The notes beneath the pieces were generated by a model. That model was not told the origin of the DNA. It did not search any database and worked only from the letters and a program-made list of their open reading frames with translations. From positions 1 to 38,859 of the forward strand of contig CAYSVS010000007.1 in NCBI GenBank assembly GCA_964434475.1: a stretch of DNA of 38,859 nt, read 5' to 3'. Shown here piece by piece: positions 1 through 38,859 of this stretch; position 1 is the stretch's first letter, and each line of letters starts with the position of its first letter. The stretch comes from an uncultured Methanosarcinales archaeon. GTDB lineage: Archaea; Nanobdellota; Nanobdellia; Woesearchaeales; CAYSVS01. The position numbers and the translations under genes are program-made.

Positions 1-101
1 AAGTGTTCAACTACCTAATTTTTTCGGTTTTTAGAAAAATCTGCACAACTCCAGTCAATTCTCAGATACATTTTTAAATAAACTTAGCTAAAATTGATAT
101 A

Positions 102-1223
102 ATGGCTAAAATAGAATCTACTGGCTTTTATTCAAAGAAGATAGGCAAGCTTTGCAATGGATGCAAAGAATGCGTTAAAGGAAAGAAGCTTGTCTTATAT
201 GTTACTGGATTATGTCACAGGGATTGTTATTTTTGTCCTTTGTCAGATAATCGCAAGAATAAAGATATAATCTGGGCAAATGAGATTCCGAATCCTTCTG
301 AAAAACATATAATTGAAGAAGCCAAGCTTTGCAGTGCTTCTGGAGCAGGGATTACAGGCGGAGAGCCTTTAATGAAGCTGGATAGGACTATCAAATATAT
401 CAAAATGCTCAAGAAGAAATTTGGCAAGAAATTCCATATTCATCTTTATTGTTCGCTTGAACTTGTTGAATTTGCAAAATTGAAAGCGTTGTATAATTCA
501 GGACTGGATGAGATAAGGTTCCATCCTGAGCTAGAGGATAGCAAAGACTGGGAAAAGATAATACTTGCAGGAAATTTTGAATGGGATGTTGGAGTTGAAA
601 TACCTGTTATTCCTGGAAAATATGATGAGACTATTGAGCTTGTTGATTTTATCCAAGATAAAGTTAAGTTCTTGAATCTAAATGAATTGGAAATCAGCGA
701 TAACAATGCAAACAAACTTTCTGAAAAAGGTTTTGTTTGTAAAGATAAAATATCTTATGGAATCAAAGATAGTGCTGAAATGGCAGAGAGATTGATGAAA
801 TACTGCATAGAACATAATGATCTTAATGTTCATTTTTGCAGTTGCAAATTGAAGGATAAAGTGCAGCTAGGCAATAGGTTGAAATTGCGCGCAAAGAGTG
901 TAGCTAAAAAATATGATGTAATTACAGAGGATGGGACATTGTTCAGAGGGATCGTATTTTTACCTGATTTGAAGCCAGATATATATCTTAAGAAAAAATT
1001 GAAAAATATGGATAAGAAAAAAATTATCGCTAAATTGGATAAGCTCAAAAAAGAGCTGATGAAAGAGCATGACATTCCTGCTTGTTTAATTGAAGTAGAT
1101 AAGGAAAGATTGCAATTGTTGATTGCTTCTTGGATAATTGATGAGTTAAAATTAGATAATTCTGCAATTATAGAAGAATACCCTACGTATGACAGATTGA
1201 TAGTGAGTTTAAACTATATTTAG
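102..1223 (+). CDS. Archaeal radical SAM protein, function unknown
   Basis: CxxxCxxC motif (CHRDCYFC), ITGGEP, upstream CxxC, and DEIRFHP and NLNELE motifs typical of a conserved archaeal radical SAM family. Confidence 0.85.
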   Translation: MAKIESTGFYSKKIGKLCNGCKECVKGKKLVLYVTGLCHRDCYFCPLSDNRKNKDIIWANEIPNPSEKHIIEEAKLCSASGAGITGGEPLMKLDRTIKYIKMLKKKFGKKFHIHLYCSLELVEFAKLKALYNSGLDEIRFHPELEDSKDWEKIILAGNFEWDVGVEIPVIPGKYDETIELVDFIQDKVKFLNLNELEISDNNANKLSEKGFVCKDKISYGIKDSAEMAERLMKYCIEHNDLNVHFCSCKLKDKVQLGNRLKLRAKSVAKKYDVITEDGTLFRGIVFLPDLKPDIYLKKKLKNMDKKKIIAKLDKLKKELMKEHDIPACLIEVDKERLQLLIASWIIDELKLDNSAIIEEYPTYDRLIVSLNYI

Positions 1224-1260
1224 AAAACTTTATATAATAAATTATTTATTGATGTATATT

Positions 1261-2073
1261 ATGAAAAAAAGAGGGCAGATTACTTTATTCATATTATTAG
1301 GATTGATGATACTTATTTCTTTAGGGATATATTTTATGGTTTCAACTGAGCAGCAAGAGGACATAATGGACGCGCAGTTAATAAGTTTTCTTACACCTAC
1401 AGAGAAAGAAGCTATACTTGCTTATACAAGAGCATGCTTCAGAGCTTCTGCCAGGGAAGCGATAGATAATTTTGGCATACAAGGAGGTTATTTGTATCCT
1501 TCTGATTTTGACAACATAGAGATGTATGGATTCTATATTCCTTATTACCTTTATCAAAACGAGAACATAATGCCTGAACAAAATTATTTTGAAGATGCGC
1601 AATTAAATGACTATATCAAATATAGGACAGAAGATTGCTTAGGAAAATACAAGGAATTTAAGAAAAAAGGATATTATATTTTGGTATTTGATACAAATGT
1701 AGACTCTAGGATTTTAAGTAATGAGATAAAGACTGATTATGATATAGAATTATTAGCGATTAAAGAAAATAAGATTGAAGAAATAAAAGGAAGATTTGAT
1801 TATAATGAAAAGTCAAATGTTAAGGAGATGCTTGATATTGCAGATGATATTGTTGAGAAGCTCAAAGAAGATCCAGATAATTTGGATGTTAATTATTTTT
1901 CAGATCTGAATAAAGGACAATATATTGTAAAATTAACACCATACAGCGTGAATTCAATATTCTACTATGAAGAATATGGGGATTATAATTATATTGTTAC
2001 GATAGAAGACAAGAATAATATTGTTGATGGAGAGCCATACACATTAGCGTTTGGAGCAAGGTTGAAAATATGA
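1261..2073 (+). CDS. Surface protein with a class III (prepilin-like) signal peptide
   Basis: N-terminus MKKRG|QITLFILLGLMILISLGIYF: basic residues, G|Q cleavage site, hydrophobic helix. Start trimmed to ATG 1261; TATA-like TTTATATA near 1229. Confidence 0.7.
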   Translation: MKKRGQITLFILLGLMILISLGIYFMVSTEQQEDIMDAQLISFLTPTEKEAILAYTRACFRASAREAIDNFGIQGGYLYPSDFDNIEMYGFYIPYYLYQNENIMPEQNYFEDAQLNDYIKYRTEDCLGKYKEFKKKGYYILVFDTNVDSRILSNEIKTDYDIELLAIKENKIEEIKGRFDYNEKSNVKEMLDIADDIVEKLKEDPDNLDVNYFSDLNKGQYIVKLTPYSVNSIFYYEEYGDYNYIVTIEDKNNIVDGEPYTLAFGARLKI

Positions 2074-5000
2074 ACATTAAAAAATTAGTTTGGATGATTG
2101 TATTTGTTCTGGTTATATGCAATGTTTATGCTCAGGAGGAAATTAGTTATAGTGAGGTACAAGATAATCCTGAGTTGATATCTGGTTTAAGCGATGAGCA
2201 ATTGATAGATATGGTTGAAAAGAATCCTAGTATGGCGAATGAGTATGTGAATAAGTTCAACAGTGAACAGCTTAATAAGATTGCAGATAAGCTGAATTCT
2301 GACAGCATCCTAGAAAGAAGGAATGATATTAAAGATATTTCTAAACTAAATCAAGATGAACTGAACAAAGCTTGGCAGAAAGAGAATCCAGGTGTTGAGT
2401 TGGATGTTGAGGGGAAAGGAATCAAATGGGGAGAAGATAATATACTTACTTCTGGAAATGATAAACAAGATATGAGCAAAGTACAAGGTGAAGTTATTGG
2501 TGTAAATGTTGATGAATCTGGAAAGATAACATTGATTACAAAAGAAAATGTAGAGATAGAGATAAGCGGCAATGGTGTAAAATATAATCCAGATACAAAA
2601 GAATATACTTCAGGAATCAGTCCTGTGAAGATAAGAGGCGCTGTTGAGAATTCAATAAGGATAAACGGAAAAGAAATTTATACTGCTGAAGATGGAGAGG
2701 TTGAATTTGTCAAAACAAATCAGTATAAAAGCACAGGGAAAGTAAGGATATATGATACTGAAACTAAAACAAATTTCATAAGCAATGAAGGAACCAAGAT
2801 AATAAATTATGGAAGTACAGCAGAAGCTGGCGAAAACGAAATAAACATAGCATTGCAGCAAGACGGCACTTATGATATAAGCTCAAAAGTCGATTGTGAT
2901 ATAGAGTTCTATGACAAAGTTGAGGAAAATTTAATGAAGTTAGGAACAATAAGATTTAAAGATGATAAGGTAGAGCTGCCAAACAAGGATTTTCTTTTGT
3001 CAAGATTTGAAGGAAAAGCTGTTGTTGCAAATGATCTAGAAATTAAAAAGGATGGTACAATCACGTATAAAGGAGAAGTGATAAGTGAAGCCATAAGCAC
3101 TATAGAAAGAAAGATGAGTGCATTAAGGCAAAGGTCATTAGAGAACAAGCAAAGACTATTAGGCTTGGATAAAGAAGATATGATTACTCTTGCAAAAATG
3201 AGAGGTTTTGATATAGATGAAAGTACGCCAGATGAAGTATTAAGAGAATATACATTAGGAGTAAATACAGACAAATACGAAGAATCAGGAATAAGCTTTG
3301 AAGATTACTTAGATATAAAGAATTCTGTGCTTAATGAATACAGCAAGACACAGCATCTAGTGGATAAAGCTGTTGAAGATATGCTTGGAAAGGTTGCAGT
3401 TGAGACAAAAGAAGACAAAGCAATATCTATAATTGTAGATGGAGAAAAATATTTGCCAGATAAAGACGGAAATTTCTTGATACAAGGACGAGAGTTTACG
3501 CAAGATGATCTAGCAAAAGATGGAAAAACAGAAATAGCAACATCATTAGCGAAATTGCAGACAACTTTAGACTATGCAGAACAAAGAGAAAAAACAGAAA
3601 AAGTTTTGGTTGAATTATTGGGTGCTGAAAAAAATGCAGATGGAGATTATGTATTTACATCAGAATTTGAGAATGAGAATGGAGAAGTTATCAATACAGT
3701 GACAAAAAAAGTTGATGATCTTTTGGGTTATCAAAAGATATATGGAATTAAGAATCAAGAAGCTGCTAAACAACAAGATGCATTTATTTCTGACAGCCAA
3801 ACAATAAAAGATATGGGAGTTACTAAAGATAATCTTGTTGATTACAATAAGTATGGAGAACTATGGAAATTGGCTTACGAGAGTACTAATGAGGAAGAAT
3901 TTAAAATAAAAGATACAAACGGCAAACTTATAGATCTAGCATTCTTAAGTTCGCATGGAACAGACAAGGGAATTTCTTTCATCTATGATGATGGAACAAG
4001 AGTAAATTATGACTTAGACAAATCTACAGGAGAATTTAAGATAACAGATGATACAAGCAATAAAAGAAGGATATACATCAAGGATCAAGCGATAAATAAT
4101 ATAATGAAGTCTTCTGATTTAAAAAATATGCCTTTTGAAGCGTGGACAACTGCACCAAGCGAAGTAAAAAGTTCTATGACAAGTCTTATGCTAAATATGA
4201 TGGCAGATGCAGAAGGAGAATCTGAATTAAACCTTGCAGAAGAATTTAAAAATAAAAATATAGAGACTAAATTAGAAGGCAGTGAAATTCTTGCATATTT
4301 TCAAAGAGAAGATGCGTCAAATGAGTATGGTTCAATGTTAAGGTTTCATAGTGATGATTCGGATGTAGTTGCAGCAGAGGTAAAAAGAACCAAAGATCAA
4401 AGAGGATTGACTTATTTAGATAATCTGGGTAAAGAAACAACCACAATAGAAGAAGAAACCTCAATTAGCTTCAATAATGGAGATATAGTACAAACAGAAG
4501 ACACAACAATAATACAAGGAGACGGATTAAGCTATTGGGACACATTGCTTGAAAATTATGATACTGCAGAAGTTACTTTGTCAATAAATGATAAACCAAA
4601 AGCAATAGTCAGTGAAGAAAATGCGGAAGTTATAGATGTTTTGGAAGAAAATAATGATGTTGAAGTTAAAGTTGAAGTTAAGGAAGAACCGAAAATACCG
4701 GAAGAAAACAAGGAAAACGTTAAGTTCGAAGCTACATATGATGGTGGAGAGGTTTCAGGAAAGACTGATGTTGATAGTACACAGAATAAGAAACAACAAA
4801 TACAAGAAAAGGTTAAGACATTGACAAAAGAAGAAACAGTAAAGGTTAATGATGTTCAACCTAGCGGAAGTTCAGGGACTAGTGTTGTGCAGACACCGAA
4901 CGATGAAGTTCTTGTAAAGTATACAGTTCCAGGTTGGGCGGGACAACTTAAATTAGTAAATAAACTGATCCCAAAACTTCAAGAAAAGTTTCCTTATCAA

Positions 5001-5261
5001 ACATTTGGAATGTTTGGTCAAGAAAAGAAAAATATAGTACTAGCGTTGAGGGACATAGCATCTGAAAAAGATAGCTGGTTAGGAATTAATTGGGATAAAA
5101 TATACAAACCAGAAGCTACAAGTTTCAAAATAGAAATATCAGATAATTCTGCGCAAGCAATATATACACTTAAAAATAAAAGAACTATTATTGAAAAAGA
5201 CATCCCAATAGAATCAGCACGCAATTATCAAAAATTCCATAATGAATGGGTAGACATCTAA
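2070..5261 (+). CDS. Large secreted acidic hypothetical protein (1063 aa)
   Basis: Sec signal peptide ending VYA|QEE; ATGA overlap with the upstream gene; no recognisable catalytic motif. Confidence 0.75.
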   Translation: MNIKKLVWMIVFVLVICNVYAQEEISYSEVQDNPELISGLSDEQLIDMVEKNPSMANEYVNKFNSEQLNKIADKLNSDSILERRNDIKDISKLNQDELNKAWQKENPGVELDVEGKGIKWGEDNILTSGNDKQDMSKVQGEVIGVNVDESGKITLITKENVEIEISGNGVKYNPDTKEYTSGISPVKIRGAVENSIRINGKEIYTAEDGEVEFVKTNQYKSTGKVRIYDTETKTNFISNEGTKIINYGSTAEAGENEINIALQQDGTYDISSKVDCDIEFYDKVEENLMKLGTIRFKDDKVELPNKDFLLSRFEGKAVVANDLEIKKDGTITYKGEVISEAISTIERKMSALRQRSLENKQRLLGLDKEDMITLAKMRGFDIDESTPDEVLREYTLGVNTDKYEESGISFEDYLDIKNSVLNEYSKTQHLVDKAVEDMLGKVAVETKEDKAISIIVDGEKYLPDKDGNFLIQGREFTQDDLAKDGKTEIATSLAKLQTTLDYAEQREKTEKVLVELLGAEKNADGDYVFTSEFENENGEVINTVTKKVDDLLGYQKIYGIKNQEAAKQQDAFISDSQTIKDMGVTKDNLVDYNKYGELWKLAYESTNEEEFKIKDTNGKLIDLAFLSSHGTDKGISFIYDDGTRVNYDLDKSTGEFKITDDTSNKRRIYIKDQAINNIMKSSDLKNMPFEAWTTAPSEVKSSMTSLMLNMMADAEGESELNLAEEFKNKNIETKLEGSEILAYFQREDASNEYGSMLRFHSDDSDVVAAEVKRTKDQRGLTYLDNLGKETTTIEEETSISFNNGDIVQTEDTTIIQGDGLSYWDTLLENYDTAEVTLSINDKPKAIVSEENAEVIDVLEENNDVEVKVEVKEEPKIPEENKENVKFEATYDGGEVSGKTDVDSTQNKKQQIQEKVKTLTKEETVKVNDVQPSGSSGTSVVQTPNDEVLVKYTVPGWAGQLKLVNKLIPKLQEKFPYQTFGMFGQEKKNIVLALRDIASEKDSWLGINWDKIYKPEATSFKIEISDNSAQAIYTLKNKRTIIEKDIPIESARNYQKFHNEWVDI

Positions 5262-5267
5262 TAACGC

Positions 5268-6032
5268 CTACTTGAACGTAGTTCCATCAAACTTCATCAC
5301 AAGCAGTTGGTTGTTCTGATCTTTTATGAATATGTAATTAAACATATGATCTGTTGAAACTGACCTAGGATCACGTTTCTCAACGCCTCTTGTAACATAA
5401 ATATTATTCAACTGAGGAAAATCTTCGCTTAGAACATATACTAATCCTTGAACAATGTTCGTCCTATCAGTACAGATTAATCCTTCCCATTTTGCACGGC
5501 AAAGCATTCCATGAAGGCTACTTTTCTTATCAATACCTAATCTTTTATAATATTCAGGATCTTTTAAAAACTCTTTTTTCCTATCAGGATCTTTAATCAT
5601 ATTTAGATAATCATTGAACAAAAGAGAATTGTGCATCTGCGCAACACCTGTCGCTCTTACAGGGTCATCAGGAACACCTTTTACATAATCCATAATTATC
5701 TTAAGTATATCAGTATATGATTTGTTTCTCATCCTTCTTTTTTTCAGTACATTATTATAGAAGAAATCCTTTACAAATTTTGCATCTTCATATTCCTCAT
5801 GAAACGCCTTTTCCAATCCTGCAGAATACTTAGGAGTTACTCCTTTGAGATCATCTAGGCTATCTATTTTTTTTGCATTGCCGTAAAAGTTAAGGATATT
5901 GTCAAATTCATTCATAACAAATTCAACACTCTCCACTTTATGTTTTGTTTTAACCGGCTCTTTAGCGTATAAACTATTCAAAGCGCCTAGTCCAATAAAT
6001 CCTGCCATTAGAGCATATTGTTTTATGTTCAT
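5268..6032 (-). CDS. Secreted protein with a putative transglutaminase-like Cys-His-Asp domain
   Basis: Signal peptide; GLICTDR, DHMFNYI and FDGT motifs in the order and spacing of the transglutaminase-like triad. Confidence 0.55.
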   Translation of the reverse strand: MNIKQYALMAGFIGLGALNSLYAKEPVKTKHKVESVEFVMNEFDNILNFYGNAKKIDSLDDLKGVTPKYSAGLEKAFHEEYEDAKFVKDFFYNNVLKKRRMRNKSYTDILKIIMDYVKGVPDDPVRATGVAQMHNSLLFNDYLNMIKDPDRKKEFLKDPEYYKRLGIDKKSSLHGMLCRAKWEGLICTDRTNIVQGLVYVLSEDFPQLNNIYVTRGVEKRDPRSVSTDHMFNYIFIKDQNNQLLVMKFDGTTFK

Positions 6033-6111
6033 TAACTATATAGTAGTAACACACCTTTATAAACTTTTCGGTTTGTCGAGAGTGTATAATACACATACAG
6101 AGGCTATAACC

Positions 6112-7119
6112 TTGAAATTAAGCCATTTCAACTACCATTTGCCAAGCGAATTAGTGGCTCAGAAGCCAATCCACAAAAGATCAGAATCAAGACTATTTGC
6201 TTACATAAACAAAGAATTTGAGCATAAAAAATTCAAAGACATTCTTGATTACTTAGAAAAAGGAGACACATTAGTTCTGAACAACAGCAAAGTAATTCCT
6301 GCAAAGATATATGGTAAAAAAGTATCTGGAGGAAAAGTAGAGATTCTGCTTTTGAAAAAATTAAGCTCAAAGAAATGGAAAGCACTGATAAAAGCAAAGA
6401 ATATGCAGCAAGGCTCTAAGATCATACTTAACAAAGATTTGTATTGTACAATACTTGACAAAGAATACGAGATTATTGTTGAATTCAACAAACCTATAAC
6501 AAGCTACATAAAAAAGCACGGAGAGATGCCTGTTCCACCATACATCAAACAAAAGTTAAAGCAGCAGCATAGATATCAAACAGTGTATGCTAATTCAAAA
6601 AAACAAGGTTCAGCAGCAGCACCTACTGCAGGATTGCACTTTACAAAACAATTGCTGGATAAGATAAAGAAAAAAGGAGTCAATGTATGTTACATCACAT
6701 TACACGTTGGATTAGGTACGTTCTTGCCAGTAAAAGTAAATGATATCAAAGAGCATAAGATGCACAGCGAATATTTTGAGATAAGTGAAAAAACCGCTGA
6801 AACAATAAACAAGACAAAAGGAGATGTTTATGCTGTAGGCACAACAACTTTGAGAACTTTAGAAAGCGCTTCTGATGAAAATGGAAACATCAAAGCAGGC
6901 TCTAGATCTACAGACATCTTCATCTACCCAGGATATAAATTCAAGTCAAAAGTTAAGTTTCTTATAACTAATTTCCATCTTCCAAAATCTACATTGTTGA
7001 TGCTTGTGAGCGCGTTCAAAGGCAGGAAAGAGATGATGAAAGCATACAAAGAGGCGATCAAGCAAAAGTACAGATTCTTTAGTTTAGGAGATGCTATGCT
7101 CATCAACAGAAAATATTAA
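6112..7119 (+). CDS. queA: S-adenosylmethionine:tRNA ribosyltransferase-isomerase
   Basis: TTG start gives (M)KLSHFNYHLPSELVAQKP; motifs PVPPYI, YQTVYA, AAAPTAGLHFT, TLHVGLGTF, MHSE, AVGTT, TNFHLPKSTL, YRFFSLGDAM. Confidence 0.97.
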   Translation: MKLSHFNYHLPSELVAQKPIHKRSESRLFAYINKEFEHKKFKDILDYLEKGDTLVLNNSKVIPAKIYGKKVSGGKVEILLLKKLSSKKWKALIKAKNMQQGSKIILNKDLYCTILDKEYEIIVEFNKPITSYIKKHGEMPVPPYIKQKLKQQHRYQTVYANSKKQGSAAAPTAGLHFTKQLLDKIKKKGVNVCYITLHVGLGTFLPVKVNDIKEHKMHSEYFEISEKTAETINKTKGDVYAVGTTTLRTLESASDENGNIKAGSRSTDIFIYPGYKFKSKVKFLITNFHLPKSTLLMLVSAFKGRKEMMKAYKEAIKQKYRFFSLGDAMLINRKY

Positions 7120-7147
7120 ATAATCCTAATGCTTATTCTATCTTAAA

Positions 7148-7306
7148 ATGGACGATAGAGAAAAACACGAAAAATTTATCCAGGAAATGCTTGAAAAAGC
7201 TGAGAAAAAAGACAAAGCTAAGCCGCAAACAAGATATGATAATGTAGATGAGAAAGAAGTAGAGAAAAACATGAAAGATATCATGGAAAAGCTTCAGAAA
7301 GGTTGA
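7148..7306 (+). CDS. Small charged hypothetical protein (52 aa)
   Basis: Hand translation MDDREKHEKFIQEMLEKAEKKDKAKPQTRYDNVDEKEVEKNMKDIMEKLQKG*; starts 28 nt after queA on the same strand; below the ORF-track size cutoff. Confidence 0.5.
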   Translation: MDDREKHEKFIQEMLEKAEKKDKAKPQTRYDNVDEKEVEKNMKDIMEKLQKG

Positions 7307-7570
7307 AATGACAAAAAAAGGCTTTTGTTGATTGATTTGCAATAGGCAGAAGTATTTTTGGAATTATCGCCACCATATTACTCATTCTTAAGATATTCGG
7401 CGTTATGTAAAAAAATTACAGCTTTAGATATAATCGCATTTATCATGGCTGGTGCGCGGATAATGAATAGCATAATAAAATATAGGAACAGAAATATCTA
7501 ATCAAGAATAAAATATACAATATTTATTTTTTTGGATTTATTCCTAAAACTTATTGACAATAAAAAAAAC

Positions 7571-8107
7571 CTAATGCATAGAATACAAACAGCCACAATA
7601 CTTTTGCCTGTATAGCTTATATTTCTTGCTTAATTCTATGCTTTTCTTATAGCCCTGCTTTTTCTTGAAATCATCATCTATAAACTCAATACCATACTCT
7701 TCTGCTATCTTATTTCCTAATTTTACGATAAGGAAATGGTTTTTATATGGACTAATGGACAATGTGGTGGTAAAAGCGTCAAAACCATTATCTTTTGCAA
7801 ATCTTGCAGCAGTATCAAGCCGCATATCAAAGCAAACTTCACATCTTTTGCCGCCTTCAGGCTCATTTTCCATTCCTTCTGTTTTTTTAAACCAAACACC
7901 ATCATCCTGCTCATGTATATAAAGCTCTAGACCATATATATCTGCTATCTTCTTTACATACTTTAGCCGCTTATTCCATTCTTTTTTAGGATGTATATTA
8001 GGATTATAGAAAAATAAGCTAAGATCAAACTTATCCTTTAGCCTTTCGATAACTTCAGTCGCACACGGACCACAGCATACATGCAATAGTAGTTTCTGTT
8101 TTTCCAT
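7571..8107 (-). CDS. queH: Epoxyqueuosine reductase QueH (DUF208 family)
   Basis: LLLHVCCGPC, FFYNPNIHP, EPEGGKRCEVC, FTTTLSISPYK, LYRQKYCGC. Confidence 0.95.
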   Translation of the reverse strand: MEKQKLLLHVCCGPCATEVIERLKDKFDLSLFFYNPNIHPKKEWNKRLKYVKKIADIYGLELYIHEQDDGVWFKKTEGMENEPEGGKRCEVCFDMRLDTAARFAKDNGFDAFTTTLSISPYKNHFLIVKLGNKIAEEYGIEFIDDDFKKKQGYKKSIELSKKYKLYRQKYCGCLYSMH

Positions 8108-8164
8108 AGACTCAAGAATTAGCAAAACGTTTTTAAATCTTATGCATAACATGTAAAGATAATC

Positions 8165-9019
8165 ATGAAAAAATATACTCTTATTTATAATCCTGCTGCA
8201 GGCAAAGGCAATGCAAAAAAGCTATTGCCTAAAATAATCCATTTTTTTAGATTGAACAACATCAGATTAGATATATATGAAGCACAAACAACAGAACAAG
8301 CTACTTACATTGCAAAAAAACAAAAAAATAAAGTTATTATAGGTATGGGCGGAGATGGAAATATTAACAGGTTGCTTCAGGGTATTGCAGGAACTAACAA
8401 AATATTAGGAATAATCCCTATAGGCACAACAAACGTTACAGCACTTAGTTTAGGGATTCCTTTAGATGTAATAGAAGCATGCAAGACAATAAGAAACAAT
8501 AAAACAAAAAAAATAGATATAGGCAAAGTTAATGACAAATATTTCCTTTTCAGCTCAGGCATAGGATTTGATGCGTATGTTGTTTCGAAAGCAAGTAAAA
8601 GATTAAAGAAGTTGATAGGAAAATCATCTTACCTAATATCTGCATTCAAGGCTTTGTTGTTCTATAAACCTGGCAAATTTCTGGTAAATGAGAAAAAAGC
8701 AAGATTTGTAATAATCAATAATTCCAAATATTACGGAGGCAAACATATATTAGCAAAGGATGCAAAGATGGATGATGGATTATTCGACGTAATAATATTT
8801 AAAAAAAGAGTAAAATGGAATCTTTTGAAAATTCTTATAGGATATTGTTTAAGTTACATTCCTGATTTCAGCAAAAAAAAAGATTTGGAGCTGTTTAAAG
8901 CAAAAGAGATAATAATAGCAACAGAAAAACCTGAATTAGTGCATACTGATGCAGAATCAAGCGGAACAACGCCCTGCAGGATAAACATAATACAAAAAGG
9001 TATCAAGATATTTGCTTGA
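8165..9019 (+). CDS. Diacylglycerol/lipid kinase family protein (YegS/BmrU-like)
   Basis: IYNPAAGKG, GMGGDG, IPIGTTN, GIGFDA, YYGG, DDGLFDV. Confidence 0.9.
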   Translation: MKKYTLIYNPAAGKGNAKKLLPKIIHFFRLNNIRLDIYEAQTTEQATYIAKKQKNKVIIGMGGDGNINRLLQGIAGTNKILGIIPIGTTNVTALSLGIPLDVIEACKTIRNNKTKKIDIGKVNDKYFLFSSGIGFDAYVVSKASKRLKKLIGKSSYLISAFKALLFYKPGKFLVNEKKARFVIINNSKYYGGKHILAKDAKMDDGLFDVIIFKKRVKWNLLKILIGYCLSYIPDFSKKKDLELFKAKEIIIATEKPELVHTDAESSGTTPCRINIIQKGIKIFA

Positions 9020-9440
9020 TGAATTCCTCTTCAGATATAGTATCTACATTTTGGGAAATTGCAGCTAAACTTTTTTTCAGGTGTTTATCTCCTTCGATAA
9101 TCTTTGAATGAGTATAGGGATAGATTATCCATTTTTTATCCATACTAGAAAAAGGGTTTAAAAAGAATATACTCAAATTCTGCATCTTTTTCAGCTTTGT
9201 CCAATTTTTGATTATCAAAGCCAAATTTTGCTTGTTGTTAAGCAGAACATATGTTATATATCCTTTATCAAGATTATCAAAATCAGGAAGATCAAAAATA
9301 TATATATGAATCTTATCAGTATAAACAACTTTTATACCCTTATCTACATCTTTGATCTCCTGGATATTATTAAGAATAATGTCTCTATTCTCAAGATATA
9401 TCTTTATCCAGTCTTTCAGGTAAGATTTGATATCTTTCAT
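9003..9440 (-). CDS. Hypothetical protein
   Basis: 145-aa ORF with protein-like composition, ATGA-coupled to the upstream zinc-ribbon gene. Confidence 0.7.
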   Translation of the reverse strand: MKDIKSYLKDWIKIYLENRDIILNNIQEIKDVDKGIKVVYTDKIHIYIFDLPDFDNLDKGYITYVLLNNKQNLALIIKNWTKLKKMQNLSIFFLNPFSSMDKKWIIYPYTHSKIIEGDKHLKKSLAAISQNVDTISEEEFIKQIS

Positions 9441-9601
9441 ATTACGTCGCTTGCTTTCTCAAGCTTTGTTTCATCTTCTTCAGACAATTCTTCAAAAATA
9501 TGTCCGCAATCTTTGCATATCAAACCATGCTCTGATTCTGAATAATGTACATTATCGCTGCCACACATAGGGCATTTGTCCAATTTCTCTTGTTTATCCA
9601 T
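9437..9601 (-). CDS. Small TFIIB-type zinc-ribbon protein (54 aa)
   Basis: Hand translation MDKQEKLDKCPMCGSDNVHYSESEHGLICKDCGHIFEELSEEDETKLEKASDVI*; strong SD GAGGTGA upstream; absent from the ORF track. Confidence 0.85.
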   Translation of the reverse strand: MDKQEKLDKCPMCGSDNVHYSESEHGLICKDCGHIFEELSEEDETKLEKASDVI

Positions 9602-9804
9602 TGGCTCACCTCAACAAGTAAAAAGAATAAAGGGATTTATTAATTTTTTGATTACTTGATGATTTCATCTATAATATATCCAGAATTAACGCATTCTCTT
9701 AGATCAGTTACAGAACCTAAGCCCAAGCCGATCCAGTCGAAATAATCCTTTTTTCCTGAATATAAAGGACTGTTTTTCGCCCTGCTTTAACCAACATTAA
9801 AATC

Positions 9805-10725
9805 TCAATTTCCTTGTTGATTCTCTTTTATATAGGAATCTAGCACAGCATAGATGCCGTCTGTTTCTTCAGACTTGTGTCTGTTCTTTACTTTTACATC
9901 TAATGTTCCGTCTTGCTTCAAAAGCATACCTGCTGCAGCAACTGCAAAATTTTCATCTGGCTTTGAACCATGACATATCGAAGCGTATATATTTTTTACT
10001 ATCTCATCTGCTGTTGTTGAACCTACTACTACATCTATAGGTTTGCCATCAAAAGGCAGTAATAGCGATTCATTTCCACTTTTATATGTTGTTAAAAGTT
10101 TGCCAGTTCCAGGAGTGATAGGTTCTGCTTTATCTTTAAGCAAGTTATTTGATTTTATCCTATCGAAAGATTCTGTATCGCCTTCATAAAACTCATAGTT
10201 AAAAATATCATTTACTGTTTTATCGCCTTGTCTTCTCACTATGTGCATAGTCGTCAGATTCTGAAAAACATAAGCTGTAATTCTTGGAGTGCTTTTATCA
10301 GGTTCATAAGAAGTTAAATCTATCCTTCTGTCCTCATCAGGATCGTATTCAAAAAAAGGATTAGCGAAAGCTTCTTTCATAAGATGATTAGGTTTTACAT
10401 CAGAAGTTCTGAAATAATTGTTAAAAACAACTTTAGTCTGTGCACCATTACCTGCAACCATACCATTAACTCTTTGATTGGTTATGATAGGTATCAAAGC
10501 TCGATAAAGCAGTAAATCAGAACTGCTTTTTCTTAGTTGCATATCTTTTACTTCTGTTCTTACCGTATTTGTGTTTTCTCCTTTCTCCAAAGTTCTTACT
10601 TGGCCAGATTCGGTTCTGCCAGTCAAGGAATATGCTAAAAATATATCTTTGTCAGGAGTCATCCCAAGAATTATTCCTCCTCCGCTGTATGGTATATCTT
10701 CCAATGCTGCAGTATAACTTTTCAT
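9805..10725 (-). CDS. IMP cyclohydrolase-like protein (PurO family, divergent)
   Basis: YSGGGIILG, AYSLTGRTES, LLLYR, GNGAQT, YEPD and TPRI resemble PurO motifs; directly downstream of purB; SD GGTGGTGA. Confidence 0.65.
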   Translation of the reverse strand: MKSYTAALEDIPYSGGGIILGMTPDKDIFLAYSLTGRTESGQVRTLEKGENTNTVRTEVKDMQLRKSSSDLLLYRALIPIITNQRVNGMVAGNGAQTKVVFNNYFRTSDVKPNHLMKEAFANPFFEYDPDEDRRIDLTSYEPDKSTPRITAYVFQNLTTMHIVRRQGDKTVNDIFNYEFYEGDTESFDRIKSNNLLKDKAEPITPGTGKLLTTYKSGNESLLLPFDGKPIDVVVGSTTADEIVKNIYASICHGSKPDENFAVAAAGMLLKQDGTLDVKVKNRHKSEETDGIYAVLDSYIKENQQGN

Positions 10726-10743
10726 CTTTTCACCACCTTTTTT

Positions 10744-12222
10744 TTAAACATTAAGTTCTGAATCAGTTTTACCCATCATATCTTGATAAATCAATAGTCT
10801 TGGCTTTACTTCTTCTCTTAAATATTTTGTTGTCTGTTTTTTTGAACATCCTGCAAATCTCATAGGAATTTCAAGATATTCTTCCAATTCGCCAATATTC
10901 AAAGGAAAATTATCATCTTTGCTCAATCTATCAAATAAAGTATTATCTGTTCCGTTCTCTTTTATATCAATTCCAGCATCTACGGAATGATATTTAAGAA
11001 TTTCATGCATCTCTTGCCTATCATAGCCTTTTTTAGCCAAATCCATCAATATAGCTTCAGATGCCATGAATTGAAGATCCTCGTGCAATAACTTTTTTAT
11101 CCTGTTAGGATAAAAAGTCATAGGCCTTGTCTTTGTTGGATCAGGGTGCTGGTCAGTTATATTGTTCGCTATAATCAATACAGCATTACTCAATAAAAAT
11201 AATTGAGGGATATCTATCCTCCTTATAGCTGAATCATCCAATGTTCTTTCAAACCATTGATTCATTGCAGTATTGTAAAAATTAGGAACCAGTCCCGATA
11301 ATTTTCTTGATAATGCGCATAATCTTTCACTTCTCATAGGATTTCTTTTATAAGGCATTGCGCTGCTTCCTGTTTGGTTTACATTAAAAGGCTCATCAAC
11401 TATCTTTTGGTTTGACATAAGTCTCATATCAGAAGCAAACTTATACAATGAAACTCCTATCCCTGCTAAAGCCTCTGCAACTTTAGTGTCAAACTTTCGA
11501 GGATATGTCTGGCCAGTAACAGAAAAAGATTCGCCAAAGCCAAGCTTTTCAGTGACTAACCTATCAAGCTTTTCTACCATTTCATGACTTTCGAAAAGTT
11601 CGAGATAGCTTGCTTGAGTACCTGTTGTGCCTTTAGTACTTCTTGCTTTGAAGACAATATTTTCTATATAATCTAAATCAGCCATCAAATCTTGAGTATA
11701 TAATGTAAACCTTTTTCCGATAGTAGTAGGCTGAGCTGGCTGATAATGAGTAAAAGCAAGAGTGGCCAATCCTTTATACTTTTCCGCAATTTCAGACATG
11801 TTATTGATTGCATTTACCAAATCGTGTTTCACTATTTTCATTCCTTCTCTCATCTGAATAAGGTCTGTATTGCAGCCAACATATTGAGAAGTAGCACCTA
11901 GATGGATTATGCCTTTTGCATTTGGGCAATGAGTGCCGTATTCATAAACATGGGCCATGACATCGTGCCTGATCTCTTTTTCTTTTTTTTTTGCAACATC
12001 ATAGTCAATAGTCTTCTGTGCTGTAACCAATTCATCTATCATCTGCGGAGTAATTCTTGGAGAACCATCTGCATTTTTCAAACCAAGTTCCATTTCAGCC
12101 TCAGCCAATACTGTCCAACACTTTCTCCAGGTTTGAAATTTAAAATCATCAGAAAAAATATGCTGCATATCTTTTGAAGTGTACCTGCCAACCAAAGGCT
12201 CTTGGTATTTGTCATGAGTCAT
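10744..12222 (-). CDS. purB: Adenylosuccinate lyase
   Basis: RHDVMAHV, IIHLGATS, THYQPAQPTT and the fumarate-lyase signature GSSAMPYKRNP, plus ERTLDDSA. Confidence 0.96.
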   Translation of the reverse strand: MTHDKYQEPLVGRYTSKDMQHIFSDDFKFQTWRKCWTVLAEAEMELGLKNADGSPRITPQMIDELVTAQKTIDYDVAKKKEKEIRHDVMAHVYEYGTHCPNAKGIIHLGATSQYVGCNTDLIQMREGMKIVKHDLVNAINNMSEIAEKYKGLATLAFTHYQPAQPTTIGKRFTLYTQDLMADLDYIENIVFKARSTKGTTGTQASYLELFESHEMVEKLDRLVTEKLGFGESFSVTGQTYPRKFDTKVAEALAGIGVSLYKFASDMRLMSNQKIVDEPFNVNQTGSSAMPYKRNPMRSERLCALSRKLSGLVPNFYNTAMNQWFERTLDDSAIRRIDIPQLFLLSNAVLIIANNITDQHPDPTKTRPMTFYPNRIKKLLHEDLQFMASEAILMDLAKKGYDRQEMHEILKYHSVDAGIDIKENGTDNTLFDRLSKDDNFPLNIGELEEYLEIPMRFAGCSKKQTTKYLREEVKPRLLIYQDMMGKTDSELNV

Positions 12223-12247
12223 ATGATCGCCTTAAAAAAAGACAAAA

Positions 12248-12985
12248 TTACTCGTTCTCTACTCTCGGAGCAAGTATGAATGACATAAGCACCTTGTCAA
12301 CTGCCTTGTAATCCAACTGCAAAGGATAATCCTTACTAAAACGTATCGAAACATTATTGGATAGTTTGCTGCCAGTGATCATCTTCTTCAAATATTCAAT
12401 AGAATACTTTGCCTTTACCTTATCTTTCGCTTCAATCTTTGTTTCATTGTTTCCTTCTATCTCTATATTTACTTTTGACAAATCTCCTTCAGCGACTAAG
12501 TTTAGCTTATCTGGCTCTGCTTCTATTATTACGCTTTCAGCTACAACATCCACATCCTCTACAGCTTCATTGAAGACACTAGAAGTTGTTGTCACAACAG
12601 CATCAAAATTAAGATCAGGAACCTTTTGTTCTCTTTCTTCAAGTTCGATTATAGGAACATAGAATGTTCTTGTAGTGTTGCTTTTTAGAGTAAGTTTTAA
12701 CTTATCGTTATCCAATTCAAGAGTTATCATATCATTTGGCTTGGCTCTTCTAAGAATTTGTTTTATGTTGCTTAAATTAACTGCTATATCAACTTCGTTC
12801 TGAACATTATATTCTGTAAAACAACTGCTTAGTAGCTTAAAGATCACCATTGCAACATTTGCAGGGTCCATAGCGATTAATTCTATTGCATCCTTTGTAA
12901 TTTTAAAAGAAGCTTCATTTACCAACTCAGAAATTATTGAAATACTTTCCTTAAGATATTTTGGCTCTGCAAGCGTAAGTTTCAT
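12248..12985 (-). CDS. pcn: PCNA, DNA polymerase sliding clamp
   Basis: AMDPANVAMV, YSIEYLKK, YPLQLDY and C-terminal FILAPRVE. Confidence 0.96.
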   Translation of the reverse strand: MKLTLAEPKYLKESISIISELVNEASFKITKDAIELIAMDPANVAMVIFKLLSSCFTEYNVQNEVDIAVNLSNIKQILRRAKPNDMITLELDNDKLKLTLKSNTTRTFYVPIIELEEREQKVPDLNFDAVVTTTSSVFNEAVEDVDVVAESVIIEAEPDKLNLVAEGDLSKVNIEIEGNNETKIEAKDKVKAKYSIEYLKKMITGSKLSNNVSIRFSKDYPLQLDYKAVDKVLMSFILAPRVENE

Positions 12986-13072
12986 GATAAATCCCCTCAT
13001 TTATTTATAATTAATTATAATTTTACAAAATAATAAGGGGTATTTAAAGTTTTCTTTAATATAATATTGAGA

Positions 13073-14395
13073 TTAAAGAATTAGCTTTGAATGTATATCC
13101 AGCAAATGTATATTCTTATCTATATATCCCATCTCAACCGCCAATTCCTTGAAATCTTTCATCATCTTTTTGTTTCCATGTGCAGGAATAAGATGCAGAG
13201 GCTTAAGTATATTTATAAGATCCCTTAAATCTTCTCGAGAAGCATGTCCCGACGTATGGATATCTATGAATAATCTTACGCCTTTCTGTTTTAGCTTGTC
13301 TTCAAGATGTTTTCTATTTTCCTCGTTTGTTTCTGAAGGTATCACCTGGCATGAGAAAATAACTATATCCTCAGGAGAAAAGTCAAAATCTGAATCAACC
13401 ATTCTATTAAGCATAGCTCTTGGTTCACCTTGATGTCCTGTAACAACAAGCAAATATTTGTCCTTACCATCTGCTACGACCTTTTTAAGCTCCCTTCTTG
13501 CCTGTTTCCTATATTTTGCAAGCTTAACATCATCTGAAAAATTGATGATATTAACATCTTCGCCAGCACTAACATATTTATTGAGACTTCTGCCCAAAAA
13601 AATAATCTTACGCTTCATCTTCTTGCCGAATTCAACTATACTTTTAAGTCTCGCTAAATGCGAAGAAAATGTTGTAATAACAACAGCTTTACCTTTATTT
13701 TTAGTGCCTAACATAACTTCCTTAAGCATCTCTTTTGCAACCCTTTCGCTAGGTGTTTTTCTTGGATACCCTGAATAAAGACATTCAACAAATAAAGCAA
13801 GCACACCTTTTTTGCCTAGCTCTTCAATCCGTTTCATATTTGGCTTTTGGCCTAATGTAGGGCTTAAGTCAAACTTAAAATCATTAGCATATATCAATAT
13901 ACCATAAGGGGTATGCAAAACAATCATCACAGTATGAGGAGTAGAATGTGTAATGTTGATGAATTCAACAGTGATCTTGTCGCTTATCTTATATCTTGAA
14001 TTAGGATTTATCTTTTTTAGAGTATTCTTTAAACTAATTTTTTCATCCTTTAATATTTTTTTAAGCACAGAACAAGTATAAGGAGTTGCTAATATTTCAG
14101 CATTAAACCTATTGCTTAGAAAAGGGATAGCTCCTATGTGATCTAGATGTGCATGGGTAGGGATTATTGCCTTAACATCTTTTCTCCATTCTTTGATATA
14201 TGAAATATCTGGTACAGCTTTTGCTTTTATCAATTCTTTTGCAGTCAAAGGCACAAGATCCTCATCTTCAGTATAAGCTATGTAATTCTCTAGGTGTATT
14301 CCCATATCTAGAATAACAACCTCATCATCTATCCTTACGGCTGTGCAATTTTTGCCTACTTCTCCATAACCACCTAGTGTTCTTATTTCTATCAT
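13073..14395 (-). CDS. rnj: RNase J family beta-CASP ribonuclease
   Basis: LGGYGEVGKN, THAHLDHIG, THSTP, TTFSSH, TGHQGEP, HTSGHA, IPAHG. Confidence 0.92.
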   Translation of the reverse strand: MIEIRTLGGYGEVGKNCTAVRIDDEVVILDMGIHLENYIAYTEDEDLVPLTAKELIKAKAVPDISYIKEWRKDVKAIIPTHAHLDHIGAIPFLSNRFNAEILATPYTCSVLKKILKDEKISLKNTLKKINPNSRYKISDKITVEFINITHSTPHTVMIVLHTPYGILIYANDFKFDLSPTLGQKPNMKRIEELGKKGVLALFVECLYSGYPRKTPSERVAKEMLKEVMLGTKNKGKAVVITTFSSHLARLKSIVEFGKKMKRKIIFLGRSLNKYVSAGEDVNIINFSDDVKLAKYRKQARRELKKVVADGKDKYLLVVTGHQGEPRAMLNRMVDSDFDFSPEDIVIFSCQVIPSETNEENRKHLEDKLKQKGVRLFIDIHTSGHASREDLRDLINILKPLHLIPAHGNKKMMKDFKELAVEMGYIDKNIHLLDIHSKLIL

Positions 14396-14470
14396 AAAAA
14401 AGAAGAAAAGATGTTTTGATTTAAAAATGTTTTTAAATAAATCGCTGAGATATGCAGCATCAAAGACAAC

Positions 14471-14695
14471 CTAAACAATCTTAGAATAAGGAGGGTTGTT
14501 ATGGATTATAGAACTATTTCCATCCCTGTATTTTATCAAAGAATCTATATTATAGCCTGTTTGAAGAATTATATTTCTAATTACAACAACATAGGGCTCT
14601 TTGGGCTTATTTTTAAGAGATTTGAAATAGTTTAAATTATCCCTTTGTTTTGCATAAAAATTTTTAGGATTGTCAAATATCTTTTTTTCAATCAT
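14471..14695 (-). CDS. Small hypothetical protein
   Basis: 74-aa ORF from ATG 14695 with a TATA-like TTTTTATAT about 25 nt upstream; no recognisable motif. Confidence 0.35.
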   Translation of the reverse strand: MIEKKIFDNPKNFYAKQRDNLNYFKSLKNKPKEPYVVVIRNIILQTGYNIDSLIKYRDGNSSIIHNNPPYSKIV

Positions 14696-14765
14696 CGTAA
14701 AAAACAATGTTTAGGACATATAAAAAGTTAATGCTATTTAGATCCGGCAGAATGAAGAAGGAAAA

Positions 14766-14849
14766 TGCGGGAGACGAGGTTCGAACTCGCGTATCCACTA
14801 AGGAACTACCCCCTCAAGGTAGCGCATTTGACCACTCTGCCACCCCCGC
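14766..14849 (-). tRNA. tRNA-Leu(GAG)
   Basis: Minus strand folds to a cloverleaf: acceptor GCGGGGG/CTCCCGC, anticodon arm CTACC-TTGAGGG-GGTAG, long variable arm, GTTCGAAC T-loop, discriminator A; CCA not encoded. Confidence 0.95.
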
Positions 14850-14901
14850 GCATATATTGTAGAAGATTTTAACATAATATAAAAAAGTTATGTATGATAG
14901 T

Positions 14902-15020
14902 AAAATAAGAAATGTGGGGAAGAGGATTCTCACCAGCTTTTTAAAAAAAACCTGGGAAAAACAAGTGCGTTTCGCAAGCTCAACAACACAAAAAAAATAA
15001 GAAATGTGGGGAAGAGGATT
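14902..15020. repeat. 27-bp perfect direct repeat (14902-14928 and 14994-15020) covering the tRNA-Leu(CAA) 3' end
   Basis: aaaataagaaatgtggggaagaggatt occurs twice, 92 nt apart. Confidence 0.9.
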
Positions 15021-15140
15021 TGAACCCCTGTAGGCACTAAGCCAATAGATAACTTATACCGGTATATTCATCGCACTCATTGAGCACTCATCACTCAAGT
15101 ACCTTGAGTCTATCCCGTTTGGCCGCTCCGGCATCCCCAC
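15005..15140 (-). tRNA. tRNA-Leu(CAA) with a 52-nt intron at position 37/38 (15051-15102)
   Basis: Acceptor GTGGGGA/TCCCCAC, anticodon stem ATAGA/TCTAT with loop CTCAAG^A, variable arm GGC-TTAGT-GCC, GTTCAAAT T-loop; bulge-helix-bulge-like junction. Confidence 0.92.
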
Positions 15141-15280
15141 GAATGAACGTAAGTGAATGAGCAGGGACAAGTGAATCTCTGATTCTAAAGTGTCCCATAT
15201 CAAAACGGATTTTAGAACCAGCAATTAATATATAAATTTAACTAATAATCAAGACAAACAAAAATAAATCAAGAAAAAAA

Positions 15281-15769
15281 TTAAACCAAAGAACCAAGCT
15301 TGTTCTCTATATTAGCTAATTCAGATTCGAGTTTCTCGAGTTCAGTTACTTCTTTTTTAGTCAGGTGTTCTTCTTTTCCTTCTTTCTCAATCTCTTTTTT
15401 TCTTTCCTTTAACTCTTCCTTTTTCTCTTTCTTGCCTGACTTTTTAGCTTTCTTGGTTTTTTCTTTATCTAGCTTCTTATGCTCCTGCTTAAGTTCAATC
15501 CTTAGGTGAGTCTTAGGTATTGACGACTTAAGTTTTTTTATCATCTTACGAGTATCCTTGATTGTATCTTTAAGTTCAAGAATATTCTCATGTTTCTCTT
15601 TCCTTACTTCCTTGAATCTCTCGTATCTCTGAAGAAGCTGGACCATCTCCTTGGAGGATTCCAACAATGTCCTTCTTATCTCTACAGGATCCTGGACACC
15701 AACATAAAATACGTCCTCTTTTTTTGATGCAACTTTCGTCTTACTTGCTGCTTTTTTCTTTTTTACCAT
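15281..15769 (-). CDS. Hypothetical coiled-coil protein
   Basis: Start MVKKKK with SD-like GGTGGA; FYVGV strand followed by a long helix, a K/E-rich linker and a C-terminal helix. Confidence 0.75.
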   Translation of the reverse strand: MVKKKKAASKTKVASKKEDVFYVGVQDPVEIRRTLLESSKEMVQLLQRYERFKEVRKEKHENILELKDTIKDTRKMIKKLKSSIPKTHLRIELKQEHKKLDKEKTKKAKKSGKKEKKEELKERKKEIEKEGKEEHLTKKEVTELEKLESELANIENKLGSLV

Positions 15770-15779
15770 CGTGATCCAC

Positions 15780-16016
15780 CTATAATGATGAAGGTTCAAA
15801 CAAGGTTCTGTCAACAAAGTCAACTTTTCTCTCGACTTCCTCTAATCCAGTATGCCAAAGCTCTAATTCTGCATCCTCTTCATTTTTTAAATCGTTAATC
15901 TTCGCCAAAGTAGCTCTCGCATCATTCATCTTTGACTTGATCATATTCATAATATCGAGAACTGATTTGTACTCGTCAATTTTTACGAAAATAGGCATTG
16001 TTTCGTCCATATCCAT
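15780..16016 (-). CDS. Small coiled-coil hypothetical protein (PIFVK motif)
   Basis: SD GAGGGTGA; paralogous to the C-terminus of the upstream gene. Confidence 0.8.
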   Translation of the reverse strand: MDMDETMPIFVKIDEYKSVLDIMNMIKSKMNDARATLAKINDLKNEEDAELELWHTGLEEVERKVDFVDRTLFEPSSL

Positions 16017-16034
16017 TTTTAATCACCCTCTTTT

Positions 16035-16478
16035 TTAGGAAAATAATGTTTTTTCAGCATAAATCAATTTACGCTGTACGTCCAGTATTTGAGATCTCCA
16101 TTTCTCAAATTCTTTGTCTTCGTCTGATTTGAATTCACCCACTCTTGAAATAATCTGTTCAGATTCTTTAAGTGTGTTTCCAACAACACCTATCTCGTCC
16201 ATCATAGATTTAAACAGATCGTTTTTTACGAAAATAGGCTTATGCAATTCCAAATCTTCTCTTTCAGATAACTCATCTTTCTCGATTTTCATAGATTCTT
16301 TTTCGAATCTTTCAATCGGATTAACTTCTTCTTTTTCTTCTGCAACTGCAGGGAAAACAGGTTTAGATTCTTCACCAATTTTACCCGTTTTAGGAGCAGG
16401 AGGAATATCAAGTTCTTCTTTACTTGGGAATTTAAATCCCTCTTTTTCCTTTGTTTTTAAGAATTGTAAAAATCCCAT
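16035..16478 (-). CDS. Hypothetical protein with a Pro/Glu-rich N-terminus and a PIFVK coiled-coil C-terminal domain
   Basis: SD GGAGGTG before MGFLQFLK; paralogy with 15780-16016. Confidence 0.8.
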   Translation of the reverse strand: MGFLQFLKTKEKEGFKFPSKEELDIPPAPKTGKIGEESKPVFPAVAEEKEEVNPIERFEKESMKIEKDELSEREDLELHKPIFVKNDLFKSMMDEIGVVGNTLKESEQIISRVGEFKSDEDKEFEKWRSQILDVQRKLIYAEKTLFS

Positions 16479-16642
16479 AATAAGACACCTCCCAGTATAT
16501 ATCATATATTAGAACACTGCTCTTTATTAAAAGATTTCTAATCATTATACAATAGAAAATATTTATAACTATTTTAAAGTGGTTTAAAAATAAAAATAAA
16601 AATAGGAAAAAGTTTATATTGATGCAACCAAAAGATACTGTT

Positions 16643-17638
16643 ATGAAGCTTGCACAATATTGGGATAAACAAAAAGATAAAGTTGTTCAATGTAAATTAT
16701 GTCCAAGACTATGCGTTATAAAAAAAGGAAATACCGGATTCTGCAGAGTACGCAAGAATATTGACGGCAAGCTTTATTCGCTAGTATATGGGAAATGCGT
16801 GTCTACAGCAATAGACCCTATAGAAAAAAAACCTTTTTTTCATTTTCTTCCAAGCAGTAAAGCATTGTCTATAGGCACAATAGGATGCAACCTAAGATGC
16901 AAACATTGCCAGAATTGGCAAATCAGCCAAAGCGACATTGTAGAAGGAGAAGAGTATTTTCCCGAAGACATCGTTAAGATGGCATTAGAAAATAACTGCG
17001 AAAGCATCGCTTATACATATAACGATCCAGTAGTATTTTTTGAGTTCGTATCAGATACTGCAAAACTAGCTAAGAAAAAAGGTCTGAAAAATGTGATAGT
17101 GAGCAATGGCTTCATCAACCAAGAGCCTTTGAAAGAATGGCTGAAATACATAGATGCTGCAAATATAGATTACAAAGGAGATGATAAATTTTATAGAGAT
17201 ATTACTACGGCATGGCTAAAGCCAGTTCAAGAAACTTTAAAGACAATAAACAAATCAAAGACTTGGCTTGAGATAACCAATCTGATAATTCCAACATTGA
17301 ATGACAAGCCAAAGCAGATCAAGGATATGTGCAATTTTATCTATGATGAATTAGGAAATAATATTCCATTGCATTTCTCCAGGTTTTTTCCGTATTTTCA
17401 GTTGTCACATCTTCCGCCAACTGAGGAGAAAACATTATTCAAAGCAAAAGATATCGCCAAAAAGACAGGTATGAAATATATCTATATAGGCAATATGATG
17501 ACAGAGCATGATGAAGATACATTCTGCCAAAAATGCGGCAAACTGCTGATAAAAAGAGAAAGGTTTGAAGTTGTGAATAATAATGTTGTAAAAGGCAAAT
17601 GCAAGTTCTGCAAAAAGAAAATAGATGGTGTTTTCTAG
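16643..17638 (+). CDS. amrS: AmmeMemoRadiSam system radical SAM enzyme (PflA-like)
   Basis: VQCKLCPRLC, GFCRVR, DPIEKKPFFHF, GCNLRCKHCQNWQISQ, IAYTYNDP, PLHFSRFFP, YIYIGN and C-terminal CxxC pairs. Confidence 0.9.
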   Translation: MKLAQYWDKQKDKVVQCKLCPRLCVIKKGNTGFCRVRKNIDGKLYSLVYGKCVSTAIDPIEKKPFFHFLPSSKALSIGTIGCNLRCKHCQNWQISQSDIVEGEEYFPEDIVKMALENNCESIAYTYNDPVVFFEFVSDTAKLAKKKGLKNVIVSNGFINQEPLKEWLKYIDAANIDYKGDDKFYRDITTAWLKPVQETLKTINKSKTWLEITNLIIPTLNDKPKQIKDMCNFIYDELGNNIPLHFSRFFPYFQLSHLPPTEEKTLFKAKDIAKKTGMKYIYIGNMMTEHDEDTFCQKCGKLLIKRERFEVVNNNVVKGKCKFCKKKIDGVF

Positions 17639-17779
17639 GCATTTTTAGTCCTTGTTTAGTTATATATATACTCTGTATTGTTGTCACCATTTCTTGACTA
17701 CTAATTAGTGATATAATTTCTAAACATTTATAAATAAACAACACTAAATATAATATGTAAATAGTGAGCGGGGGTAAGT

Positions 17780-18463
17780 ATGATATCAATCGATGACATA
17801 TTCACAAAAGCAACAGGCAAGAATATAGATAATCTAATAGGTAGTGAAACTTCTTGCCTAAAGGACTATTATAATACTTTTGATTACATAAATGATGAAG
17901 GCATAGATGGAGATAAATATGCCATAGTCTTATCTATGTATAAAGTGCTTGCTGATCAATCAGGAAATTCTAATGATGCTATGCTTACTATAAATAAACC
18001 TTTGATGAGATTCATTAAACAGTTTGAAAGACCTATAGAAAAATACGATGCTATGGAATTTTTATTTGACCTTTGCAAAACATACTCTATAGCGAACAGA
18101 GAATCTGCAACACAAAACTACAACCACAAAGGATTTCTATATTCAGTAGACAAATTAAGCTCGATGATGAAAAAAGTAGAAGATAACAAAAAAAGAGAAT
18201 ATTTGAGATTTTTTGATGAATTAATAAACATTAACAAAATAAATAATCCAGAATATGTCAAAGAAACAGCATATGGAATAAAAAACAAGAAAAAGATAGA
18301 ATTTTTAATCAACAGCATGAAAAATAAGTATTTAGAAAATTTCGAAAGCATTGTAAAATATGCTAATGATCTCATATATGAGTATAAAATAGAAAAAAAG
18401 ATATTAAATGGAATCAGAACATATAAAATACTCCCATTTGAAGCGGTTTCTAGAAAAGTTTAA
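17780..18463 (+). CDS. Hypothetical protein
   Basis: 227-aa ORF with SD-like GGGGGT and an upstream TATA-like TTTATAAA; no motif recognised. Confidence 0.65.
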   Translation: MISIDDIFTKATGKNIDNLIGSETSCLKDYYNTFDYINDEGIDGDKYAIVLSMYKVLADQSGNSNDAMLTINKPLMRFIKQFERPIEKYDAMEFLFDLCKTYSIANRESATQNYNHKGFLYSVDKLSSMMKKVEDNKKREYLRFFDELININKINNPEYVKETAYGIKNKKKIEFLINSMKNKYLENFESIVKYANDLIYEYKIEKKILNGIRTYKILPFEAVSRKV

Positions 18464-18490
18464 ATAATATATTGTCAAAGATATAAAAGA

Positions 18491-19609
18491 ATGGCAGAAA
18501 AGATAATAGGTTCAGGAAAATTTAGACCAATACATAAATTTATAGTCAGAGCAGAAGATATAGTATACAGCATAACACACGACGCATTCCAGAAGAACAT
18601 AAAAGTGTGGAAAGACATTGATGAGTATATCACTGATTTGACCAATTTTTTCTATGATGACGAAAAAGAGATGATAGTCAAAAAACTAAAATTGACTGCA
18701 AAAATACTTGGATTTGCAAGATTAAGGGATGAAAGCAACAAGAATATAGATATTGATTATGCGCAGGAAAAAGAGATAAAATTTATTAAGATATTGGAAG
18801 AAACAGTAAAAATCCAGAAATCTTATTTTGAAAGAATACTGAAAGATATAGAAGATGAATCAAAGATTGAAGAAACATTAAAATATAGGATGACTGCTCT
18901 TGAAGACAAGATAGATAAGCAGAAAAAATCAGTCAGAAGACATATTAAAAAACTTCAGAAAAAACTTCTTAAAAAGATTAAATTCACGATAAATAGGCTT
19001 AAGATTCTGAAAAAGAAAAATCTTCTGTTGGAAAAAGACATAAAAAAATTAGAAACTTTGGAAAGCCTATATGCAAACTTCAAGAGAAAAGAAGAAGAAA
19101 AAACAGAATTATTAAAAAAATATATACTTAAACTGCAGATAAAAAAGACAGAAGAAGCAAGCGATAAAGACAAAGAAACCATAGAAGCGTTGAAGCAGAT
19201 AATCCATACATATAACCAATATGCTAAACTTAATTTTGCTGAAAAAAGAGAGAAAGAACTTATTGAACAGATAAAAAGTAAGCAAAGAAATGAGATAAAT
19301 GAGATAAAATTAAACATAGAACAGATGAAAGACATATTGAATGAACAGATAGAACAGATAAAGAGTATGAAAGAGGTTGTGCAAGCATGGGCAGTTGACC
19401 TAGTAGGAATTAGCAAAATAGCAAAAAAAATGGAAACAGAAATTAACACCCTCAGAAGTCTCATAAAAAAAGAAAGCATAAAGATAAATCCTATCATTAA
19501 TATTCTGACTGCAGAAAAAGGAGACATTAAAAAAACAGATATCATGTTGCAGAAACTGATGATAGAGAACAAAAAAAGGGAAGAGATTGAGAGAGAGCTG
19601 GTTGCTTGA
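18491..19609 (+). CDS. Long coiled-coil K/E-rich hypothetical protein
   Basis: 372 aa, almost entirely helical heptad-like sequence; TATA-like TTTAAATA near 18459. Confidence 0.7.
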   Translation: MAEKIIGSGKFRPIHKFIVRAEDIVYSITHDAFQKNIKVWKDIDEYITDLTNFFYDDEKEMIVKKLKLTAKILGFARLRDESNKNIDIDYAQEKEIKFIKILEETVKIQKSYFERILKDIEDESKIEETLKYRMTALEDKIDKQKKSVRRHIKKLQKKLLKKIKFTINRLKILKKKNLLLEKDIKKLETLESLYANFKRKEEEKTELLKKYILKLQIKKTEEASDKDKETIEALKQIIHTYNQYAKLNFAEKREKELIEQIKSKQRNEINEIKLNIEQMKDILNEQIEQIKSMKEVVQAWAVDLVGISKIAKKMETEINTLRSLIKKESIKINPIINILTAEKGDIKKTDIMLQKLMIENKKREEIERELVA

Positions 19610-21957
19610 TGAAGAAGACATTTGTTCTTCTGATATTTCTATCAACGATAATAACACAACAATCTCATGCAATAAGAATCAACGAAATACACTTCAACCC
19701 TTCTGGGTATGATAACAATCTTGAATTTGTAGAGATTTATTCTGATACAAAATATGATTTTACAGGATATATTGTTGGAGATTCAAGCTCTAACGACACA
19801 TTAGTAAAATTGAACAACATAACCAATACAACATATTCCTTAATTGTCGAAGAAGGGTTTAACTGCTCAGGATTTAACATTAGCATATATTCTGCTGGAC
19901 TAACGATAGGAAACAATCTGGGAAATACAGAAGACACAGTTTATTTGTATTATCCTAACAATACACAGATAGACTATGTTTACTATAATTCAAGCTTTGC
20001 AGAAGATGGTTATAGCATTGAATTGGTAAACAGAACCTGGACGCAGTCTTGTTTAATAGGGGGAAGCCCTGGAAAAGAAAACCACCACGATTGTGAACAG
20101 CCAAGCACAAGCCACGACATTATGCTTGAAGTTTATATTGAAGATATAGCTTATCTTAATCTTGAACTAGAAAAGCTGTTCAAGATAACAAATCTAAATT
20201 CAGAACTTGGAAAAGCATATGACATAAATGTAGATTATAACATCACAAAATCAGGAAGTATAATCAAGCAAAACAGTTTTGTAAAGGATGAGGTAAACCA
20301 ATATTCAACAACAAACACAGGAGAATGGTTTCCAGATTCTGTAGGCAATTACACAATATGCGGCAGGATAACAAGCAGCAGTGTAAATGATACCAACTTA
20401 GCAAATGATGTTGCCTGCAAGGATGTTGAAGTCATAGATACATCTTCAATACCCTGCAATATTTCATTGAACATATCTACAGAAAAATTAGTATATGAGA
20501 ACGGAGAGAGCATAAAATACTACAACAACCTTAACAATGAAAGTTTCCCATACATTATAGAGTATTGGATAGAGGACCTTTTTAAGGACATAGTAAAGAA
20601 CAAATACAATACCACGAATACAAACCAGAAAACTTACACCAAAACAATAGATGAGTTAGACAGAGCATTTGTAATAAGATCGAGATTGGTTAAGATAGCA
20701 TGTAATGATTCTGATACAAGAGATAATTCTGCAAAAAAATATGTGATAATCAAAGGAACAGACATAAGCGAGAGCAATACAACAAACAATGCAAACATCA
20801 CGATAGAAAAAATTTATGCTGGAAGCGATGATAAATTAAAATGGGGAGAATGTTTTAGGGTTAAGCTAAAAACATACAAGAACGATACAGCAAAATATTC
20901 TATACAAGCTTATGTAGAGAATGATGAAGGAGAAAAACTGACAAAACATACATCTAAAGCAGGTCTGCATACCAAAAATACAAAATATAGTTTGACTTTA
21001 CCCCTACAGCTAAAGCCTAACTGTGATGAAGATTATCAAGATGGAACACATACATTAGTGATTACAGGACTAGCAGAAACTGAAACAGCAGACATCAAGA
21101 TAGAAGGAGAATCCAGTTTATGCAACGATGCAGAGAATTGCGAAAGTTCAAGATCTAGCAGCGGATTCGACTATCGTATACAAGATGCTCCTTTGACTGC
21201 AATGCCTGATGAAGAGATTATTGTCAAAGTAAAGCTGGAAAACAAGGATGATGAAGATAAGGATATTAAAGCACACAGCTATGCATATAGAGGAAGCAAA
21301 TGCTACAGCGGAGACAGGGATGCAAATCTGCAAAAGATAAGCATAAAGCCAGGGTCCAGCATAACATTAGGATTGAGAATCAAATTAGATAAAGATATAG
21401 AGCCAGGAGATTATAAGATAATGGTAAAAATAAAACTGGATAACCAAAAGACATACAAAAAAATCACAAAGAACATAATAATATCCGAAAAAGGGAAAAT
21501 AAATGATTTCAGATTAGAACAAACAGCCAATAACAGCATAAAACTGGTTGCAGATATAACTGCAAACAAGGAATATAAAGTTATGCTTAAATCTTTCATG
21601 CAGGAACAAGAAAAAGATATAGAAGAAAGCGATAACCTCACATTTAATGCTAAAGCTTTTGAAGGACCGAATACGTTCTTCTTACTGCTTAAGGAAGATA
21701 GTGAAATCATAGATATAAAAGAGTTAAAAATAAAAAGTACGGACGGCAGCATACAAGTACTGGAAAAAGATACACAATTGCTAGGAATGAGGAATATTGA
21801 ATCTCCTAAAACATTTTCTGAAAAGGAGAAGTTTGACGAACCTATTACCATCTATAAATCAAGTTCAAAGAAATCCTTTGAAAATGTCATGTTTTTTATA
21901 GCTACAGGATTAATGGCTTTATGCGTGGTTTTAGTTATCAAAGCCAAAAATATTTAA
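19609..21957 (+). CDS. Membrane-anchored surface glycoprotein with a lamin-tail domain and CARDB/Ig-like domains
   Basis: Signal peptide; IRINEIHFNP...EFVEIY...GGSPGKEN lamin-tail-domain motif; DTNLAND and DTRDNSA CARDB-like ends; many NxS/T sequons; C-terminal TM helix. Confidence 0.8.
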   Translation: MKKTFVLLIFLSTIITQQSHAIRINEIHFNPSGYDNNLEFVEIYSDTKYDFTGYIVGDSSSNDTLVKLNNITNTTYSLIVEEGFNCSGFNISIYSAGLTIGNNLGNTEDTVYLYYPNNTQIDYVYYNSSFAEDGYSIELVNRTWTQSCLIGGSPGKENHHDCEQPSTSHDIMLEVYIEDIAYLNLELEKLFKITNLNSELGKAYDINVDYNITKSGSIIKQNSFVKDEVNQYSTTNTGEWFPDSVGNYTICGRITSSSVNDTNLANDVACKDVEVIDTSSIPCNISLNISTEKLVYENGESIKYYNNLNNESFPYIIEYWIEDLFKDIVKNKYNTTNTNQKTYTKTIDELDRAFVIRSRLVKIACNDSDTRDNSAKKYVIIKGTDISESNTTNNANITIEKIYAGSDDKLKWGECFRVKLKTYKNDTAKYSIQAYVENDEGEKLTKHTSKAGLHTKNTKYSLTLPLQLKPNCDEDYQDGTHTLVITGLAETETADIKIEGESSLCNDAENCESSRSSSGFDYRIQDAPLTAMPDEEIIVKVKLENKDDEDKDIKAHSYAYRGSKCYSGDRDANLQKISIKPGSSITLGLRIKLDKDIEPGDYKIMVKIKLDNQKTYKKITKNIIISEKGKINDFRLEQTANNSIKLVADITANKEYKVMLKSFMQEQEKDIEESDNLTFNAKAFEGPNTFFLLLKEDSEIIDIKELKIKSTDGSIQVLEKDTQLLGMRNIESPKTFSEKEKFDEPITIYKSSSKKSFENVMFFIATGLMALCVVLVIKAKNI

Positions 21958-22007
21958 ATGAAAAATCAAAAGATATAAAAAATACCTTATTTATTCTTTA
22001 TTTTATA

Positions 22008-22631
22008 ATGACAGATGAAGAAAAACCAAAAATAAAAGCAAGAGCCGTGATTGAAGTACTGGGCAAGCCAAAAGAACATATAGAAAATACCATAAATAAA
22101 TATATCGACAACATCAAAGAAGACAATAATTTTGATGTCTTAACTTCAGAAATAATGCCTGCAAAAGAACAGGAAAACGGAATGTTCAGCACTTTTGCTG
22201 AGTTGGATTTCAATACAAAGCAGATAGAGAATATAACAGCATTCTGCTTTGATTACATGCCATCTAGCATAGAGATAATGGAGCCAGAAAAGATGATTAT
22301 GAAATCATCGCAGATGAGCGACCTGATGAACGACCTACAGAGCAAACTGCACATGCTGGATATGGCAGTAAAGAAACTTAAAAATGAAAACATTTTCCTT
22401 AAAAAGAATACAGGCACGATAATAAAAAATATGTTAACAGTAGCTTTATTAGGGAAAAAACTAACAAAAGAGCAGTTGGCAAAAGGAACAGGAATCAACG
22501 AAAAAGAGATTGAGCCTTTTTTAGAGCTATTGATAAAGGAAGGAAGAATACAGAAAAAAGAAGATAATCTATATGTAATAACAAGGGATGAAAAGAGGGA
22601 TAATGATGCAGGAACTGAAACAAAAGATTGA
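22008..22631 (+). CDS. Hypothetical protein with a central coiled coil and a probable C-terminal winged HTH
   Basis: IEVLGKPKEH and CFDYMPSSIEI in the N-domain; LTKEQLAKGTGINEKEIEPFLELLIKEGRI is wHTH-like. Confidence 0.75.
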   Translation: MTDEEKPKIKARAVIEVLGKPKEHIENTINKYIDNIKEDNNFDVLTSEIMPAKEQENGMFSTFAELDFNTKQIENITAFCFDYMPSSIEIMEPEKMIMKSSQMSDLMNDLQSKLHMLDMAVKKLKNENIFLKKNTGTIIKNMLTVALLGKKLTKEQLAKGTGINEKEIEPFLELLIKEGRIQKKEDNLYVITRDEKRDNDAGTETKD

Positions 22632-23859
22632 AGCTGTGCTTTTTGCAGTAGGCAAAAAGATGGAGCTTGAAGAAATAAGCAAGATATGCAAGACAAGAAA
22701 ACATGAAGATATTAAGAATGCATTATTTAAGCTTCAGAAAGATTATGAACAAAGATCAGGTCCTGTAAAACTCATCAATGAAGATAGTTCATGGAAACTA
22801 GGTGTTGATGGACCTTTTATCCCAGTAATACAAAATTTAGGTGTAGAAACAGAATTAAGCAAATCTATTATGGAAACATTAGCAGTGATAGCATGGAAAT
22901 ATCCTATACTGCAGAATGAAGTTATACATATAAGAACAAACAAGGCTTATGACCATCTCTCAGAACTAGAAGAATTAGGATTCATAACAAGAAGTAAGCA
23001 CGGAAGAACAAGAACAATAAAACTTACTGAAAAATTCTTCCAATATTTTGACCTGCCAAACAAAAAAGAAGCAGAGAACGCTTTCAAGGAATACATACCT
23101 GCAGAAATACAAGATAAAGTTGAACAATACGAACAAGAAATACTTACAGGAGAAAAAGCAAGCGAAGAGATAGAGGAAAAAAAGAAAGCATTGGCTAAAG
23201 AAAGAAAAAAAGCTAAAGTAGAACAAGAAAGATTAGAAGCAGGTATAGATCTTGAAGATAAAGAAGGAGAAAGACATCATCTTGAAGAATATGATAAAAA
23301 ACTGGAAACAAAACCTGAAAAAGATGACGATCTTGCCTTGGTAGATGAAACATCAGGAGAGCCAGAGGAATTAGAAACATATGGTGAAAAAAAACCCGAG
23401 ACAGAAGAGACAAAAAAAGAGATAGGAAATCTAGAGATATACAAGGAAAAAGAAAGCGATGAAGAAGAGGATGAAGATAAGACTGAAGAGACTGTTGAAA
23501 CAAAAGAAAAAGAAGGTAAAAAAAATATATGGGAAGATAAAAAAGACGAAGAAGAAGGAGAAGGAATAAGTGCTGAAGAAAAAGATGTCCAGGAAGAGAT
23601 AGAAAAAATACTTCATCCTAAACAAGAAGAAGAGAAAGAAGAAAAGAGAAAAAATAAAGAAGAACCAGAAGAGCAGAAAAGCGATGAAGAAGAAGAAGGG
23701 TTTGGCCTAAAGCAAGAGAAAGAGCCAAGTGAAGAGAGCAAAGAAGAAGAAGAAGGCCGTATAGAGACGCTTAAGACAAAAAAATCAGAAAAAGAGTTTC
23801 AACCTTTGATTGATGAAGGCGGAGATATTCCAGAGCATGCAAAACATGAAGAAGAATGA
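22603..23859 (+). CDS. scpB: SMC-Scp complex subunit ScpB with a long acidic C-terminal tail
   Basis: IEAVLFA, ELSKSIMETLAVIAWKYP, IR..AYDHLSELEELGFI, GRT...TEKFFQYF. Confidence 0.88.
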   Translation: MMQELKQKIEAVLFAVGKKMELEEISKICKTRKHEDIKNALFKLQKDYEQRSGPVKLINEDSSWKLGVDGPFIPVIQNLGVETELSKSIMETLAVIAWKYPILQNEVIHIRTNKAYDHLSELEELGFITRSKHGRTRTIKLTEKFFQYFDLPNKKEAENAFKEYIPAEIQDKVEQYEQEILTGEKASEEIEEKKKALAKERKKAKVEQERLEAGIDLEDKEGERHHLEEYDKKLETKPEKDDDLALVDETSGEPEELETYGEKKPETEETKKEIGNLEIYKEKESDEEEDEDKTEETVETKEKEGKKNIWEDKKDEEEGEGISAEEKDVQEEIEKILHPKQEEEKEEKRKNKEEPEEQKSDEEEEGFGLKQEKEPSEESKEEEEGRIETLKTKKSEKEFQPLIDEGGDIPEHAKHEEE

Positions 23860-23999
23860 TGTTTATTCTTAAATGTCCTAGATGCAAGCAAAATATGCGC
23901 TATCACACACGAGATAAAATTTTAAGGGACAAACGAAAAAGATGCGTATACTGCGGCAGAAGTTTTAAAGTAAGAGAACAGTTGTTAAAAAAAGGATAA
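23856..23999 (+). CDS. Small basic zinc-ribbon protein (47 aa)
   Basis: Hand translation MMFILKCPRCKQNMRYHTRDKILRDKRKRCVYCGRSFKVREQLLKKG*; two CxxC pairs; ATGA overlap with the scpB stop. Confidence 0.8.
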   Translation: MMFILKCPRCKQNMRYHTRDKILRDKRKRCVYCGRSFKVREQLLKKG

Positions 24000-24068
24000 T
24001 TAAGAAAACCCTTATAAATAAGTATTAAATCCTTTATTATATACTCAAAAAATATTGAAAAAATAAAA

Positions 24069-26759
24069 ATGACCGAAAAAGAACAAAAACAAGATCCTGA
24101 AGACAGGGCAGAAAACATAGAACAAAAGGAAGAAGAGATCAAACTTAAAAAAAATAAAGAGGATCTCCCTATAGAAAAAATATCTGAGATAGTCATAGAA
24201 GAAGAGATGAAGACCAGCTTCCTTAATTACGCTATGTCCGTAATAGTTTCAAGAGCATTGCCTGATGTAAGGGATGGGCTAAAACCAGTGCACAGAAGAA
24301 TCCTTTATGCTATGAGCGAAATGGGAATGTACCATAACAAGCCATTCAAAAAATCAGCAAGAATAGTAGGTGAAGTATTAGGCAAGTATCACCCACACGG
24401 AGATAGTGCTGTATATGACACAATGGTAAGGATGGCTCAAGATTTTTCGTTGAGATATCCTTTGGTGAACGGCCAAGGCAACTTCGGAAGCATAGACGGC
24501 GATTCAGCAGCAGCGATGAGATATACAGAAGCCAGGCTTAAGAAGATGGCTGAAGAGATGATAGCAGACATCGATAAAAACACTGTTAATTTTATGCCTA
24601 ATTTCGATGGTTCATTGAAAGAACCTACAGTGCTACCTGCAAAACTGCCCAACCTTCTGATAAACGGAAGTGCAGGAATAGCTGTAGGCATGGCAACAAA
24701 TATACCTCCGCATAACGTAGGAGAGATTATAGACGGAATCATTGAAATAATAGATGATCCTGAAGTTGAGCTAAAAGAATTGATAGAACATATTAAAGGG
24801 CCTGATTTTCCAACAGGAGGTTTCATATGCGGAAAAGGAGGAATATTAAGCGCATATAAATATGGAAGAGGCAAGATAATAGTAAGGGCAAAAATAGAGC
24901 TTGAAGAGAATAAGAATAAACGGAAGCTAGTTGTAAAAGAAATACCTTATATGGTAAACAAGACCAACCTTATAACACAGATAGCTGACCTGGTAAGGGA
25001 CAAAAAAATAATAGGAATCTCTGACCTCAGGGATGAATCAGACAGAGAAGGAATGAGAATAGTAATAGAACTTAAAAAAGATGCAAACTCACAGGTAGTA
25101 GAGAACCAACTTTACAAATATACTACTATGCAGACAACATTTGGAGTAATACTTCTTGCATTAGATAACAACGAACCAAAAGTAATGAATCTTAAACAGA
25201 TACTTGAAAAATATAAAGACCACAGGATAGAGGTAATAACAAGAAGAACACAGTTTGAACTAGATAAAGCTGAAAAAAGAGCACATATACTTGAAGGCCT
25301 TATCATTGCTCTGAACAATATAGACGAAGCTATCAAACTAATCAAGGCTTCAAAATCTACAAATATTGCTATAGGCCTGTTGAAAGACAGATTTGAGCTT
25401 ACAGAAGCGCAAGGTAAAGCAATACTTGAAATGAAACTTCAGAAATTGACGAATATGGAACAAGGAAAGATAAGAGAAGAACATACGCAATTATTGAATC
25501 TTATCGAGGAATTTAAAGAAATCCTTGCAAGCAGACAAAAAGTATTGGATATAATAAAAAAAGAACTTATTGAACTTAAGGAAAAATACAATGACGAAAG
25601 AAAGACGCAGTTTATAGAAGGAGACGACACACTAATAGAATATGAAGACATGATAAAAGAAGAGAAGATGGTGGTGACTGCAACCCATGCAGGATACATA
25701 AAAAGGACCCCCTTGAATATATATAAACAACAGAAAAGAGGAGGAAGAGGCATAATAGCGACAGGCACAAAAGAAGAGGACTTTGTTGAACATCTGTTTG
25801 TAGCATCAACACACAGCTATATCTTGTTCTTCACAGACAAAGGCCAGGTGCATTGGCTTAAGGTATATCAGATTCCAGAAGCAAGCAGACAAGCAAGAGG
25901 AAAAGCGATAGTCAACCTATTGACGAACATAAGAAAGGGCGAAAAAGTCACAGCTATGCTGAAAGTAAAAGAGTTTGATGATAGCCATAATATTGTCATG
26001 GCAACAAAAAAAGGAATTATCAAAAAAGTCAACCTAAAAGCTTTTTCAAGACCAAGAAGAGGAGGCATAAGAGGTATAACACTGGATGACGACGACCATT
26101 TGATAAATGTAGAAATGACTGACGGAAAAAGACAAATTATACTGGGTACAAAAAAAGGAATGGCCATCAAGTTCAAGGAGATAGATGTAAGAGCTATAGG
26201 AAGAACAGGAAGAGGAGTGAGAGGCATCAAACTTAGAAAAAAAGACGAAGTAGTAGGCATGGAGATCGCTACAGACAAAAAAACACTTCTCACTATTACA
26301 GAAAACGGATATGGCAAGCAAACGCCTCTGAAAGATTATAGGCTCATCAATAGAGGAGGCATAGGGGTAATTAATATAAAAACAAATGAAAGAAACGGAG
26401 ATGTTGTTACAATCAAGAGCGTATACCCTGACAACGATATCATGTTCATAAGCCATAAAGGAATAATTATAAGGACTCCAGTATCAGGAATCTCAACAAT
26501 AGGAAGAAACACGCAAGGAGTAAGGATTATGCGTCTCGCAGAAGATGACATAGTTGTAGCAGCTGCAAAGATAATAAATGAAGAAAGAGATCCGGCAGAT
26601 ACAGATGTAACAAAAGATACAGAAGAAGAGCAGGAAGAAAAGGAGCTTGCAGAAGAAAATCCTGAAGAGAAAGAAGAGTTAGGGGATGTAGACATCAAGG
26701 ACGAGCATGAAGAAGAAGAAAAAAAAATCTCTGAAGAGAACAAAGAGATTAAAGAATGA
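24069..26759 (+). CDS. gyrA: DNA gyrase subunit A
   Basis: [22 protein letters not shown], catalytic AAMRYTE, GyrA box QKRGGRG, beta-pinwheel repeats. Confidence 0.97.
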
Positions 26760-27868
26760 GATGTCTGGCAATATGCAACAAGGGATTCGAGCAAGTTTGT
26801 TCTGAAGAGATAAAAAGACTAGTAAAAACAGAAACAGAGCAGAAAGACAGCTGCGTAATCTTTGAAGCTGATGAAAAAAGCTTATTAAGGTTAAGCTACC
26901 TAAGCCAAAGCGCAAACAGAATATTGATATTGTTTTCTGATTTTGATTTTAAAGATCATAAAGATATGCTTGCAAAAAGCAAGGAAATAAAATACGATAA
27001 ATATTATTTTTATAAAAAGACCTTTGCAGTAAGATGCATTAAACAAAATCATGAACAAGAAGATTCGAATGTGGAAAAAGATATAGGAGAAGTCTTCTTT
27101 GAAAGCCTGGACAGTAAAGTAGATCTCGATAATCCTGATGTTACAGTAATAGTATATCTGAATGGAAATACTGCATACACGGGAATAGATTTTTGCGGCA
27201 TAGACCTAAGCAAAAGGAGTTACAAGATATTCCTTTCACATAAATCTTTGAAAGGAACATTCGCTTATTCTTTATTGAAACATGCAAAATATGACAAAGA
27301 TAAAGTATTACTCGATCCTTTCTCTAACAATGGGATTATTGCGATAGAAGCTGCTTTATTCGCCAGAAATGTGTCGCCAAGATTTTATGATAAAGATAAG
27401 TTTAAGTTTCCTATTGAAGTAGATACGAAGATATTTGAAGATATGGACAAAGAGCAGCAGAAATCTAAGCCAAAAATATTCGCGTTTGATGCACTGCTTC
27501 CTAATATTGAAAAGATAAAAAAGAATGCAAATATAGCAGGGATAGAGAAATCCTTGAAATTCAGCAAAGTAGACGTTGAATGGCTGGATACTAAACTTGA
27601 TGAAAAAAGTGTTGATATTGTTGTATCGTATTTTCCAGAAGTATCTAAAAGGACAAGCACAAACATAATTGAGAAGATATACAAGGAATTCTTTTATCAG
27701 ATAGAATTTGTACTTAAGGATAACGGAAGAATATTCGCTTTGCTGCATAACCAAGAAAAGCTTATAGAGTATGCAGAAAAGGGCAAGTTCAAGATTGCAA
27801 GCAAGAAAGAAGTGTATTCTGGCAAAGATAAGTTGAAAATTATTGAAATGAAAAAAGATAAAATATAA
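26756..27868 (+). CDS. THUMP-domain RNA methyltransferase-like protein (Trm14/RlmL-like)
   Basis: [38 protein letters not shown] and catalytic motifs look degenerate. Confidence 0.8.
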
Positions 27869-27922
27869 ACCAAACATTTATAAATACTTCTACCATATAA
27901 TGCTTAAAAAAGGGGTGATTGG

Positions 27923-28216
27923 GTGAAGTTATTAGAGTTTACAAGAAATCCTACATATCTTGAAAAGATTATAGTGTTTATAGGTATCTTTGTAGTATTA
28001 TTCGGATATGCGCTTATGCAAAAGATGCTTATTGCACAAGGTTTCCTTTTATCATGGGACCTGATACAAGCGATTTTCCTGTGGCTTTTACTGGTCATAT
28101 TTTTAGTTCTGCTGGCAATAGCAGAGAACATAAAAGAAGAACTGCTGATAAAACACACTCAAGAACTTAAGCTTATCAAAAAAGAGATAGGCAAGATTTC
28201 AAAAAAAAGAAAATAA
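27923..28216 (+). CDS. Small two-TM membrane protein
   Basis: SD GGGGTGA, GTG start, two hydrophobic helices and a basic C-terminus. Confidence 0.7.
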   Translation: MKLLEFTRNPTYLEKIIVFIGIFVVLFGYALMQKMLIAQGFLLSWDLIQAIFLWLLLVIFLVLLAIAENIKEELLIKHTQELKLIKKEIGKISKKRK

Positions 28217-28223
28217 TATTCAT

Positions 28224-28569
28224 TGGTAGGAAGATACTTTGCTTTCGGCTTATGCTGAGGAAAGTCCGTCCACAATCAAAAAGCCACTCGCAAGAGATCC
28301 TGAAAAGGATGGCAACCACTCAGAAACGACACTTCCTGTGGATAATGGAATGATGCGTGCGAAGAATCTGGTGACAGAAACAAGTTGCTCAAAAATGCAA
28401 GCATTTTTGGCACCACTCAAAGTGGTAACCCGCTGACGTCTCCACAGGGAAAGATTAAACGGTGAGCCCTGGCCTGTGCAATCCATTAAGGAGCTAAGTA
28501 TAATGCAAAGACAGTCTGTTTATGCTATGCGTAAAGACTGACAGAAGACGGCTTATACTCTTTCTACCA
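28224..28569 (+). ncRNA. rnpB: RNase P RNA
   Basis: GAGGAAAGTCCGTC and ACAGAAGACGGCTTA form P4; terminal P1 TGGTAGGAAGA/TCTTTCTACCA; P2 CTTTGC/GCAAAG; CAGAAAC and AAACGG specificity-domain motifs. Confidence 0.93.
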
Positions 28570-28605
28570 TAAATTTTATATAATCCAATAAAAAATCTAA
28601 TTAAA

Positions 28606-28779
28606 ATGGCAAAAGACAAGATATCAATGCCTATGTCAGGCGGCGGATTGATGAGATATTATGAAGAAAACAAAAGTAGATTTGAATTCTCACCAGGAAG
28701 CGTGATTATACTTATACTTGTAGTTGTTGTCATAATGATATTTCTTCACGTATATGGGCCTTCCATAATGGGTGTTTAA
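28606..28779 (+). CDS. secG: Preprotein translocase subunit Sec61beta (archaeal SecG)
   Basis: Hand translation MAKDKISMPMSGGGLMRYYEENKSRFEFSPGSVIILILVVVVIMIFLHVYGPSIMGV*; GLMRYYE motif plus a TM helix; absent from the ORF track. Confidence 0.9.
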   Translation: MAKDKISMPMSGGGLMRYYEENKSRFEFSPGSVIILILVVVVIMIFLHVYGPSIMGV

Positions 28780-28780
28780 G

Positions 28781-29119
28781 ATGATTCCAGGAATGAATCC
28801 TAGAAAGATGCAGCAAGCTATGAAGAAACTAGGTATAGCTCAGCAAGAGATAGATGCCACAGAAGTGATAATCAAATGCAGCGATAAGGAAATAATAATA
28901 AAGAATCCTCAAGTAAGCAAGGTGAATATGATGGGACAGATGACCTATCAAGTTGTAGGAGAGGAAATAACTAAAGAAGTAGATACAACACCTGAAATAA
29001 ACAAAGACGACATAAAAACAGTCATGGAACAGGCAAATGTTGATGAGAATACTGCAAAAGAAGCCCTTAAACTTACAAAAGGAGATATTGCTGAAGCAAT
29101 TATGGGTTTAAAAGAATAA
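28781..29119 (+). CDS. nac: Nascent polypeptide-associated complex protein
   Basis: GMNPRKMQQAMKKLGI, EVII, PQV, and a C-terminal UBA-like GDIAEAIM. Confidence 0.93.
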   Translation: MIPGMNPRKMQQAMKKLGIAQQEIDATEVIIKCSDKEIIIKNPQVSKVNMMGQMTYQVVGEEITKEVDTTPEINKDDIKTVMEQANVDENTAKEALKLTKGDIAEAIMGLKE

Positions 29120-29154
29120 AGTTTAAAAGTATAGAATACATACTTATCTATTCA

Positions 29155-29649
29155 ATGGAAAAATTCCAAGAATCTAATGCGAGAGCTAAAAAACACCTGC
29201 ATACTGCAGATCATATGTTAAGCACAACATATCCTTTAGTTAAAGACCCAAAAATTCTTTTGGTCGTACTGGATAATCTTAATTCATCATTATTGAGCAT
29301 ATTAGATACTATGCTCGAATACGAAAGACTTTACAAAAGAATTCCTAGTTATACTGACAAATTTGAAGCGAAGTTTGACGTATTCAGGAACAGGATAGCA
29401 AAAAGATATAATTTTGAGAAAGAGTTTATGGAAACAATAAGAGAGATAAAAGAAACTTTACATGCACATAAGAAAAGCCCTATGGAATTTCCAAGAAAAA
29501 ACAAATTTGTGATATGCAGCAGCAATTATGATACAAAGACTATTTCACCAGAAACACTAAAAAGTTATATCGCAAAAACAAAACTATACAACCAAGTTGT
29601 ACAAAACATATTGAAAAATGACAGAATTTTTAATGGATGCAATAGATGA
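29155..29649 (+). CDS. Hypothetical helical protein (ADH motif)
   Basis: 164-aa ORF, paralog of the next gene; TATA-like TTTAAAA near 29122. Confidence 0.8.
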   Translation: MEKFQESNARAKKHLHTADHMLSTTYPLVKDPKILLVVLDNLNSSLLSILDTMLEYERLYKRIPSYTDKFEAKFDVFRNRIAKRYNFEKEFMETIREIKETLHAHKKSPMEFPRKNKFVICSSNYDTKTISPETLKSYIAKTKLYNQVVQNILKNDRIFNGCNR

Positions 29650-30109
29650 GAAAAAAAGAGCAGATCATCTGCTTTTTGTCAGTTTGAAATATACCCGGAC
29701 AGTTGATGTTATCAGACACACTATAGAAAGAATAATAAATTCTTATGAGTTCATAATAAACGGATATCTGGAACTTCTTAAAGAAGATAAAAAAATAGAA
29801 GATATTCCCTCTGCGCCAGGAATAAAAGTAGAGACTATCGTAAAACATTACGAAGAAGACGAGGAATTGATAAAACATGTCGAGTTCTATAAATTCTTAA
29901 GAAGATTATTAAGAGCAAAATTCACAAGAAGCACTGAATTTAGAAGACATGTGACAATGACCAGCACAATAATAGATCCTGAAAACGAAACAGAGAATAT
30001 AGTCAAAGTCGACATAGACGAAATACAAGAATACTATAAAAAACTTAAAGAATTCCTTGACAAATATAAAAGAAAAGTGATAGAAGAAGAGAGTGATCTC
30101 TATGACTAA
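29618..30109 (+). CDS. Hypothetical helical protein (ADH motif, EFRRH)
   Basis: 163-aa ORF overlapping both neighbours. Confidence 0.8.
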   Translation: MTEFLMDAIDEKKRADHLLFVSLKYTRTVDVIRHTIERIINSYEFIINGYLELLKEDKKIEDIPSAPGIKVETIVKHYEEDEELIKHVEFYKFLRRLLRAKFTRSTEFRRHVTMTSTIIDPENETENIVKVDIDEIQEYYKKLKEFLDKYKRKVIEEESDLYD

Positions 30110-30890
30110 ACATATAGCAATATTAAGCGGAAAAGGAGGAGTAGGGAAAACCATATCCACCATAAATCTAGGAATGGCGCTGAAATATTATGGAAGAGAT
30201 GCATTAATAGTAGATGCCAATATAAAAATGCCCAACATAGGACTCCACCTTGGACATACCAATCTTCCTACATATCTTAACCATGTACTGAAAAAGGAAA
30301 AAAGCATATTGGAATCTATATACAGACATCCATCTGGATTAAAAATAATCCCTGCAAGTATAGCTTTTGATGATGTAGAAGGCTCAAGCTTATCAAAGCT
30401 GAAACACCACATAACAGAACTTAAAGACAAGGTAGAGGTTGTTTTGCTCGATTGTGCAGCAGGCATAGGAGAGGAAGTAAAACATATACTTGAACTAGCA
30501 GATGAAGCGCTAGTGGTGACAAATCCCGACATGGTTTCTGTTACAGATGCGTTAAGAACAATAAGATTCTGTGAAGATAAAGGGGTTAGTGTTTTAGGGA
30601 TTGTTGTCAACAAGATTAAAAACGACGGCATAGACATGTCATCTAAAAATATAGAAAGTATATTGACAAAGCCGATACTTGGAGAAATACCTTACGATGA
30701 ATCAGTAAGGGAAAGCATAAAAGTAAGGCATCCTATAGTATATTGGCAGCCAGAATCAGAACCAAGCAAGAGTTATAAGAGATTAGCGTCAAGATTGATA
30801 GGAGACACTTATTTCGAACCAGATGCAGTAGAAAAGAAAAAACAGCTTAACTGGCATGATAAAATATACAGAATATTAGGTTTAAAATGA
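30102..30890 (+). CDS. minD: MinD-family ATPase
   Basis: Deviant Walker A SGKGGVGKT, VDAN..MPNI, LDCAAG, VVTNP, VVNK, IPYD..VRES. Confidence 0.9.
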   Translation: MTKHIAILSGKGGVGKTISTINLGMALKYYGRDALIVDANIKMPNIGLHLGHTNLPTYLNHVLKKEKSILESIYRHPSGLKIIPASIAFDDVEGSSLSKLKHHITELKDKVEVVLLDCAAGIGEEVKHILELADEALVVTNPDMVSVTDALRTIRFCEDKGVSVLGIVVNKIKNDGIDMSSKNIESILTKPILGEIPYDESVRESIKVRHPIVYWQPESEPSKSYKRLASRLIGDTYFEPDAVEKKKQLNWHDKIYRILGLK

Positions 30891-31387
30891 AAAAAAGAGT
30901 AAAAGAAAAACTCAGGCTTAAGGGCTGGAGCGAAGCAGACCTTATAAAAGCTGAATCAATAAACGAAACGCACAAGATAGAAGATAAATCAGAAAGCAGA
31001 AAAGAAATGAATAAATTGATGTACTGGATCGCTCTGTTGATAATCACAACATGTAATTTAGGTATAGCTTTGTTTCTGGTACCTTTTCTTATTGTACTTG
31101 GAAGCGGTTTTTCTACTATAGTCGTAATAATAATGGGCCTTATTTTCGGAACATTATTCAGTTTTATAGTCAAGGACATAGAACATCTTGAAAAACACCA
31201 TCATCTTTTTGCAGGATTGATAATGCCTGCAGTAGCTGTCATAAACATAGGAATAATGGTTAGAGCATCTAATTTTTTTGCAGAACTGCTGGAGTTGGAG
31301 ATATATCATAATCCTTTGGTAATGAGCTTGCTCTATCTAGCTGCTTTTGTACTGCCTTATTTTTTTATAGTTATACTGGACAAGTAA
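30887..31387 (+). CDS. Four-TM membrane protein
   Basis: Four hydrophobic helices with a DIEHLEKHHH loop; ATGA overlap with minD. Confidence 0.78.
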   Translation: MKKRVKEKLRLKGWSEADLIKAESINETHKIEDKSESRKEMNKLMYWIALLIITTCNLGIALFLVPFLIVLGSGFSTIVVIIMGLIFGTLFSFIVKDIEHLEKHHHLFAGLIMPAVAVINIGIMVRASNFFAELLELEIYHNPLVMSLLYLAAFVLPYFFIVILDK

Positions 31388-31480
31388 ACCTATGTCTTGG
31401 GTTTGTGATATCATGGGTTTTTCAACACAAAGGTTTTTTACAAAACATTTATAAGTAAATTCTTTCTGCTTTCATCTCAT

Positions 31481-31592
31481 GGCGACCGTAGTGTAACGGT
31501 TAGCATTGAGGTCTGTGGAAGCGCAAATATGAGAGTTGATCTCTCAGCGCTGCTGATAACCTTAGGAGCGAGTTCGACTCTCGCCGGTCGCC
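31481..31592 (+). tRNA. tRNA-His(GTG) with encoded G-1 and a 39-nt intron at 37/38 (31519-31557)
   Basis: G + GCGACCG/CGGTCGC + C73; anticodon stem GAGGT/ACCTT with loop CTGTGG^A; GTTCGACT T-loop; intron stems AGCGC/GCGCT and TGAGAG/CTCTCA; TATA TTTATAA near 31448. Confidence 0.93.
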
Positions 31593-31675
31593 CTTTCTTT
31601 ATCAAAAATAAAAAAGGATCCAACCAATAGAAATTCCTGAAATCTGATTTCCGGATAAAGATATTGTGCATCACC

Positions 31676-31690
31676 CGAAACATTTATAAA
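31676..31690 (+). promoter_or_regulatory. BRE/TATA promoter of the rps13 operon (predicted)
   Basis: CCGAAACATTTATAAA matches the purine-rich BRE plus TTTATAAA pattern seen before other genes here (e.g. near 27872 and 31443). Confidence 0.6.
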
Positions 31691-31714
31691 CAAACATATT
31701 TTCTCAAGAACATA

Positions 31715-31830
31715 CATAGTGTCGTATCAATTAGTGTTGGTATGATCAAAGAATCGCAGCTAGTAAGGGACTGTGACATTATGGAATTACACTTTCATAA
31801 TTCTATAATGTAATCTAACCTTGGAGGTTT
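31715..31830 (+). promoter_or_regulatory. Putative structured 5' leader of the rps13 operon
   Basis: Several stems with G-U pairs valid only on the + strand, including mutually exclusive helices (see findings). Confidence 0.55.
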
Positions 31831-31835
31831 TATTC

Positions 31836-32297
31836 ATGGAAAAAGGCAATAAAGAATTTAGGCATATCGTCAGGGTAGTCAACACTGACCTGGACGGAAA
31901 TAAAAAAATAGGCCAGGCTCTAACAAAGATAAAAGGAGTAAGCTTCATGTATGCTAATGCAATATGCAAGCTTGCAGGAATAGACAGAAATCAGAAAACA
32001 GGAGATATGGGCGACGAACAAGTAGATAAACTAGATGAAGTTATAAAAAATCCTATAAAGTTCAAGGTTCCTATATGGATGATGAACAGAAGAAATGAAC
32101 CTGAAACAGGAGCAGATACACATCTAGTATCTTCAGACGTAGTTTTTGTACAGGATAATGATGTAAAAAGCCTGAAAAAGATGAAATGCTACAGAGGATT
32201 CAGACATATTGACGGACTGCCTTGCAGAGGTCAAAGGACAAAAAGTAATTTCAGAAGGAACAAAAGCAAACTTACAGGCAGAAAAAGAAAAAAATAA
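31836..32297 (+). CDS. rps13: 30S ribosomal protein uS13
   Basis: FRHIVRVVNTDLDG, ALTKIKGV, WMMNRR, YRGFRH..GLPCRGQRTKSNFR; SD GGAGG. Confidence 0.97.
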   Translation: MEKGNKEFRHIVRVVNTDLDGNKKIGQALTKIKGVSFMYANAICKLAGIDRNQKTGDMGDEQVDKLDEVIKNPIKFKVPIWMMNRRNEPETGADTHLVSSDVVFVQDNDVKSLKKMKCYRGFRHIDGLPCRGQRTKSNFRRNKSKLTGRKRKK

Positions 32298-32309
32298 AGG
32301 TTGATAATC

Positions 32310-32882
32310 ATGGGAGATCCAAGAAGAACAAGATCAAAAATCCAAACACCTTCACATCCTTGGAACAAAGGAAGAGTTGAGGAAGAAAAACAATTATTGA
32401 GAGAATACGGACTAAAGAACAAGAAAGAGATATGGAAGATGAACTCAGTAGTAGACAGCATGGCTAAACAAGCAAAACATCTTATCGCATTAAGAACAAG
32501 TCAAGCAGAGATAGAAAGAAAACAGCTTCTGCAAAGGGCCCAAAGATTAGGATTGATAGGCCAGAATTCAGTTTTGGAAGATATTCTTGACCTAAAAATA
32601 AAAGATGTGCTTGAAAGAAGACTGCAGACAATAATATTCAGAAAAAATCTTGCAAGATCCATGAAACAGTCAAGACAATTCATAGTGCACGGACATGTCC
32701 AGATAAATGGAAAAAAACTGACAGTACCTTCATACATAGTCCCAGTGAAAGAAGAGAACACATTAACATTCGTCGATAACTCGAGCTTAAGCGATGAAGA
32801 GCATCCTGAAAGAAAAATAGAAGAAAAGGAAGAAGTTAAAGCAGAGGACGAAAAAGAATCTAAGGAAGGTGAAGAAAAATGA
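32310..32882 (+). CDS. rps4: 30S ribosomal protein uS4
   Basis: [36 protein letters not shown]. Confidence 0.97.
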
Positions 32883-33316
32883 AAAATACAAAACCTTCAA
32901 GCAATAAAAGACCGCAAAGAAAAAGAGGTCCTTTGAAATGGGGTGTAGCTCACATATATGCATCTTACAACAATACTATAATACACATCACAGATATAAC
33001 TGGAACAGAGACAATTACAAGAACATCGGGCGGCATGGTCGTTAAACAGGACAGGTTAGAAAGTTCACCTACTGCAGCTATGATGGCCGCTAAAAAAGCA
33101 GCAGAAACAGCAAGAGAACATGGGATAAATGCCATACATGTAAAGATAAAAGCGCCAGGAGGACACAACGGCCCTAACAACCCAGGACCAGGAGCACAGG
33201 CAGCAGTAAGAGCACTATCAAGGATGGGATTAAAAATTGGAGTGATCGAAGATGTTACGCCAATTCCTCACGACGGATGCAGAAAAAAAGGCGGAAGAAG
33301 AGGAAGGAGAGTATAA
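32879..33316 (+). CDS. rps11: 30S ribosomal protein uS11
   Basis: [44 protein letters not shown]. Confidence 0.98.
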
Positions 33317-33318
33317 AA

Positions 33319-34110
33319 ATGGAAATTGAAACGCTTAAAACAAAAGACAAAAACACATCATCTTTTATTTTAAAAAAAAGCACACCAGGCTTCGCTAACG
33401 CATTAAGAAGAACCATGATAAATGAAGTACCTGCTATGGCCATAGACACAGTAGAGATTTCCAAAAACTCAGGCATCTTATATGACGAGATGGTCGCACA
33501 GAGGCTAGGATTGGTAGTTCTTAAGACTGATCTTAAATCATACAATCTACCTGATAAATGCTCATGCAACGGAGAAGGGTGCGCACAATGCCAGCTCAAG
33601 CTTACATTAAAAGCGAAAGGGCCAGGATATGTACATGCTTCAGACATAAAAAGCCAGGATCCTAAAGTCAAACCAGTGCATGAAAACGCCATAATAACGA
33701 AACTTACAAAAGGACAAGAGATTGAGCTTGAAGCTACCGCAATACTTGGAAAAGGCAAAGAACATGCGAAGTTCTCTCCAGGATTGGTGTTCTACAAACA
33801 TCCTGCCAACATAAAAATAAAGAATCCAAACAAGGATGTGGAAGATACAGTAAAATCCTGCCCTCTTAACATACTAGAGGAAAAAAAAGGAAAGATTACA
33901 GTCAACACAGATAAACTAAAAACATGCCATCTTTGTCTATCTTGTCAGGAAGAGAGTAAAAACAATGTGACAGTGACAGAAGAAAAAGAGAATTTTATTT
34001 TTACAATCGAAAGATGGGGACAATTAGACGCAAAGACAATAACAAAAAGAGCTGCAGAAATAATAGAAGATAAATGCGATGATTTTTCAGCCAAGCTCAG
34101 CGAAATTTAA
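33319..34110 (+). CDS. rpoD: DNA-directed RNA polymerase subunit D (Rpo3)
   Basis: FANALRR..EVPAMAI, LYDEMVAQRLGL, CSC..GCAQC, GKGKEHAKF, ferredoxin-like CHLCLSC. Confidence 0.96.
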   Translation: MEIETLKTKDKNTSSFILKKSTPGFANALRRTMINEVPAMAIDTVEISKNSGILYDEMVAQRLGLVVLKTDLKSYNLPDKCSCNGEGCAQCQLKLTLKAKGPGYVHASDIKSQDPKVKPVHENAIITKLTKGQEIELEATAILGKGKEHAKFSPGLVFYKHPANIKIKNPNKDVEDTVKSCPLNILEEKKGKITVNTDKLKTCHLCLSCQEESKNNVTVTEEKENFIFTIERWGQLDAKTITKRAAEIIEDKCDDFSAKLSEI

Positions 34111-34152
34111 ACTTTGCGAGCGCTAAAGCGCGCGTCAGTGGAGGAATAAAAA

Positions 34153-34509
34153 ATGAGAACAAAACCAACAAACAAAAATTTGATAAGGCTTATAGATGAA
34201 CTGAAAACTTTGTCCAGAAAACAGGAAGTGAGTATCTGGAAAAGGGTAGCAAATGATCTGTCAAAGCCTTCAAGAAATAGAAGAGAAGTTAACATCTCAA
34301 AGATCAATAGATATACAAAGGAAAATGAAACTATAGTGGTGCCTGGAAAAATACTAAGCATGGGCGAACTTGACCACAAAGTTAATGTCGCAGCATGGAC
34401 TTTTTCAGACTCTGCTAAAAAGAAGATAGATGCTAAAGGCAAAGCGATGACTATCACAGAATTGACAGAACAAAATCCAAAAGGAAGCAAAGTGAGGATA
34501 ATAGGGTGA
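34153..34509 (+). CDS. rpl18e: 50S ribosomal protein eL18
   Basis: IWKRVA..L.KP.R.R.EVNISKI, VVPGKILS.G, FS.SA..KI, NPKG. Confidence 0.96.
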   Translation: MRTKPTNKNLIRLIDELKTLSRKQEVSIWKRVANDLSKPSRNRREVNISKINRYTKENETIVVPGKILSMGELDHKVNVAAWTFSDSAKKKIDAKGKAMTITELTEQNPKGSKVRIIG

Positions 34510-34928
34510 ATAATATGATTATCGATGCTAAAGGATTAATATTAGGAAGGATGGCAGCTTTTGCTGCTGAGCAAGCTTTGCTTGGACAGGATATAGCTAT
34601 AATAAACTGCGATAAAGCAGTAATTTCGGGCACAAAAAACCAAGTGGTTGAAAAGTACAAGCAGAAGAGAAGCAGAGGAGAACCAAGCCACGGACCCCAT
34701 GTTCCAAGAAGGTCAGACTTAATGGTCAAAAGAACAATAAGAGGCATGCTGCCTTACAAAACACCAAGAGGAGCTGAAGCTTTCAAGAAAATCAAATGTT
34801 ATCTTGGCGAACCAGAAGATGTAAAAGGAGAAGCTGTAATAATTAAGAAAGCTAAAGCAGAAAAACTCCCTAACTTAAAATATGTTGAAGTTGGAGAAAT
34901 AAGCAAGATTATGGGGGCTAAACAATGA
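34506..34928 (+). CDS. rpl13: 50S ribosomal protein uL13
   Basis: IIDA.GLILGRMA, GP..PR, KRTIRGMLPYK..RG. Confidence 0.96.
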   Translation: MNNMIIDAKGLILGRMAAFAAEQALLGQDIAIINCDKAVISGTKNQVVEKYKQKRSRGEPSHGPHVPRRSDLMVKRTIRGMLPYKTPRGAEAFKKIKCYLGEPEDVKGEAVIIKKAKAEKLPNLKYVEVGEISKIMGAKQ

Positions 34929-35323
34929 AAGTCATTTGCACTACAGGAAAAAGGAAGACAGCTATTGCAAAAGCAAGGCTTAAGGAAGGCACAGGCATTA
35001 TCAGATTCAACAATAAATTGCTTGATACTGTAGAGCCTGATCTGATGAGGCTTAAATTAGCTGAACCTTTGATACTAACTGAAAAGATAAAGGACAAAGT
35101 AGATATAAGCGTCAAAGTAACAGGCGGCGGTATGATGAGTCAAATAGAAGCTGCAAGATTAGCTATAGCAAGAGCGATAGTAGAATACACAAAAGACGAC
35201 AAAATAAAAAACATGTTCCTGGATTATGACAGGCACCTATTAGTCGCTGATGTGAGAAGAAAAGAGATGTACAAGCCAAACGATTCAAAAGCAAGAGCCA
35301 AAAGGCAGAAATCCTACAGGTGA
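34925..35323 (+). CDS. rps9: 30S ribosomal protein uS9
   Basis: GKRKTAIA, V.GGG..SQ, YDRHLLVADVRRKE, ARAKRQKSYR. Confidence 0.97.
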   Translation: MKVICTTGKRKTAIAKARLKEGTGIIRFNNKLLDTVEPDLMRLKLAEPLILTEKIKDKVDISVKVTGGGMMSQIEAARLAIARAIVEYTKDDKIKNMFLDYDRHLLVADVRRKEMYKPNDSKARAKRQKSYR

Positions 35324-35329
35324 ACAAAG

Positions 35330-35527
35330 ATGATTATACCTATAAGATGTTTTTCATGCGGAAAGCCTATTTCACAGCTTTGGGAAGAATACTCAACGAG
35401 GATAGAAAGAGGCGAACAGCCAAAAAAAGTGATGGATGATCTTGGCTTGACAAGATACTGCTGCAGAAGTATATTCCTATCACAGATTGAGCTGATAGAT
35501 ACTGCTGCTAAGTTCAAGAAATTTTAG
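35330..35527 (+). CDS. rpoN: DNA-directed RNA polymerase subunit N (Rpo10)
   Basis: MIIPIRCFSCGK...LG..RYCCR. Confidence 0.97.
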   Translation: MIIPIRCFSCGKPISQLWEEYSTRIERGEQPKKVMDDLGLTRYCCRSIFLSQIELIDTAAKFKKF

Positions 35528-35598
35528 AATTTTTTATTTTATCTTTTTCTTTATATTTAAAAAGTAACATTTAAATAAACTATATTTTTCTTGGTGAC

Positions 35599-38472
35599 AT
35601 GAGAATGATAGATTTCAAAAAAATCCAGGACAAATGGCAAGAAAAATGGCATAAAGATGATGTTTTCAAGGTTGAAATAAAAGATTACAAAAAAAAAAAA
35701 TATTACTTGACAACACCATATCCATATATGAGCGGATTACTACACCTTGGCCATATGTTCAACTATATGTCTCCTGAGATAACTGCAAGATTCAAAAGGA
35801 TGCAGGGATATAATGTATTGTTCAAATGGGGATTTCATTGTACAGGAACACCAATAGTTGCTGCTGCAAAACGTGTTAAAGAAGGAGAAGAGAAACAGAT
35901 AAAAATATTGAAACAGTTAGGCATAAATGATAAAGAAATCTCTGATTTTGCTGAACCAGAACATTGGATCAAATATTTTCCTAAACAAACACTAAAGGAT
36001 ATCAAGGCCTTAGGTTTTGCTGTTGATGAAAGATATACTTTTATTACAACATCATTAAATCCTGCTTATGATGCATTTATCAGATGGCAGTTCAATAAAC
36101 TAAAAGAAAAAGGGTATGTTAAGAAAGGAAAGCATCCTGTTGTATGGTGTCCTAAATGCAACACCCCAGTAGGAGATCATGCAAGAGCCGAAGGCGAAGG
36201 AGAAACTCCGCAAGAATTCTGTTTGTTTAAGTTCAGACTAGAAGATGGAAGAAAGATAGTTACTGCTACACTAAGGCCAGATACTATCATGGGCATAACA
36301 AATTTATATGCTAATCCTGAACAAGAATATAAAGAGATAGAAGTTAAAGATGAGACTTGGATAGTAGGGGAACCAGTTATAGAGAAATTAAAAAAACAAG
36401 ATTATAATATTAAGATAAAGGGGGATGTTGAAGGCAAAAGCTTGATAGGAAAGAAAGCAGAAAGCTATGGCGGCAAAAAGATATTTGTGTTGCCTGCAAC
36501 ATTCTTGGATATAGATTATGGCACAGGATTAGTGCATAGCGTTCCTTCAGACAGTGCAGACGATCTTATTGCTTTGCAGGATCTGCAAAAAGATGAAGAA
36601 ACATTGAAGAAGTTCGGATTAGATATTGATAAGGTTAAGGGTATTAAACCTATAGAGATATTTGACACTCCAGAAATAGGAGGAAATAGTGCTCAGCATT
36701 TTTTGGACAAGTATAAAGTAAAGAATCAGAACGAGCGGAAAAAATTAGAGAAAATCAAAAAAGAACTATATAAACTGACTTTCGCAAAAGCCAAGTTTAA
36801 TGAAAAATATAAAGAATTAGGCGTAGAAGGTAAATTAGTAAACGAAGGACAGGAAGAGATAAAGAATAAATTAATTGATGAAAAAAAGATACACATATTA
36901 TATGAACTTACGGGCAGGGTTGTTTGCAGATGTTTGGCAGAGTGCGTGGTCAAGATAGTTTCAGATCAATGGTTTATAGAATATAATAATCCTAAATGGA
37001 AAAAATTGACACACAAGTGCTTAGATAAAATGACAATTTATCCAGAAGTTGTCAGGAAGCAGTTTGAGTATGTATTGGACTGGCTCAACCATTGGGCATG
37101 CGCTAGAGAGTTTGGTTTAGGAACCAGGCTGCCATGGGATGAGAATTGGATAGTTGAAAGTTTATCAGATTCAACCTTACAGATGGCGTACAATACAATA
37201 TCCAAATATTTAGAGAATCCTGAGGACTATGGTTTTTCTGTTGACAAACTTAATGACGGCTTATTTGATTATGTATTTATGGCAAAAGGAAATATTGAAG
37301 ATGTTTCAAAATCAACAGGCATAGGTGCTGAGATGATAGATAAGATGAAAAAGGATTTCGAATATTGGTATCCTTTTGATTTCAGAAATTCAGCAAAAGA
37401 TCTTATACAGAACCATCTTGCATTCTGTTTGTTTAATCACACTGCTTTGTTTCCTGAAAAATATTGGCCAAAAGCTTATGCTCTGAACGGAAGAGTGATG
37501 GTAGATAATGAGAAGATGTCGAAATCAAAAGGTAATTTCTTTACTGCACGAGAGCTTTATGAAAAATATTCCTCTGATGTAGTAAGGATAACCGCAGCTA
37601 ATTCTGGAGAAGGTATAGACGACGCTAACTTTGACATGAATTTTTTAGAAGTCATTCAAAAGAAGCTGAATGATGTATATGAGTTTGTAAAAGAGAATTA
37701 TAACAAAGGTCGTTCGAATAGACTGCCAGTAGATGATTGGTTTGAATCTATAATCAATACTGCTATCAAGGAAAATACAGAAAATCTTGAAAATATGCAG
37801 TTCAAGTCTGCTTTATTAAAAGGTTATCTTGATCTGCAAAGACATCTTAAATGGTATACAAGAAGGACAAATGGAGACTATAATAAAGAATTGATAAACA
37901 AGTTCATTGAAACACAGATTAAATTATTAACTCCTTTTACTCCGCATATTTGCGAGGAAATGTGGAATTTTATCAATGGAAAAGGATATGTTTCAAATGC
38001 TGCTTGGCCTATTGCAGATAAGAAGAAGATAGATGACGAAGCACAAAAAGGCGAAGAGTTAATATCTCAAATATTATCAGATGTTCAGCAAGTGTTGAAA
38101 TTGGCTAAGATAGATAATCCTAAGAAGTTGACTCTGATAATTTCTCCAATGTGGAAGTACAAGTTCTTTGATGTGTTAAGAGATGCTTTAAATGAGACAA
38201 GAGACTTTAAAGAGATAATAGGAAAAGTTATGGTTGATGATCTTAAGAAACACGGAAAGGATATCACTAAATTGATTCCTAAGTATATAAAAGCAGGAAG
38301 CGTTCCAGAGGTTGTCAACCAAAAGTTTGAGAGTAAGATAATAGAAGCTTCAAAAGAATTCTTGTCAAAAGAATATAATAATGCTGAAGTTGTTGTAGAA
38401 ATGGCTGAGAAAAGTAAAGAAGGAAAGGCCAAAAATGCAATGCCAGGCAAACCTGCTTTATTGATTGAGTAA
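35599..38472 (+). CDS. leuS: Leucine--tRNA ligase (archaeal/eukaryotic type)
   Basis: PYPYMSGLLHLGH (HIGH motif), FHCTGTPI, ATLRPDT, ESLSDST, KDLIQNHL, KMSKSKGNF, A.PGKPAL. Confidence 0.97.
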   Translation: MRMIDFKKIQDKWQEKWHKDDVFKVEIKDYKKKKYYLTTPYPYMSGLLHLGHMFNYMSPEITARFKRMQGYNVLFKWGFHCTGTPIVAAAKRVKEGEEKQIKILKQLGINDKEISDFAEPEHWIKYFPKQTLKDIKALGFAVDERYTFITTSLNPAYDAFIRWQFNKLKEKGYVKKGKHPVVWCPKCNTPVGDHARAEGEGETPQEFCLFKFRLEDGRKIVTATLRPDTIMGITNLYANPEQEYKEIEVKDETWIVGEPVIEKLKKQDYNIKIKGDVEGKSLIGKKAESYGGKKIFVLPATFLDIDYGTGLVHSVPSDSADDLIALQDLQKDEETLKKFGLDIDKVKGIKPIEIFDTPEIGGNSAQHFLDKYKVKNQNERKKLEKIKKELYKLTFAKAKFNEKYKELGVEGKLVNEGQEEIKNKLIDEKKIHILYELTGRVVCRCLAECVVKIVSDQWFIEYNNPKWKKLTHKCLDKMTIYPEVVRKQFEYVLDWLNHWACAREFGLGTRLPWDENWIVESLSDSTLQMAYNTISKYLENPEDYGFSVDKLNDGLFDYVFMAKGNIEDVSKSTGIGAEMIDKMKKDFEYWYPFDFRNSAKDLIQNHLAFCLFNHTALFPEKYWPKAYALNGRVMVDNEKMSKSKGNFFTARELYEKYSSDVVRITAANSGEGIDDANFDMNFLEVIQKKLNDVYEFVKENYNKGRSNRLPVDDWFESIINTAIKENTENLENMQFKSALLKGYLDLQRHLKWYTRRTNGDYNKELINKFIETQIKLLTPFTPHICEEMWNFINGKGYVSNAAWPIADKKKIDDEAQKGEELISQILSDVQQVLKLAKIDNPKKLTLIISPMWKYKFFDVLRDALNETRDFKEIIGKVMVDDLKKHGKDITKLIPKYIKAGSVPEVVNQKFESKIIEASKEFLSKEYNNAEVVVEMAEKSKEGKAKNAMPGKPALLIE

Positions 38473-38482
38473 GATAATAAGC

Positions 38483-38755
38483 GGAAAGGCACGCCAGAAG
38501 GTGGATACAAAAGATATACACTGGCAACCCTAAGCTTTCCTCCACTCCGCTACCCTTAAAGCACCAACACTCTAAATTAAGGCTGCTTCATTCCTGATCT
38601 GACCTGATTCTCTAAAATATCGGTCAATAAGGACAGAGCTTCAATGTACGACTCAAGACCAATGTTTATCTCCTATACCGCTCTTCCGGCTTTCCTCCAT
38701 CATATAGCCCATTTATGGTTACAGGCAGGGGCTAACTACCCAGCTACACCTTTCC
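38483..38755 (-). ncRNA. ffs: Signal recognition particle RNA (large, with Alu domain)
   Basis: Minus strand has helix 8 GGTCAGATCAGGAATGAAGCAGCC (SRP54 site, GGAA loop), Alu TGTAA motif with complementary loops TAGCCC/GGGCTA, and terminal helix GGAAAGGTGT/GTGCCTTTCC. Confidence 0.92.
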
Positions 38756-38859
38756 AAGCAAGTTAAAATTCGACTCATTTTTAAATGTTTTTGTTTTTCT
38801 ACAGTATTGTGAAATTCGATAATTCTGCAAAATTTATTTGATCAAGTTGGTTTATAAAT

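Follow-up and report, generated by a model that had tools for sequence, protein, structure and literature searches.

A conserved four-way-junction leader RNA upstream of the archaeal S13-S4-S11-RpoD operon

The rps13 operon and its upstream region

[quoted passage not shown] Open reading frames and Pfam matches identify the encoded proteins as uS13 (31836-32297), uS4 (32310-32882), uS11 (32879-33316), the Rpb3-like subunit RpoD (33319-34110), eL18 (34153-34509), uL13 (34506-34928), uS9 (34925-35323) and RpoN (35330-35527), all of which are located on the + strand. The ATG of rps13 lies at 31836 and not at 31835/37. The uS4 protein possesses a long, acidic C-terminal tail, which is rich in lysine and glutamate. 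The spacer between rpoD and rpl18e is AT-rich apart from a GC-rich stretch at 34112-34140 (+), and folding of the surrounding segment 34100-34158 is no better than that of shuffled sequences (z -0.28).

The leader comprises about 120 untranslated nucleotides between the TATA box of the operon and the rps13 ATG, 5' of the S13-S4-S11-RpoD cluster. The promoter can be read from the sequence as a TATA box, UUUAUAAA, at 31683-31690 (+). Archaeal TATA boxes are centred near position -26/-27, and from this promoter rule we infer a transcription start at around 31713-31716. Several other genes of the window have a TATA-like box approximately 30-35 nt 5' of their ATG, for example those with ATGs at 102, 8165, 18491 and 29155 on the + strand and at 6032 and 14395 on the - strand, and leaderless mRNAs seem to be common in this genome. 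Because the neighbouring genes look leaderless, the S13 leader of 121 nt stands out, a contrast which had already been drawn in the first-pass annotation of this DNA and which these boxes support.

On its 5' side, the leader region is flanked by an intron-bearing tRNA-His gene, and on its 3' side by rps13. The tRNA-His gene (GUG; 31482-31592, +) contains an intron of 39 nt and is recognized by the Rfam tRNA model with 46.3 bits; ARAGORN detects it with the option -i and overlooks it without the intron mode. A separate TATA box at 31448-31455, closely resembling that of the rps13 operon, precedes it, and a tRNA-His gene is found just 5' of rps13 in several relatives, too. Furthermore, the window encodes an archaeal RNase P RNA (28226-28567, +; 132.8 bits) and an SRP RNA (38483-38755, -; 129.9 bits).

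A four-way junction conserved among relatives

The first-pass annotation had proposed that the leader RNA contains three hairpins, A, B and C, an alternative pairing that closes a three-way junction and excludes hairpin C, and a small stem around the Shine-Dalgarno (SD) sequence. All of the strings and hairpins that it named could be located (hairpin A at 31721-31746, B at 31754-31776 and C at 31776-31811), and the minimum free energy (MFE) fold of the window leader consists of the full hairpin A, hairpin B and the 14-bp hairpin C. On the + strand, the segment 31710-31842 reaches an MFE of -34.7 kcal/mol, compared to -23.95 +/- 3.5 kcal/mol for 200 dinucleotide shuffles (z -3.07; 1 of 200 shuffles equally good), whereas a z of -0.42 was obtained for the - strand of the same segment, with 62 of 200 shuffles being equally good. 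Strand-specific folding is expected because of the G-U pairs, and the earlier argument that these pairs indicate a structure at the RNA level is borne out by this asymmetry. Among the modelled folds of the window, the bare junction described below together with the upper part of hairpin C has an energy of -19.4 kcal/mol and the fold with hairpins A, B and C one of -25.6 kcal/mol, while the overall minimum is the -34.7 kcal/mol given above.

Seventeen leaders of the four-way-junction type were collected, each of which is located directly upstream of rps13 on the sense strand. They derive from the window, two genomes of the same genus, three genomes of other families (G036, G040 and G125), all ten genomes of the family f89 and one metagenome contig. 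The fold that is conserved in these leaders differs from the MFE fold and corresponds to the alternative pairing of the first-pass annotation, in which CAUAGUGUC (31715-31723) pairs with GACAUUAUG (31775-31783); it is this alternative that evolution has maintained. The conserved fold is a four-way junction consisting of helix P1, a shortened helix A, a new helix A' and a helix B of 4 bp, with zero unpaired bases between the helices. The junction has four ways and not three, as had been suggested, because of helix A', which was absent from the earlier description.

The 5' strand of P1 (CAUAGUGUC, 31715-31723, +) lies at the very beginning of the predicted transcript and pairs with 31775-31783. 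The 3' strand of P1, in the following referred to as the mid strand (GACAUUAUG, 31775-31783, +), has two possible partners, the P1 5' strand and positions 31804-31811, and starts with GAC/GGC-AU in all members. P1 has a length of 7-11 bp in 14 of 15 parsed leaders and of 3 bp in the other one (L002); in an alignment of 16 sequences, 8 of its 9 pairs vary on both sides, and the inner three pairs are canonical in 48/48 cells. Helix A (GUAUCAAU/GUUGGUAU, 31724-31743, +) consists of 8 bp, including three G-U pairs, and is closed by the loop UAGU; all seven modelled pairs vary on both sides, in the 10- and 16-sequence alignments alike. Thus far, hairpin A of the first-pass annotation is retained: its upper 8 bp are kept, whereas the three bottom pairs (GUC/GAU), which form the rival base of the hairpin, are canonical in only 38/48 cells and are lost when the sequence changes, and the full hairpin is not under selection. 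The bases concerned are instead found in helix A' (GAU/AUC, 31744-31755, +; strands 31744-46/31753-55), a helix of 3 bp with the loop CAAAGA, which is canonical in 47/48 cells and covaries to GAA/UUC, AAU/AUU, AAC/GUU, GGC/GCC and UUU/AAA. Helix B (GCAG/CUGU, 31756-31774, +; strands 31756-59/31771-74) has 4 bp and an 11-nt loop; 60/64 cells are canonical and three of the four pairs vary on both sides (e.g., GCGG/CCGU, GCAC/GUGU). Its junction pair is G-U in the window and in 12 of the 16 sequences overall. The junction is directly followed by the upper part of hairpin C (GAAUUA/UAAUUC, 31784-31803, +), which comprises 6 bp and the loop CACUUUCA and carries the conserved motif UUCU on its 3' side (31801-31804); five of the six pairs vary on both sides in the 16-sequence alignment. 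The 3' strand of lower hairpin C (UAUAAUGU, 31804-31811, +) rivals the P1 5' strand for the mid strand. Across relatives, P1 is kept together with the upper 8 bp of A, the four central pairs of B and upper hairpin C; the conserved bases are those of the helices beside the junction, and the loops of A, A' and B differ from leader to leader in both sequence and length.

In the alignment of 10 sequences, 93.2% of the cells are paired, compared to 73.5 +/- 1.6% after shuffling, and 22 of 29 pairs vary on both sides; none of 500 shuffles reaches any of these measures, and sliding the partners by 1-3 columns lowers the pairing to 33-49%. In the alignment of 16 sequences, which is alignment A6 minus five reverse-strand rows, 90.2% of the cells are paired, compared to 67.3% after shuffling (maximum 71.9% in 1000 shuffles), and 26 of 29 pairs vary on both sides; these pair counts come from alignments fitted to the structure by a covariance model, and the 16 sequences represent about 5-6 lineages and are therefore not independent. 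For distant members, a covariance model of the junction (R2) scores higher than one resembling the MFE fold (R1), as seen for L079 (38.3 vs 29.8 bits), L087 (33.4 vs 27.3 bits) and L016 (16.1 vs 11.2 bits). The check proposed in the first-pass annotation, conservation and covariation of the structure in relatives, was hence positive in both alignments, and the secondary structure of the leader is conserved and supported by covariation, as is demanded of ribosomal-protein leaders. The leader is a genuine, conserved and strand-specific RNA-level structure of the S13-S4-S11-RpoD operon.

It could be argued that there is no functional RNA at this position and that the pairing reflects a chance fold of an AT-rich spacer or a DNA palindrome serving as operator for a transcription factor. 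Hairpin C is indeed a near-perfect inverted repeat of 14 bp, and the reverse strand is weakly matched by the covariance models. However, only the + strand folds better than its shuffles, the G-U pairs are kept, and 26/29 pairs are compensatory across families whose S13 proteins are 44-65% identical to that of the window. Covariation and strand asymmetry together make this explanation very unlikely, and we give it almost no credence.

The same TATA 8-mer as in the window precedes the first base of P1 by 24-34 nt in 11 of 15 related leaders; in the remaining four, the upstream sequence is too short or the box was not seen. From this spacing and the promoter rule, P1 is predicted to start with the first transcribed base or no more than a few bases from it. 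Additional pairings of UUCU with the GAAUC linker or with loop B, which were noted by eye, are inconsistent across families and were discarded. A small upstream open reading frame starting at AUG 31781 (31781-31813, +) would encode 10 codons (MELHFHNSIM) and end at the foot of hairpin C; it is probably non-coding, since the AUG within the mid strand is absent from L005, L018, L016, L084 and L087.

Distribution of the leader and its counterpart in sister families

S13 is present in 40 of 41 related genomes, the genome of the window included. Thirty upstream loci, nearly all of which come from different families, were compared: five carry a leader of the window type, namely L001 (the window), L005 and L018 (same genus), L016 (G036) and L002 (G040), 24 carry a different leader, termed type M, and one (L025) carries neither. 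L025, from genome G006, is the sole sampled rps13 locus lacking both types; its TATA box and ATG are separated by 89 nt. Each genome with a four-way-junction leader has one copy, and in 16 loci the leader is succeeded by S13, S4 and S11, in this order; the contig of L070 stops inside S4.

When 151 genomes of the order were searched with R1, the covariance model built from the four closest sequences, two weak matches were obtained (E 0.1 and 0.24). The two are located immediately 5' of rps13, and one of them belongs to family f89, where 10/10 genomes have a leader of this architecture. The final model R3 found the leader at rps13 in 4 of the 151 order genomes sampled, along with one weak match elsewhere in G008; a sample of 150 further genomes from the class yielded no leader. 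When GTDB representative genomes were scanned with a strict pattern, 13 loci were returned, three of them with S13, and all three are members that were already known. The same scan of metagenome contigs returned 29 loci, two of which lie before S13; one duplicates L018 and the other one is new (L070), with an S13 that is 65% identical to that of the window. The other 37 pattern loci have no S13 in their flanks and were taken as chance matches, and the ten from genomes bear bacterial titles. In the genomes searched, the RNA family was encountered in a few families of one DPANN-like archaeal order. In a tree of S13+S4+S11, which is poorly resolved, the leader type occurs in three to four patches, and judged from these sequences the four-way-junction leader may have a single origin.

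The type M leader is a different and much more widespread, likewise undescribed rps13 leader, which occurs in 24 of the 30 sampled loci and, in addition, in L080. Its consensus reads (A)GCC-CGAGU-[variable hairpin]-GCG-N2-10-UAGGG(Y)U, after which come a hairpin and UUCU; examples are L003:1374-1446, L004:1423-1500, L006:1379-1488, L008:1394-1494 and L022:1367-1443, plus 20 further loci. The CCC/GGG closing helix covaries, with U-A in L013 and L030, and the fourth pair is G-U in 13, A-U in 6 and G-C in 5 leaders; in 25/25 leaders, UUCU follows at a distance of 0-34 nt. Type M has no match in Rfam, and no description of it was found in the literature. Both leader types occupy the same place, beginning some 25 nt 3' of the TATA box that serves the rps13 operon, and both combine a 5' strand with a purine-rich mid strand, a hairpin and UUCU. 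However, the core of type M is a stem with an asymmetric internal loop, whereas the window leader is a four-way junction. The type M core CCGAGU...GCG...AGGG is absent from the window leader, and the models R1-R3 have no match at type M loci. Mimicry of rRNA by type M was considered and rejected: the consensus matches the 16S rRNA of the window organism at 523-549, as do 38 of 5000 shuffles, but the pattern is absent from the corresponding 16S rRNA region of three relatives, two of which (G017 and G027) carry type M.

Within family f89, a sub-variant of the four-way-junction leader is found at L081:1398-1487 and L082:1260-1359, in which P1 ends with ACC/GGU or GCC/GGC, helix A' reads AAC/GUU or AAU/AUU and helix B reads GCAC/GUGU. 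Since their 5' strand (AUAGCC in L082) resembles that of type M, these two leaders may bridge both types.

Competing folds, candidate ligands and relation to known leaders

In all 14 leaders folded at full length, the MFE fold uses the mid strand in the long hairpin C and not in P1, and with P1 forced, the best fold is less stable by 3.5-9.2 kcal/mol. For a nascent RNA extending 8 nt beyond the mid strand, the MFE fold contains most of the P1 pairs in 12 of 14 leaders. Folding of P1 in the nascent RNA and the stability of hairpin C in the full-length RNA lead to the prediction that the junction forms first and is later displaced. In each member, either partner can pair with the mid strand, and differences of the mid strand between families (AUGGA, AUCA, AUUAG, UAUAGG) are matched by changes in the two partners; the incompatibility of P1 and hairpin C, which had been noted for the window, thereby extends to all members. 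The pairing of the mid strand with the 3' strand exceeds that of shuffled mid strands in 13 of 14 leaders, with single-sequence fractions of 0.015-0.745. An identity-based swap test on the second state, which used the longest common substring, gave no discrimination. Selection on the second state, i.e., the long hairpin C, is weakly supported, and because the statistics for this state are weak, a switch between P1 and hairpin C is plausible on the basis of the modelled folds, and not proven.

A connection of such a switch to the ribosome-binding site was not found. The small stem AACCU-UGG-AGGUU (31817-31829, +), which surrounds the SD sequence GGAGG (31823-31827), is present in the window as annotated; it is not conserved in relatives, being absent in L005 and leaving the SD sequence in a loop in L018 and L070, and it is not under selection. 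With its 3' end at 31803/31811, the conserved structure stops at least 12 nt before the SD sequence (31823-27), so that the SD sequence and the ATG at 31836 lie outside. The distance between P1 and the ATG ranges from 98 to 230 nt across leaders, which makes it unlikely that the start site is simply occluded. Between modelled free, P1-forced and 5'-strand-blocked ensembles of 14 leaders, accessibility of the ribosome-binding site (-16..+3) showed no consistent change. Taken together, the earlier interpretation stands as far as a conserved, structured leader at the RNA level is concerned, and has to be given up for the three-way junction, the full hairpin A and the SD stem.

A ligand-independent role would be in line with part of these data. 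The leader could be a structural element in which P1 shields the mRNA from decay that depends on the 5' end or sets a constant level of translation, and which senses nothing. P1 takes the first transcribed bases in the 11 leaders with a placeable TATA box, the accessibility of the ribosome-binding site is unchanged between the folds, and the 16S rRNA provides no clue to a ligand. However, a plain 5' hairpin would suffice for protection, whereas here four helices meet without an unpaired base, the pairs next to the junction are conserved in sequence, and the competing pairing exists in all members. We therefore regard a purely structural role as unlikely.

The fixed place in front of a ribosomal-protein operon, the single copy per genome, the conserved junction pairs and the replacement by another leader in sister families suggest a regulatory leader that binds a protein, and the location of the conserved bases beside the junction, combined with variable loops, is in keeping with recognition by a protein rather than by a small molecule. 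With moderate confidence, we propose that 31715-31811 is the 5' leader RNA of an undescribed family, which most likely is an autoregulatory ribosomal-protein leader with uS4 as the candidate ligand. The protein uS4, whose binding site in 16S rRNA is a multi-helix junction, acts in bacteria as repressor of the S13-S11-S4-RpoA-L17 operon via the rpsM leader; by analogy with this operon and with junction binding in 16S rRNA, uS4 is our best guess for the ligand. The leader shares 20 7-mers, 7 8-mers and 3 9-mers with the 16S rRNA of the organism, compared to 10.3, 2.7 and 0.7 for shuffled sequences; these shared k-mers are scattered and amount to 2-4 times the shuffled expectation, so that we do not claim any rRNA mimicry from them, and the 23S rRNA is absent from the assembly.

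The leader might also be regulatory and respond to a ligand other than uS4, i.e., uS13, uS11, uS9, uL13, eL18, RpoD/RpoN or a general RNA-binding protein such as L7Ae. The operon encodes eight candidates, uL13 autoregulates its own operon in E. coli, and the eukaryotic homologue of uS11 binds its own pre-mRNA, all of which counts for such a ligand. On the other hand, tandem G-A pairs of the kind found in K-turns were not seen in the leader, the first pair of helix A being G-U, U-A, G-G or U-U. This explanation overlaps with the favoured one, and the present data do not separate these proteins from uS4; we consider it improbable.

For the favoured uS4-type leader, a mechanism can be outlined. 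The junction would form first, during transcription, and a ribosomal protein encoded by the operon would bind it when present in excess over rRNA. We infer that the bound protein would lock P1. In the absence of the protein, the 3' strand of hairpin C would displace the 5' strand, and the RNA would relax to the more stable long-hairpin fold. Depending on the fold adopted, translation of the mRNA or its stability would then differ, and expression of the operon would be affected. In its boldest form, the proposal is that of a bistable, co-transcriptional switch at the 5' end, in which free ribosomal protein locks the junction and the 3' arm of hairpin C resets it without protein. Since subunits D and N of RNA polymerase are products of this operon as well, such a sensor would couple the output of ribosomes and RNA polymerase in a DPANN archaeon with a reduced genome. 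Taken with the unrelated type M leader of most sister families, it would be the first riboregulation described for the S13/S4 operon of archaea, and a single order would have arrived at a solution at least twice. We put this version forward as a tentative and rather doubtful one.

Two mutually exclusive folds of similar modelled stability, of which the junction comes first in the nascent RNA, would likewise be compatible with a riboswitch or thermometer that responds to a small molecule, an ion or temperature. Kinetically controlled riboswitch platforms follow the same logic, in that an early structure and a more stable later one compete for a common strand. In contrast to these platforms, the leader has no evident pocket for a small molecule, and neither a terminator nor a helix sequestering the SD sequence is coupled to it. 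Conserved unpaired nucleotides that could build a pocket are missing, since no base of the junction is single-stranded and the loops are variable, and there is no match to an Rfam riboswitch. Ribosomal-protein operons are not known to be riboswitch targets in archaea, and we assign very little weight to this possibility.

A cmscan search against Rfam 15 at gathering thresholds gave no match to the leader, neither in the window nor in 12 related loci, in agreement with the novelty suggested in the first-pass annotation. At E values up to 10, the region 31600-31900 gave three unrelated matches below threshold, with 16.9, 15.6 and 13.2 bits compared to cut-offs of 90.8, 45 and 43. ARAGORN and the Rfam tRNA model detected no tRNA in 31715-31835. 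The consensus sequences of snoRNA boxes C and D are RUGAUGA and CUGA, respectively; the best match to a box C/D snoRNA scored 13.2 bits, compared to the cut-off of 43.

The closest functional parallel is the bacterial rpsM leader (Alpha_RBS), which is bound by uS4 and likewise precedes the first gene of the homologous operon, the latter comprising S13, S4, S11 and the RpoA-like subunit RpoD in the organism studied here. A multi-helix RNA with alternative folds, as found in both systems, is the platform expected for a ribosomal protein that binds a junction in 16S rRNA. However, Alpha_RBS has no match here even at E up to 10, and it forms a pseudoknot, whereas the archaeal leader forms a four-way junction. 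Moreover, the ribosome-binding site of rpsM lies inside the pseudoknot, whereas the structure described here stops at least 12 nt before the SD sequence and excludes the start codon; its host is an archaeon, and uS4 is only a candidate ligand.

In the archaea, Eckert & Weinberg (2020) name two ribosomal-protein leader candidates for S15, one for eL15 and one for L4 (PMC7247131). Among the candidates listed there, to which the supplements could add others, none belongs to the S13/S4 operon and none comes from DPANN lineages (PMC7247131). Like the leader described here, these are cis-acting, covariation-supported and lineage-restricted structures in 5' UTRs of archaeal ribosomal-protein genes, but they belong to other operons, have other folds and are present in Rfam, with none matching here (PMC7247131). 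As these authors also point out, distinct RNA structures can serve one ribosomal protein in different lineages (PMC7247131). A further paper, PMC13556214, has no bearing on the leader. Full-text searches of the literature returned no archaeal leader of an S13/S4 operon and no description of structured RNAs from DPANN archaea. Because of the missing Rfam match and the lack of a published description, the leader is taken to be a structurally new ribosomal-protein leader outside the described families.

In bacteria, it is textbook knowledge that ribosomal-protein operons are under feedback control through structured mRNA leaders. In archaea, feedback of this kind is barely charted, and the leader adds a well-supported new fold at the 5' end of a transcript. 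Since this fold precedes the archaeal counterpart of the bacterial alpha operon, the existence of S4-type autoregulation in archaea is now a question for the bench. The competing long hairpin provides a defined model for an RNA switch that is set kinetically. Moreover, at least two unrelated conserved leaders in front of the same operon within one order offer a natural comparison for the replacement of regulators in evolution.
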